Assembly (NCBI GenBank): GCA_963793425.1
Contig: CAWCAG010000007.1
Location: forward strand, 224,001-288,000
Direction: 5' to 3'
DNA from: an uncultured cyanobacterium
GTDB lineage: Bacteria; Cyanobacteriota; Cyanobacteriia; Cyanobacteriales; CAWCAG01
Length of the DNA: 64,000 nt
Part shown: positions 1-64,000 of the stretch, piece after piece
Layout: every line of letters starts with the position of its first letter
How positions within the stretch are numbered: position 1 is the first letter of the stretch
Notes under the pieces: generated by a model
The model's input: only the letters and a program-made list of their open reading frames with translations
What the model was told of the DNA's origin: nothing
Databases searched by the model: none
Translations under genes and position numbers: made by a program

Positions 1-374
1 TGAAACGAAGAAAAGTTGTTAACGAAAAAAAAGTAATTAGTTTACTAGCAAGCTATGGTTTTCAGCCAGTAACTATGGAGAGCAAAACCATCAAGGAACA
101 AGCTGAAATTTTTGCCCAAGCAGAAGCTATTATTGCTCCCCATGGTGCTGCTTTAACTAATTTACTCTTTATACAACCGGGAACTAAAGTAATTGAATTA
201 CTTCCCTATGGCTATACTAATAATTGTTATTATGTGATGACTGATTATGGAGGAGGGCAATACTTTTACTTACAGGGAAAATCTATTAATCAAGATAGCC
301 AGCAAATGCACAACCTTGATATTTCCCTAGATATTGCTCAACTCAAGCAGATTTGCCAATTAGCATTTTCTTAA
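1..374 (+). CDS. Glycosyltransferase family 61 (DUF563) protein, C-terminal part; the 5' end lies outside the window
   Basis: Frame is open from position 3 (KRRKVVNEKKVISLLASYGF...). EQAEIFAQAEAIIAPHGAALTNLLF and KVIEL are GT61 motifs. Confidence 0.8.
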   Translation, partial: KRRKVVNEKKVISLLASYGFQPVTMESKTIKEQAEIFAQAEAIIAPHGAALTNLLFIQPGTKVIELLPYGYTNNCYYVMTDYGGGQYFYLQGKSINQDSQQMHNLDISLDIAQLKQICQLAFS

Positions 375-392
375 AATCGAAAAGCATCTCCC

Positions 393-1286
393 ATGACTCT
401 ACCTAACTTCATAATTATAGGTGCTGCCAAATCTGGAACCACAGCTCTTTACCATTATTTAAAACAGCACCCCCAAATTTATTTAAGTCCTATTAAAGAA
501 ACTGAATTTTTTGCTTTTGAAGGAGAAGAATTAAACTTTCAAGGGCCAGGAGATTTACCCCGTGCTACTATCACTAACTTTGCCCAATACCAAGAGCAGT
601 TTCAAGGAGTAACTAACCAGATAGCTATTGGTGAAGCTTCTCCTGTTTATATTTATAGCTCCAAAGCACCGGAACGTATCAAAAGTTATTTACCGGATGT
701 TAAATTAATTGCTATTTTACGGGAGCCTGTTGAGAGAGCTTATTCTCAATATCTCATGTTTATTAGGGATCAGCGCGAACCCTTAATAGATTTTGCTCAA
801 GCAATTAAAGAGGAAGAAAATCGTCAGCAAAAAGGTTGGGCGTGGGGGTGGCGTTACTTAGAATTAGGCTTTTATTACACTCAATTAAAGCGTTACTTCG
901 ATATATTTGAACAACAACAAATCAAAGTTTATCTTTATGACGATCTGCGAGATAATCCTTCAAAAGTTATTGCCGATATTTGTGCTTTTCTAAATGTAGA
1001 TACTAGCTTTAGTCCTGATATGTCTTTTAAACCCAACATATCAGGAATACCTCAAAACGAATTACTTCATAGTTTTTTGAGAAAACCTAATGCTCTTAAG
1101 GATTTGTTTAAACCTTTTTTGCCTGCTAAGCTGCGTAAAAGTATGCGCCTTAATTTGCAAAACAGTAATCTTTCTAAACCGAAATTAGATCCAGAAGTAA
1201 AAGAGCAACTATCACCTTTATTTCGCGAAGAAGTTTTACAGCTGCAAGATTTAATTCAAAGAGACTTATCTTCTTGGCTCAATTAA
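393..1286 (+). CDS. PAPS-dependent sulfotransferase
   Basis: PNFIIIGAAKSGTTALY 5'-PSB loop; ILREPVERAYS 3'-PB motif. Confidence 0.92.
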   Translation: MTLPNFIIIGAAKSGTTALYHYLKQHPQIYLSPIKETEFFAFEGEELNFQGPGDLPRATITNFAQYQEQFQGVTNQIAIGEASPVYIYSSKAPERIKSYLPDVKLIAILREPVERAYSQYLMFIRDQREPLIDFAQAIKEEENRQQKGWAWGWRYLELGFYYTQLKRYFDIFEQQQIKVYLYDDLRDNPSKVIADICAFLNVDTSFSPDMSFKPNISGIPQNELLHSFLRKPNALKDLFKPFLPAKLRKSMRLNLQNSNLSKPKLDPEVKEQLSPLFREEVLQLQDLIQRDLSSWLN

Positions 1287-1335
1287 ACTTTTCCTCTTCT
1301 CAATCAACATCTCAATTTCAGGTCATAACTCTAAA

Positions 1336-2205
1336 ATGAATTTGCCAAATTTCCTAATTATTGGGGCAATGAAAGCGGGGACAACTTCCCTTTATAATTA
1401 CCTTGAGCAACACCCCCAAATCTACATGAGTTCTCTTAAAGAGCCAAACTTCTTTTCTTACAAAGGCAACAAGCAGCAACCTATAACTACTAAAGAAGAG
1501 TATTGTTCTTTATTCACCCAAGTGAGAGATGAAATAGCAATTGGTGAAGCTTCTACCACTTATTTATCTAGTCGCCAGGCTCCAAATAAAATCTATCAAA
1601 TGATTCCTCAAGTCAAGCTAATAGCTATTTTACGCGATCCAGCCGAAAGAGCCTATTCTCAATATCTTATGCACTATCGTAGTAAGAATTTAGTTTTAGA
1701 AGAAAAGGAGATTCTCAAAGGTTTTACTCAAAGTATTGCAGAAAAACGCCCTGGTTTAGTAGGGGGAGGAAGATATTATAATTGCTTAAAGCGGTATCTA
1801 AATGTATTTGACCCAAATCAACTCAAAATCTGTTTTTTTGAAGACTTAAAAACTCAACCTACTAGCTTGTTGCAAGAACTTTTTGCTTTCTTACAAGTGG
1901 AAAATGATTTTATTGTTACTCAATCTAGTAAGGCTTATAACTCTGGAGGAATACCCAGTAATAAAGGCATTTATAATTACTTAGAGTTCTCGAAACAGAT
2001 ATTCAACAATACCATTAAACCTCTTATTCCAAAAACTTTAATCGACCCAATTTATCAAGCTTATGTAAACTTCAGAAATGCTAACTTAGTTAAAGCACCT
2101 CCTCTTCCAGAAGTAATGCGACAGCAAGTTATTGAGGTATATCGCCCAGATATTCTTGCTTTGCAAGAGTTAGTACGACGGGATCTTGCCCACTGGTTAA
2201 AGTAA
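1336..2205 (+). CDS. PAPS-dependent sulfotransferase
   Basis: IGAMKAGTTSLY and LRDPAERAYS motifs; paralog of its neighbours. Confidence 0.92.
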   Translation: MNLPNFLIIGAMKAGTTSLYNYLEQHPQIYMSSLKEPNFFSYKGNKQQPITTKEEYCSLFTQVRDEIAIGEASTTYLSSRQAPNKIYQMIPQVKLIAILRDPAERAYSQYLMHYRSKNLVLEEKEILKGFTQSIAEKRPGLVGGGRYYNCLKRYLNVFDPNQLKICFFEDLKTQPTSLLQELFAFLQVENDFIVTQSSKAYNSGGIPSNKGIYNYLEFSKQIFNNTIKPLIPKTLIDPIYQAYVNFRNANLVKAPPLPEVMRQQVIEVYRPDILALQELVRRDLAHWLK

Positions 2206-2228
2206 TTAAAAGAAGGGGGAAGATAGTT

Positions 2229-3149
2229 ATGAAAACGAATATGCCCAACTTTCTAATCATTGGTGCAGCCAAAGCTGGGACAACCTCCCTGCATAGTTTT
2301 TTAGGTCAACATCCCCAAATCTATTTAAGTCCTGTCAAAGAGCCAAATTTCTTCGCTTTAGAAGGGGAAAAACTGGATTTTCCTGCTGGCACAATTAGCC
2401 CAGGTTATTTAGCTGAGTGTAAAACTGATCTGACGGCTTATCAAGAACAATTTCAAGGGGTTGTTAAAGAAAAAGCGATTGGAGAAGCTTCCCCAATTTA
2501 TCTTTACCATCCTCAAGCCCCTCAGCGCATTAAAAACCATCTTCCTGATGTAAAACTAATTGCTATTCTTCGCAACCCAGTAGAAAGAGCTTATTCTAAT
2601 TTCTTACATCATATTCGAGAAGGTTTTGAAACTTATACGGAATTTGCTGAGGCTTTAAAAGTAGAAGAGCAACGCAGACAAGAAAATTGGTGGTGGGGAT
2701 TTTATTATCTTCAAGGAGGATTCTATTATCAACAACTGCAAAGATATTTCCAACTTTTTGAACCTCAACAAATTAAAGTTTATCTTTACGAAGATTTAAA
2801 AACTCAACCGGTTAAATTGCTTCAAGATATTTTTCAATTTTTAGACGTAAATGCTAATTTCAGCCCTGATACTTCTGCACAATATAATGTCGGTGGTGTA
2901 CCTAAAAATCAAACTTGGTATCGTTTTCTCACCACCAAAAACCCTTTAAAAGAACCTCTCAAACTACTGTTTCCCGCCGAACTACGTAAAAGTTTAGTAC
3001 TAAAGTTAAAAAATAAAGCCTTAGCTAAACCCCAAATATCTCCAGCAACTCACGCTCAACTCACCGCAGAATACCGTGAGGATATCTTAAAATTACAAGA
3101 CTTAATCGGGCAGGATCTTTCATCTTGGTTAGAGCAGGGGGAAAGATGA
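2229..3149 (+). CDS. PAPS-dependent sulfotransferase
   Basis: IGAAKAGTTSLH and LRNPVERAYS motifs. Confidence 0.92.
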   Translation: MKTNMPNFLIIGAAKAGTTSLHSFLGQHPQIYLSPVKEPNFFALEGEKLDFPAGTISPGYLAECKTDLTAYQEQFQGVVKEKAIGEASPIYLYHPQAPQRIKNHLPDVKLIAILRNPVERAYSNFLHHIREGFETYTEFAEALKVEEQRRQENWWWGFYYLQGGFYYQQLQRYFQLFEPQQIKVYLYEDLKTQPVKLLQDIFQFLDVNANFSPDTSAQYNVGGVPKNQTWYRFLTTKNPLKEPLKLLFPAELRKSLVLKLKNKALAKPQISPATHAQLTAEYREDILKLQDLIGQDLSSWLEQGER

Positions 3150-4390
3150 AAACTTTACTTCTTAGTACTGATGATATCCAAGGGGGTGCAGCCAGGGCAG
3201 CTTATCGCTTGCATCAAGGTTTGCAGAAAGCAGGGGTAAATTCCCAGATGCTAGTCAAGGAAAAATCTAGCCAAGATCCTACAGTTATTGCTCCTGCAAC
3301 CAAACTAGCAGAAGGCATCGCGAAAACGAAACAAACCTTTGCTGCTTTACCCCTCAAACTTTACTCCCAAAGGCAAGGCACCACCTTTTCTACCCAGTGG
3401 TTGCCTGACAACATTGTACCTCAAGTTGCTCAAATTAATCCCGATGTGATTAACTTACATTGGATCAACAATAGCTATATGCAAATTGAAACCTTGGGGA
3501 AATTAAAACGACCTCTGGTTTGGAGTTTGCACGATATGTGGGCATTTACTGGCGGATGTCATTACAATCAAGAATGTGATCGTTACACAAATTCCTGCGG
3601 TAGCTGTCCTCAACTAGGTAGCAACCAAGACTGGGATCTCTCCCGTTGGATTTGGCGACGCAAGGTCAAAGCTTGGCAAAATATTAACTTAACCATCGTC
3701 GCTTTAACTTCCTGGTTAGCTAGTTGTGCTGCTTCAAGTTCCCTCTTTAAGCAACAGCGTATTGAAATCATTCCTAATGGCATAGATACAAATATATATC
3801 GCCCCATCCCCCGCCAGTTAGCACGAGAAGCCCTTAATTTGCCCCAAGATAAAGAATTACTCCTCTTTGGCTCCCTCAACGCCACCAGCGACAAACGCAA
3901 GGGCTTTCACTTGTTGCAAGCTGCCCTCCAAGACTTAAGAAAAGATACCTTGGAATTAGTGGTTTTTGGAGCTTCCGAACCAGAAAATCCCCCTGACTTG
4001 GGTTTTAAAACCCATTACTTAGGAACATTCGCCGACGATCTTTCCTTAGCCCTAATCTACTCAGCAGCAGATGTCTTCGTCTTACCATCTGTGCAAGACA
4101 ACTTACCCAACACCATCATGGAAGCGATCGCCTGCGGTACTCCTTGCTTAGGATTCAATATTGGGGGTTTACCAGACATGATTGAGCATCACGGTAATGG
4201 TTACTTAGCCCAACCCTTCAACATTGAAGACTTAGCCCAAGGGATTACTTGGTTGCTAGAAAACCGCGAGAGACATCAAAAGCTTTGCCATCGTGCCAGG
4301 GAAAAAGCCGAACAAGAGTTTACCCTAGAATTGCAAGCACAGCGCTACCTGAAACTTTTTCGGGAACTTGTCGAGGAGGAAAGCAAGTGA
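3146..4390 (+). CDS. Glycosyltransferase family 4 (WcaC-like)
   Basis: GGAARAAYRLH, WSLHDMWAFTGGCHY, DNLPNTIMEAIACGTP. ATG 3146 overlaps the upstream TGA (ATGA). Confidence 0.9.
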   Translation: MKTLLLSTDDIQGGAARAAYRLHQGLQKAGVNSQMLVKEKSSQDPTVIAPATKLAEGIAKTKQTFAALPLKLYSQRQGTTFSTQWLPDNIVPQVAQINPDVINLHWINNSYMQIETLGKLKRPLVWSLHDMWAFTGGCHYNQECDRYTNSCGSCPQLGSNQDWDLSRWIWRRKVKAWQNINLTIVALTSWLASCAASSSLFKQQRIEIIPNGIDTNIYRPIPRQLAREALNLPQDKELLLFGSLNATSDKRKGFHLLQAALQDLRKDTLELVVFGASEPENPPDLGFKTHYLGTFADDLSLALIYSAADVFVLPSVQDNLPNTIMEAIACGTPCLGFNIGGLPDMIEHHGNGYLAQPFNIEDLAQGITWLLENRERHQKLCHRAREKAEQEFTLELQAQRYLKLFRELVEEESK

Positions 4391-5655
4391 GAATAAAAAC
4401 CAGCTTACTCCAATATTTAGCTAAGTTCGAGCCATTATTGGTCACCTCATTGCTCGTATTTTACGCTGGGGTTAGTTTACCATCTCCTTTTGGTTCCCCT
4501 TGGGCAAAACTAATGAAGTTGTCTTCTTACTTCCTAGTGCCTCTCCTAGCTTTAATCCGCTGGAAAAAATGTTTATACCTTGCCACTAAAGATATTCCCC
4601 TGCTGCTCTTAACAGGGCTAGCTTTACTATCTTATTTTTGGTCTGCTGCCCCAGCAGACACCCTTAATTTTGGCAGGGCCTTAGCCCGTACTACCGTCTT
4701 TGGTATCTATCTAGCAGCCTGCTATAGTCCTAAAGAACAAATGCGTATGACCACTTGGGCTTTAGTAATAGCTAGCATCATAAGTCTGGGTATGTGTATT
4801 GCTATGCCTTCCACTGCTATTAGCAACGATGGTCTTTGGAAAGGAGCTTTCAACCACAAAAATACTATGGCTCGGCTGATGGCTTTGGCAACTTTGCTAT
4901 TTGTCTCAGTAAGTATAGAGGCAAAAAAGCAGCGCTGGCTACCTTGGTTGATGGTTTTGCTCGGATTTTTCCTACTTGTGCAAACCCAAGGTAAAACTTC
5001 CCTAGTTATGTTTGTGTTTGGTTTGTGCTTATTGCCTTTTTACTATGCCGTAAAGCAAAAATATAAGTTTAGAACTGTACTTATACTTTTTGGCATAGTT
5101 GCAGGGGGGGCAATTGCTTTGTGGCTAGCCAACAACCTAGAAGCAATTATTGTCGATGGTTTGGGCAAAGATATGACCTTGAGTGGACGAAGTGAACTTT
5201 GGGATGCAATCATTTATCGGGGTATGCAAAGACCTTGGTTGGGTTATGGCTTTGCTGGCTTTTGGAACAACCGTCAAGAAGCTTTTTCGATTGGTGTGAT
5301 GGTTTCTTGGTTTGGTACAGAAGGTAAAGGTCATGCCCATAGCGGTTTTGTTGATCTGTTTGTACAAGTCGGTTTTGTCGGTATTGGTCTTTACGTTTTG
5401 AGTTTGCTAACTTTTTTGGGGAGGATTATTAACTTATTAAACAACACAGGAAAAATAGAATATTTCTGGTTTCTTCAATTTACAGTTATTAGTTGTTTAT
5501 TCAACTATACTTTAACTCAGACTATTCTCAATCAAAGCGATTTAATTTGGCTTTTATATGTTGCTTATGCCTTTTCTACAGCTTTGCAACAAGAACGCCT
5601 AGACAGAACTCGCCACTTAATGGCAAGCAAACAAAAACAAATGCTAACTAGCTAA
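4387..5655 (+). CDS. O-antigen ligase/Wzy-like polymerase (ExoQ-like membrane protein)
   Basis: Multi-TM protein with GAFNHKNTMA, TLSGRSELW, RPWLGYG and HAHSG motifs. GTG 4387 overlaps the upstream stop. Confidence 0.85.
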   Translation: MRIKTSLLQYLAKFEPLLVTSLLVFYAGVSLPSPFGSPWAKLMKLSSYFLVPLLALIRWKKCLYLATKDIPLLLLTGLALLSYFWSAAPADTLNFGRALARTTVFGIYLAACYSPKEQMRMTTWALVIASIISLGMCIAMPSTAISNDGLWKGAFNHKNTMARLMALATLLFVSVSIEAKKQRWLPWLMVLLGFFLLVQTQGKTSLVMFVFGLCLLPFYYAVKQKYKFRTVLILFGIVAGGAIALWLANNLEAIIVDGLGKDMTLSGRSELWDAIIYRGMQRPWLGYGFAGFWNNRQEAFSIGVMVSWFGTEGKGHAHSGFVDLFVQVGFVGIGLYVLSLLTFLGRIINLLNNTGKIEYFWFLQFTVISCLFNYTLTQTILNQSDLIWLLYVAYAFSTALQQERLDRTRHLMASKQKQMLTS

Positions 5656-5676
5656 ACTAAATTATAACCAGGAGTT

Positions 5677-6738
5677 ATGTGCATGAAAGTATTAGTAACA
5701 GGATCAAGCGGTTTAATTGGCTCTGAAGCTGTGGCCTATTACGACCAACAAGGTCATGAAGTAATTGGTGCAGATAATAATATGAGGGCGGAGTTTTTTG
5801 GTAAACAAGGAGATACGACTTGGAATCTTAATCGCCTTAAAGAAGTTAGTAAGAACTTTACTCATTACAACCTTGATATCCGTGATCGCGAAGGGGTTTT
5901 TGAGTTATTTAAAAACAATCCCCTTGATTTGATTATTCACTGTGCGGCACAACCTTCCCATGATAAAGCTTGTGAAATTCCTCTGTTAGATTTTGAAGTT
6001 AATGCTTTGGGTACTGTGAATTTGTTGGAGGCAACCAGGCAGTTTTGCCCAGAAGCTGTTTTTATCCACATGAGTACCAACAAAGTTTATGGTGATGCCC
6101 CCAATGAAGTACCAAGGGTAGAGTTAGAAAAACGCTACGATTATGCTAACCCAGAAGATCAGGATGGGATTTCTGAAGAGTGTCGCATTGATCGTTGCTT
6201 GCACTCTCTATTTGGGGCTTCTAAAGTGGCTGCGGATGTAGTTGCCCAAGAATATGGTCGCTACTTCGGCATCAAAACAGGTATTTTTCGAGGGGGTTGT
6301 TTAACTGGCCCTTCCCACTCTGGGGTTGAGCTTCATGGCTTTCTTTCCTATTTGGTCAAGGTGGGAGTTACCGGGGGAACTTACAAAGTATTTGGTTATA
6401 AAGGTAAGCAAGTGCGGGACAACATCCACAGTTACGATGTTATTCAAGCCTTTGAAGCCTTTCGCCGCAATCCCAAACCAGGAGAGGTTTATAACTTAGG
6501 AGGAGGCCGAGGCAACAGCGTCTCTGTGTTAGAAGCTTTTGATCGGGTGGGGGATTTAGTCGGTAAAAAGATGAACTGGACTTATGTAGATAAAAACCGC
6601 ATTGGAGATCATCTTTGTTACATTTCCGATTTAAGCAAACTAAAAGAACATTTTCCTGACTGGGGTATTACCCGTAGCTTGACGGATATTCTTGAAGAGA
6701 TGGTTGCAGTGGAGCAAAAAAGATATGCCCAAGTTTAG
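5677..6738 (+). CDS. NAD-dependent nucleotide-sugar epimerase/dehydratase (RfbE/CDP-tyvelose epimerase-like SDR)
   Basis: TGSSGLIG Rossmann motif, [21 protein letters not shown]. Confidence 0.85.
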
Positions 6739-7939
6739 GGAGCGTAACATACTTCTTTTTGATCTGTTTTCAACAGGACATCATGCTGGCTATCTCCTCC
6801 ATCTAATTAAACATTGGCAAGAGGTAGGCTTACCTGGCAGTTTGCAGGTGTTGGTAACTCCTGAATTTATCCAATCCCATCCCGATGTGGTTGCAGCCGC
6901 AAACTCAGAAGTCAACTTGGTTACGATCACCCCTGAAGAAACAGGACAGCTTAAATCGGAACAATCTAGCCGGGATCGCCTAACCCGTAGTTTCCAAGAA
7001 TGGGACTTGTTGCAAAAGTATGCCCTAGAGTTGCAGCCAACTCATTGTTTACTGATGTACCTCGACTCTATCCTGTTAGCTTTAGCTATAAAAGGGCAAC
7101 TTCCTTGTGCGGTATCAGGAATTTACTTTCGCCCCATCTTCCACTATGGGGGGTTTGCAGATTTCCAGTCTTCTTGGAAGGAACGCATTTTGCAAGGGCG
7201 CGATCGCCTGATTCTTTCACAGTTATTAGGAAAAAAGCAATTTAAAACTCTTTTTTGTCTTGATCCTTTTGCTGTAGAAAAAATTGACCAATTTAACAGC
7301 CAGGTTCAACCGCTCTATTTAGCTGATCCTGTACAAATATATCAGCATTCTGATGCTAAATTGCAGGAACTTCAAGCAACTTTGGCTTTACCAGAAAAGC
7401 GGAAAGTTTTTCTCATGTTTGGAGTACCTCAACCCCGTAAAGGTATTTACCAATTATTAGAAGCGATCGCTTTATTACCTAGTAATTTAGCTGAGAAATT
7501 TTGTCTGTTATTAGTGGGTCCAAAAAGTGAAGATCCCTTTATTCATAATCGTATCTCGCAACTGCAAAAAGACCTACCCATAAAAGTAGTCAAACGGGAG
7601 AAATTTATTCAAGACGAAGAAATTCAGCCTTACTTCCAACTAGCTGATGTTATTCTTGCCCCCTATCAACGCCACATTGGTATGAGTGCTATCTTAGTCC
7701 GTGCTGCGGCGGCTCAAAAACTTGTACTTAGTTGTAATTATGGTCTGATGGGGGAGATGGTCAAACGCTATGAATTAGGTACAACAGTCGATGCTAGTTC
7801 TCCAGGGGAAATTGCTAAAGGTATAACTCAGTTTCTCCAACAACCTGAAGAAAAGATTGGCAATTTATCTAGTATAAAATCTTTTGCTCAAATTAATACA
7901 GCAGAAAACTTTGCTAAAACTATTTTTAATAATTTATAG
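6725..7939 (+). CDS. Glycosyltransferase (GT-B fold, family 4-like)
   Basis: [34 protein letters not shown]. Likely start is ATG 6725. Confidence 0.8.
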
Positions 7940-7958
7940 CTCCTCATCTACTTAAATA

Positions 7959-9125
7959 ATGAAAATTCTTTTCTTAACGACAATTCTCTTAAGTAAAAAT
8001 AGAAATGGCGGTGAAGTTGCTTCCCAATGTTTTATTGATGGTTTGAGAGAAGGAGGACATGAAGTTAAAGTAGTTGGTTATCTTCGTAAAGGAGATATCT
8101 TGGAACATAATTCTCAAAATACTATTGTTGTTGAGGAACGTTACACAGAAACTAGCAAAAATAAAGTTTATCCCCTAATTTGGTTTATCTTGAGTATTTT
8201 GCTCAATTTACCCTATTCTGCTGCTAAGTATTATTCAAGTAAATATAAGCAGATTGTCAAACAACTTCTAGCTACTGATAAATACGATTTAGTAATTATC
8301 GACCATTCTCAACTCAGTTGGCTAAAAAATGTAGTTAATTCTCAAACTAAGTTGATCTTTGTTGCTCATAATATTGAACACGAAAACTATCAAGAAAATT
8401 CTCGCAATGCTAGTAACTTAGTTGCTAAGTCGGTTTATCAAAGAGAGGCTACTTTGATGGCGAAACAAGAAAACAAACTAGCAATGAAAGCAGAGCAAGT
8501 TTGGACATTAACTCATTATGATGCTAAATACTTTGCTAAATTCAAAAGTACCAATCAAGTTAAAGTATTTTCTCTTCCCCCTAGTAAGGGTAAATTACCA
8601 AACAAACCCCCTAAAAAACAATGTGATATAGGTCTTTTAGCCAGTTGGTCATGGCAAGCTAATCGAGAAGCTTTACAATGGTTTCTAGACAAAGTTTATC
8701 CTCTTCTACCTACGGACTTTTCCATTCAAGTTGCGGGCAAAGGTGCGGAATGGTTAAAAGAAAAATATCCTCAAATCCACTATTTAGGAGTAGTGCCAGA
8801 TGCCCAAGAATTTATGGCACAGGCTAAGGTATTTGCAATTCCTACTCTCAGTGGTGGTGGTATTCAAATCAAAACTTTAGATGCCCTTGCTTCGGGTTCA
8901 ATTATTGTTGCTACTCCAGTAGGTTTAAGAGGAATTGATAACTTGCCGGCAACAGTCAAAGTAGCCCAAAACCCTGAAGAATTTGCTCATTGTCTCAAAA
9001 CAGCCGTTACTTCGCCAACTTCAGATCAGGCTTTTGCTGAGTCTCGACATTGGTCTTATCAGCGACAAGAGCAGTTTAATAAAGAGTTAATGCAAGGGAT
9101 AAACGAACAAACACTGAAAATGTAA
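7959..9125 (+). CDS. Glycosyltransferase family 4
   Basis: NGGE, HNIEH, WQANREALQWF, GGGIQIKTLDALASG. Confidence 0.82.
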   Translation: MKILFLTTILLSKNRNGGEVASQCFIDGLREGGHEVKVVGYLRKGDILEHNSQNTIVVEERYTETSKNKVYPLIWFILSILLNLPYSAAKYYSSKYKQIVKQLLATDKYDLVIIDHSQLSWLKNVVNSQTKLIFVAHNIEHENYQENSRNASNLVAKSVYQREATLMAKQENKLAMKAEQVWTLTHYDAKYFAKFKSTNQVKVFSLPPSKGKLPNKPPKKQCDIGLLASWSWQANREALQWFLDKVYPLLPTDFSIQVAGKGAEWLKEKYPQIHYLGVVPDAQEFMAQAKVFAIPTLSGGGIQIKTLDALASGSIIVATPVGLRGIDNLPATVKVAQNPEEFAHCLKTAVTSPTSDQAFAESRHWSYQRQEQFNKELMQGINEQTLKM

Positions 9126-9188
9126 AGCGCTTTACTTTGCGTTCAACTACTATTTAATTGGTAAGTTACTTTAAAGAGAGGTAGTACA

Positions 9189-9935
9189 ATGCGGGTCAAT
9201 ATATGCGGGGTGAGTATTGACCAATACTCTTTTAATGAGGTTGTGGACATTATTGTCCAACAGGCTATTGCTGGTACTGAACCAGAATATGTAGTTACTC
9301 CCAATGCTCAACATTTGGTAACACTACAAAAAGACGCTGAATTCCAGGAAATATATCGCCATGCTTTCTTAGTCGTACCCGATGGTGTCCCTTTGCTTTG
9401 GGCAGCAAATTGCTTGGAAACCCCTTTACAAGGCCGTGTTAACGGCACGGATCTATTTGAAAGTTTGTGTGCTGTTGCCCCGGAAAAGGACTTAAAAGTA
9501 TTTCTCTTAGGAGGTCGTCCTGGGGCAGCAGAGGATGCTGCCAAACTTTTACAAGCTCGACACCCTGGGTTACAGATTTCAGGTACTTACTGCCCTCCCT
9601 ACGGCTTTGAAAACGATGCTGTTGAGTTAAGCAAGATCAACCAAATGATTAAGGACGCTGCACCACAACTCCTTTTTGTTGGTTTAGGCGCACCGAAACA
9701 AGAAAAGTGGATTTATGCTCATTATCAAGAACTAAAAGTACCAGTTTCTCTTGGTATTGGTGTTAGTTTTGAGTTAGTTGCGGGAACAGTACAAAGAGCG
9801 CCTAAGTGGATGCAAAAGACAGGATTAGAGTGGTTTTTCCGCTTGTTGGTGGAACCAGGCCGCCTTTGGAAGCGTTATATTTTTGGTAATACTCTTTTCC
9901 TTTGGTTAGTTTTGAAGCAACGTTTTTCTCTCTAG
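9189..9935 (+). CDS. WecB/TagA/CpsF family glycosyltransferase
   Basis: VVTPN, PDGVPLLW, RVNGTDL, VGLGAPKQEKW, RAPKWMQKTGLEWFFRL. Confidence 0.93.
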   Translation: MRVNICGVSIDQYSFNEVVDIIVQQAIAGTEPEYVVTPNAQHLVTLQKDAEFQEIYRHAFLVVPDGVPLLWAANCLETPLQGRVNGTDLFESLCAVAPEKDLKVFLLGGRPGAAEDAAKLLQARHPGLQISGTYCPPYGFENDAVELSKINQMIKDAAPQLLFVGLGAPKQEKWIYAHYQELKVPVSLGIGVSFELVAGTVQRAPKWMQKTGLEWFFRLLVEPGRLWKRYIFGNTLFLWLVLKQRFSL

Positions 9936-10100
9936 AAAAATTGAATTTATAACTTTGCAAGTTTGTAAAATAACCTTGAAAAAAGAAATAAAGTAATTAA
10001 CTTTTGTCGATTATTATTGGGATAGATAATCGACTCGCTATTGAAAAGGCAATCTTCATTATCCAACTGAACCTCAAACTTATCAAGAAGGTAAGAAGAC

Positions 10101-10718
10101 ATGAATAAAGCTAAAGTATTTTGTGTTGGCTTCCATAAAACAGGAACTAGTAGCCTATCTAATGCCCTAACTAAATTAGGCTATCGTGTTCGCACTTGCG
10201 GCCCGTTTGTTGTTGATTTTGAAACTCGAAATAGGGTTTGTGAGGCGGCTTTTGCTGAGGTGGAGAAATATGACGCATTTCAAGACAATCCTTGGCCTAT
10301 TATTTATCAAGAATTAGATCAAAAGTACCCTGGTAGCAAATTCATCCTTACTACAAGACCTACAGATAAATGGATTAAAAGTGTTGTTGGATATTTTGGC
10401 TCTAAAGATAGCTCTATGAGAAAGTGGATTTATGGAGTTGGTCATCCTGAAGGACATGAAGATGTTTATCTTGAACGTTACGAACGCCACTACCGAGAAG
10501 TGAGAGAGTATTTTCAAAATAGACCTGAAGATATCTTGGAAATTAGTATAACTGAAGGAGAAAGATGGGAAAAATTGTGTCCTTTTCTCGATAAAGAAAT
10601 ACCTGATTTTGACTTTCCTTATACTAATAAGCAAGAAAATAAATATAAATCAAAAATGACTAACCTGAAGAAGAAGATTACCAAAAAAATACAATCTCTT
10701 AGCTCAAAATTAAGTTAA
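10101..10718 (+). CDS. Sulfotransferase-family protein (short Sulfotransfer_4-like type)
   Basis: VGFHKTGTSSL, QDNPW, SKFILTTR, WEKLCPFL, FPYTN. Confidence 0.8.
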   Translation: MNKAKVFCVGFHKTGTSSLSNALTKLGYRVRTCGPFVVDFETRNRVCEAAFAEVEKYDAFQDNPWPIIYQELDQKYPGSKFILTTRPTDKWIKSVVGYFGSKDSSMRKWIYGVGHPEGHEDVYLERYERHYREVREYFQNRPEDILEISITEGERWEKLCPFLDKEIPDFDFPYTNKQENKYKSKMTNLKKKITKKIQSLSSKLS

Positions 10719-10893
10719 TATAATAAATATTTTCAAGGAGAGAAAATACATCTTTTCTCCTCTTTCATTTTTCTTTCAAAAACAACTAAAAGAATTCACT
10801 GAATCTTTATAAAAAGAGCCTCAGTCTTCATCCCGTTTTCATATGAATCAGCAGATAATGTGACCAACAACTTCCTGATCTGCTCTAATTATT

Positions 10894-11625
10894 ATGAAAC
10901 GTCAACTCTTAATCAGCTTAATAGCTACAACTGCAACCCTTAGTACATTCTCTGCCAACGCTTTTGCTAGTAGCCTTGTTCCTCAACAAGAAGGAGAAAT
11001 CAATGTTGGTCTCGGTTGTATAGATCCAGACCCTAATAAATGTATTGAAGCTAATTCTATACCCTTTATTGAAAGCATCAAATCTATCGAAGACGATAGC
11101 ACGGGTAATAAAAGTCGTCTCTTTGTTGATGATTTTAGTACTGCAAATACCTACGGTAGCGGTACAAATGCAATCCAATTCCAAATAAGAGATGCTGGAA
11201 CTAACCCTGATGAATTTTGGTTTCGCCCTTCCGAACATGATGCGAATTTAGGTCATGGGGAAGAAAACGGTCAACTGGAAGTAGGAACCTTTAAGTTCAC
11301 TTTTACCCAGATGCTGGCAGATTTGACTATAGATTTCTTTGATACGGAGTCAAAAAATACCACTGGGGTTATTGCTATTAACGGTATTAGCTTAGATAGT
11401 CCTGATTGGGTAGCAAAAGGTCAAGATAGCAACATTGTTAGTCAAACTTTCTTTGATATCACTTCCATAACACTCAAATTGGGTCATGATCGTGACAATG
11501 GTACAGGAGATGGAGTAGATTTCAAGGCGAGTAGTGTCGATATACCTGAACCTACTGCATTATTAGGACTTCTTGGTATTGGTTTATTTGGGGCAGTTTC
11601 TAAGGGCAAGAAGGAAAAGAATTAA
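10894..11625 (+). CDS. LEVG-family PEP-CTERM surface protein
   Basis: N-terminal signal peptide, EENGQLEVGTF motif, C-terminal IPEPTALLGLLGIGLFG-KGKKEK sorting signal. Confidence 0.88.
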   Translation: MKRQLLISLIATTATLSTFSANAFASSLVPQQEGEINVGLGCIDPDPNKCIEANSIPFIESIKSIEDDSTGNKSRLFVDDFSTANTYGSGTNAIQFQIRDAGTNPDEFWFRPSEHDANLGHGEENGQLEVGTFKFTFTQMLADLTIDFFDTESKNTTGVIAINGISLDSPDWVAKGQDSNIVSQTFFDITSITLKLGHDRDNGTGDGVDFKASSVDIPEPTALLGLLGIGLFGAVSKGKKEKN

Positions 11626-11663
11626 TTCTTGTCGGTTGTTTTTGGGATGAATAATCGACAATG

Positions 11664-11701
11664 AAAGAGGTTGAGTTGAACCAAATTAACTCAACCTCTT
11701 T
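11664..11701. terminator. Bidirectional rho-independent terminator
   Basis: 14-bp stem AAAGAGGTTGAGTT/AACTCAACCTCTTT between the convergent PEP-CTERM gene and dps. Confidence 0.75.
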
Positions 11702-11732
11702 CCTTTTTTATTAACGAGAATGAGAATTGGTA

Positions 11733-12221
11733 TTACTTGAGAATACTCCGCAGCATCCAAGCATTTTTCTCGTGAGTTCGCATTCTTTCTGTGAGTAAGT
11801 CTGCGGTAGACTCATCGTTAGCACGTTCAGCAGCAGGAAAAGCAGAACGGGCAGTACGAACAACAGCTTCGTTTGCTTCTACTAAAAGGCGTACCATTTC
11901 TTCTGCTTCAGGAACACCGCGAGTTTCTTCAATGGAAGCTAGTTCAATGTATTCGCTATAGCTTGCGGGGGCAGGATAGCCCAAAGTACGAATGCGCTCG
12001 GCGATGTCATCCACTGCGAGAGCAAGTTCAGTATACTCTTGTTCAAACAATGTGTGTAGAGATTGGAACATCGGCCCGGTGACGTTCCAGTGGAAGTTGT
12101 GGGTTTTGAGGTATAAAGTGTAGCTATCAGCTAAAAGGCTAGAAAGTCCTTTAACAATTTCTTGGCGATCTTCTTCGCTGATACCAATATTAACTGGGGC
12201 TGTTGAACCTACAGTGGCCAT
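11733..12221 (-). CDS. dps: Dps (DNA starvation/stationary-phase protection, mini-ferritin)
   Basis: LYLKTHNFHWNVTGPMFQSLHTLFE, DDIAERI, HEKNAWML. Confidence 0.95.
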   Translation of the reverse strand: MATVGSTAPVNIGISEEDRQEIVKGLSSLLADSYTLYLKTHNFHWNVTGPMFQSLHTLFEQEYTELALAVDDIAERIRTLGYPAPASYSEYIELASIEETRGVPEAEEMVRLLVEANEAVVRTARSAFPAAERANDESTADLLTERMRTHEKNAWMLRSILK

Positions 12222-12265
12222 AATTTTTCTCCTTAAGTAATTTAATTAAAACAACTAGACTATTT

Positions 12266-12529
12266 TTAAGCTAAATGCCTTTGTAAAACCGAACGAGGTG
12301 CGCGGCGTACTCTGCATTTAATGGTTTCTTTGCCTAGACGTTGATGGGCTTCGTAACGGTGACAACCGGAAAAGCCATAGTATTGACCATCTACTTCTAA
12401 CACGTCTATGGGTTCTCGCAAACCTTCTTTAGCGATTGATTCCATCAGTGCCGCTACTTTCTTTTGGTCGTTTTGGCGAGGTAGAGGACGACGAATCTGA
12501 TTTAAAGGAATCTCTTGAATAGCAACCAT
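12266..12529 (-). CDS. srxA: Sulfiredoxin
   Basis: YYGFSGCHRYEA catalytic motif in a ParB/Srx fold. Likely start is MVAIQEIPL at 12529, downstream of an AGGAG. Confidence 0.9.
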   Translation of the reverse strand: MVAIQEIPLNQIRRPLPRQNDQKKVAALMESIAKEGLREPIDVLEVDGQYYGFSGCHRYEAHQRLGKETIKCRVRRAPRSVLQRHLA

Positions 12530-12570
12530 CCTGAAGTTTATCTCCTGGTGTTTATTCCTCCTTGTATAAA

Positions 12571-12585
12571 TCATACTCGTTATGA
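12571..12585. promoter_or_regulatory. Candidate Fur/PerR-type 7-1-7 operator upstream of srxA-dps
   Basis: TCATACT-C-GTTATGA imperfect palindrome about 40 bp upstream of the srxA start. Confidence 0.4.
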
Positions 12586-13057
12586 GTTTGCTTTGCAAGT
12601 TTTTATTAATGATGCCTACGACAACGGCAAGCCAAACAATATAGGGAAATAATACTTAAGAGCGAAGTTGGCTAATTTCCTATAAGCAAGAGATATTAGC
12701 TAGTTGAAAAAAATATAAAATTTTTAACAGAGTATATACTTAAGTGATAACTATGATGTATAGTATTGGAGATTCCAAAACGACCTGAATTTATCTGTTG
12801 AATATAACCAAATATTTTTATGAAAGTTTGTTTCTTTTTGACCCTGATTTCTGTACTAGGTTTTATGGGAATATGCAGCGTACCCTCATCAGGAGAAATT
12901 TGTTCTCCTAGCAACGGAGGGGGAGCAGGTGTAGGGCAAGGTTCCCACTCCCAAGGCAATGAAAATATTACCCAAGAGTGCAAAGATTCGCAGCAAGCAT
13001 TTATAGACAATCCTTAAGGAAGGAAGAACAAAATTAGAGCAATTATTTGGCTTAGAT

Positions 13058-14767
13058 TTGCGATCGCTAGCTGTATTACGTATTGGTTTAGCTTTACTAA
13101 TTCTGACTGATTTATTTAAACGAGCTTTTGATCTTCAGTCTCACTATAGCGATGAAGGAATTCTACCTAGAAGTGTTTTAATTGAGCAAAATCTTAACCC
13201 CTGGCGTTGGTCGATACATTTATTTAGCGGACAGGCTTTATTTCAGGGAGTCTTATTTATTTTGGCAGGTGGGATCGCCATAGCCCTATTATTTGGCTAT
13301 CGTACTCGCTTTGTCACTATCATCTCCTGGGCTTTACTTTTATCTCTACAACTACGCAACCCTTTAATAAATAATGCTGGAGATGTGGAACTCCGCTTGA
13401 TTTTGTTTTGGAGTATCTTTTTGCCCCTGGGGGCGCATTATTCTGTAGATCGCGCCCTAAATTCCTCTTCTCGAATTTTGCCAAAACGCCTACTTTCTCC
13501 TGCCACGGTTGCCTTAACCCTACAAGTCTGCTTTGTTTACTGGTTTACCTGGAGCCTTAAATCAGATCCAATTTGGCATACAGAAGGTAGTGCAGTTTAT
13601 TATGCCCTCAACTTAGATTATTTAGTAACTCCCATTGGGAAATTTCTCCTCAACTTTCCTTCCCTGTTGGTTTTCCTTACCTTTACCACTCTTTGGTTTG
13701 AATTATTAGGGCCATTTTTACTTTTCGTACCCTTCCGCACGGATTTTTTCCGCTTCTTGGCAGTTATGCTTTTTGTTGGGCTTCATCTTGGTTTTGGAGC
13801 AGGATTACTAATTGGCCTTTTTCCCTATGTTAGTGCCGTAGCTTGGTTAGCATTTTTGCCCAGTGGGTTTTGGCAGGTTATTTCTCAACGTTTCAGCAAA
13901 TCAACTAACCAAGAAATCAGAATTTACTATAACCAAAAACAGGATTTTAGTCATAAGATTGCTTACTTACTCCGTACCTTCTTAATTCTGCCCAAGGTGC
14001 AACTGCTTCCGGCACAACAAGAAGCGGAAATTTTAGCAGCCATGAAAGGTAGAAAATCTTTGGCAGTAAGCAATGGAAAAGGTAAACTATATTTCCAGAC
14101 TGACGCAGTTGCTTATTTATTTCGCCTCTCGCCTTTATTTCATTTCCTGGCTGCTTTTATACCCTGGAAAATCATCAAGTTTCTCGGTCAAAAATTTGCT
14201 CTTTTACCAACAAAATCCTTCCTGAAGTTTCGTCCTCTCAAAATCTCTACTTCCCGAAGAATTAATCTTGTTGTCTCCTTCCTCTTCATACTCGTTTCTT
14301 GGTGGAATTTTCGTACAATTGCCCCTGATATATTTAAAATACCAAAAGATGCTGATGCTTTTGTTCGGGTTCTCGGTTTAGATCAAACCTGGAATATGTT
14401 TACCCCCCACCCACCCACAAAGGACGGTTGGTATGTAATTCCGGGCAAGCTTAGGGATGGTACAGAAATTGATCTTTTTCAAGGTGGTGAGTCTGTAAGC
14501 TGGGAAAAACCAAAGCTAGTTTCTGGCACTTTTGGCAATATGCGCTGGCGCAAATATATTATGATGTTGCACCGTAAGGATAAGAAGAAGTATCGGCTCT
14601 ATTATGGAAGATATCTTTGCCGAAGTTGGAATAATCGACATAAAGCGGCTCAACACCTTGATACTTTTGAGATTAATTTTATGTTAGAAAAAACTTTGCC
14701 AGATTATCAAACCCCAAAAGTAGAAAGACTTCGTATTTGGAAGCATACTTGTTCTAAGGGTTCCTAA
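13058..14767 (+). CDS. HTTM-domain membrane protein with an internal DCC1-like segment; N-terminus uncertain
   Basis: (FGLD)LRSLAVLRIGL, YSDEGILPR, LPLGAHYSVD, LDQTWNMF, RWRKY. An in-frame ATG at 12959 is followed by TAG at 13004. Confidence 0.8.
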   Translation: MRSLAVLRIGLALLILTDLFKRAFDLQSHYSDEGILPRSVLIEQNLNPWRWSIHLFSGQALFQGVLFILAGGIAIALLFGYRTRFVTIISWALLLSLQLRNPLINNAGDVELRLILFWSIFLPLGAHYSVDRALNSSSRILPKRLLSPATVALTLQVCFVYWFTWSLKSDPIWHTEGSAVYYALNLDYLVTPIGKFLLNFPSLLVFLTFTTLWFELLGPFLLFVPFRTDFFRFLAVMLFVGLHLGFGAGLLIGLFPYVSAVAWLAFLPSGFWQVISQRFSKSTNQEIRIYYNQKQDFSHKIAYLLRTFLILPKVQLLPAQQEAEILAAMKGRKSLAVSNGKGKLYFQTDAVAYLFRLSPLFHFLAAFIPWKIIKFLGQKFALLPTKSFLKFRPLKISTSRRINLVVSFLFILVSWWNFRTIAPDIFKIPKDADAFVRVLGLDQTWNMFTPHPPTKDGWYVIPGKLRDGTEIDLFQGGESVSWEKPKLVSGTFGNMRWRKYIMMLHRKDKKKYRLYYGRYLCRSWNNRHKAAQHLDTFEINFMLEKTLPDYQTPKVERLRIWKHTCSKGS

Positions 14768-14814
14768 GTCGATTTTGTTGTTTCATACCAAATCGGTTTA
14801 CCTTGAATGCCATT

Positions 14815-17800
14815 GTTTCAATCCCTCAGAGGGATTATTGTATGTTGCAACAATTCTGTTTCTGGTAATTCCCATTCGTGACAAGTTAAGCCAAAACGCA
14901 ATCTGTCAAGGGCTTTGGCAGGGGTAAGGGAGAGAGGTCGAGGGGAGGTTTTTGTTGTTTCTTATCTGTAGTTTGTAGGGTGTCGTTAGCTGCAAGCGTA
15001 ACGCACCATCTTGAAGTGAAAAAGCGAAGACGGTGCGTTAAGCGCTGAATCAAGATTGTGGTAGAGTTGCCATAATTTTTCGCAGCGCCAACACACCCTA
15101 CGTTGCTGAATATAACCATAGGGGTTTGACAGATTGGACTTTTACTTAAGTTGTCACCAATGGGTAATTCCTTACCTTCCAGTATGTTTCAATCCCTCAT
15201 AGGGATTATTGTATGTTGCAACGTGTTTCTAGTAGTTTCATCTCCTCAATTTTTCGTTTCAATCCCTCATAGGGATTATTGTATGTTGCAACCTAGCGCC
15301 GCGCGACCGGCACAGAGACAAACCACGTTTCAATCCCTCATAGGGATTATTATATGTTGCAACTTTTATTGAAAGCGTTGAAATGAATAGAAACAAATGT
15401 TTCAATCCCTCATAGGGATTATTGTATGTTGCAACCGGAATTGATGAAAGAATCGTCGTTCCTCAATGGGTTTCAATCCCTCATAGGGATTATTGTATGT
15501 TGCAACATCAATAAAGTCACCCAAAGATTCTTTAAGTAATCTGTTTCAATCCCTCATAGGGATTATTGTATGTTGCAACACCCGATTTTACACAGGCGGC
15601 TTTGGCTGAATGTGTTTCAATCCCTCATAGGGATTATTGTATGTTGCAACTACTTCGTAGTCAGCTTTTACAAGTTTACCAATTTGTTTCAATCCCTCAT
15701 AGGGATTATTGTATGTTGCAACAGGTCAAGTTACCGTCGTCACTAGAAATGTTCCCCGGTTTCAATCCCTCATAGGGATTATTGTATGTTGCAACCTTCA
15801 GCACTGCTAGTATCTTCAGCAATACTTGTAATTAGTTTCAATCCCTCATAGGGATTATTGTATGTTGCAACTTCAAGGAGTAATCCCGCGATCGCTGATA
15901 CACTCGTTTCAATCCCTCATAGGGATTATTGTATGTTGCAACACCTAAAAAATATACCAATACTTTAGGAGTAATGATGTTTCAATCCCTCATAGGGATT
16001 ATTGTATGTTGCAACGAATTGTACCATCTAAATCTAGTAATAGTATTTTGTTTCAATCCCTCATAGGGATTATTGTATGTTGCAACAACTAACAGGAGCA
16101 ATTGATAAAATCGGCAATCCTGAGTTTCAATCCCTCATAGGGATTATTGTATGTTGCAACAACAGTTGGAAGGCATAAAGCAAGAGAATAAATTGCGTTT
16201 CAATCCCTCATAGGGATTATTGTATGTTGCAACGTGTTCTTTCCCCCAAGGCTTTTAATGCAGCCACAGGTTTCAATCCCTCATAGGGATTATTGTATGT
16301 TGCAACGATATGCCTAATGCATCGCTCTACCTTCATTCATCGTTTCAATCCCTCATAGGGATTATTGTATGTTGCAACGTTAATCAGAACCATGGCGGAC
16401 TGTATTCTGCAAGTTGAGGATGTTTCAATCCCTCATAGGGATTATTGTATGTTGCAACACCTTTATTCCAAGTCTCAATAGAAAAAGGTGTAAGGTTTCA
16501 ATCCCTCATAGGGATTATTGTATGTTGCAACGATAAGGGATACAGCAGCCATAAAGCCCAGAAAAGTTTCAATCCCTCATAGGGATTATTGTATGTTGCA
16601 ACCCTGATGAGCCTGGTGATTTTAATGCACCTTCCTTGTTTCAATCCCTCATAGGGATTATTGTATGTTGCAACAACTACTTGACGAATTCTATGATAAT
16701 AGGGCTTTAGCAAGTAGTTTCAATCCCTCATAGGGATTATTGTATGTTGCAACGCTATCGTTTAGGTTAGGTCTGTATTAGATGCTACAGTTTCAATCCC
16801 TCATAGGGATTATTGTATGTTGCAACACTCATGACATCAAAAACTTTTTGTTACAAAACCTATTGTGTTTCAATCCCTCATAGGGATTATTGTATGTTGC
16901 AACATTTAGTAGAAGATGTTTTAGAAGAAGGAATTGATGTTTCAATCCCTCATAGGGATTATTGTATGTTGCAACCTGAAGGTTTTTCTCAGGAAGCTTC
17001 TATTAATCGGTTTCAATCCCTCATAGGGATTATTGTATGTTGCAACAAAATGGCTAGCAATCAAAACTTGGCGCTAGCTCGTTTCAATCCCTCATAGGGA
17101 TTATTGTATGTTGCAACTCAAAGAGAATAGCACGAACATGAAAGAAGAAGCGAATGTTTCAATCCCTCATAGGGATTATTGTATGTTGCAACATTGCTTT
17201 TGATAACCCGTCATTCCTGGCTTAAGGATGTTTCAATCCCTCATAGGGATTATTGTATGTTGCAACGTAAGTTCGTAATCAGCTAGTAGCTAAAGCTGCT
17301 GCAGTAGTTTCAATCCCTCATAGGGATTATTGTATGTTGCAACTTTGGCTTTTTTTGTACCGGGCTGCGATTTCGGAGTTTCAATCCCTCATAGGGATTA
17401 TTGTATGTTGCAACATCTGCAATCTTATTGTATCATGTATTCCCTTGTGTTTCAATCCCTCATAGGGATTATTGTATGTTGCAACATACTTTAGTGAATA
17501 TCCAATCTGATAAAGAGTCTGTTTCAATCCCTCATAGGGATTATTGTATGTTGCAACGGTTAGAGATATGTTGTTAGGGATTTGGGCAACTTCTGTTTCA
17601 ATCCCTCATAGGGATTATTGTATGTTGCAACAGTTTAGACGATATACCAAAAGAAACGTATGCTACCGTTTCAATCCCTCATAGGGATTATTGTATGTTG
17701 CAACGCTCCTGAATCTCTTTATGAGCCTCAGTGTCTCCTGTTTCAATCCCTCATAGGGATTATTGTATGTTGCAACAATGGTACAGCAATTACCAATAGC

Positions 17801-18658
17801 GATAGACTTCGTCGTTTCAATCCCTCATAGGGATTATTGTATGTTGCAACTTTGTGGAGGATTTTATTGAGCTGCGATAGGGTGTGTTTCAATCCCTCAT
17901 AGGGATTATTGTATGTTGCAACAAAGCAACGAACGACTTACCGCTACCCATCTCACCGTTTCAATCCCTCATAGGGATTATTGTATGTTGCAACTTTTGC
18001 CAAGAACCACCAGAAGAGGAACCAATACAGTTTCAATCCCTCATAGGGATTATTGTATGTTGCAACAAACTAATAGCAATTAAGCAAAAGATGCACCGAG
18101 AAGTTTCAATCCCTCATAGGGATTATTGTATGTTGCAACCTTCAACTGATTCAGAACGGGGTGCATTTTCTGACTGTGCTGTTTCAATCCCTCATAGGGA
18201 TTATTGTATGTTGCAACCTGGGAAGAAATCGTTGGGTACCACAATAGGATGTCGTTTCAATCCCTCATAGGGATTATTGTATGTTGCAACATAATGAGTA
18301 ATACAGCTGAATCCAGTAACATTATGTAGTTTCAATCCCTCATAGGGATTATTGTATGTTGCAACCACAAGATAGCAGGCGCTTGTGTGAAACTGAGAAG
18401 TAGGTTTCAATCCCTCATAGGGATTATTGTATGTTGCAACCAGGGTTGTAGTAATGGACTAAATTGTCATATCCCTTGTTTCAATCCCTCATAGGGATTA
18501 TTGTATGTTGCAACATTCTACAAAAACATCGTAGGCGCAGCCGTTTAAGTTTCAATCCCTCATAGGGATTATTGTATGTTGCAACCTTGTAACAGATAGT
18601 TCCAGTAGCGGTGATCCGTGGGTTTCAATCCCTCATAGGGATTATTGTATGTTGCAAC
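14815..18658 (-). CRISPR. CRISPR array, 49 x 37-bp repeats and 48 spacers; I-D-like; no cas genes in window
   Basis: Repeat on the + strand is GTTTCAATCCCTCATAGGGATTATTGTATGTTGCAAC. On the minus strand it ends ATTGAAAC and has an AATCCCT/AGGGATT hairpin. 48 repeats span 15186-18658 with spacers of 33-43 bp, plus a variant terminal repeat at 14815-14851. Variant repeats occur only at the left end, so the trailer is left and the leader right. Confidence 0.97.
14873..15162. mobile_element. 290-bp MITE (IS4-family-like ends) inserted in the trailer-end spacer
   Basis: TIRs CATTCGTGACAAGTTAAG / CTTAAGTTGTCACCAATG (16/18 match) with subterminal AATCTGTCAA/TTGACAGATT. 9-bp direct repeat GGTAATTCC at 14864-14872 and 15163-15171. 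Second copy at 57774-58061. Confidence 0.9.
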
Positions 18659-18900
18659 AGCGGTAGTTTGAAATGGTTGATGTATTTAGTTTTCAAGGTA
18701 CATTTGCGCGGCACACCTATAAAATTATCATAACCGACCATAAAAAACAATCCCAAAACCCTGAAACCCTTGCTGGGTATGGTGCGCGGCAGCCTCAAAA
18801 ATAGAAATCCCTGAAAGCTGCTGGGAGAGCGGATTTCAGGGATTTTCCACTCAATAGCCATTCTGATACCTACCCTGCCGCGCAAAATCGGGTGATTACC
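18659..18900 (-). promoter_or_regulatory. CRISPR leader
   Basis: Non-coding region adjoining the conserved end of the array, with TTTGCGCGGCA/TGCCGCGCAAA and CCCTGAAA direct and inverted motifs. Confidence 0.75.
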
Positions 18901-19092
18901 GAAGCAATATTCCAAAACAGATCACCTTTCCTTCCTGAACTATCACTTAAATTACTCACAGTGTCTCAAATACCAAATCCTTTACCCATTCTAATAGGAA
19001 TCAAGAAAAAGTCGATGAGATGAGAAAAACAACTGCTTCACATTCACTTTAGAATTAAGTCAATATTCAACTTAAACTTAAAAAAAGCAAAA

Positions 19093-20412
19093 ATGAAGGC
19101 GATCCCAACTGAATTGGCAACTTTGCTCCCAGCTAACCCAAACTTAGATATAGTTGCTTGGGAGGATCTTGAAGTATCATTTCAAGAAAAAATTGCCTCG
19201 GCGATCGCCACTTCTCATTTGCCAAGTTGTGCTGTTTTTCCCCATAGCCAAGAAGCTTTAGGAGAAGTTGTTAAAATTGTCCATAAAAAAAGCTGGCAGG
19301 TTTTAGTTATTGGTAGCGGCAGCAAAGTTAGTTGGGGGGGATTGGTTAAGAAAGCAGATTTAGTGATAAGTACCCAAAAACTATCTCGCCTCATTGATCA
19401 TGCAGTGGGAGATTTGACTGTTACCTTAGAAGCAGGAATGCCATTGGCACAGGTGCAAGAGATCCTCCATAAAGAAAGGCAATTTCTGCCTATTGATCCT
19501 GCTTACCCCCAAAGTGCAACCATCGGCGGCATCATCGCTACAGCAGATACCGGAAGTTGGCGACAGCGTTACGGCGGCATTAGGGATATGGTTTTAGGAA
19601 TTTCTTTTGTTCGGGCAGATGGGGAAATCGCCAAAGCTGGGGGGAGAGTGGTTAAGAATGTGGCAGGATACGATTTAATGAAACTGTTAACTGGCTCTTT
19701 TGGTACTTTAGGGGTTATTTCTCAAGTTACCCTACGCACCTATCCTTTACTCCAAGATTCTCAGACAATGTTTTTAAGCGGGGAAGAAAAGGCTATTGCT
19801 ATGACAGTGCAAACTCTCCTCAACTCAGCCTTGACACCTACAGCGGCTGATTTGCTTTCTCCTGGAGTTGTCAAAACTTTGGTTTCCCAGAAAGGTTTTG
19901 GCTTAATAGTCCGTTTCCAAAGTCTTACAGCTAGCATTGAAGCACAATCTCAAAGAATAGAGGAACTTGGCAATGAGTTGGGTTTACAAGCTACTACCTA
20001 CCAAGGAGATGCAGAAAGGGAACTTTGGCAGCGATCGCATTCCCTAGTTAACAATCCCCTTTCTCCAAACTCAGTTATTAGTAAAATCGGTGTTCTTCCT
20101 TCCTCTGCCACAGCAACTCTAGCCTATTTAGATGAAGTTACTTCCGGGGAAGGATTCGGTTTAATTCATAATAGTAGCGGCATTGGCAAACTGCAACTCA
20201 ATTCAGAAAAAAGCTTTAACCAAATACAAAAGTTGCGATCGCACTGTGAACAAAATCAGGGTTTTCTTACTATTTTAGAGTCTCCTCAACAATTGAAACA
20301 AAAACTTGAACCGTGGGGTTATACAGGTAATGCTATGACAATGATGCAACGGGTTAAAAATAAGTTTGATCCCCAAAATATTTTAAGTCCCGGTCGTTTT
20401 TTGGAGTTATGA
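19093..20412 (+). CDS. glcE: FAD-binding oxidoreductase, glycolate oxidase subunit GlcE-like
   Basis: DHAVGDLTVT, ATIGGIIATADTGSWRQRYGGIRD, GGRVVKNVAGYDLMKL, FDPQNILSPGRF. Confidence 0.85.
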   Translation: MKAIPTELATLLPANPNLDIVAWEDLEVSFQEKIASAIATSHLPSCAVFPHSQEALGEVVKIVHKKSWQVLVIGSGSKVSWGGLVKKADLVISTQKLSRLIDHAVGDLTVTLEAGMPLAQVQEILHKERQFLPIDPAYPQSATIGGIIATADTGSWRQRYGGIRDMVLGISFVRADGEIAKAGGRVVKNVAGYDLMKLLTGSFGTLGVISQVTLRTYPLLQDSQTMFLSGEEKAIAMTVQTLLNSALTPTAADLLSPGVVKTLVSQKGFGLIVRFQSLTASIEAQSQRIEELGNELGLQATTYQGDAERELWQRSHSLVNNPLSPNSVISKIGVLPSSATATLAYLDEVTSGEGFGLIHNSSGIGKLQLNSEKSFNQIQKLRSHCEQNQGFLTILESPQQLKQKLEPWGYTGNAMTMMQRVKNKFDPQNILSPGRFLEL

Positions 20413-20469
20413 ATAAACAAAGAGATAAACTAATACAATAAATGTTTAATGTCTAATGTTTAATGAGTA

Positions 20470-21162
20470 ATGACAAAACTGATTGCAGACTCAATAGTTG
20501 TTTCTATACCCCCTTTGGAAAATGGCGATCGCCTCTCGATTACAGAATTTGAAAGGCGTTACCAAGCTATGCCTAATCTTAAGAAAGCTGAATTAATTGA
20601 AGGAATTGTTTACATGGCTTCTCCGGTACGTTCTCGTAGTCACGGGAAACCCCACGCTGCTGTTATGGCTTGGTTATCTAATTACTGGTTGGCAACACCG
20701 GGAACTGATTTGAATGATAATACTACAGTAATTTTGGATTTAAAAAATGAACCTCAGCCTGATGTTTTACTGCGTCTTGAAGAAGAGGTAGGTGGACAGT
20801 CTCGTATTAATAAAAATGATTATGTTGAAGGTGCGCCGGAACTGGTTGTGGAAATAGCGGCAAGTAGTTCAGCTTATGATTTACATGATAAGAAAGAAGT
20901 TTATTTACGTAGTGGTGTCAAAGAGTCTCTCGTTTGGCAAGTTAATGATCAAAAACTAGACTGGTTTAAGCTTCATGAAGGAGAATACATTGCTCTTTCG
21001 CCAGATGAAAAGGGCATCATTAAAAGCCAAGTTTTTCCCGGTTTATGGTTAACAGTCTCTTCTCTACTCCAAGGTGATTTAACTAAAGTTTTGGCAATTG
21101 CCAAAGAAGGTATAAATAGTGTCGAACATCAAGGATTTTTGCAAGGTTTGGCTAATAGCTAG
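20470..21162 (+). CDS. Uma2 family (DUF820) endonuclease-like protein
   Basis: PPLENGDRL, AELIEGIVYM, EPQPD, PELVVEIAASS, SQVFPGLWL. Confidence 0.9.
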   Translation: MTKLIADSIVVSIPPLENGDRLSITEFERRYQAMPNLKKAELIEGIVYMASPVRSRSHGKPHAAVMAWLSNYWLATPGTDLNDNTTVILDLKNEPQPDVLLRLEEEVGGQSRINKNDYVEGAPELVVEIAASSSAYDLHDKKEVYLRSGVKESLVWQVNDQKLDWFKLHEGEYIALSPDEKGIIKSQVFPGLWLTVSSLLQGDLTKVLAIAKEGINSVEHQGFLQGLANS

Positions 21163-21198
21163 TTGCTAGTTGTTTCTTTCCTAGCTCCCTGCCAACAA

Positions 21199-22164
21199 TT
21201 ACAAAGACTGTTTCTTAACCCTCTTAACCGTAGCCAAAAACTGTCCTAAGAAAGGCAAACCACCAATAGCAGGTAAGAAATAACGCGAAGTACAAAGTAA
21301 GCCCAATGCAGCACCTTTTGCTTCGCTCATGTAAGGTTGGTAAAATAAAATAATTGCTGCATCACGAGTTCCGACACCAGCGAAAGTTAGGGGTAATAAT
21401 CCTGCTAAAATTGATAAAGGTGAGAGGGCAAGATTAACTAGGAAAGGAACTTCGGCCCGGATTGCTAAAGTGAAGAAATAAATTTGTAATAGGTGCAGGA
21501 ACCAAATAAAAACTGAAGTAACGGTTATCTTCGTTAATTGCACTTTATCGCGCCAAAAATAGTCGTGCATTTCTACCCAAGATGATTGCATCTTCTCTAA
21601 TTTCGGTTTAATCTTTTTGGGAGCTATTTTAAGGGCTAAAACAAAGAAAATCTGAGCAAACTTCTGGGAAGCTAAAAGCATAACCCCTATGACCAAACCA
21701 AAAGCAACCCCAACGGTCATTAACCAAAATAAAGTATCTTTGTTAGCATAAAATAGTAAGCCAAATACACACCATAATAACAGAGAGAGCATATCACAAG
21801 CTTTCTCAAAAATCACCAAAGACAAAGCTAAACTCCCCTCTAAGTGACCTCTATCTTTCATGAAATAAGCTTTAGCAATATCCCCCATTTTAGAAGGGAG
21901 AACCATATTAAGGACGCTAGCAGCTAAAATTAAGCGGTTAGCTTCTAGAAACCCTAATCCTTTTCCCGCAGGCATTAATTGTTGCAAACGCCAAGAGGTA
22001 AATAAGGTTAAAGGAATAACCATCCCTAAACTAATAATCATCCAAACCGGATCACAGTTTTGGAAAACTGCAATTAAGCGCGGCAAGTCTATTTTTGAAT
22101 AAATAATACACAAAATAGCGACGCTAACAACTATAGAAATAAATCTCTTCTTATTCATAATCAC
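21199..22164 (-). CDS. Lysylphosphatidylglycerol-synthase-TM / UPF0104 flippase-like membrane protein
   Basis: Multi-TM protein with NMVLPSKMGDIAK, EKACD and LPLTFAGVGTRD motifs. Confidence 0.8.
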   Translation of the reverse strand: MIMNKKRFISIVVSVAILCIIYSKIDLPRLIAVFQNCDPVWMIISLGMVIPLTLFTSWRLQQLMPAGKGLGFLEANRLILAASVLNMVLPSKMGDIAKAYFMKDRGHLEGSLALSLVIFEKACDMLSLLLWCVFGLLFYANKDTLFWLMTVGVAFGLVIGVMLLASQKFAQIFFVLALKIAPKKIKPKLEKMQSSWVEMHDYFWRDKVQLTKITVTSVFIWFLHLLQIYFFTLAIRAEVPFLVNLALSPLSILAGLLPLTFAGVGTRDAAIILFYQPYMSEAKGAALGLLCTSRYFLPAIGGLPFLGQFLATVKRVKKQSL

Positions 22165-22189
22165 CCATTACCTATTACCTATTACCTAA

Positions 22190-23779
22190 TCAAATATCTC
22201 GCTCAACTTTTAACTTTTGCCCAACAGAAAGCTGTTTCACTTCCTTAGTAAAGTCTTGCCAAGGTTGGAGTTGCCCAGCCTGGTAGGTACGACTCATAAC
22301 CACATAAATAGAAGTTTGATCACCACCAATCGCTATACTTTCTACCTTGTCCCAAGATTCTCCACTAAGCTCATCTATAACCTGCCAATAACTATTTTGC
22401 CAGCGTAGTTTCCGAGAAAAATGGTAAGGGGCGCTTTTTTTGCCGGTAATCAGAACTTTTTGTAAGAGTTTACGGATTAAATTAGGAAAGAAACGCCCAA
22501 CAGTTAACATAACTACTCGCAAAATCATTAAATTAAGGGGAGTCATTTGCTTTTGTTTCGCCCAACCTAAATCCCCTTGAATAAAGATATCATCGGGTTC
22601 AATTTTAGTATCATAAGAACCTACCAAATGAGCAACAGCATTTTTTAACTTGCCACCTTGATTAACTAATAAAGAAAATTGAGTATCTGAAGCAACTAAT
22701 TTACCATTACGAAAAAACTTAAATACTCCTCCTTTATTCAAAGCTAAATAAAGTTCTGTACCTCGACGGCGATCAATCAAAATTTTAGCATTAGGATACC
22801 AAACTCTACCTTCTTTTCTAGGTTTTAGGGCTGGACGTTCAGGAACAAAATCTTGCCAAGCCAGGAGATAATTCCAAGTATGATGACCAATAATATGATC
22901 ATCTGCATAACAAGAAGCTAAACCTTTAGCTAAACCTTGCAAAAATTGATCATTAATAGTTAAAGCTGACCGATACCATTTCCCCACCAATTCAAAACCA
23001 TGGGGAAAGAAATTGTAGGTATTACGACTAGTATATTCTCCTCCATAGGAACCATCAGGATGAATAAATTGAGCTGCTAAATCCACTGCTTTAATTAAAG
23101 CTTCTTTCAAGCGAGGATCGGGACGTAGCTGGTAAATTCTAGCTAAACAAGAAATAGTTAAAGTATGATAACCAGGATCACACCCTTCATATTCTTGGAA
23201 CCAACCTTCAGAATTTTGCCAAGATAAAACTTTCTCTAAACGTTCTACCTTTGCCCTATCCCACTTGGCAGTATTTAAAAGAGGAGAAAGCAACTCTAAA
23301 CATAATACAATTAAAGCTTGGTGATTAGTTAATCTACCACTTTCATTATGGTGTGCCAACCAATCAGCCCGAAGTTCAAAAAACGCTAAAGCTTGTTCAT
23401 TTTTTAACCCTAATAATTGATAACTTTCCAGACAAGCTAACAAAGAAAAAGCGGCCGCACCCCCCGCTCTTTCAAAAGGAAAATAATCATCACAAGAGCC
23501 ATCAGGATGACTACTTTTAGCTGCATAAAGAATGCCAGCTTCTACCCAAGCGGCGATCGCAGCTTCATTAAAAAAAGGATTATCATCTAAATGGGTATGA
23601 TAAGCCAAAGCGAGGGGCCAAACAAACTCTTGGGACATCCCACTAGGAAAGTCAATGATTTTATATTGCCAGAAATTGCGATCAAAGCAACCATAGGTAG
23701 GGCTGTGGCAATTGCGATCCATCAAAGTAAGGATTTTGGGAATTTGGACGATCGCTTCGCGGGCAAATAAGTCTTTCAT
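22190..23779 (-). CDS. Hypothetical protein, probable alpha/alpha-barrel (lyase/heparinase-like) N-terminal domain
   Basis: Long ORF co-directional with the flippase-like gene; motifs PDGSCDDYFP, LTNH, QNSEGWFQEYEGCDPGY, HPDGSYGGEY. Confidence 0.6.
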   Translation of the reverse strand: MKDLFAREAIVQIPKILTLMDRNCHSPTYGCFDRNFWQYKIIDFPSGMSQEFVWPLALAYHTHLDDNPFFNEAAIAAWVEAGILYAAKSSHPDGSCDDYFPFERAGGAAAFSLLACLESYQLLGLKNEQALAFFELRADWLAHHNESGRLTNHQALIVLCLELLSPLLNTAKWDRAKVERLEKVLSWQNSEGWFQEYEGCDPGYHTLTISCLARIYQLRPDPRLKEALIKAVDLAAQFIHPDGSYGGEYTSRNTYNFFPHGFELVGKWYRSALTINDQFLQGLAKGLASCYADDHIIGHHTWNYLLAWQDFVPERPALKPRKEGRVWYPNAKILIDRRRGTELYLALNKGGVFKFFRNGKLVASDTQFSLLVNQGGKLKNAVAHLVGSYDTKIEPDDIFIQGDLGWAKQKQMTPLNLMILRVVMLTVGRFFPNLIRKLLQKVLITGKKSAPYHFSRKLRWQNSYWQVIDELSGESWDKVESIAIGGDQTSIYVVMSRTYQAGQLQPWQDFTKEVKQLSVGQKLKVERDI

Positions 23780-23865
23780 AAATCAAAAAGAAGGTTTATC
23801 AGTTTGAACAGTTATAGTTTAGTTTTTTAAGAATGGGCAAGTCTAATCCTCTGCTTAAGAAAAGT

Positions 23866-23905
23866 AGTCTCCCAGTCTCCCAGTCTCCCAGTCTCCCAGT
23901 CTCCC
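23866..23905. repeat. Short tandem repeat (AGTCTCCC)x5
   Basis: Five exact 8-mer copies in an intergenic region. Confidence 0.9.
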
Positions 23906-23948
23906 AGTTTCCACGTTTATAATTCCCCAATATTGCCCAACAATAATT

Positions 23949-26900
23949 TTAAGGAATATGTAAACTTAGAAATGCCTGTATTTTCTTACTGTCAAATTTA
24001 TCAGCCCATGCCTGTATTTTCTGGCAAAAAGGAGTGAATTGTTCATGGCTAGCGACAATTAAATCAAGTTCTTCTTTCATATCAAATAAAAGTCCGCTTC
24101 TAACCAGATTATCCAGTTTTTCTAAAACTTCTCGTTCAGGAATTGCCATTTCTGTAGTAACATCTCCAGATGCTACTGCTGTCTCTGTTGCTTCTTGTTG
24201 ATAAACCCATTCTAATTGTAAGTAACTTGCTATTTTGGTTAGTAAATCATCAATTACCAAAGGTTTAGGCAAAAAATCTGTTGCACCTTGTTCCTCACTT
24301 TCGCTGCGATCGCTCATCATCGCACTAGCGGATAAAGCAATAATCGGTAGCTGTTGAAATTGCTGGTTGTTTCTTAACTGGTGAATCATTTCCCAACCAT
24401 CCATCACTGGCATTTTGATGTCGCTGATCAATAAATCCGGAGTTTCTTGCAGGGCTGTTTCCAATCCCTGTTGCCCATTTTCAGCAGTGAGTACTTCAAA
24501 GTTGAGTGATTTCAAGACATTGCTGATAATGTCGAGGGCTTCCTGGTAATCATCAACAATGAGAATTTTGCGACTTCTACCCTTATATCCGGTAATTGCT
24601 CTCTGGGTGGTTTTGATTACTTGTCTATTCTCTAACCAACAAGCAGGCAGAGATACCTCAAACCAAAATGTACTTCCTTCCCCTAATTTACTATTTACCT
24701 TAATCTCCGTATTCATTATGCTCACTAACTTTTGAGAAATCGCTAGCCCTAACCCTGTACCTTCTTGGTTTTGGCTATTTTCTCCTACTTGTTCAAAGGC
24801 GAGGAAGATTTTGTCTAGTTGTTCTGCACTCATTCCTACTCCTGTGTCTTGCACCTGGAACCTTAGAGTGGTAGAAGAGAGTTGTGTAGGATCTTCTCCT
24901 TCTTGGGCTAAAACTGCCACAGAAAATGCTACCTCTCCCCTGGAAGTGAATTTAATAGCATTACCAAGGAGATTGATCAGTATTTGACGCAGCCGCTTTT
25001 CGTCACTATAGATAATACTAGGAATTGGTTGAAGTTCTTGGTAGATAAAATCAATACCTTTTTCTTGTGCTTTGATGCGGCACATTTCCACAACGGTATT
25101 TAAGAAAATGGAGAAATTAACTTCTCTGGGCTGCAACTCCATTTTCTCGGCTTCAATTTTACTCAAGTCGAGGATATCGTTAATTAAGTCAAGGAGATGG
25201 TTGCCGCATCGATGGATTGTTTGAATCCCCTTGAGTTGTTTACCTTGCAGGCTTTTTTCTTTTTGGAAGATTTGAGTATAACCAAGGATACCATTGAGGG
25301 GAGTACGTAGTTCATGGCTCATGCTAGCAAGAAAAGCGCTCTTAGCTCGGTTGGCTGCATCTGCTTGTTCCTTGGCTACTTGCAGCTCCGACACTTTGGT
25401 TTCTAAAGCTTGGTTGAGTCGCTCTAGTGATGTTTGTGAGCGCTGGCGTTCCAACTCAGCAGCAGCACGAGCAGCAAAGACACGGAGGACTTGCTCTGCC
25501 TTTTGGGGATCTTGAATAGCTTGCTTGTCAAAGATACACAAATTGCCAATTGATTTACCATTGGTATCTTGTAGGGCAATACCCAAATAGCTCTCTGCTT
25601 CCAGAGTCACCAAGTCTAAATCTTCAGGAAATTGTTCCTGTACGGAGCTGTTGCAATAAAAGATTTTATCTCGCAATGCCAGTTCACAGGGGGCTTTGGC
25701 AAAAGGGTAATAAAAAGAAGGTTGCAAAGAGCCATTTCCCCAAAATGCCAAAACGTGAAGATTCTCACCAGTCAATTCAGTTACCATAGCGTAGTCAACA
25801 TTTAAAGCTTTGGCAATATGCTTAACTAAGGCAGGGAAAAAGTCTTGCCCCGTAGTAGCTGCAGTTCCTTCAATTAAGTTTTGCAAACCTATTTCTGCTC
25901 GTTTGCGATCGCTAATATCGAGGGCTGTACCAAATAACCGCGTCACCTGTCCTTGTTCATTGCGCTCAACTTCTCCACGACATTCGTGGTAGCGGATTGA
26001 ACCATCAGGCTGCTTAATTCTGTAGTCAGTGGTGTAGGGAATTCCATTTTCAATACCACCTTCTATACATTGTTGTAGAAGTCTTTGTTCCTCTTGGGTG
26101 TGGCACATCTGGATATAGTCTTGGTAAGAAAGTTCTAATCGGTTTGAACTTAGACCATACATACGGAACAGTTCTTGAGAGCAGGTGATTGTTTTGCTCT
26201 GAACATCAATTTCCCAACTACCAATGTGTGCAACCTCCTGAGCCTCTAGCAAAGCGCCTTGACTTCTGCGGAGTTGCTCTTCGGCTTGTTGCCGTTCAAT
26301 AGCAATGCCAGCTAAGTAGCTCATCTGCCTAATAACTTCTATTTCTTGTGCTTCTGGGGATCGCACTTCTCGGTGATAGATGGCAAATGTACCTAAAACC
26401 CGACCATCGCTGGCAGTAATGGGGCCAGACCAACAGGCTTGTAAGCCATAACCCAAGGCTAAGTCTTTAAAGTCTTGCCAGAGGGGATCAGTAGCAATAT
26501 CAGCAACAATAACCATTTGATTGCGAAAAGCTGCTGTACCACAAGAGCCTATCCCTTCACCGATCAATATACCATCAATTGCCTGGTTATAAGCTAAGGG
26601 TAGACTGGGGGCAGCCCCAAGGCGTAGTTGATTTTCCTGCTTCAATAGCAATACGGAGCAGATGCAACCATCTAGTCTTGTTTCTACTTTCTCAATTAGT
26701 GTATTGAGAATTTCTGATAATGGCTCGTCCTTAGCAATTTTTGCCAGCAGTTCATTTTGGGCCTCTAGCTGAAGTTGGCTCAGTTTGCGCTTGCTAATGT
26801 CTGTATGAGTACCCAGCATCCTAGTTGGTTTTCCCTTTGCATCCCACTCAATAAATTTTCCCACCGCGAGAAGCCATTTCCACTCTCCTTGCTGAGTACG

Positions 26901-29900
26901 CTGGCGAAATTCAACTTTGTACTGTGAAGTTTTTCCAGTTTCATAGTCTTGATAGGCTTTACTTGCCTGTTCTTGATCATCTGGATGCAAGCGGTTACGC
27001 CAACTAGCTATATTTTCTTGGAACATTGCCGGATCGTATCCTAGCATGAGAGCGTATTCTGGGCTAACGATAGCTTCGTCTGTACGCAGATCCACATCGA
27101 AAAACCCTTGATTAGTTGCACTCAAGGCTAAACGTAGGCGAGTTTCTCTTTCTTTGAGGGCAGCAGTGCGTTCTGTAACTTTAGCTTCAAGAGTTTGGGA
27201 GTAGTCTGCTAATTGTTGGTTGGCTTGTTCTAATTCCCTATTGAGTTGAGCCAATTGAGTTGAATGTTGTTCCCGTTCTATTTCAGCCTTTTTGCGATCG
27301 CTAATATCCGCAGCAATACCAACGGTTCCTCCGAATTCACCTTGGGGGTTTCTAAAAGGCGTTTTGATTGTTTCCAGCCATCCCACTTCACCATTAGGTT
27401 GGAGGAACTGTTCTTCAACTACTTTGCGTTTACCTGATGCCAGGACTTGGAAATCATCATCACGGAATTCCTTCGCCATTTCTGCGGGCAAAAATCATAA
27501 TCTGTTTTACCGATAATCTCAGATGCTGGATAACCGCAAGCCTCGGCAAAGGGAGTATTAACAGCAATAAAACGGCTTTCTGTATCTTTCAACCAAGCCA
27601 TTTGGGGGATGTTGTTTAACAGTGCCTCTAGGTGAGTCTGGTTTTGTTTGAGTGCATCCTCGATTTGTTTGCGATCGCTAATGTTCCGTACTCGCGCAAA
27701 GTTATATTCTTGTCCTTCAAATTCTAGGTAATTAGCAGTAATTTCAACAGGATAAAGATGTCCATTCTTAGCTTGATGGCGAGTCTCAAAGGTAACACTA
27801 CCTTGTACTTTGATAGCTTGCCAATGTTCTACCCATTGTTCCCTAGAGAAACCAAGGCTAATGTCAAAGGCAGAAGATGTACTCAGTTCCTCTGATGAAT
27901 ACCCTAGCATTGTACAAGCTGCTTTGTTGACATAAAAGAAACTTGCATCTGGACAAATCCAGAAAATTCCATCTGCGGCATTGTCTACTGAAAACTGAGT
28001 GAAGGAGAGACGGCGATTAAGCTGACTCAACTGCTGAGTTTTTAATTTCTCAAGGTTGTAGAGTCGGGCATTTTCCAAAGAAATTGCGGCTTGGGTGCAA
28101 AGGAAATTGAGGATAAGGATGCGATCTTCTGTGAAGACACCACTAGTCTCTCGGTTTTTCAAGTAAAGAATTCCAATTAAATGTCCCTGATTAAGGATTG
28201 GCAGGCAAAGAACACTTTTGGGTTGTCGTTGATTGAGATACTCATCAAGAACAGGTAAATCAGTTTGGCAATTATCAATTACTACAACTTCTTGGGTATT
28301 TTTGACATACTGAATTAACTTCAAAGGGAGGTTGATATTGCCTTCAAGGGGATCTGAACATAGTTCTGTGGTTTCTGGGGTAGCTATGGTTCGCACCTGC
28401 CAACTTCCCTCGCTATCAGGAAGTATCAAAGCACAGCGATCGCCCCCAGAGTGTTGCAAAATAATTTGAGTAAGTTGGTGCAGTAACTCATCTAGTTGAA
28501 TAGTTCCTGAAAGGCTTTGAGATGCTTTGAGGACAGTTGCGAAATCTAGGGCTGTATTAAGATTGGTGCGAGGGGATGAACTACTTGTCTGAGAATTATG
28601 AAGCGAGACTTGGGGAGAGACGAGGGTTAAAGTTTCTAGTGGATTGAGAGTTTGTGCGGCCTGTTTTAAAATAGGTTGCAGTAATTGAGGGTATTTACTT
28701 TCGAGGTGGTCAGTTTTAGCTTTTGCCCCCCAGCGCACGTAGCAGTAGTAAGCTTTGGTGAGATAAGCTTTGGCAATGGTTTCCTTATCCCAATCGAGAT
28801 AAAACTTCGCAGCGAGTTCGTTAGCAAGGGCTTCTTCTTGGAGATATTCATTAGCTTTTGCCCCAGCGATAGCTTTGTCATATAGTTCAATAGCTTCTAC
28901 TTTATGTCCTAAAACTCGATTTTTCTCGGCTTCAACTAAGTCAAATTTATGTTGGAAATTAACAGAGGCATAATCAGCCCATTGTTTGAGTTTGTCTAAA
29001 TTCTCTAACACTTGGGTAGGAATAGAGCCTTGCCGGGAAAATTCATCTCCTTTGAGAGCAAATTGAATCAGTGAATTATACCAATACAACAAAGGCACTA
29101 CCGGCTGACTAGTCACACCATTAAGAAAAGTAGCCGCTTTTTTGATATATTGATCTGCCTGGGGTAAATCTGCAAACAGGTAACACAACACCGATTTGTG
29201 TAAGGCAACTCCAAATAGTCCAAATCTATTATTGGTAGAGTGACAATTGGAGGTAAATATTTCTTCATCGCAAAACTCTCCAGCAATAATAATAGGATTG
29301 TCACTATCCCCTTGTAAGTTGGCAACAATTTGACGCAACAAATTATTATAGCTAAGGTGAACCTCTTGTTTAAGATGAAGAATGCCTTCACCATTGTGTT
29401 TGAGAGTAGCTTTTAGAGCGGATAAAATATCTCCTGACAAGTAAGCAGCTTGAGACTCGTAAAGACAAGCTAAAGCCGCAGGCTCAAAGTTCCCCGACTC
29501 TAGCCCGGTTTGATAGGCTGATCTTAATAATGATCTTCCCTGTCGTAGATGTTGTTGCCAGGGCAACACCAATGCACCTACCATGAGTAAAGTGCGAGTT
29601 TTTGTCTCACTATCTTCAAATTTTTCAATCAGTTTCAAAGCGAGTTGCCCAGATTTATAGCCCAATTCTATTTGTTGCAAAACTCCACACAAAGCAATAC
29701 CATAGCGGGCATAGGCACTAGCAGAGATGGCACAATTACCATAATTAATTGATAGCTGAACTTGGGTTAAGACAATGAACAGAAATAAAGGTGCTGAAGA
29801 TAAGTAAGCGGGTACAGAAATACTGTTTAAAACTCTAATGGCAGCAAGGGCTGTTGCATCCTCCATTGGGTCTAAATCTACCAGACTTTCAATACCAGCT

Positions 29901-32602
29901 TTAGGTAAAAGAGTTGAGATTTCCGTAATTTTTTGTTGAAGTTCGGCTCTACTAGCTTGAGTAGGAATTTCAATCTGCAAAGTCTCTAGGAAACTGATTC
30001 CTGTTTGAATTGCTGCATCTAGTTGTTTTTTAGCTACCCAGGTGAGAATAACAATTTCATAGACTTTAATAGTATCAAGAATTGACTGGGCTTTATTTAA
30101 TATTTCCTTTGACAAAAAATCTACTTGCTCAAACTGACCATTAAGATAGTAAGCTTCAAGAAGTTGGCTATGGAGCGTGAGGGAGAATGAGTAGTTATTT
30201 TGCCAATCTGGCTCTTTTAATAAGCTCTGAGCTATAACAAAGTATTCTAGTGCTGCTTGATAAGCCGCAGATTGTTTAGCTCGTTGCCCGGCTTGCAAAT
30301 TTAATTGGGCAATTTTTATTTGTTCTGATTTACTTTGAATCTGTGATAAACCGAAGTTGAGTTGATTAGTAACATCAAAAATTCGTGATTCTAAGAGATG
30401 CTCAGGGGTATTTTTTAACAGCAAACGCCCAATGGTAAGATGAGCAGATTTTTGTATTTCTGAAGGGATTAAACTATAAGCCGCTTGCTGAATACGGTCA
30501 TGCAAAAACCGATAATCAACGGATATATCTTCAAACTGATACTGTTGCCTATTCTCATTGCCTTGGAAGAATTTGTAGGTTTCACTAGCAGCTAATATCA
30601 GCCGTTCTTGTAAAGCTTTCCACAACGCTGTTGCAACTTCTTCTTGGGGTAGTTGCGTGACAATTGCTAATGTAGCTAAGTCAAACTGGTTGCCGATGCA
30701 AGCGGCTAGCTTTAAGACTTCTTGAGTAGCTTCTGGCAACTTCCGCAATTGAGTTGCCATAAATTCCACTACATCATCTGTGATGGCTAATTGCCGTATC
30801 TTAGCGATGTTACATTGCCAATATCCTGCTTCGCTATTAAAAGTGATGAGCTTATCTTCATGCAGCCCCTTCAGAAATTGACTGGTGAAAAAGGGATTTC
30901 CTTTCGTTTTTTGATGTACTAATTCTGTTAAGGGAACTGCTAGTTGCAGAGTACAACTGAGTGTGTCTGCAATTAGATGGTTTAATCCCAACAGAGTTAA
31001 GGGGGCTAGGGAAATTGTGCTGACAATTGCTTCATTTTTGATAATCTGATCTAATGTCACCACAAAAGGATGAGCAGGATGTACTTCGTTGTCTCGATAG
31101 GCTCCTAAAATTAACAAGTACCCTGTTTGAGTTACCTCCATCAGCAGTTTCATGAGACTAAGAGATGCTGAGTCTGCCCACTGCAAGTCATCAAGAAAAA
31201 TAACCAAAGGATGATTTTTGGTGGTGAAGACTTGGATGAATTTGCTAAAGAGCAAATTGAAGCGATTTTGTGCTGCACCTCCAGAAAGTGTAGGGACGGC
31301 AGGTTGTTGCCCAATAATACTTTTGAGTTCAGGAATTACTTCGATGACAACTTGAGCATTTTCTCCTAAAGCAGCTAAAATCTTATTTTTCCACTGTTGT
31401 AATTGGGCATCACTTTCACTTAGTAATTGCCCCATCAAGTTGCGGAAAGCTTGGACAAAGGCAAAAAAGGGAATGTTGCGATTAAATTGGTCGAATTTCC
31501 CTTTAATGAAATAACCCCGTTGTCGTACAATAGGTTTATGAACTTCATTAACCACAGCAGTTTTACCAATGCCAGAGAAGCCAGCCACCAACATCATTTC
31601 GGTGTTTCCGGCTGCAACTCTCTCAAATGCGGCTAGCAATGCTTTTACTTCATTTTCTCTGCCGTAGAGTTTTTCAGGAATGATGAAGCGATCGCAAATA
31701 TCTCTTTTACCTAATGCAAAAGCCTCAATCTTCCTGTTTTCCCGCCACTGCTGCCAGCATTTATCTAAGTCATATTTCAACCCCAAAGCACTCTGATAGC
31801 GATCCTCAGCATTTTTCGCCATCAACTTCATTACTATCTCACCAACCATCCCAGGAACATTACTACTCCCTGCTCCCTGCTCCCTACTCCCAAATGCCGC
31901 AGGCATTTTAGCCAAATGACAATGCACCAATTCCATGACCTCATTTGAGGTGAAGGGTAACTTTCCTGTTAGCAATTCATAAAATGTTACCCCCAGTGAA
32001 TAAAAGTCACTGCGATAATCAATACCTCGGTTCATCCTTCCTGTTTGTTCTGGAGAAATATAAGCGAGGGTTCCTTCTAAAATATTGGGATTTTGAATTT
32101 CCTGTTGTTCTTTGGGGAGAAGCGAAGAGATGCTAAAGTCAATTAATTTAACTTGCTTGGTTTCTGGGTGAATGAGAATATTAGCTGGTTTAATATCTTT
32201 ATGGATAACGCGGTTTCTATAAAGTTGCTCTAAAATCTCAGTTAGCTTAATGGCAATAGGAAAGAATTCTTCAAGGGAAAGACATTTATTTTCTCTACTC
32301 TCCAATTCTTCACTCAAAGAAATACTACCATCATCTTCCATAACCAAAGCCAAACCATTGCCGTAGTTTTCCAAAGCAATAGGTTGAACAATTCCCTCTA
32401 TCTGAATATTGCTAGTTATTACATACTGATTCCGGAACTTTACTATTTCAGTAAATGTGGGGTATTCTTTTCTAAGGATTTTAATCACTACCGGTTTTTG
32501 GGAACAACAAAAAATTCCCCGATAAACCATAGTTCTATTACCGTTATAAATTTGCTCTGTTATTTGATAGTTAGGAAGCTGAAGTGTAGTATTGCTCATC
32601 AT
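23949..32602 (-). CDS. Giant hybrid Ser/Thr kinase-AAA ATPase-GAF-PAS-histidine kinase-receiver protein (~2,880 aa), split by a single-base frameshift at 27490-27494
   Basis: HKDIKPAN kinase, GFSGIGKT Walker A, LDDLQWAD, three GAF and four PAS-like modules, [10 protein letters not shown]-box, NLLGNAIKF, GTGLGL, REC (ISDIKMP). The two ORFs join as GKTDYDF-L-PAEMA if one T is added to the T5 run. Confidence 0.88.
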
Positions 32603-32935
32603 GTAGACTTTATTAATCTAGATGCAGACTCTATTAATTTAGTTAAATGGACTAAAGTTCAGGAAAATTAGAGATGTTATCCCTATCAAGGATGGCAGAT
32701 TCTTAAATCATTTGTGTATAATTTCCCTGGAAAATTGCCAAATTAACTCTGCTTAACTACTTTTGCTTTTTTTTGGTAGCGCGAGAATAAATTTGGTAAG
32801 ATTTTCTCACCTCACTTGCCCCCCTTAGAGTTCCCCCCTTCTCCATATTTAGACTGGATAACACCACCAATGGTCAATTTCTTGCGACAATGAGATTAAG
32901 AATTGAGATTATCTTGAACTAAATCTATAAAAAAA

Positions 32936-34414
32936 ATGCTTGCTAACCCCCCCAAGAAGCAAAAACGCCATTGGCAACCAATCATCAAAGAATTACAACG
33001 TCTCGTTGGTAAAGATGGAGTTGTCAAGCGCAAAGATGAATTACTTACCTACGAATGCGATGGTTTAGCCAGTTATCGTCAGCGCCCTGCCTTAGTTGTA
33101 CTTCCCCGCACTACTGAACAAGTGGCAGCAGCCGTAAAAGTTTGTTATGACAACGATATTCCTTGGGTAGCCAGGGGAGCAGGAACAGGATTATCTGGGG
33201 GGGCTTTACCGATTGAAGATGGTGTTGTGATTGTCACAGCTAGGATGAAGCGCATTCTTAATGTTGATCTGGCAAACCATCGCATTACCGTAGAGCCAGG
33301 AGTGATTAATAATTGGGTAACTCAAGCTGTAAGCGGTGTTGGTTTTTACTATGCCCCTGATCCTTCTAGTCAGATTATTTGTTCTATTGGTGGTAACGTA
33401 GCAGAAAATTCTGGGGGGGTTCATTGCCTTAAATATGGTGTGACAACTAACCATGTTATTGGTTTAAAAGTAGTCACTCCTGAAGGCTCTACCATCGATA
33501 TTGGAGGGCAAATTCAGGAAATGCCTGGATATGACCTAACAGGGGTTTTTATCGGTTCTGAAGGTACTCTGGGCATTGCTACAGAAATCACTTTACGCAT
33601 CCTCAAACGTCCGGAAGCTATCTGTGTTCTCTTGGCTGATTTTAATACCATTGAGGAAGCAGGAAATGCGGTGACGGGGATTATTAGCAGTGGCATTATT
33701 CCGGCGGGTATGGAAATGATGGATAATCTGAGTATTAATGCTGTAGAAGATGTAGTAGCCACAAACTGTTATCCCCGTGATGCTGGGGCAATTCTTTTAG
33801 TAGAGTTGGATGGTTTAGAAGTAGAAGTGGCAGCGAATAAAAAGCAAATAGCCAAAATTTGCCAGCAAAATGGCGCGAGGAGTACAACTTCTGCTAATGA
33901 TGCTGAAACACGATTAAAAATGTGGAAAGGGCGTAAAGCTGCCTTTGCCGCAGCAGGTTTGCTTAGTCCTAATTATTTTGTTCAAGATGGGGTGATTCCC
34001 CGCACTAAGTTAGCGGAGGTGTTGGCAGAAATTGAAGCTTTAAGTAAAGAATCTGGCTATCGCATTGCTAATGTTTTTCATGCCGGGGATGGTAATTTGC
34101 ATCCTTTGATTCTTTACAATGAAGCAATTGAAGGGGCATTAGAAGAGGTAGAAAAAGTCGGGGGAGAAATCCTTAAACTCTGTGTTAAAGCCGGGGGAAG
34201 TATTTCCGGAGAACATGGCATTGGGGCAGATAAGAATTGTTATATGCCAGATATGTTTAGTGATGTAGATTTAGAAACAATGCAGTATGTGCGGGAGGTT
34301 TGGAATATCAAGGGGTTGGCGAATCCTGGTAAGTTATTTCCCACTCCCCGTAGTTGTGGAGAAGCAGCCAATGCACAGAAGATGGCTAAGATTAAGGGAG
34401 CAGAATTATTTTAG
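32936..34414 (+). CDS. glcD: Glycolate oxidase/dehydrogenase subunit GlcD
   Basis: RGAGTGLSGG, APDPSSQIICSIGGNVAENSGGVHCLKYG, FHAGDGNLHP, SGEHGIG. Confidence 0.93.
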   Translation: MLANPPKKQKRHWQPIIKELQRLVGKDGVVKRKDELLTYECDGLASYRQRPALVVLPRTTEQVAAAVKVCYDNDIPWVARGAGTGLSGGALPIEDGVVIVTARMKRILNVDLANHRITVEPGVINNWVTQAVSGVGFYYAPDPSSQIICSIGGNVAENSGGVHCLKYGVTTNHVIGLKVVTPEGSTIDIGGQIQEMPGYDLTGVFIGSEGTLGIATEITLRILKRPEAICVLLADFNTIEEAGNAVTGIISSGIIPAGMEMMDNLSINAVEDVVATNCYPRDAGAILLVELDGLEVEVAANKKQIAKICQQNGARSTTSANDAETRLKMWKGRKAAFAAAGLLSPNYFVQDGVIPRTKLAEVLAEIEALSKESGYRIANVFHAGDGNLHPLILYNEAIEGALEEVEKVGGEILKLCVKAGGSISGEHGIGADKNCYMPDMFSDVDLETMQYVREVWNIKGLANPGKLFPTPRSCGEAANAQKMAKIKGAELF

Positions 34415-34537
34415 TGGAATCAGTAGAGGTTGCTTAAGTCAGCCTAAGAAAGTTCGATTGTGGACTCTTCAGAAATCCCCGTGTCTAGCCTCCGGCAACG
34501 CTCGGCAACGCTTCGCGAACAGACCGGGGAAGCTTAA
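34412..34537 (+). mobile_element. IS200/IS605-family tnpB 3'-end / right-end remnant
   Basis: Translates SGISRGCLSQPKKVRLWTLQKSPCL, resembling cyanobacterial TnpB C-termini. Terminal hairpin TCCCCGTGTCT...AGACCGGGGA with an insertion in the loop. Confidence 0.6.
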
Positions 34538-34551
34538 TACTCCATTCTCAG

Positions 34552-35799
34552 TCAATCAATATCCAGCAAATTATTTTTCGGATTAACCAAACGCAAGAAT
34601 TTTTGCTTAATTTGCGTATCAAAAGTTTCCCATTTCATTTTGGCAAAATGAGAATCATCGTTATATCCTGTTAAAAAACCGATAGGAATTTCAAACCCTC
34701 CTGCCCGATTTCTGCCCCCACCAAAATAGCGCCCTTGGGGATCTTTTCCTAAAGCTGTTTTGATAAATTCATCAGGATCTAAGGTGATTTTATTAGTTCT
34801 TAAAGAACCAATTAATAATTCTATTTCTTCATCTTCGTCATGAACAATACCATAAACCATAGCGGTATGAACATTTTCTTCTGTTACTAAAAAGTCAGCG
34901 GCTTGGGGTATAGCATCTCTGTCTTCATAGCGTAAATAACTTACCCCAGCTAAGGAAAAATTGTTCTGCACCAGGCGATTTCTCAGGGATTGTTCAATCA
35001 CATCCATCACTCTTTTAGAGCGAGAGGTATGTAGCACAGCGCTCAAGATTTGATTATCATAAAAGCGGCTTAAATAGGCAGCAGCTAAGAAATCATCTTC
35101 TTGGGCTTGGAGAAGGCGATTAGTATCGGAACGCAAACCGTGCATCAAAGCTGTGGCACATTTGACGTGCTTTTTGACATTTCTATCTAATTCAAGCAAA
35201 CCCCCTTGAAGATACTCACATAAAATTGTTGCTGTGGCTCCTACATGGGGACGTAAATCAATGAATTCCGCGTCAAGTTCTCCCTGGCTACTATGATGAT
35301 CAATAACTACTATTAGGGGAATATCGACTTGTTTGATAATAGGCATAAGCTGGCTAGTTGTACCTTGATTATCTACTAAAACGCAACCTTGATAAACTGA
35401 TAAATCTTGCTGATTAACATCCTGAATGCTTAAGCGTTTAGCTGGCAAGCCAGTAAGTTTAACTAAAGCAATATTTTCTTGGTGAGAAAGAGTCCCGGCA
35501 TAGAAAATATCACATTCAATTTCATATTTTTGAGCAATTAGTTGGTATGTCCAGGCACTGGAAAGGGCATCAGGATCAGGGAAATCTTGAATAATCAGAA
35601 CTTGTCTTTCACCACGATGTCTTTCTAAAACTTGCCGTAGTTTATCTAGTCTTTCTTGAAGAGATAAATCTGTATCTTGTTGATTCTGAGAATTGGCTTT
35701 AGTTTTTTCTTTTTTACCATTTTGTCCCTTCGTTACTACTGAATTTGGGGAAGATTCCGGTAGCAACTTGCTATAATCAGAATTAAGCTCTTTATCCAT
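34552..35799 (-). CDS. DHH-family phosphoesterase (NrnA-like oligoribonuclease/PAP phosphatase)
   Basis: DFPDPDAL, LVDNQ, IDHH, GLRSDT, GGGR motifs. Confidence 0.88.
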   Translation of the reverse strand: MDKELNSDYSKLLPESSPNSVVTKGQNGKKEKTKANSQNQQDTDLSLQERLDKLRQVLERHRGERQVLIIQDFPDPDALSSAWTYQLIAQKYEIECDIFYAGTLSHQENIALVKLTGLPAKRLSIQDVNQQDLSVYQGCVLVDNQGTTSQLMPIIKQVDIPLIVVIDHHSSQGELDAEFIDLRPHVGATATILCEYLQGGLLELDRNVKKHVKCATALMHGLRSDTNRLLQAQEDDFLAAAYLSRFYDNQILSAVLHTSRSKRVMDVIEQSLRNRLVQNNFSLAGVSYLRYEDRDAIPQAADFLVTEENVHTAMVYGIVHDEDEEIELLIGSLRTNKITLDPDEFIKTALGKDPQGRYFGGGRNRAGGFEIPIGFLTGYNDDSHFAKMKWETFDTQIKQKFLRLVNPKNNLLDID

Positions 35800-35929
35800 A
35801 GTAGTTTGTCAGTTTTTAATTAATAGGTAAAGGGTTCAATAAGGGATAGTTGATAATTAATTATCCCTTTCATCTTCATCTAGATGCTCAAAATAAAAAA
35901 CTTGCCCTTCAATTAAGTAGCAGGTAAAG

Positions 35930-36427
35930 TTAAATGCCGATGACGTATTTTTTCCACTCCTGATTTCGTCCTTCTTTGGTATGTTTCACTATTTCAAAAT
36001 GGAGACTACTATAAGGGCGACGGGGCTTGGTTAATAAAGGCATTTCTGCTTCTTTAGGAGTGCGGCTACCTTTTTTTACATTGCAACGCACACAAGCCGC
36101 TACAAGATTTTCCCAAGTATCTCCCCCGCCGCGAGAACGGGGAATGACGTGATCTATAGTTAATGTGTCACCTTTGTAATTACAGTATTGACAGGTTTGT
36201 CTGTCTCGTTCCAAAATATTACGACGGGTTAAGGGAATTTCTTTATAGGGAACTCGAACATAATAACGCAGCCTAATTACCGTAGGTAGAGGAAAATGAG
36301 CGTAGATATATAGCCCATTATGCTCAACCTGTTCTGCCTTCCCTTTAAGCAATAAAACAATCGCCCGCCGCCAACTAGTAATATTGAGCGGTTCGTAGGA
36401 AGCGTTGAGTACTAGAACCTTACTCAT
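35930..36427 (-). CDS. HNH endonuclease (conserved cyanobacterial type)
   Basis: LVLNASYEPL, RDRQTCQYC, TIDHVIPRSRGGGDTWENLVAACVRCNVKKG. Confidence 0.93.
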   Translation of the reverse strand: MSKVLVLNASYEPLNITSWRRAIVLLLKGKAEQVEHNGLYIYAHFPLPTVIRLRYYVRVPYKEIPLTRRNILERDRQTCQYCNYKGDTLTIDHVIPRSRGGGDTWENLVAACVRCNVKKGSRTPKEAEMPLLTKPRRPYSSLHFEIVKHTKEGRNQEWKKYVIGI

Positions 36428-36498
36428 TTAGGTAAGAAATTTAGAGATTGTTATCAAAGATAGTAGCACAATTAAGCAAGGATGGGGAGTTGGAAGCA

Positions 36499-36762
36499 AT
36501 GGTAGAAACTTTAGCCGCCAAGCAAATAAGTCTTGAACAACTCCAAGAGCAATTCCACCTTTACAAAAGTAAAACCCCTGATTTTTTCCCGGAATGGCAA
36601 GCTAATTTACCTAATTTAACTGAAAGGGAAAAGCAATCTTTAGATAGGGTTAAAAGCAACTATTTAAGTCTTAGTGAGACTAACTTTTTGTCGGAGCAGA
36701 TGGTTAAAATGGTTGTTTTAGCACCCCTATTAGATTTGGCCAATTTAGCAACAAAAAAATGA
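36499..36762 (+). pseudogene. 3'-truncated fragment of a cyanobacterial 'restriction endonuclease subunit R'-like protein
   Basis: FFPEWQANLPNLTEREKQSLDRVKSNYL...EQMVKMVVLAPLLDLA, then an abrupt end before the expected nuclease core. Confidence 0.6.
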
Positions 36763-36819
36763 TAAATGTTTAATGGTAAATGATAAATGTTTAATGGTAA
36801 ATGGTAAATGTTTAATGAT
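36757..36819. repeat. Tandem 21-bp repeat x3 (AAATGATAAATGTTTAATGGT)
   Basis: Two exact copies and one variant; overlaps the fragment stop codon and the alr start. Confidence 0.85.
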
Positions 36820-37935
36820 AAGTTGCAAAGGGCCTGGGTAGAAGTTAATCAATCAGCTTTAGCTTTTAATGTCGGGCAAATTAAAGGTATATTAAAATCT
36901 CAAACCGCATTGATGGCAGTGGTAAAAGCAGATGCCTACGGCCATGGGGCAACAGAGGTAGCTAAAACGGTTTTGAGTGCTGGGGCTAGTTGGTTAGCGG
37001 TTGCTACCCTTGGTGAGGGCGTGGAGTTGCGAAGAGCAGGAATTCCCGCCCCAATCCTGATCTTGGGAGCAATTAACACTCCCCAAGAAGTAAAGGCGAT
37101 TGCCCAGTGGAATTTACAACCTACTATTGGTACTCCTCAACAGGCATTGATTTTTAGTGAAACTTTGTCTGAGTTAGGAGCAATTTTACCAGTACATCTT
37201 AAGTTAGATACGGGAATGTCTCGCTTAGGAACAAGATGGGAATCGGCAACAGAATTTGTGCAGTTAGTCAAACAATTACCTCAGTTACAAATTAAAAGTA
37301 TTTATTCTCATCTTGCCACTGCTGATGATCTTGAGCCAACCTTTATGAGGTTGCAACAACAAAGATTTAATCGTGCGATCGCCGAGCTTAAAATTAATGG
37401 TATAGTTGCCCCTTGTTTACATTTAGCTAATTCTGCTGCCACCCTAATAAGTAAAGATTTACACTACGATTTAGTACGGGTAGGTTTAGCACTTTATGGT
37501 TTATATCCTGCCCCCCATTTAACTTCCCGCCTCAAGTTACAACCAGCTTTGCAGGTTAAAGCTAGAATTACTCAAATTAAAATTCTCCCTCCCAATACAG
37601 GAGTTAGTTACGGACACAAATTTGTTACTGATAAAGAGTTACGTCTTGGGGTAATTGGTATTGGTTATGCTGATGGTGTACCTCGTAATTTATCCAATCG
37701 TTTGCAAGTACTAATTCGTGGGCAAAGAGTGGCGCAAATCGGGGCAATTACCATGGATCAAATTATGCTTGATGTTAGTAAGATTGAGAATTTGCAAGTA
37801 GGAGAAGTTGTTACTCTTTTAGGTAAAGATGGTAAAGAAGAGATTTCTGCTGATGATTGGGCGACCAGTTTAGGAACTATTTCTTGGGAAATCATTTGTG
37901 GTTTTAAACATCGATTACCGAGGGTTAATAGGTAA
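36808..37935 (+). CDS. alr: Alanine racemase
   Basis: AVVKADAYGHG PLP-lysine motif, HLKLDTGMSRLG, GYADG, ITMDQ. Confidence 0.96.
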   Translation: MFNDKLQRAWVEVNQSALAFNVGQIKGILKSQTALMAVVKADAYGHGATEVAKTVLSAGASWLAVATLGEGVELRRAGIPAPILILGAINTPQEVKAIAQWNLQPTIGTPQQALIFSETLSELGAILPVHLKLDTGMSRLGTRWESATEFVQLVKQLPQLQIKSIYSHLATADDLEPTFMRLQQQRFNRAIAELKINGIVAPCLHLANSAATLISKDLHYDLVRVGLALYGLYPAPHLTSRLKLQPALQVKARITQIKILPPNTGVSYGHKFVTDKELRLGVIGIGYADGVPRNLSNRLQVLIRGQRVAQIGAITMDQIMLDVSKIENLQVGEVVTLLGKDGKEEISADDWATSLGTISWEIICGFKHRLPRVNR

Positions 37936-37964
37936 TAGGTAATGGGTAATAAATTTAGTGTTTT

Positions 37965-38121
37965 GTAGGGTGTGTTCCTTGATATTAATCTTCCCTTAAA
38001 ATGAAACTTGCTAAGAGGAACGCACCGTATCTATTTGTAACTGATATAAATGGTGCGTTAAGTGCTGAATCATAAGTCTGCTATTCTAATTAATAGCTTG
38101 TAGCTGCACAAACACACCCAC
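37965..38121. repeat. GTAG-type REP/REPIN-like palindromic element
   Basis: GTAGGGTGTGTTCC...GGAACGCACC...GGTGCGTTAAGTGCTGAATCA...AACACACCCAC; shares a ~21-bp motif with the MITE interior. Confidence 0.6.
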
Positions 38122-38290
38122 CCAATTGATTACTTATCGTGATACTTTCTGGAGTTAATTCCTGCAAAAATAGTTTTATTTTCCCTAGCACGAGCAGATA
38201 ACACTACTTGCTGTGTCACTTCACTCAAAATAATCATAACTATTACTCATTACTCATTACTCATTACCAATTACCCATTACCTAAATCCC

Positions 38291-39271
38291 ATGTCCATAG
38301 TTGCTGTCGAAAACTTGAGCAAAATCTATCCCGTTGCTGTCAAAGAACCCGGATTAAAAGGGACTTTAGCTCATTTTTTCAAGCGTCAATACCGCCAGGT
38401 TAAAGCAGTACAAAATGTTTCCTTTGAAATTGAACCAGGGGAAGTTGTCGGCTTTTTAGGGCCTAATGGGGCAGGAAAAACTACTACCCTGAAAATGTTA
38501 GCCGGTTTAATTTATCCTTCTCAAGGAAAAGTCAAAGTTTCTGGCTACACACCTTTTGATCGTAAACATCAATTCTTAAATAAGATTAGCTTAGTTATGG
38601 GGCAGAAACAGCAACTAATTTGGGATCTACCTGCCCTGGATTCCTTAAGGATCAATGCTGCTATTTATCAAATTCCCCAGCCCCAATTTAAGCAAAGATT
38701 AGGGGAATTAACAGAAATGCTGTCTTTAGAAAATAAACTAAAGCAGCCAGTACGCAAACTTTCATTAGGGGAAAGAATGAAGGCGGAATTACTCGCCGCC
38801 TTACTTCATCATCCTCAAGTCTTATTCTTAGATGAACCAACTTTAGGATTAGATGTCAATGCCCAAGTTGCTGTGCGAGATTTTTTGCGAGATTATAATC
38901 AACGTTACCAAGCAACAATTCTTTTAACTAGTCATTATATGGCAGATATAACTGCTTTGTGTGAGCGAGTTATGGTTATTCACCAAGGACAACTTATTTA
39001 TAATGGTGGTTTGAATAAGTTATTAGAACACTTTGCCCCTTGTCGAGAAGTAAAAGTAGAACTCGGTTACCTTTTACCTTCAGAAAAATTAGTTGAGTTT
39101 GGAGAAATTCAAAGTATAGAAGGGCGAGAAGTGCGGTTTTTAATTCAGAGAGAAGAGTTAACTAGCCGTGTAGCAAAAATGTTAGCTCAATTAGAAGTTA
39201 TTGATTTAAGTGTAACTGATCCACCTATAGAAGAAGTGATTGGACAGCTTTTTGATAAAGGACAAGTTTAA
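38291..39271 (+). CDS. ABC transporter ATP-binding protein
   Basis: GPNGAGKTT, LSLGERMK, LFLDEPT. Confidence 0.95.
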   Translation: MSIVAVENLSKIYPVAVKEPGLKGTLAHFFKRQYRQVKAVQNVSFEIEPGEVVGFLGPNGAGKTTTLKMLAGLIYPSQGKVKVSGYTPFDRKHQFLNKISLVMGQKQQLIWDLPALDSLRINAAIYQIPQPQFKQRLGELTEMLSLENKLKQPVRKLSLGERMKAELLAALLHHPQVLFLDEPTLGLDVNAQVAVRDFLRDYNQRYQATILLTSHYMADITALCERVMVIHQGQLIYNGGLNKLLEHFAPCREVKVELGYLLPSEKLVEFGEIQSIEGREVRFLIQREELTSRVAKMLAQLEVIDLSVTDPPIEEVIGQLFDKGQV

Positions 39272-40059
39272 TGAAATGGTTATGGAAAAAAGCAATAACT
39301 TTGCTCAGCGTGCAATATGCTTATATGCTCGAATATCGAGCGGAAATCTTTTTATGGGCTCTTTCCAATTCCCTACCAATCATTTTGATGGGAGTTTGGA
39401 CTAAAGCAGCTAATGGGGGAAACTTTGACCTCTCAGCAATAGATTTTGCTCGCTATTTTATTGCTGTTTTCTTAGTACGCCAACTTACCGTTGTTTGGGT
39501 GATTTGGGAATTTGAAAGGGAAGTAGTAGAAGGGAGTCTTTCCTTTTACCTTCTCCAACCTCTAGACCCAGTTTGGCATCACGTCGCCACTCATTTAGGA
39601 GAACGTTTAGGACGCGCACCTCTTGTTGTTTTCCTGTTAATTCTCTTTTTCTGTCTCTATCCCCAAGCAATTTGGCAACCTGATTTAGGAAAAATTTGCT
39701 TATTTTCTCTTACCTGCGTCATGGCTTTTACCCTACGCTTTTTAATTCAATATACCTTTGCCATGTTCGCTTTCTGGATAGAAAGGGCTGTAGCAATTCA
39801 GCAATTTTGGTTATTGTTTTACCTTTTCCTTTCTGGGATGATTGCCCCTTTAGACGTGTTTCCTCCTTTAATGCAAAAGCTGACTCTTTGGACACCATTT
39901 CCCTACATGATGTATTTCCCCGCCGCAATTATAGTTGGTTTAGAAGTTGATATTGTGCAAGGAATTTTAGCCATTTTAGGCTGGGGATTATTCTTTTTCA
40001 TTATTAACCGTTGGTTGTGGAGACGAGGTTTAAAACAGTATTCTGGAATGGGGGCTTGA
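39271..40059 (+). CDS. ABC-2 family permease
   Basis: About six TM segments, YRAE, LLQP, LSGMIAPLDVFP; translationally coupled to the ATPase gene. Confidence 0.88.
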   Translation: MKWLWKKAITLLSVQYAYMLEYRAEIFLWALSNSLPIILMGVWTKAANGGNFDLSAIDFARYFIAVFLVRQLTVVWVIWEFEREVVEGSLSFYLLQPLDPVWHHVATHLGERLGRAPLVVFLLILFFCLYPQAIWQPDLGKICLFSLTCVMAFTLRFLIQYTFAMFAFWIERAVAIQQFWLLFYLFLSGMIAPLDVFPPLMQKLTLWTPFPYMMYFPAAIIVGLEVDIVQGILAILGWGLFFFIINRWLWRRGLKQYSGMGA

Positions 40060-40152
40060 ATAAGTAATGGGTAATAAGTAATAAGTAATAAGTAATAGGT
40101 AATAGGTAATGGTTGACTTTAGCAACTAGCCACTAGCCACTAGCGATTAGCA
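40060..40152. repeat. Cyanobacterial heptamer short tandem repeats (GTAATAA/GTAATAG, CTAGCCA)
   Basis: Visible heptamer runs; similar runs at about 22163-22188, 37925-37950, 38236-38285 and 52998-53017. Confidence 0.8.
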
Positions 40153-40198
40153 ATTAAGTTAAGCTATGTTGTTACTTGCCATTAATCTAAATTTTTAC

Positions 40199-41605
40199 AT
40201 GAATCAAGCGGACTTGGCTTTTGCCCCAGCCTTGCAACAAGCCCAACTCATTCGTAATGGTGAAGTTTCTCCTTTGCAATTAGTCGAACTTTACTTAGAA
40301 CGAATTAATAAATTTAATAGCCAACTTGGAAGTTACTTCACTGTTGCCGGAGAATTAGCTTTAGAAGATGGGAAAGCCAAAACAGAACAACTTACCCAAG
40401 TTGATGTCACTCAACTACCACCCTTTTTCGGTGTACCCACAGCCATTAAAGACTTAAACGCCGTCAAAGGGATGCCTTGTAGCTACGGCGTAGCTGCCTT
40501 AAAAGAAAAAATATCTCCCTATGATGATGGCGTAACCACCCGTATGAAAATGGCGGGTTTCATCATTTTAGGTAAAACAGCTACCTCCGCTATTGGTTCC
40601 TTGCCCTATACTGAACCTCTAGGCTTTTCCCCTGCCCGAAACCCTTGGAACTTAGAATATACCCCCGGAGGGTCTAGTGGGGGGGCCGCAGCAGCCGTAG
40701 CAGCAGGTTTGTGTGGCATCGCCCAGGGTTCTGATGGTGGTGGTTCTATACGTGGCCCAAGTTCTTCTTGTAGCTTGGTGGGGCTAAAACCTTCTAGGGG
40801 TAGGGTTTCCCACGCCCCTGTGGGAGATTATCAAAGTGGCATTTCTACCAGTGGCCCCCTTGCCCGTAATGTTGAGGATGCAGCAGCTTTATTAGATATT
40901 ATGTCTGGTTATGTGGTGGGAGATCCTTACTGGCTACCCCTACCAGAAACTTCTTTTTTTCATGCCGCCCAACAATCCCCTGGACAGTTAAAAATTGCTT
41001 TTTCCACTTCCATCGCCCCTTTCGGAGAAGCAACAGCAGAAATTAAGCAAGCTGTAGAAAAAACGGCTAAACTCTGCGAAAGTTCAGGTCATACCCTTGA
41101 ATCTGCCTGTCCTGATTTTAGTGGCTTAATTAAACCGTTCACCAAAATTTGGCAAGCAGGAGTTACCGCAACAGGCATTCCTTTAGAAGCTTTGAGTCCT
41201 TTAGATCGCTGGATTGGGGAACAAGCAGGTTCAGCCGGGGAATACTTGCAAGCCGTTGCTCAGATGCAGCTTATAGCAAGGCAAATTGTTGCCTTTTTTG
41301 AAAATTATGATGTTTTAATTCTGCCTGTATATTTGCATTCTGCCCTTAAAATTGGTGAGTGGGCAAATTTAGAACCGGAAGAAACTTTACAAAAAATTAT
41401 TGCCTGGATTGCTCCTTGTCCTGGAGTTAATGCCTCTGGCTTACCAGCGATCGCCCTACCTACAGGTTTTGATCGGCATGGTTTGCCTATCGGTATTCAA
41501 ATTATCGGTCGCCCCGCAGCAGAAACAACCCTCATTTCCCTAGCAGGACAATTGGAAGCCGCAAAATTATGGGAAAATCAACGTCCTGCTTTATTCAAGG
41601 ATTAG
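40199..41605 (+). CDS. Amidase signature family protein
   Basis: GVPTAIKD, TPGGSSGGAAAAVA, GSDGGGSIRGP. Likely start is ATG 40199. Confidence 0.92.
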   Translation: MNQADLAFAPALQQAQLIRNGEVSPLQLVELYLERINKFNSQLGSYFTVAGELALEDGKAKTEQLTQVDVTQLPPFFGVPTAIKDLNAVKGMPCSYGVAALKEKISPYDDGVTTRMKMAGFIILGKTATSAIGSLPYTEPLGFSPARNPWNLEYTPGGSSGGAAAAVAAGLCGIAQGSDGGGSIRGPSSSCSLVGLKPSRGRVSHAPVGDYQSGISTSGPLARNVEDAAALLDIMSGYVVGDPYWLPLPETSFFHAAQQSPGQLKIAFSTSIAPFGEATAEIKQAVEKTAKLCESSGHTLESACPDFSGLIKPFTKIWQAGVTATGIPLEALSPLDRWIGEQAGSAGEYLQAVAQMQLIARQIVAFFENYDVLILPVYLHSALKIGEWANLEPEETLQKIIAWIAPCPGVNASGLPAIALPTGFDRHGLPIGIQIIGRPAAETTLISLAGQLEAAKLWENQRPALFKD

Positions 41606-41623
41606 GAATTAGTTGCTATTAAA

Positions 41624-41755
41624 CTAAATATTCCAGATGTGGAAATAAATAGCCGCAACTAAGACGTTGACGAATAACAAAAACAACGCCCAACCTGTAC
41701 GGAAAGGATAGGGAGGTTCACCGGATTGGGGAACGGGAGGATTTTCTTTAGCCAT
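41624..41755 (-). CDS. psaX: Photosystem I subunit PsaX (43 aa; absent from the ORF track)
   Basis: Translated by hand as MAKENPPVPQSGEPPYPFRTGWALFLLFVNVLVAAIYFHIWNI; AGGAG RBS upstream. Confidence 0.88.
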   Translation of the reverse strand: MAKENPPVPQSGEPPYPFRTGWALFLLFVNVLVAAIYFHIWNI

Positions 41756-41968
41756 TTGCAAATTCTCCTATTTGAGATTAAGTTTTTAAGGTTTTTCTCG
41801 AATTTATGCCTGAATTAAGTGTCACGCATAGGCAAATCCTAGCTTAAACTTGAGCGCAAAGTAAAATACCCCAAGGCTAAAACATTGAGGAGATAAGCTA
41901 TAAATATTTCTGCCTAGGGAAAGATTAAGATTAGAAGTATAACTTTTTCGGTTAATAATGATTTAGCT

Positions 41969-42175
41969 ATGAATAGACAAACTTTAGCTTTTATTTTTGT
42001 GGTTTTAACCCTAGCTTTTATTACTGTAGGCGATCGCGTCTTACCAGGTTCTTTAGGTCAAGCAAGTAAAAGTACTCGCGTTGGTATCAATGATTTTGTC
42101 ATGGGCTTAGTTCCAGACAAAGCCCCTAATCTCAATGAACAGAGGGAGAAGGAGGTGGAAAATTTGGGCAATTGA
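41969..42175 (+). CDS. Small hypothetical membrane protein
   Basis: One N-terminal TM segment followed by GDRVLP; contains a HIP1 site. Confidence 0.6.
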   Translation: MNRQTLAFIFVVLTLAFITVGDRVLPGSLGQASKSTRVGINDFVMGLVPDKAPNLNEQREKEVENLGN

Positions 42176-42231
42176 TTACTAAATTGCTAAATCTTGGTTT
42201 TGCTTTCAGGCTTGCAATAATATTTAGTCTT

Positions 42232-43263
42232 TTATTCTAAAGGAGACTTATCTAAGTACGCCCAAAGAACTAATTTACCAGGGCCTTTTAATTGAACAAT
42301 ACTGATATAGTAATTAGTACCTTTTATCTGATAAAGGTCTCCTCCTGCATATCCTTCATCCTTTTTCTCATAATCAGAACCGTTAGCTTCTAGCTGAGGA
42401 ACTATATCTTCTTCAAATACCTTTTTTAGAGTTTTTTCAGGAACGACTCCAATATTGATAATATTCGCTGCTTTATCTTCAAACCAATTTACCTCTTTTT
42501 GATCTTGATCAAAGGAAGGGAAAAAAATTTTTACCTGCTTTTCTATTTCTAGAATCTGATTTTCTAATTCTTTTATCTGCTCTCTCGGCGTTTTGCCGTC
42601 ATTTTCCTTATTCTTCTTCTCTACTTTTAAAGGATTGATTTGAGCTGTAATGTAGAACGTAAAAAAACGTGAATCTCCTCTAGAATCATTAGGAGTAAAA
42701 TTATCTACAAATTGTTTTGCTCTATTCTCTGCCTCTACATCTACTTCTTCTTCACCACTTCCGCTATCATCTGATTCATCATCCTCGTCACCTTCCCCAT
42801 TTTGCTTGTTGGGATCATCTTCATTATTTTCTTCTGAATCCGAACTTATAGGCTCTTTTTTATTAGACTTATTATCAGGTGAATCATCCTTCTTATCAAG
42901 ATCAGGAACGGTTTCTACCTCAGTTGGTTTAGTAACAACCTCTTTCTTAACTGGTTGAGGCTGAATATTAGGAACGGTTTTTGGAGAAGGGGAAGAAAAT
43001 ATTGGTAGTGGTTGCTTTTTCTTATTTTGCTTGGTTTCTACATTAGAAGGAACATCAAGAATGGCGATGGGAACATCTTCAATCAACTCTTCTTCAACAA
43101 CCTCCTCTTCCTCTGGCTTCTCTTCTAAGGGCAACATCAAAACTGCACCATGAAGCCCCAAAGAAGCTAACACAGCGAAAGGAAAAATCAGCTTAGGAAA
43201 AGACAAAAGCAATTTTTGATATCGCTTCTGCAATTGGTACATAGTAAAAGTATTCCCCATCAA
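42232..43263 (-). CDS. Hypothetical protein with an N-terminal membrane anchor and acidic/Pro-rich linker
   Basis: LASLGLHGAVLMLP anchor (SxxxH), low-complexity E/D/P/K tract, globular C-terminus. Confidence 0.6.
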   Translation of the reverse strand: MMGNTFTMYQLQKRYQKLLLSFPKLIFPFAVLASLGLHGAVLMLPLEEKPEEEEVVEEELIEDVPIAILDVPSNVETKQNKKKQPLPIFSSPSPKTVPNIQPQPVKKEVVTKPTEVETVPDLDKKDDSPDNKSNKKEPISSDSEENNEDDPNKQNGEGDEDDESDDSGSGEEEVDVEAENRAKQFVDNFTPNDSRGDSRFFTFYITAQINPLKVEKKNKENDGKTPREQIKELENQILEIEKQVKIFFPSFDQDQKEVNWFEDKAANIINIGVVPEKTLKKVFEEDIVPQLEANGSDYEKKDEGYAGGDLYQIKGTNYYISIVQLKGPGKLVLWAYLDKSPLE

Positions 43264-43376
43264 TATCGGTATCTCAGCTACTACTTAGTGTAGATACTTT
43301 TAGTAAAGGAGTTGTTCCAAACATTAAGCTAACTCGCCACAAATATTAAAAGGTGTAAAACTTGTTTCCAAGTCTC

Positions 43377-44444
43377 CTAGTCCCTCTTAATCACCGAACG
43401 CAACAAATCAGCCAACTTCTCCGCACTATCTTTCACTGCTAAAGTCTCTGCTTTTTTTCCCATCTCTGCTAACTTTTCTGGGGACTCTAATAAACTCAAC
43501 ACCCGATCTGCCAACTTCTGGGGGGTTAAGCTAGCTTGATCATAAACATAAGCCGCCTCAGCCTTAGCAAACACCTTAGCATTGTAGGCTTGATGGTCTT
43601 CGGCGGCATAGGGATAAGGAACTAAAATAGCTGGTGTCTTAGTCACCGCTAACTCAGTTAAAGTTCCTGCCCCAGCCCGACTAATCGCTAAATCAGCCCT
43701 TTGTAACAAAGCTGCCATATTGTTATAAAAAGGTAAAGCAATATACTGAGGATGCTGTAAACTATCGGCATCGGGATCTTGTTTTCCGGTGAGGTGAACT
43801 ACCATTGCCCCAGTTTTGAACCAAATAGGAGCGCATTGGCGTACCATTTGATTAAGGGCTACGGCCCCTTGGGAACCTCCCACCACCACAATCACAGGAA
43901 TAGATTTAGGAATTGGTAAATCTAATTCTTGATGGGTATGAAAATTTTCCCTAACTGGGGTGCTTACCCAAACTGTGCGAGAACGACCTAAAAAAGAAGC
44001 AGCATCAGCAAAACCCAAAGCCACGCGATCGCACAAAGGGCCAAATAAACGAGTCACCTTACCAGGAATAGCATTAGACTCGTGGAGAATAACCGGTACA
44101 CCTGCTAAACGGGCTGCCATAATTGTTGGTCCGGCGATATATCCCCCGGTAGTAAACACAGCATCAAATTGGCGCGTCTTTAATAAACGCCGTACTTCCA
44201 AAACCGAAAAAGTTAGTTTTTGGAAAATAGCCAAACTACCCAAACCAAGACGCTTTTGAAAACCAGTAACAGCTATAGTATGGAGAGGATATTGTTTAGG
44301 AACCAAAGTTGTTTCCAAACGATCTGGTACTCCCAGCCACTCAATTTTATAATCTCTCAACTGTTCTGCCACAGCTACGGCGGGAAATAAATGCCCCCCC
44401 GTACCACTAGCAGCTATTAATAATCGAATCGGTGCTTTAGACAC
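43377..44444 (-). CDS. murG: Lipid II GlcNAc transferase MurG
   Basis: SGTGGHLFPA, TGGY, HESNAIPG, GGSQGA, SRAGAGT, DHQAYNA. Confidence 0.96.
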   Translation of the reverse strand: MSKAPIRLLIAASGTGGHLFPAVAVAEQLRDYKIEWLGVPDRLETTLVPKQYPLHTIAVTGFQKRLGLGSLAIFQKLTFSVLEVRRLLKTRQFDAVFTTGGYIAGPTIMAARLAGVPVILHESNAIPGKVTRLFGPLCDRVALGFADAASFLGRSRTVWVSTPVRENFHTHQELDLPIPKSIPVIVVVGGSQGAVALNQMVRQCAPIWFKTGAMVVHLTGKQDPDADSLQHPQYIALPFYNNMAALLQRADLAISRAGAGTLTELAVTKTPAILVPYPYAAEDHQAYNAKVFAKAEAAYVYDQASLTPQKLADRVLSLLESPEKLAEMGKKAETLAVKDSAEKLADLLRSVIKRD

Positions 44445-44484
44445 AAGCTTTATCTGTTAAAATTCAACTCTACATAAACGACCA

Positions 44485-45360
44485 ATGACCATTGTTCTAT
44501 TATCCCAACTATCATTGATGTCCCAAATACCTTTTGCTAGCCATTCTCGACAAAAATTAAGCCAACCTACAGCTAAATTCCGTTTTGCACCCTTAAATTG
44601 GTCTTTTTCTCTACTCTTAAGTTTAAGCTTAATCGTCAGTTTAGCAGAGGTTGTCCGGGCCGATAGCCCAGAAAGCGCCCCTCAAGAAGTTAAAGAATTT
44701 CTCTCCACAATGGAAATGTCGGCTAATGCCAAAGATGCAGAACAAGTAGAACAATTTTATAGTCCTAACTTTGTCAATTCTGATGGTTTAAATCGTGCGG
44801 ATCTGATGGCGGGAATCAAGGAATTATGGACACGCTATCCTCAACTAAGTTATCGTACAGAACTTAATTCCTGGGAACAGCAGAACAATCAAATCGTGGT
44901 CGAAACAACTACATATATCAACGGTATTCAAGCTGTTCAGGGAAAAACCACTAACTTAGAAGCAACTTTGCGATCGCGGCAATATTGGGAAAATAATCAA
45001 ATTGTCCGTCAAGATGTTTTAGAAGAGAAAACCGTTTTAACTTCCGGAAATAATCCTCCCCAAGTTGAGATTAATTTACCTCAAACAGTCAGGGCAGGGC
45101 GACAATTTTTCTTTGATGCTGTGGTTACTGAACCTTTAGGAGATGATATCCTTTTAGGCATTGCTTTAGATGAAAAAGTAAATCCGCAACGCTATACTGA
45201 TCCTAGTAGCTTTGAGTTAGATTTATTACCCGCCGGAGGAATTTATAAAGTAGGTAGGGCCCCTTCAGAAACAGGCAGCCGCTGGATTTCTGCCATCCTG
45301 ATTCGCAGCGACGGTATGACTATTGTTTCTCAACGTTTACAGGTGGTGGAAAGTCGCTAA
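44485..45360 (+). CDS. Exported NTF2-like fold protein (conserved next to murG in cyanobacteria)
   Basis: Signal-like segment, FYSPNFVNSDGL, GGIYKVGRAP; start position uncertain. Confidence 0.65.
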   Translation: MTIVLLSQLSLMSQIPFASHSRQKLSQPTAKFRFAPLNWSFSLLLSLSLIVSLAEVVRADSPESAPQEVKEFLSTMEMSANAKDAEQVEQFYSPNFVNSDGLNRADLMAGIKELWTRYPQLSYRTELNSWEQQNNQIVVETTTYINGIQAVQGKTTNLEATLRSRQYWENNQIVRQDVLEEKTVLTSGNNPPQVEINLPQTVRAGRQFFFDAVVTEPLGDDILLGIALDEKVNPQRYTDPSSFELDLLPAGGIYKVGRAPSETGSRWISAILIRSDGMTIVSQRLQVVESR

Positions 45361-45386
45361 TTGCTAGCAGCTAGCTATTAACAAAA

Positions 45387-46445
45387 TCAAGGGTAAAAAG
45401 CCAACTTAGGTAGCCCCAACATCTCATCCCAACCCATCATTAAATTCAGACATTGCACCGCCTGTCCTGCTTGACCCTTGATTAAATTATCAATAGCTGA
45501 CATGACAATCACCCTATCTGTGCGAGGATCTACTTCTACACCGATATAACAAAGGTTTGTCCCATAAGCCCATTTAGTTTGGGGATAAACTCCATTAGGT
45601 AAAACCTTGACACAGTTAGAATTACGATAAAAAGCCTTGTAAATAGTTAATAGGTCATCTCGCACCAATCCAGGATCTCGTAAATTGGCATATACCGTAG
45701 AAAGAATACCTCGTACCATCGGAATCAGGTGAGGAGTAAATTGTACCCTAACCTCATGCCCTGCTAAATCACTACAAATTCTTTCAATTTCAGGAGTATG
45801 GCGGTGTCCGGCTACTCCATAGGCCCCAAAAGAATTATCTGCCTCGGCTAAGAGTAAGTTGATTTTCTTCTGTCTTCCTCCCCCAGAAGTCCCGGATTTA
45901 GCGTCAATAATAGCTGTTTCTGGCAAAATCAAACCCTGTTTCAACAAAGGAGAAAGAGCCAGTAAACTGGCGGTAGGATAGCAACCAGGACAACCAATTA
46001 ACTGCGCCCCACGAATCTTATCGCGGTACAATTCCGGTAAGCCATAAACAGCCTTAGCTGCAGTTTCATAATCGCTGCGCTCTTTTTTGTACCAAGCGCT
46101 ATAAGTATCTAAGTTATCAAAGCGATAATCAGCCGAAAGATCCAAAACACGACAACCTTTAGCTAATAAAATTGGGGCAATATCACAAGCAAGACCGTTG
46201 GGTAAACCCAGGAAGACTGCCTGACAACGGGAAGCTATTTCATCTATGTTGACTGCTTCCACCGTTTTATCAAAACAATGTTCTAAATGGGGATAAATAT
46301 CACCGAAAGATTTACCCGCACTACTATCTCCCCCTAAATAGACAATCTCAACTTGAGGATGATCAATCAGGAGTCGGACAAGCTGTACACCACCATAACC
46401 GGAAGCGCCAATAATTCCCACTGAAAGGCGTTCTGAATCAACCAT
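45387..46445 (-). CDS. argC: N-acetyl-gamma-glutamyl-phosphate reductase
   Basis: [40 protein letters not shown]. Confidence 0.96.
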
Positions 46446-46602
46446 AAAGCTTAACCCCTAGGTACTCTTGAATCTGCTATTACTCTTAAATCTCTTGCTC
46501 TGCTGCATTTTAGTACCAAAACTGCCTTTTTGAGTATTTAATTTTAAGAATGGGGAGATTGGGGGTAGCTAAGTAATTAAGTAATACCAAATTACCAGAG
46601 CC

Positions 46603-47031
46603 TTAATAGCTGATCATCTCCACCTCCCCGTAGGTTTCTATCCATAACCTTGCCCCACCATTGTTCGGCTTATCAGGGCTATAAATTAGGCGACAAGGGC
46701 CTTTAATATCGGCTTGATGAGCGTAGATACTTTGATTGTTCCCCTGATTAAGACTGATTACTGGCTCAAACTCGTTGTTTTTCCTATTTCTGGTGATTAC
46801 TTCACGACTAACATAGATAACTTTCACTGCCGAAGAGTAAGGTTTACCCCAACGAGGAACGGGACCTCTTTGACCACGAGAAACCTTGGGTTTACCACGA
46901 TACAACGGAATCATCCAGGCTTTACCAGCTTTATAAGCTCCTTGGATGCGTTTTTGTTGGAGTAGGTAAAGTACTCTTCTAGAAGTAACCCTTAACATTT
47001 TGGCAGCTTTTTTTGTATCAATGAGTTCCAT
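46603..47031 (-). CDS. Excisionase-like helix-turn-helix protein with a C-terminal domain of unknown function
   Basis: IDTKKAAKMLRVTSRRVLYLLQQKRIQGAYKAGKAWMIP winged HTH; C-terminal GPCRLIYSPDKP..GARLWIET. Confidence 0.65.
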   Translation of the reverse strand: MELIDTKKAAKMLRVTSRRVLYLLQQKRIQGAYKAGKAWMIPLYRGKPKVSRGQRGPVPRWGKPYSSAVKVIYVSREVITRNRKNNEFEPVISLNQGNNQSIYAHQADIKGPCRLIYSPDKPNNGGARLWIETYGEVEMISY

Positions 47032-47139
47032 AATCGGCTAAATTCAAAAAGAACTGTTCTTTATAAAAAAAAGATACCATAAAATCAAGTATGAGCTATT
47101 GATATACTGACCTACTCCCCCTATTTAATTTTTTGTCTA

Positions 47140-48813
47140 GTGGAATCGCTTCAAAACAACTCTTTTAAATTTGACTCTATTGACTCTGCCCTCGCAGATA
47201 TTAAAGCTGGACTTTCTGTTGTGGTAGTGGATGATGAAAATCGCGAAAACGAAGGAGATTTGATTTGTGCAGCCCAATTTGCTACCCCTGATAACATCAA
47301 TTTTATGGCTGTGGAAGCTAGAGGATTGATTTGCCTGGCGATGACGGGCGATCGCCTTGATGAACTTGATTTACCTTTGATGGTGAATAAAAATACTGAT
47401 AGTAATCAAACTGCTTTTACTGTCAGTATTGATGCTGCCCCCAACTTAGGGGTGACTACAGGTATTTCTGCCGAAGATCGGGCCAAAACTATTCAAATTG
47501 CCATCAACCCAGCCACTCGTTCTGAAGATTTACGTCGTCCTGGTCATATTTTTCCCCTCCGCGCCCGTAAAGGTGGGGTATTGAAAAGGGCAGGGCATAC
47601 CGAAGCTGGGGTGGATTTAGCTAGGTTAGCCGGGTTGTATCCCGCAGGAGTCATTTGCGAAATTCAAAATCCTAATGGTTCCATGGCTAGGTTGCCAGAA
47701 TTAAAGGAATATGCTCAAAAACACAATTTAAAATTAATTAGCATTGCGGATTTAATTAGCTATCGCTTAAAACATGATCGCTTTGTCTTTCGGGAAACCG
47801 TTACTAAACTCCCTTCCCTATTTGGGAATTTCCAAATTTACGCCTATCATAATGCTCTTGATGATACAGAACACGTCGCTATTGTCAAGGGAAACCCCGT
47901 TCAATTTAAAGATCGTCCCATTATGGTGCGAATGCACTCAGAATGTTTAACTGGAGATGCTTTAGGCTCCCTGCGTTGTGATTGCCGGGGACAACTGCAA
48001 TCTGCTTTGAAAATGATTGAAGCTGCTGGGGTAGGAGTGGTAGTTTATTTGCGTCAAGAAGGGCGAGGCATTGGCTTAATTAATAAGTTGAAAGCCTACT
48101 CCTTACAAGATTTGGGTTTAGACACCGTAGAAGCCAATGAACGTTTAGGTTTTCCGGCCGACTTACGAGACTATGGTATGGGGGCGCAAATTCTTAATGA
48201 TTTGGGGGTTAAGCAAATTCGTTTGATTACCAATAATCCTCGTAAGATAGCTGGGTTGAAAGGTTACGGTTTGGAAGTTGTAGACAGGGTTCCTTTGTTG
48301 ATCGAGTCCACTGATCATAATTCTAGCTACTTAGCTACCAAAGCTAGTAAGTTAGGTCATTTACTATTACAAACTTATTTAGTCACCGTAGCCCTTGACT
48401 GGCAAGATGAAATGTTACCCCTTACAGCAGGCTACGAACGTTTAGAGAAGCTACGTTATTTAGCCCAATGCCATAACCTCCTATTGCAAGAAGAAGCCAG
48501 ACCAGTAGCTTTAGCGCTATTTAGCCAACCAAATTTAACCGTCCATCTCGGCTTTGATCAACCTCAACTAGCAGGTAGCAGTTGGTATCAAGATCAAAAT
48601 CACCCTTACTTAAAGGCGATCGCTCAAATACTTGACCATCTCGTTACTTGGCCAAGTATCAAACGTTTAGAGTTTTTAATCGCCCCCAGTTGTGACCCCA
48701 TGACTAGTTTACAGATTAAATTAGATCGAAAACATTTCCCCTTAAGCAGTAAGCCTTCCCAGTTATTCAGTAACTTAGAAACCCAAATTATCTATAGCTT
48801 TTCACAGATTTGA
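47140..48813 (+). CDS. ribBA: Bifunctional DHBP synthase / GTP cyclohydrolase II
   Basis: DDENRENEGD, RPGHIFPL, GHTEA, VRMHSECLTGD, RCDC, QEGRGIGL, TNNPRK, plus the cyanobacterial C-terminal extension. Confidence 0.96.
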   Translation: MESLQNNSFKFDSIDSALADIKAGLSVVVVDDENRENEGDLICAAQFATPDNINFMAVEARGLICLAMTGDRLDELDLPLMVNKNTDSNQTAFTVSIDAAPNLGVTTGISAEDRAKTIQIAINPATRSEDLRRPGHIFPLRARKGGVLKRAGHTEAGVDLARLAGLYPAGVICEIQNPNGSMARLPELKEYAQKHNLKLISIADLISYRLKHDRFVFRETVTKLPSLFGNFQIYAYHNALDDTEHVAIVKGNPVQFKDRPIMVRMHSECLTGDALGSLRCDCRGQLQSALKMIEAAGVGVVVYLRQEGRGIGLINKLKAYSLQDLGLDTVEANERLGFPADLRDYGMGAQILNDLGVKQIRLITNNPRKIAGLKGYGLEVVDRVPLLIESTDHNSSYLATKASKLGHLLLQTYLVTVALDWQDEMLPLTAGYERLEKLRYLAQCHNLLLQEEARPVALALFSQPNLTVHLGFDQPQLAGSSWYQDQNHPYLKAIAQILDHLVTWPSIKRLEFLIAPSCDPMTSLQIKLDRKHFPLSSKPSQLFSNLETQIIYSFSQI

Positions 48814-48878
48814 TCAGCTATTTTTTAGCTAAATAAATCATCTATTTTGATAATGAAGTAGGAAAGATTAGTCATAAT

Positions 48879-49063
48879 GGCGGTAAGTCTGGCGGTTATT
48901 CATTCTCCAGTTGTCTTTCCCCACAACCCGCAGGCATATGGGTGACTCACATCACCCAGTTTGTTCAGATTTCATCACCCTTACCTTTCTGATGGTATCA
49001 CCGCAGTAGCTATGTTGAGATCCCTCATTTAGGTAGATAAAGTTCACCGTCAGACACAAGGTT
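48879..49063 (-). ncRNA. ssrS: 6S RNA (cyanobacterial 6Sa/SsaA)
   Basis: About 185-nt intergenic block. Minus-strand termini pair (GTCTGACGGT...ACCGCCAGAC). Internal GCTACTGCGGTGATACC, CAGAAAGGTAAGGG, GAGTCACCCATA and GGGGAAAGAC match cyanobacterial 6S as I recall it. Confidence 0.78.
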
Positions 49064-49247
49064 GAATCACCAACTTAAGTTGGTGAAAGTGGGATATTAA
49101 TATGTATCGGAAGTATCAGAGAGTTTTTGGAATCCTCCGATGTTTTTTATTTTTTAAAGGCTTGAAATAACTTACTTGTTTTCAAGTAAGTTATAGCCAA
49201 TTTTTTCAGCACGTACAAGATGAATATTAAATTTTTCATCTCTTAAA

Positions 49248-50975
49248 ATGAACAACCAACAATTCACTATACTGATTATCAGCGATCAAACTAATGAACT
49301 AAGTTATTTGGCGAATTTATTGGTTGAAGAAGGATATTTGATAGAAACATTTACTTCTATTGAATTAGCTAGAGACGCTGTAGAAAATCTCCAAATTAAT
49401 CTGATTCTTATTGACCTGAGATTACCGAATCCAGAGGTTTACCAACTTGCTAAAAGTTTCAGAAACCAATCTCAAACAAGGGAAGTTCCCATTATCTTCT
49501 CTGTCGATTTAGATAATAATTTCGACCGTTCAGCAATTTTTGCGATAGAGAACTGCGATTACTTGATTAAGCCTTGGCTTAAAGAAGAGATTATCGCTCG
49601 TCTGGGTAATCAACTAAGCTCCAAAAAAGTGCCAAAAAATCTGCTATTAACTCGGCAAATATTTGATTGTAGTCAGCAATTTATTTTTGCCCTAACCTCA
49701 GCAGGTAAGATTCTTGAAGTTAACCAAAAAGCGCTAAATTTTGGTGGTGTTGCTCGAGAAGATATAATTAATTGCCCTTTGTGGGAAACAAGCTGGTGGG
49801 CAGATTCTGCGGCAAATCAAGAGCAGTTAACCCAGGCGATCGCAACAGCAGCGACAGGGAAGTTAGTACGTTACGATGCGGAGATTCAAGGAGAAGGTGA
49901 TGAGATCGCCAATATTGATTTGACGATTCAACCCATCCTTGATGAATCAGGAGAAACTGAGTTTCTCCTTTGTGAAGGTTGGGAAATTACAGCTAGGAAG
50001 TTAGCAGCAGAATTAGCTAACCAGGGCAAAAGCCAATTTTTAGTGAATATGAGTCATGAACTTCGTACTCCCCTCAACGCGATTATTGGCTTTTGCCAGT
50101 TATTAATTAGCGATCAATCTTTAACCTCAAAACAGCAAGAGTATATAGAAATAATTGAGCATAATAGCGATTATTTATCATGCCTAATTAATGATATTCT
50201 AGAAATATCTGCCATTGAAGCTGGGCGAGTAACTCTCAATCAAACTGGTTTTGATTTTTATGAATTTCTAGATGCTCTCGAAGAAGTTCCCCAAATTAAA
50301 GCGGTTTCTAAGGGCTTAGAGCTAAACTTTGAGCTAGATGCCGATTTACCTCAACGGATTTGTACAGATAAAGCTAAGCTGCGGCAAGTTTTAACTAGCT
50401 TGCTCGATTATGCTATTAAACATACCCAAGAAGGGCAGATATGCTTAAATGTTTCTTCAAGGGTTGATAACGAGCAAACGTTAATTCAATTTGAAGTTTC
50501 TAATGCTAGTTCTGGTATAAGTCCAGCAGAATTAGAACAATTATTTGTACCCTTTGAACAAAGAGCAAGAGAAGAAAAAGAAGAGTCAAAAGCTCAGAAA
50601 AACCTGGCTTTATTAATTACTCAAAAGCTGGCTCGCTTGCTGGGAACACAAATCAATGTTACTAAAGAAATAAGGCGGAAAAGTATCTTTAGTTTTGAGA
50701 TTTCTGCCCAAGAAAAAGAGATTTCGTCTGTAATGCAAACCCCAAGTCTGACTCCATTGCCCCCAACTCTAACGGTAGAGGATCTAAGGGTGATGTCGAG
50801 GGAATGGATTGAGCAGTTATATCAAGCAGCCCTTGCTGTAGATGATAAACAAATTTTGTCTTTAGTAGAGCAAATCCCTGCAAGGGAGGCGAATTTAGCG
50901 GAACTAATTACTAATGCGGTTAATAGTTTTCGTTTAGATATCTTAGTAGAGGTGATCGAAGATTATAAAAAGTAG
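49248..50975 (+). CDS. REC-PAS-HisKA-HATPase-like protein with degenerate ATP-binding boxes
   Basis: Intact [10 protein letters not shown] box reads [11 protein letters not shown]1 reads NASSG, G2 reads QKNLAL. Confidence 0.8.
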
Positions 50976-51011
50976 TTTAATAATGGACAGTTGTTAATTG
51001 CTAAAAAAACT

Positions 51012-51045
51012 AATGTAGAGACATTTTACACAATGCCTCTACATT
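51012..51045. repeat. GTAG-type REP-like palindrome / possible terminator
   Basis: AATGTAGAGACATT...AATGCCTCTACATT between convergent genes. Confidence 0.6.
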
Positions 51046-51066
51046 AAGGAAATTAGCTTTTAGATT

Positions 51067-51183
51067 TATGGCCTTTCTCGGACTGATGAGGTACATTTCT
51101 ATTTCCAGGCTTCCACTAGCTACTAGCTACTAGCCAAAGCGCAAAAACCAGGCTGTACCTCACGCTTACCAAGAATTGCTATA
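51067..51183. repeat. Small inverted-repeat element (TATAGC...GCTATA-type MITE-like)
   Basis: Ends TATGGCCTTTCTCGG / CCAAGAATTGCTATA (11/15 match); inner inverted repeat TGAGGTACA/TGTACCTCA. Confidence 0.5.
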
Positions 51184-51187
51184 TAAT

Positions 51188-51709
51188 TTACATATTCTCT
51201 TTAAGTACCTTTGCCTTCTCACTTAAAGATTCTGGGGCTGACTTAATATTTTCTTGCAGATTTTCAAAGTTCTTCTTCGCACCTTCGGAAACATTGCTGG
51301 AGAACTCTTTAACCGAACTACCGATATCTTCACCTAAATTTTCAACTCTTTCTCCGATTGGTTCACCGTTTTTGAAGCTTTCAGCAAATTCTTCAGGATT
51401 TTCTGATCTGTTGAGATTGGTTTTAGCCTGATCTTTAGTAGCTTTTGCCTTAGCTTTCATGCCAGAGGTGTTTTGACGAGGATCTGTATCACTATATTGA
51501 TTCATGCCCCCTTCACGAGGTTGAATAGTTTCATAGAGTTCAGTTTGGTTAGGAATTGCCTTATTTGTGCTTCCTTGTGAAGCATTAACAGAAGATGAGT
51601 CTCCGCAAGCTGTGGTGATTAATAAAAAGACTCCTGCCAAGAAAACGCTCAAAATCCGAGCCAATCCCAGACGTTTGTAAGCTGAAATTATTTTATTCAT
51701 TTTATTCAT
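51188..51709 (-). CDS. Hypothetical lipoprotein-like protein
   Basis: Hydrophobic N-terminus with LITTAC lipobox-like motif, GGMNQYSDTDPR, helical hydrophilic tail. Confidence 0.65.
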   Translation of the reverse strand: MNKMNKIISAYKRLGLARILSVFLAGVFLLITTACGDSSSVNASQGSTNKAIPNQTELYETIQPREGGMNQYSDTDPRQNTSGMKAKAKATKDQAKTNLNRSENPEEFAESFKNGEPIGERVENLGEDIGSSVKEFSSNVSEGAKKNFENLQENIKSAPESLSEKAKVLKENM

Positions 51710-51879
51710 TAGATATTTTTGCAGACTTCACAAACTAATTTTCCCTGTAAACCGCAGGAAAGCAATCTTTATTTATAGCGAAAAATGTCTTTGGCTTCGC
51801 TTTGCTTTCTATGCCAGAAGAAACAATTTTTGTCTGACTCTTGACTATCTAAAGAAATAATATTTGTTCTAGGGGAAGC

Positions 51880-51930
51880 AAAGCAACCCAAGTAGGGTAG
51901 CTATTGCCCACCCTACTTGGGTTGCTTTTT
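51880..51930. terminator. 19-bp-stem hairpin (REP core), likely terminator downstream of ctaB
   Basis: AAAGCAACCCAAGTAGGGT / ACCCTACTTGGGTTGCTTT perfect inverted repeat. Confidence 0.75.
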
Positions 51931-51939
51931 AATTCCGGG

Positions 51940-52896
51940 TTAAACGATCAACTTATCTACATTGCTAATAACAATGTCAATTAAATGTTGAGTTAAAGGC
52001 AAACAGTCAACCACAATAGCGGTACATAACAGCATCATGTAAAGTATGGAATACTTAAACAAAGATTTCGCTAACTGCTTGTCGGTCGGTGCTTGTTTTA
52101 ACTGCCAGGCTTTACGTAGGAAAATATAGCCCAAAACTGTAGCCACTACGCCATAAACTACTCCTAACCCTCCAAAAGGATAAATTAAACCGAAAGTAGC
52201 AGGTACAACTAACAGAGTATAAAGCCAAATTTGCTTAACAGTGGCTTCTTCCCCAGCTACCACGGGTAACATCGGTACATTAACCTGGGCATAATCGTCG
52301 CGGATCATCAAAGCTAAGGCCCAGAAATGGGGTGGTGTCCACAGGAAAATAATCATAAATAATAATCCTGCTGCCCAACTTAGATTACCCGTCACCGCAG
52401 CCCAACCTACCAAAGGAGGAATAGAACCTGCCGCACCACCAATGACGATATTTTGGGTGCTATGGCGTTTGAGTAGGTGGGTATAAATGAACATATAGAA
52501 AACGATGCCAGACATGGCTAGTAAGGCGCTGAGGAGATTAGCGAAAACTGCTAACAGGGTAAAAGAAATAAAGGCCAAAACTGAAGCGAAAATCGCTGCA
52601 TCTCTAGGACTAACCCGTCCAGAAGGGATAGGACGATTGCGAGTCCGCTTCATTTCATAGTCAATATCTCGGTCGTAAATACAGTTTAAAGTTTGGGCAG
52701 AAGCAGCAGCTAAGGTTCCCCCCACTAAAGTTACGAACAATAATAAGGGGTCTACTTCACCTTCTGAGGCTAGCCAAACTGCGGCGGCGGTAGTGATAAG
52801 TAGTAGAGGAATAATGCGGGGCTTGGTTAACTGATAATAGCTGTGGATAACTTCCCCTAAGTTTTCATTGCGGCGGGAAATGCTTGTCCCAATCAT
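51940..52896 (-). CDS. ctaB: Protoheme IX farnesyltransferase (heme o synthase)
   Basis: [39 protein letters not shown]. Confidence 0.96.
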
Positions 52897-53043
52897 ATAT
52901 TCACACCAAATAAGTTTTTTCGTTGTTTGTTGTTGCTAATGCAGGAACTTAATTTGACTCACTAGTTTCTCAAGGTGAAAATCCAACTCCAGTATTACTT
53001 TTGACTTTTGACTTTTGAATGTATGACTTGTTACAAAGCAGCA

Positions 53044-53961
53044 CTAGGTTTGTGCCAATTGCCGCTCCCTGATACTCAATACGGTAAAGGCTAACAAAGT
53101 TCCTAGCAAAGCCGCACCAATGGCTTGATGAGTTACGGTTAAGGGTTCGACTTGAAGATGTAGCTTGAAAGTTGCCACACCTAAGATAATTTGTAACAAG
53201 ACTAAGACTCCAGAGTAATTTGCTAGTTGACTCAGGAGAGGATTTAAGCCAGAGGTACGCCAGGAAATGATTACTACGGCTACGGTAGCAATAGTGGGGG
53301 GGAAAACACCAATAATGTGGCTGTTCATGACAGCACATAACTGAGATGTACCGAAGCATTGGTGCAAAGCCCAACGGGAACCGACTAACCCTCCCAATAA
53401 ACTTTGTAAGTAAACTAAAACAGTGGCAGTTAAACCTAACCAAGGCAACTTTCCTACAGCAGAAGTACTTTGGTAAGAGCTAAGACTCGCACCGATAATA
53501 ATCAAAGTACTAAAGAATAATAAAGCTGTTCCTAAATGGGCTGTAACAATATCAAACCGCAACATTTGGGTTACAGTTAGCCCTCCCAAAACAGCTTGGA
53601 AAACAATTAAGCTAAGGGCAAGTAAAGTTGCCCAAGGTAGCCAAGCCGGGAGATCCCGACGATACCACCAACTCATAGCCACTAAAATTAGACTACTAAA
53701 ACCAATCAAACCTGCGTCTAAGCGGTGAAACCATTCTAGAAACACCTGAAGATTCATCTGTTGACTAGGGATTAGCTGCCCGTAACATAAAGGCCAGTCA
53801 GGACAGGCAAGTCCAGCATTCATCACCCGTGTAGCGCTACCCACTGCCATTAATAACCAAGTAGCGATCACAATTTTCCAGACGAAGCTGCGAATAAAAT
53901 TTTTAATTTGAGAGTTTGGGAGGGAAGAAGCAATTTTTCGATCAATTACTGATTCTGCCAT
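53044..53961 (-). CDS. ctaA: Heme A synthase (COX15/CtaA)
   Basis: GLACPDWPLC, EWFHR, LGGLTV, VTAHLG. Confidence 0.95.
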   Translation of the reverse strand: MAESVIDRKIASSLPNSQIKNFIRSFVWKIVIATWLLMAVGSATRVMNAGLACPDWPLCYGQLIPSQQMNLQVFLEWFHRLDAGLIGFSSLILVAMSWWYRRDLPAWLPWATLLALSLIVFQAVLGGLTVTQMLRFDIVTAHLGTALLFFSTLIIIGASLSSYQSTSAVGKLPWLGLTATVLVYLQSLLGGLVGSRWALHQCFGTSQLCAVMNSHIIGVFPPTIATVAVVIISWRTSGLNPLLSQLANYSGVLVLLQIILGVATFKLHLQVEPLTVTHQAIGAALLGTLLAFTVLSIRERQLAQT

Positions 53962-54216
53962 AATGCTTTAGTGCTTATCTTTTAAGTTCCTCCGGCAGTG
54001 AGCCATTACTTCTATTATTGAGCTAGCAAATCTAGAAAAAAGTTAAACAAACCTTAAATCTAGTCAAATCACTCTTTTTTGTTCGCGAAGATCCTGAAAA
54101 AAAACCAAAGAAAACTGTAAATTAAGCATTGCTGTCTCCCCTAACTTGATAGATTGTTTTACCTTGGTAACTGGAGGGAAAAGCAAAACCCTGAAACATT
54201 GAGCGCAAAAAAAACT

Positions 54217-55173
54217 GTGAATATTCCAAGTAGCATTACAACCCTAATCGCTGGTATCGCTTTAACTCTCGTCAGCCTCTGGTACGGACAAAATCATGGA
54301 CTGTTACCGGTACAAGCTTCAGCAGAAGCAGCCCAGGTGGATGGAATTTTTGACTTCATGATGACCATTGCTACTGGGCTGTTTTTTCTCGTCCAGGGGG
54401 TGCTAATTTTTTCAGTTATTAAATTCCGCCGACGCAAAGGGGATCAAACTGACGGCCCACCAATCGAAGGCAATATTCCCCTAGAGATTCTTTGGACAGC
54501 AATTCCTACGGTAATTGTTTTTATTATCGCCATTTATAGCTTTGAGGTTTATAACACCATGGGAGGCTTAGATCCGATGGCTTCTATGGATAACCGTCCT
54601 CAACAAAATCTTGTTGCCCTTAATCCTAGTCAGGGTGAAGTGGCTTTAGGATTAGGATCTTCCCCTTACGCCCCCACAGAAGATTCACCCTTGGAAGTTG
54701 ATGTTAATGGTCTTCAGTATGCCTGGATCTTTACCTACCCAGAAACTGGTGTCATTAGTGGCGATTTACATATTCCTTTAGGGCGGGAGGTGAAATTAAA
54801 TATTGCTGCCCAAGATGTACTCCACGCTTTTTGGCTACCAGAATTCCGCATTAAACAAGATGCAATTCCGGGACGCACTGCCCAATTGAGATTTACTGCT
54901 ACTCGCCCGGGCCAATATCCCATAATTTGTGCTGAACTTTGTGGCCCCTACCATGGCGGCATGAAGGCTCAGCTTTTTGTCCAGACTCCAGAAGAATATA
55001 ACCAGTGGATGGAGGAAAACTCACAATATTATTCTCAAAATCAATTGGATAAAGCAGTAGCTTTGCAAACAGCAAATAATTCTCCTGCTGCTGTGATCGC
55101 ACCTTTTGCTGAGGATATGGGAGTAACTCCCCAAGTTTTAGATGAATTACACGCTTTACATCACCACCAATAA
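54217..55173 (+). CDS. coxB: aa3 cytochrome c oxidase subunit II
   Basis: LEILWT, DVLHAFW, CAELCGPYHGGM CuA site. Likely start is GTG 54217. Confidence 0.95.
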   Translation: MNIPSSITTLIAGIALTLVSLWYGQNHGLLPVQASAEAAQVDGIFDFMMTIATGLFFLVQGVLIFSVIKFRRRKGDQTDGPPIEGNIPLEILWTAIPTVIVFIIAIYSFEVYNTMGGLDPMASMDNRPQQNLVALNPSQGEVALGLGSSPYAPTEDSPLEVDVNGLQYAWIFTYPETGVISGDLHIPLGREVKLNIAAQDVLHAFWLPEFRIKQDAIPGRTAQLRFTATRPGQYPIICAELCGPYHGGMKAQLFVQTPEEYNQWMEENSQYYSQNQLDKAVALQTANNSPAAVIAPFAEDMGVTPQVLDELHALHHHQ

Positions 55174-55179
55174 CCAAAA

Positions 55180-56867
55180 ATGACCCAAGTACAAGTTCCT
55201 GAAACTGCGCCAAAACCTGCGCCCTCGCCCCATGCCCATCCTGAAAAGTGGGCTTGGTGGCAATATTTCACTTTTAATACCGACCATAAGGTAATTGGTA
55301 TTCAATACCTAGTCACATCTTTTCTCTTTTACTTAGTGGGGGGAACCTTAGCAGAAGGAGTCCGTACTGAATTAGCAACCCCAGCACCGGATTTCGTCAC
55401 CCCAGAAGTATATAACCAGCTTTTCACCATGCACGCCACGGTGATGATTTTTCTCTGGATTATACCTGCGGGGGCTGCTTTTGCTAATTATTTAATTCCT
55501 TTAATGATCGGGCCAAGGATATGGCTTTCCCCCGGTTAAATGCAGTGGCGTTTTGGATGCTGCCTCCTGGGGGTATTTTCTTGATGTGTAGCTTCTTTGT
55601 GGGTGCGCCGCAAACAGGTTGGACAGCTTATCCTCCCTTGAGTTTAGTTTCTGGGCAGTGGGGACAAGAAATTTGGATTCTTAGCGTCCTGTTGTTGGGA
55701 ACTTCTTCGATGTTAGGTTCCATTAACTTCGCCACCACCATCTTGAAAATGCGTATCCCGGATATGACTATCCATGATATGCCTCTATTTTGTTGGTCAA
55801 TGTTAGCCCTTTCTGGTTTAACCCTAATTGGGACACCAGTTTTAGCGGGGGCAGTAATTTTACTTTCTTTTGATTTAATTGCCGGAACCAATTTCTTCAA
55901 CCCTGCCGGAGGAGGAGATCCCATTGTTTATCAGCATATGTTCTGGTTTTACTCCCACCCGGCAGTTTATATTATGATTCTGCCGATTTTCGGTATGATC
56001 TCGGAAATCTTACCCACCCATTCTCGCCAACCAATTTTTGGTTATCGGGCGATCGCCTATTCTAGTTTAGCGATCGCCTTTTTAGGCTTAATCGTCTGGG
56101 CCCACCATATGTTTACCAGTGGGACTCCTGGCTGGATGCGGATGTTTTTCATGGCTGCTACCATGATTATCGCCGTACCCACAGGCATCAAAGTCTTTGG
56201 TTGGTGTGCCACCATTTGGGGAGGCAAAATCAGCTTAAACACCCCTATGTTATTCGCCATTGGCTTCCTTTCTGCCTTCCTAATTGGGGGATTGAGTGGA
56301 GTAATGTTAGCCTCTGTTCCCTTTGACATCCACGTCCACGACACCTACTTTGTGGTTGCCCACCTCCACTACGTCCTCTTCGGTGGTAGCGTTTTAGGAC
56401 TCTTCGCCGGAATTTACCATTGGTATCCCAAAATGACCGGGCGGATGTATAACGAATTTTGGGGTCGGGTTCACTTTGTTTTCACCTTCATCGGTTTAAA
56501 CATGACCTTCTTACCCATGCACAAATTAGGTTTAATGGGTATGAATCGTCGCATTGCCCTTTATGATCCACAATTCCAAGACTTAAATATAGTTTGTACC
56601 ATCGGTTCCTATATTTTGGCTGTTTCCACAGTTCCTTTTATCATCAACGCCATTTGGAGTTGGTTCAAAGGGCCTCAAGCAACCTACAATCCTTGGAAAG
56701 CCTTAACCCTAGAGTGGCAAACCACCTCTCCCCCTGCCATAGAAAACTTCGACGAAGAGCCAATTCTTTGGTGTGGCCCTTACGACTACGGTATTGACGG
56801 CGAAGGTATAGATGCGGAGTTAACAGTAGAAGACTTACTGGCAGAAGTTAAGGCTGATGCAGTTTGA
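55180..56867 (+). CDS. coxA: aa3 cytochrome c oxidase subunit I, with a single-base frameshift at 55510-55512
   Basis: TDHKVIGIQY and MHATVM in the first ORF; MAFPRLN, WFYSHPAVY, WAHHM and HDTYFVVAHLHY in the second. Adding one G restores PLMIGAKDMAFPRLN. Confidence 0.93.
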
Positions 56868-56918
56868 TATGGCTAGTTGCTAGTCGCTAATTGATAAAAG
56901 AAGGAAAAATAATCAACT

Positions 56919-57545
56919 ATGCAAGGTTCAACTTCAATAGATTCGTCGAAAACAACTCTCAATTATCAGGGTGAATTAGAAACAGGGGCAGCCCATGAGG
57001 AACATCCTGATTTGCGGATGTTTGGCTTAGTCTTGTTTCTGGTGGCTGAGAGTATGATCTTTCTCGGTTTGTTTGCGGCTTATTTAATTTATCATTTCAC
57101 TATGCCCGTTTGGCCCCCAGAAGGTCAGCCGGAGTTGGAACTTTTACTGCCAACCATTAACACAGTGATCCTCATCTCCAGCAGCTTTGTCATGCACAAA
57201 GGGCAAAGTGCAATTAAGAAAGATGATACTAAAGGGTTGCAACTTTGGTTTGGTATAACTGCTGTGATGGGAGCAATTTTCTTAGTCGGACAAGCTTATG
57301 AATATAGCCATTTAGAATTCGGTTTAACTAGTAATATTTTTGCTAGTTGTTTCTATGTCTTAACCGGATTCCACGGTTTGCACGTCACTTTAGGCTTGTT
57401 ACTAATCCTGGCTGTTTTGTGGCGATCGCGCGAAGAAAAGCACTATTCTGGTGCAGAACATTTTGGTGTGGAAGCTGCTGAACTTTATTGGCACTTTGTT
57501 GATGTAGTTTGGATTATTCTTTTCGGTTTAGTTTATTTGCTTTAA
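56919..57545 (+). CDS. coxC: Cytochrome c oxidase subunit III
   Basis: FLVAESMIF, LTGFHGLHV, YWHFVDVVW. Confidence 0.96.
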   Translation: MQGSTSIDSSKTTLNYQGELETGAAHEEHPDLRMFGLVLFLVAESMIFLGLFAAYLIYHFTMPVWPPEGQPELELLLPTINTVILISSSFVMHKGQSAIKKDDTKGLQLWFGITAVMGAIFLVGQAYEYSHLEFGLTSNIFASCFYVLTGFHGLHVTLGLLLILAVLWRSREEKHYSGAEHFGVEAAELYWHFVDVVWIILFGLVYLL

Positions 57546-57553
57546 CAGAGTCG

Positions 57554-57575
57554 GGGCAATAGACTCATTGCCCCA
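57554..57575 (+). terminator. Hairpin after coxC
   Basis: GGGGCAAT-AGACTC-ATTGCCCC; no U tract follows. Confidence 0.45.
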
Positions 57576-57773
57576 ACACAAAGCCACTTATTAATCTATG
57601 AAAGCGATCGCCCTAATCATTTATCATTATTGGCGTTTCGCGTAGTAAATGCGACAATGCTCCGCAAACGTGTAAACGTTGTCGTATTTACTATGCGTTG
57701 CCGTAGGCTACATTAAACATTTAATAGAAAATCAAAATTCTCTGTAGGGGCGACCTGTTTTCCTTACCTTAGC

Positions 57774-58061
57774 CAATTAACAATTTAAGTAAAAGTCCAA
57801 TCTGTCAAACCCCTGTGGTTAGATTCAGCAACGTAGGGTGTGTTGGTGCTGCGAAAAATTATGGCAAGTCTACCACAATCTTGATTCAGCGCTTAACGCA
57901 CCGTCTTAGCTTTTTCACTTCAAGATGGTGCGTTACGCTTGCAGCTAACGACACCCTACGAACTACAGATAAGAAACGACAAAAACCTCCCCTCGACCTC
58001 TCTCTCTTACCCCTGCCAAAGCCCTTGAAAAATTGCGTTTTGGCTTAACTTGTCACGATTG
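57774..58061. mobile_element. Second (inverted) copy of the 290-bp MITE
   Basis: Reverse complement of 14873-15162 with about a dozen substitutions (counted by eye); one TIR is degenerate and there is no clear target duplication. Confidence 0.9.
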
Positions 58062-58144
58062 GCTAATGGCTAAGATAGAAGATTATGGTGCGGATCGCTT
58101 ATACCAGTCACTTAACTAAACCGGAGAAGGCTTACCGCCAATAA

Positions 58145-59920
58145 TTTGTAACTATCCTTTACCTGAATATTAACCAGCTAACGGCACTACCAGCAGAAAT
58201 AGTCCAACTACCCAAATTAAAAAGACTTTACCTACAGGGCAATCCTCTCCCCATTTCTCCTGAAATTCTGGCTGATAATAACGCAAAAAGTATTCTTAAC
58301 TTTTACTTCGCCACCCAAGACCCCAACGCTACAGAAAAACTCTACGAAGCCAAATTCCTCATCGTCGGCGAAGGGGGAGCGGGAAAAACCTCCCTGGCTA
58401 AAAAGATTCAAGATTCGGAATACAAACTCAATCCCAATGAAAAATCTACCCACAGCATAGAAGTAATTCAATGGCGCTTTCCCCTTGATGATGGGCAAGA
58501 ATTTCGCGCCAACCTCTGGGACTTTGGGGGGTAGGCAATCTACCACCAAACTCACCAATTTTTCCTCACAAAACGCTCCCTTTATGCCCTCGTCGCCGAC
58601 ACTCGTAAGGAAAATACTGACTTTCCCTATTGGCTCAACTCCATAGAATTCTTTGGTGGGGATAGTCCGGTGTTGTTGATTAAGAATGAGAAAAACGATC
58701 GCCCCTGCAATGTTAACGAGGGAAGACTAAAAAGAGACTTTCATTACATCAAAGAAATTTTACCCACCAACCTTAAAGATGGTCGCGGTTTAGAAGAGAT
58801 TAAAACCGCCATCCGCTACCACATTAGCCGCCTGGAATATGTCGGTACTCCTTTACCTAAAAAATGGGACCGGGTGCGTTATGCCCTGGAAAATGATGCC
58901 CGTAACTATATTGATCAGGGTGATTACTTTGCCCTGTGTAAAAGAAATGGAGTGAGGGAGAGAGAAGAAATGCTGCAAATTAGTGACTTCCTACATAAAT
59001 TGGGTATCTGTCTCCACTTTCAAGAAGATTCTACCCTCAAACATATTGTCATTCTCCGTCCCGAATGGGCTACTAATGCTGTTTATGCGGTGTTAAAAAA
59101 TAACAAAGTTGCTGCGGCTAAAGGTTTATTTACTTCCTCTGACCTCAAAGAAATTTGGCAAGAGAGGCAATATACCCATATGGGAGATGAATTGCTGCAA
59201 CTGATGGAGAGGTTTAAGCTTTGCTACCCCATCCCTGGCTTACCGCAACATTATATTGCCCCGCAACTCCTGGAATTTGAACCACCAGATTATGATTGGG
59301 AGGAGAAAAATAACTTGATGCTGCGCTACGAATATGAGTTTATGCCCAAGGGCATCATCACCCAACTTATTGTCCGGCTTTATCGCTGGATTGAACAACA
59401 GCAAATTGTTTGGCGTAGCGGTGTCGTCCTTAACAATAGTCGCGCCCGCGCCGAAGTCATCGAAACATATCGCCCCTATAAAGGAGAAATCTGCCTCCAG
59501 GTTTCTGGTGTCCAGAATAAGGAACTTCTCAGCGTGGTGGCTAACGAAATTGACCAAATAAATAGTTCTTTTGAAAGAATAGATGTTAGTAAAAAGATTC
59601 CCTGTAACTGCCAGGAATGCCAGAAAGATCCTGACCCCTATTTCTTTAACTTAGAAACCCTCTATCGCGCCCTTGATAAAAAGCATTATACAATCGATTG
59701 CCACAAAAGCTTTGAAGATGTGAATGTTCGCAGCTTAACGGCTGTGGTAGCAAGTGACTTCTTGTTAGGAGGAGATAAAAAACAAATTGAGCAAGAAAGA
59801 TTTGAACGCTTAAAAGAGCAACATACTGAATATTACCAACCTAACACTGATTTGAGCGACAATATTTTTATTAATGCTGGGGTCGCTTTTCTTGATGGTT
59901 TGAGCGGGGAACCTGATTAA
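58145..59920 (+). pseudogene. LRR-Roc-COR (Roco) gene, 5'-truncated, with an in-frame amber codon
   Basis: LYLNINQLTALPAEIVQLPKLKRLYLQGNPL (LRR), IVGEGGAGKTSL (P-loop), WDFGG*AIYHQTHQFFL (TAG 58532-58534), IKNEKND, then a COR domain in the same frame. No start codon upstream of the LRR. Confidence 0.85.
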
Positions 59921-60012
59921 GACTAATTCGGTGGGGAGTAGCATCGTATCAAACGTCAAAAAGCTTACCGCCCGCGAAATCCCCAAAAATAATCTGTGCA
60001 ACCAAACCGGAT

Positions 60013-60717
60013 TTAGTATGAGTCCTTGTTAAGGAAATCCACCTGAAACACCTCAGCAAAAGCTGCCGCTATATCTTGGCGTACAACTTCAAACTTGATT
60101 CCTGGCTTAAACTGAGCTAAACTAGCAACTGGCTTATGGGCAATACCACAAGGGACAATAGGCTCAAAACCTGTCAGATCAGGACAAATATTTAAAGCAA
60201 AACCGTGCATAGTAATCCAACGACTAACCTTAATACCAATCGCTGCTACCTTACACCCTTCTAACCAAACCCCCGTTAAACCAGGTTCCCTTACCCCAGG
60301 AAGTCCGTAGGTTTTTAAGACTGTGATAATTACTTCTTCCAATTGCCGTAAATACCAATGTAAATCCTGTTGGTAGTAACGCAGATTAAGAATAGGATAA
60401 CCCACTAGTTGCCCTGGACAGTGGTAAGTAACTTCTCCTCCTCGTTCAATACGATGAACTTCCCAATTACTCTGGTGAGGGGAAAATTTGAGAAAATCTA
60501 ATTTCGCTCCTTTGCCCAAGGTATAAACCGGGGGATGCTCTAACAATAAGAGTACATCATCAAGTTGGGGATTTTCTTTTCTCTGTGCTACTAAGGAAAG
60601 CTGTTCTTGCCAAGCAATTTTGTAGGGGGTTAAGCCTCGATTGCATAACACACATTGCCTTCTTAATTCAACAGCATTTATAGCTTTTACCTCAGAATTT
60701 ACTTTAAAAAATGTCAA
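60013..60717 (-). CDS. lipB: Lipoyl(octanoyl) transferase LipB; start uncertain
   Basis: [47 protein letters not shown]. Confidence 0.93.
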
Positions 60718-61154
60718 GGGATGCAAAGGATAATAAAGAGAACTTCTTTTGAATATACTTTCTAGGATACAAAGTGTTAAGATAAGGTTATAGAGCAAGT
60801 TGCGAAGGAGGAAACTTATCAAATCTTACTCCAAAGCTTAGCCAGAGTATAGCTAAAAAAAAGACTATCTTTTTAGTTAGAACCCATAGATACATTCATG
60901 GTTCTTTTTCAAACAAAATAATCTTGTAGCCTAGCTAGGTTAGCTAATACTGAGCTTTAGTGTCAAGGTTTGGAGGCAATTTTTATCTTCAATAAATGTT
61001 TCAATCAACCAATTTTCTCAGTTGGAGAAAGATCAAGGCTTTATGCCAGATAAATTACAAAGATTTAGATTAGCATCCCTAGCTAAAAAAAGGGAAGAAA
61101 TTTTCTTCTTTGCTTCCAACGGAAAACTTAGCAGAACGAAATGGAGTAGTCAAT

Positions 61155-61820
61155 ATGAAGCTTTTGATCCAGGGCAATAATATTGTAGTTACCGATGCAA
61201 TTCGTGAGTATGTTCACACCAAATTAGAGAAATCTGTTCGACACTTCCAAAATATCACTAGTACCATTGATGTACACTTATCGGTAGGACGCAATCCCCG
61301 GATAACAGGCAGACAAACGGCAGAGGTTACTGTCCATGCAAATGGTACTGTAATACGGGCCCAAGAGAGTAGCGAAGATTTATACGCCAGCATTGATTTG
61401 GTTTCTGATAAAATAGCTCGTCAGCTACGCAAGTATAAAGAAAAACATTTACACAAAAAGACCCATGCCCAGCCGAAAACTGGCATCATGATTGAAGAGG
61501 AGCCAGTAGTAGAAAATTTAGTCGGCGATCGCACTCCTGAATTACCTAGTGAGGTGGTACGGACAAAGTATTTTACTATGCCACCAATGAGTGTGGAGGA
61601 AGCTTTAGCAAGCTTGCAATTAGTTGACCATGATTTTTATATGTTCTGCAACCAAGAAACAGGACAAATTAATGTCATTTACCAACGCAATCATGGCGGT
61701 TATGGTGTAATTATACCTCGTCTTAGTAACGGGAATAGCAATGGTAAGAATGGTAGTAATGGTGACGAAGCAGAAGTGGATTATGAATCATTAGAAGTAT
61801 ATCCTGCTGCACAAGTTTAA
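61155..61820 (+). CDS. lrtA: Ribosome hibernation factor (long HPF / LrtA)
   Basis: [63 protein letters not shown]. Confidence 0.95.
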
Positions 61821-61827
61821 TTCAGTC

Positions 61828-61855
61828 GGGACGAGGAAACCCTCGTCCTCGTCCC
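61828..61855. terminator. GC-rich hairpin between convergent genes
   Basis: GGACGAGG-AAAC-CCTCGTCC. Confidence 0.55.
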
Positions 61856-62868
61856 TATTCTCGAACAATCAGAGTATAATTTCCCTTACTTTGAGATTCG
61901 TAGCTATTAACGATGATGCGATAAGTATCATCTTTTGGTAAGGTAATTGTTAGCTGAGAATTTTTGTTTTCATCACTAATATCATCATTTTGACCAATTA
62001 CCTGATTATCAGAATCAACTATGGCTAAATAAGGATCGAAGTCTTCACTTTTCAAAAAAATAGTTATAGATTGGGCGGTAGTTCCTGGCAATGAATAACT
62101 ATCGTATAAACTATTATCGGAACTGAGAGTTTTATCCCCTTCTTCCAAAGCCCCTTTCTTGACTAACAAAGGTAGAGAATCCTGATAACTCCCTGCATAA
62201 GTAACGGCACAGAGATTACCAAAAACCGGATGAATGTCGCAAGCAACCCCTGTCGCATTATATCGGGGTTCAAGGATATTCTGTCGATGAATGCGGTTAG
62301 TAATGCCATCACCAATAACCATTAGCATAACGATATCCTGGGCAGAACTGCCCCCGTAACTAATATTTTCTCCTTGCTTACCACTAGCTATGCCATAAAG
62401 GGCGATCGCCTCACTAACTTTAGTGCGATTGCTAGCCATCTCCTCATTGGTATCACTCCCTTCTTTGACTAAATCTTGAGCTGCCATAGACATACCGTTA
62501 AAGGTTGTTAAAGGCAATAAAGGTTCAGTTTGACGTAATACAGTAACTGCTTCATCTAAAGCGCTGACTCCTTCTTTGGTCAAGACGATGGTACGGCCAG
62601 GTATCCTTAACAAAGTGTCCTTGTAATATTGTCTCATCTCCTCAAGCCAATCTGCATAGGCCGCAGGATTAGTTCGCGCTAAGTTCATTTGGGCAATAAT
62701 TTCTTGTTCTAAAGCTGATAATGTCAGGTTTTCTTCTGATTGAGAAGGAACAACAATCTCTTCTTGGGCATTAACCAAAGGCTGCGTAGCGTTTACCACA
62801 CTAAACAATAAAGAACTGATTAGCAAGGTTGAAGGTATTCTTTTCATCGGCATAGTGAATCTCGGCAA
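61855..62868 (-). CDS. Secreted CAP/SCP-domain protein with a C-terminal PPC domain
   Basis: Signal peptide, MNLARTNP, GENISYG, HRQNIL, GVAC; C-terminal SEDFDPYL...NDD...SKGNYTL. Confidence 0.8.
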   Translation of the reverse strand: MPRFTMPMKRIPSTLLISSLLFSVVNATQPLVNAQEEIVVPSQSEENLTLSALEQEIIAQMNLARTNPAAYADWLEEMRQYYKDTLLRIPGRTIVLTKEGVSALDEAVTVLRQTEPLLPLTTFNGMSMAAQDLVKEGSDTNEEMASNRTKVSEAIALYGIASGKQGENISYGGSSAQDIVMLMVIGDGITNRIHRQNILEPRYNATGVACDIHPVFGNLCAVTYAGSYQDSLPLLVKKGALEEGDKTLSSDNSLYDSYSLPGTTAQSITIFLKSEDFDPYLAIVDSDNQVIGQNDDISDENKNSQLTITLPKDDTYRIIVNSYESQSKGNYTLIVRE

Positions 62869-63027
62869 TCCAGAACAAGTATTATAGAAGAAAATCCCCC
62901 TATCTTTCGTTACATTCTTAACTTGAAGAGCAAATTATTGAGAAATGTATTAATAGCTTACTTCAATGGATAAAGAATAATGTGACTAAGTAGGTTCTTT
63001 TCAATCCTTAAATCAGGATAGATCGTA

Positions 63028-63387
63028 CTAAAAAGGAATCCAATCCAATCTATCTAGCCATTCTTCTGCTTCACTCACCTCCCAAACCACGTATATTGCC
63101 TCTGCTATTTCACCTAATGATGCACCTGGACGTACCCAGAAAAGACCCCAAATCGTCCCTCCTTCTGCCCAATATTGTTCTAAATGCCCTGGCATACTTT
63201 TACGATTATCTGTTACTAGTAGTCTTTTGGATAACTCTAGATAACTTAAAATATCAGGGTCAAGAGTTGCTAAAGCTGGAGCATTTATTTCCCCTACACG
63301 GATAATATCTATAGTAGGATTGAGATTTAATACAGAGGTTTTGAGACGAGGTGATAGATTTTCATCAACTAAGAAACAGACTTTCAT
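63028..63387 (-). CDS. DUF5615 PIN-like toxin (VapC45-like)
   Basis: FLVDENL, DPDIL, LLVTDN; ATGA overlap with the DUF433 gene. Confidence 0.82.
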   Translation of the reverse strand: MKVCFLVDENLSPRLKTSVLNLNPTIDIIRVGEINAPALATLDPDILSYLELSKRLLVTDNRKSMPGHLEQYWAEGGTIWGLFWVRPGASLGEIAEAIYVVWEVSEAEEWLDRLDWIPF

Positions 63388-63716
63388 TGAGGATTGAATA
63401 TTGCTTTTGCTCTTTTTTCTCTAGCTTTCTTGAGACGTTGGATCAAAGGGTCTGGATTAGCTAACCACTCTTGGTAGCGCTGTTCTTTCCACCTTCTTAA
63501 GCGCACTAAGTAATCGTTTATTTCTTTTTGATTGTGTAGATAGTAAGTAATAGTTGCGTAAATTTCCTCTAAGCTCAAATCTGGGTAAACGGCGGCAATT
63601 TCATTGGGATTATAGCCGTTAAGGAAATAGTCTAGCACGTTGTCAATGCCAATACGATGTCCAGAGATACGAATATCATCGGGGGACAGAAAGTCAAAGT
63701 AATCTTCCAGTTTCAT
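63384..63716 (-). CDS. DUF433 antitoxin (VapB45-like)
   Basis: IRISGHRIGIDNVL, YPDLSLEEIYATITYYLHN. Confidence 0.88.
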   Translation of the reverse strand: MKLEDYFDFLSPDDIRISGHRIGIDNVLDYFLNGYNPNEIAAVYPDLSLEEIYATITYYLHNQKEINDYLVRLRRWKEQRYQEWLANPDPLIQRLKKAREKRAKAIFNPQ

Positions 63717-63900
63717 AGAGTATACGATTAAGAATCAATAATTAATTTAGCGCTTTTTGTCAAGGTATTGCTTAATTATTAAACAGTTCATCACTTGAAG
63801 AGGAAATTATTTAGAAATGTATCAATAGCTTATTGCAAGCTAATCTCAATATGCTATGTTAAGGTTATTGCAAATTATTCTGATTATCAAGAGGTGCATC

Positions 63901-64000
63901 ATGACTGTAAATTCTCAGCCAGTTAAACAGAGTAAGATTAAAATTGAAGTTAAGAATCTTGCTCCGGAAGCTAAGACAAACAATACTGTCAAAGGTTATC
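63901..64000 (+). CDS. Start of an unidentified ORF running off the window
   Basis: GAGGTG RBS, then ATG MTVNSQPVKQSKIKIEVKNLAPE..., open to the end of the window. Confidence 0.45.
   Translation, partial: MTVNSQPVKQSKIKIEVKNLAPEAKTNNTVKGY

Follow-up and report, generated by a model that had tools for sequence, protein, structure and literature searches.

A 290-bp MITE, a non-autonomous derivative of an IS4-family insertion sequence, has very likely transposed into the oldest spacer of a type I-D-like CRISPR array that has no cas genes of its own, with an effect that was probably neutral or nearly so. The array lies in the 64,000-nucleotide stretch of cyanobacterial DNA that was analyzed here (the window). 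The features of the array and of the insertion are listed in Table 1.

The locus consists of regular direct repeats and unique spacers of uniform length (49 repeats; 47 ordinary spacers), as expected of a CRISPR array. The 47 ordinary spacers are 33 to 43 nt long, and 32 of them measure 34 to 36 nt. All repeats start 70 to 80 nt apart except the first two, whose spacing is 371 nt, and the interval between these two (14852-15185) is 334 nt compared to 33 to 43 nt for the other 47, as the first-pass annotation of the window had reported. This was the only abnormal spacing among the 128 repeat intervals of five arrays with the same repeat core. The sole consensus mismatch of the terminal repeat at 14815-14851 lies in the hairpin loop and leaves the stem intact, and contigs of two sequencing runs (X1 and X2) carry a second loop variant of this repeat at position 14828. 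In both repeats that flank the insertion, the stem of the hairpin and the final 8 nt are preserved.

Table 1. Coordinates of the array, the insertion, and related features in the window
Feature	Position	Strand	Remarks
CRISPR array	14815..18658	-	49 repeats of 37 nt, 48 intervals, no adjoining cas genes, repeat of the type I-D kind
Terminal (trailer-end) repeat	14815..14851	-	36/37 identical to consensus; Rfam CRISPR-DR5, 48.5 bits
3' part (crRNA sense) of interrupted spacer, 21 nt	14852..14872	-	Ends in one copy of the duplication (last 9 nt, 14864-14872)
MITE, non-autonomous IS4-family derivative, 290 bp	14873..15162	.	Terminal inverted repeats at 14873-14890 and 15145-15162
5' part (crRNA sense) of interrupted spacer, 23 nt	15163..15185	-	Second copy of the duplication in the first 9 plus-strand nt (15163-15171)
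Consensus repeat that would give the 5' handle of the interrupted unit	15186..15222	-	Repeat match and Rfam
Array leader	18660..18941	-	Homology to leaders of two other arrays of the same genome
Second in-window MITE copy	57780..58061	-	96% identical over 282 nt; 10 private differences

The orientation of the array can be read from three kinds of evidence. The leader is 79% identical over 267 nt to C5:1518294-1518560, which adjoins another array, and has 75% identity over 276 nt with C9:1223-1497, a segment located between a type I-D array and a cas2-like reading frame (a label given by eye), with cas1 beyond. The Rfam family CRISPR-DR5 matches the array repeats on the minus strand with 48.5 to 52.6 bits (cutoff of 40), and the degenerate repeat sits at the 14815 end. 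Together, the leader homology, the Rfam strand, and the degenerate repeat support the earlier view that the array is transcribed on the minus strand, apparently from the leader at its high-coordinate end. Promoter-like minus-strand sites at 18756-18727 and 19015-18988 are consensus matches only, as are two terminator-like minus-strand sites upstream of the last unit. With the leader in this position and the array read on the minus strand, the interrupted spacer is the trailer-most of the 48 units, about 3.4 to 3.8 kb from the leader, and hence the oldest.

The element is bounded by a 9-bp target-site duplication, GGTAATTCC, whose two copies are identical at 9/9 positions. Its terminal inverted repeats are complementary at 16 of 18 end positions, and inverted similarity reaches 46 nt at 78%; the element, ends, and duplication are thus as first described. 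When the element and one duplicate were removed by coordinates in a script, the remaining spacer was 35 nt long, which is the modal spacer length of the array. With minus-strand reading of the array, the 23 nt beside the repeat at 15186-15222 would be the 5' part of the old guide, in agreement with the first-pass annotation. The rebuilt spacer does read ILEGKELPETE in frame 0 of the minus strand, as had been pointed out, but four of the six frames of the 35-mer are open, and we therefore rejected this string as a meaningful peptide and give it no weight.

The 290-bp sequence is found at other places in the genome, which indicates that the insertion is more than a chance irregularity of the array. 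Six copies of at least 146 nt are found on three contigs; five of the six lie outside arrays, and these other five are 94 to 97% identical to the copy in the array. A second intact copy (C9:287086-287375) has the same two ends and its own exact 9-bp duplication, CCTAGCAAG. The two intact copies have the fewest private differences of the MITE copies (4 and 2), while the second copy in the window is degraded at its far end and has no clear duplication. The structural proposal of the first-pass annotation, that a MITE transposed into a spacer that can be rebuilt, is supported. The longest stop-free frame in the element is 91 codons, and no Pfam match to it was found at E values of up to 1. Rfam returned no match inside the element, no promoter-like or terminator-like sites were found within it, and a search of a plasmid collection gave no match. 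As RNA, it has a predicted fold of -89.7 kcal/mol (z = -6.85). The small size, inverted ends, fixed 9-bp duplication, lack of a transposase gene, dispersed copies, and ends shared with insertion sequences characterize the element, by its sequence, as a true MITE. A Tn7-like array-targeting element was considered and rejected, as the element is 290 bp without genes and the majority of its copies (5/6) lie outside arrays.

The parent family was recognized from the ends of the element. At least 119 exact copies of a 19-nt end motif are present in a genome contig collection, and nearly all of the listed records are cyanobacterial. Exact 9-bp duplications flank 6 of the 32 inverted end pairs found in other genomes, some of these 32 pairs being the same element in overlapping loci. 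In other cyanobacteria, the same ends bound two 1,496-bp elements with 9-bp duplications (loci L057 and L115), and the transposase of the L115 element (450 aa) matches NF033592 (IS4 family) with 163.4 bits (cutoff of 115) and PF01609 with 65 bits. The MITE and the 1,496-bp elements have in common the terminal motif and a subterminal GTCAAG. These matches point to an IS4-family insertion sequence as the parent of the MITE. A search of the MITE's own genome for the cognate transposase found no close homologue (best match 26% identical, E = 9e-5), and a search for an autonomous partner found only two end pairs with duplications, both of 290 bp. This absence is not proof, because insertion sequences often go unassembled and the 9-contig assembly is 98.6% complete.

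The members IS10 and IS50 of the IS4 family make a 9-bp target duplication, encode a DDE transposase, and have a weak, roughly palindromic target consensus. The flanks of the present family (74 distinct) give the target consensus GCTATTAGC, which resembles the IS10 hotspot pattern; unlike this likeness in target, the terminal sequences and the hosts are unrelated to those of IS10 and IS50, and we infer the mechanism of the MITE from family membership only. The insertion site ranks 16th of the 3,538 array positions for target preference and stands at the 98.9th percentile of the window. One of the six MITE copies lies in arrays, which make up about 0.2% of the genome, but to read this as enrichment would be naive, as the case was singled out only once it was known and most insertions that survive lie in noncoding DNA.

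No cas domains were detected in the 19 open reading frames between 393 and 23779 that flank the array, and in a sister species the two genes that neighbor it abut, with no array between them. On these grounds we consider the array an orphan, and its assignment to type I, subtype I-D, comes only from the similarity of its repeat and leader to those of other arrays. At 34 of 37 positions, its repeat agrees with that of a cas-linked type I-D array (C9:7-1213 and C1:428392-430201), and the C9 I-D array is accompanied by cas3', cas10d, csc2, csc1, cas6, cas4, and cas1. Type I-D Cas6 and effector genes are thus encoded elsewhere in the genome, as are type III Cas10/Cmr2-like genes. The C5 array is also an orphan, with no cas genes found where they were looked for.

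The first-pass annotation had proposed to look for a protospacer and an uninterrupted (empty) allele, and the searches returned neither. They covered the exact 23-mer and the repeat-joined halves in public collections, and the whole 35-mer in the MITE's own genome only. Against its own nine contigs, the rebuilt 35-mer matched only its own two halves and otherwise at most 17 nt (E of at least 0.37). No exact match to the 23-nt right half was found in viral, metagenome, or genome contig collections. When each half was searched with its adjoining repeat against phages and plasmids (E values of up to 10), no protospacer was found; the repeat part matched arrays of Nostoc phages N1 and YongM, Microcystis phages, and Nostoc/Anabaena plasmids, and the other matches were short (E of at least 1) and from unrelated hosts. 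The 47 ordinary spacers, compared with their own genome, did not match any MITE copy, and their best match outside the array was 26/28 nt. No empty allele was found among 41 genomes (G000 included), of which 25 matched, nearly all by repeats only. The only genome of the same genus, G001, has both neighbor genes and no array, and therefore no empty allele.

The sequence of events that best accounts for these observations begins with the movement of a 290-bp non-autonomous element, presumably by cut and paste, into the trailer-most spacer, where it would have made the 9-bp duplication usual for the IS4 family. The site was probably picked by the weak preference of the transposase for a roughly palindromic 9-mer and not by any property of the CRISPR array. 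Because transcription would begin at the leader, at the opposite end, the 47 other units upstream of the insertion should be untouched, with only the last unit altered. If Cas6 cut both flanking repeats at the usual position, the last unit would give a 371-nt RNA (15193 down to 14823) compared to about 72 nt for an ordinary one. The element appears to be immobile at present, and the insertion seems to be stably inherited in the sampled population. The most likely consequence is that the insertion was neutral or nearly so.

Other explanations were weighed against this history. A repeat-induced chimera that joined a MITE copy into the array during assembly might be suspected in a genome of nine contigs in which MITEs and CRISPR repeats are both repetitive, but it is extremely unlikely, as an exact 9-bp duplication and a 35-nt remainder are predicted by transposition and would not be produced by a chimera. 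Moreover, both junctions, on which the first-pass annotation had made its reading depend, are bridged by contigs of four public runs (X1 to X4). The left junction is spanned by contigs of X1 (495 nt), X2 (2,164 nt), and X4 (367 nt) that link the flanking gene to the MITE by way of the terminal repeat. The right junction is spanned by contigs of X1 (129 nt) and X3 (119 nt) that connect the MITE, across the 23-nt spacer part, with the next repeat. None of the contigs of the four runs, strain variants included, joins the two flanks directly, as an empty site would. All four runs belong to a single study, and the assembly may itself derive from among them, so that they do not support it independently; at the level of contigs, the insertion is not a misassembly.

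The remaining alternatives accept the insertion and give it a function. A type I crRNA has its seed at the 5' end of the spacer, and type III crRNAs undergo 3' trimming. The interrupted unit might on this basis still yield a chimeric guide (5' handle, the 23 retained spacer nt, and the MITE end) that can bind or prime but falls short of full interference, or that is 3' trimmed by type III complexes and stays active, with a structured MITE RNA released as well, as the first-pass annotation had proposed in part. The 23 nt kept beside the 15186-15222 repeat are the 5' side of the guide, the stem and last 8 nt survive in both flanking repeats, the genome encodes the type I-D and type III components named above, and the predicted fold of the MITE RNA is strong. 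Against this stand the position of the unit, last of 48 and kilobases from the leader, the two terminator-like sites upstream of it, and the failure to find a target (no exact match of the 23-mer, and for the halves only repeat matches or E values of at least 1). We regard such a guide as quite unlikely, and the functional proposals, both for the guide and for release of MITE RNA, look weak. In its most specific form, Cas6 would cut the repeat at 15186-15222, a type III complex or a 3'-trimmed type I-D complex would load the 23 nt and a few MITE bases, keeping partial immunity or priming, and the leader would drive production of a stable folded MITE RNA; a last unit productive in this manner is quite unlikely. 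An insertion favored by selection, in which the old spacer had targeted host DNA or a beneficial plasmid, has a precedent in the insertion of ISC1359 into a plasmid-matching Sulfolobus spacer under selection, as described by Garrett et al. (PMC4390879). It is very unlikely here, as the rebuilt spacer matches nothing in the nine contigs but its own halves, is the oldest spacer at what would be the weakly expressed end of the array, and was entered at a site that fits the general target preference of the transposon.

The insertion can be compared with several published cases. In Anabaena sp. strain PCC 7120, a 134-nt MITE splits one array into CR_6 and CR_7 (Hou et al. 2019, cited by Reimann et al., bioRxiv 10.1101/2020.04.14.041012), an event taken there as recent and as part of array fragmentation. 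The two cases are alike in that a cyanobacterial MITE lies in an array without cas genes and the genome has several arrays of this sort as well as a type I-D system. They differ in that the element here is 290 bp, sits in the very last spacer, and severs one repeat from the array without splitting the array in two. In euryarchaeal arrays, a 132-bp MITE and ISH4 are present, and ISC1359 inserted into a spacer blocked the production of mature crRNA (Garrett et al. 2015, PMC4390879). Unlike the present insertion, for which no such selection is evident, these cases are archaeal, and the ISC1359 events arose under experimental selection against a matching plasmid. Cyanobacterial Tn7-like array-targeting transposons also sit in spacers, often near the old end of the array, orphan arrays included, and with little expected harm (Chacon Machado and Peters 2025, PMC11837452). 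Those elements are autonomous, carry transposition genes, and have a fixed position relative to the repeat, whereas ours is noncoding, of 290 bp, and of the IS4 type with a 9-bp duplication. The Nezha MITEs, of about 130 to 170 bp, have ends in common with ISNpu3 (Zhou et al. 2008, summarized in PMC3184786). By their description, they resemble the present element in being noncoding, flanked by direct repeats, and predicted to fold stably, and in having terminal inverted repeats in common with a full-length insertion sequence of other species; they differ from its 290 bp in length. The word CRISPR is absent from a 2024 review of MITEs (PMC10969869), and a MITE census (PMC11602168) mentions CRISPR only for host assignment.

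Insertions of MITEs and insertion sequences in CRISPR arrays have thus been published before, and the present one is an ordinary and probably harmless instance that leaves the understanding of CRISPR and of MITEs unchanged. Its value is that of a clean natural example, with an exact duplication, a rebuildable spacer, a known array orientation, and an identified transposon family. In practice, array-finding programs may drop the terminal repeat of such an array and miscount its spacers. If it were produced after all, a transposon-tailed crRNA would be a natural test of the 3' guide length needed by these cyanobacterial effectors. The position of the insertion at the old end of an array without cas genes suggests that it has little biological consequence, and it is one more case in line with the published idea that the arrays of filamentous cyanobacteria are broken up by mobile elements.

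Successive repeats in the CRISPR array start 70 to 80 nt apart except for the first spacing, which is 371 nt. The 334-nt gap after the terminal repeat, reported by the first-pass annotation, consists of two spacer parts separated by a 290-bp element. The 21-nt part ends, and the 23-nt part begins, with the same 9-mer, GGTAATTCC, giving an exact duplication at both sides of the element. The terminal 18 nt of the element are complementary at 16 of 18 positions, and the inverted similarity of its ends extends to 46 nt at 78%. A script that used coordinates to excise the element together with one 9-mer copy left a 35-nt spacer, within the 33- to 43-nt range of the remaining 47 spacers (34 to 36 nt in 32 of the 47). 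Across the five arrays in this genome that share the repeat core (25 repeats on contig C1, 40 on C5, 49 on C7, 17 on C9, and a two-repeat mini-array on C9), this is the only abnormal spacing in 128 intervals. The observation is confirmed as real, with every descriptive detail correct. The minus-strand peptide reading of the 35-mer was also spelled correctly, yet it is meaningless, because four of the six frames of the 35-mer are open.

Coordinates of the interrupted array and of related copies of the element (window positions unless a contig of the same assembly, C5 to C9, is given)
Feature	Position	Length or strand	Remarks
CRISPR array	14815-18658	read on minus strand	49 copies of 37-nt repeat
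Abnormal interval	14852-15185	334 nt	21 nt + 290-bp element + 23 nt
First spacer part	14852-14872	21 nt	
290-bp element	14873-15162	290 bp	
Last spacer part	15163-15185	23 nt	
Leader	18660-18941	minus-strand reading	the 270-280 nt next to high-coordinate array end
Second intact copy of element	C9:287086-287375		97% identity; same two ends; own exact 9-bp duplication CCTAGCAAG
Truncated element copies or solitary end motifs adjoining heptamers	C7:409171, C5:708968, C5:1890660, C5:898061, others		

The junctions were assessed in assembled contigs from public sequencing runs. Five runs hold part of the stretch, and four of them, X1 to X4 from the same study, contain 48 to 60% of the sampled words. 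The left junction is bridged by contigs of 495 nt (X1), 2164 nt (X2), and 367 nt (X4), which connect the flanking gene, via the terminal repeat and the 21-nt part, to the element; the right junction is bridged by two shorter contigs, 129 nt in X1 and 119 nt in X3, which connect the element, via the 23-nt part, to the next repeat. No joint skipping the element was listed among the run contigs. Because the assembly may itself derive from one or more of these runs, this support is not independent. Some bridging contigs differ slightly from the window, for example by a second loop variant at 14828, so that more than one strain variant carries the insertion. One X3 contig departs from the terminal repeat at 14837 into unrelated sequence, which may reflect strain variation or chimeric joining of the contig.

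The element has 20 matches in its own genome at E values of ≤0.001, six of which are at least 146 nt long with 94 to 100% identity. The second intact copy, being independent, settles where the element begins and ends and how long the duplication is. Private differences are fewest in the two intact copies (4 and 2), which share 96.9% identity. Three other copies are truncated. A third near-full copy lies within the window at 57780-58061 on the minus strand (96% identity), between ORFs 56919-57545 and 58232-58558; its far end has decayed, and no clear duplication is present. The longest stop-free frame of the element is 91 codons; it had no match in a Pfam search, and nothing recognizable is encoded. 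This frame (14889-15161, minus strand) spans almost the whole element and is retained in the second intact copy; it may be due to chance (∼7% over six frames by a rough estimate).

At least 119 exact sites of a 19-nt end motif from this genome occur in a collection of species-representative genomes, and among the matches listed nearly all records are cyanobacterial. The fetched loci contain 32 inverted end pairs, some representing one element in overlapping loci, and exact 9-bp duplications flank six of the 32: four elements of 223 to 265 bp and two of 1496 bp. In the 1496-bp element at L115, a locus in another cyanobacterial genome, a 450-aa ORF matches the IS4-family transposase model NCBIfam NF033592 (163 bits; cutoff, 115 bits) and also Pfam DDE_Tnp_1. 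The 290-bp element and the 1496-bp insertion sequences have in common the terminal motif and, ∼30 nt in, a subterminal GTCAAG. These shared sequence features place the element among the MITEs of an IS4-type family. In the assembly of its own genome (98.6% complete, nine contigs), neither a full-length partner nor a close transposase homolog was found, the best match having 26% identity (E value of 9e−5). The MITE may thus currently be stranded, although insertion sequences are often missing from assemblies. The inner segment of the MITE (∼14975-15100, element positions ∼103 to 230), bounded by a 9-nt inverted repeat, recurs alone at about a dozen sites in the genome with 74 to 95% identity, which suggests a smaller repeat nested inside the MITE. 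Truncated copies and solitary end motifs often adjoin tandem heptamers such as GGTAATA and CCATTAG.

The leader was assigned, and the array read on the minus strand with 14815 at the trailer end, because the region beyond the high-coordinate end resembles the flanks of two other arrays. It is 75% identical over 276 nt to C9:1223-1497, a segment with a type I-D array on one side and, on the other, a cas2-like frame (read by eye) with cas1 beyond, and 79% identical over 267 nt to the flank of the third array, on C5. The match to Rfam CRISPR-DR5 on the minus strand (52.6 bits; cutoff, 40 bits) and the degenerate repeat at the 14815 end agree with this orientation, the one assumed in the first pass. 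That repeat (14815-14851) is one base off consensus; the change falls in the hairpin loop and leaves the stem intact. Since 14815 is the trailer end, the interrupted spacer is the oldest, and the 23 nt adjoining repeat 15186-15222 are the 5′ part of the old guide, as had been proposed. Leader-like segments are also found on C2, C3, and C6 (three identical) and C8 (related), contigs that bear Cas10/Cmr2-like matches; possible explanations are type III modules repeated across small contigs and duplication by the assembly.

The array is an orphan within an ∼4.2-kb indel. A domain search of 19 ORFs between 393 and 23779 found no cas domain, and in G001, the sole same-genus genome compared, the genes flanking the array (here 13058-14767 and 19093-20412) abut, the whole array and leader (14790-19040) being absent. 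The C5 array, checked for cas genes, is likewise an orphan. At other loci, the genome carries a type I-D operon (cas3′, cas10d, csc2, csc1, cas6, cas4, and cas1), whose array repeat differs from the window repeat at 3 of 37 positions, and one Cas6 by TIGR01877. The cas1 gene of this operon is split on C9 (locus L034:1833-2836, minus strand) into two overlapping ORFs of 219 and 137 aa (model positions 1 to 193 and 201 to 334), through either an acquisition-disabling frameshift or a sequencing error. The mini-array, with two repeats of the same core, lies within the operon beside cas3′ (C9:11336-11442), oriented opposite to the main array.

From the 9-mers beside 74 distinct end-motif copies in other genomes, a consensus emerges that is weak and roughly palindromic, GCTATTAGC. 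With sites scored by the corresponding matrix, the real insertion site ranks 16th of 3538 array positions and at the 98.9th percentile of the window, and five of the six MITE copies lie outside CRISPR arrays. We read the insertion as ordinary transposase target choice rather than CRISPR targeting.

In other Cas6 systems, the cut falls 8 nt before the repeat 3′ end. If Cas6 cuts there in both repeats, the interrupted unit would yield an RNA of 371 nt running from 15193 down to 14823. The other 47 units are promoter proximal and unaffected. Simple scans found no promoter- or terminator-like sites inside the element; two terminator-like sites (consensus matches only) lie further up the array on the minus strand. 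The predicted fold of the MITE RNA is strong (−89.7 kcal/mol, z of −6.85). The first-pass annotation proposed that the interrupted unit might yield a chimeric guide. Such a guide would be least unlikely with 3′-trimming type III complexes. Type III Cas10/Cmr2-like genes are present in the genome, but nothing was found in support of such a guide, and it is unlikely to matter. The 23-mer has no exact match in viral, metagenome, or genome contig collections; the two spacer halves gave only repeat or chance-level matches to phages and plasmids; and the rebuilt spacer matched nothing else in its own genome, so that no target was found in these collections or that genome. Most likely, this was a near-neutral insertion into a spacer whose use was probably already lost. 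Another spacer, 15364-15398, has a 26/28-nt match to its own chromosome (C7:490843-490870), possibly a partial self-match or one to a prophage, and repeat 15186-15222 resembles CRISPR-like repeats of Nostoc phages N1 and YongM and of Microcystis phages (87 to 93% over 26 to 38 nt).

Comparable systems have been described. Reimann et al. (bioRxiv 10.1101/2020.04.14.041012), who cite Hou et al. 2019, describe CR_6 and CR_7 of Anabaena 7120 as one array recently parted by a 134-nt MITE. They also report that cas-less arrays there are processed by the two Cas6 enzymes, whose genes lie at other loci; the present genome likewise has several cas-less arrays with related repeats. Garrett et al. 2015 (PMC4390879) mention an early survey finding ISH4 and a 132-bp MITE in euryarchaeal arrays, and the entry of ISC1359 into a plasmid-matching spacer under selection, such events being rare. 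Cyanobacterial Tn7-like elements, as described by Chacon Machado and Peters 2025 (PMC11837452), enter spacers at a fixed position, in many cases towards the old end of the array, with little harm expected, and IS and MITE insertions in cas genes have been cataloged (Sheng et al. 2023, PMC10359306). Mobile-element insertion in CRISPR arrays is thus already known, and the transposition of a MITE into a spacer, supported here as a structural reading, adds a new, well-documented instance.
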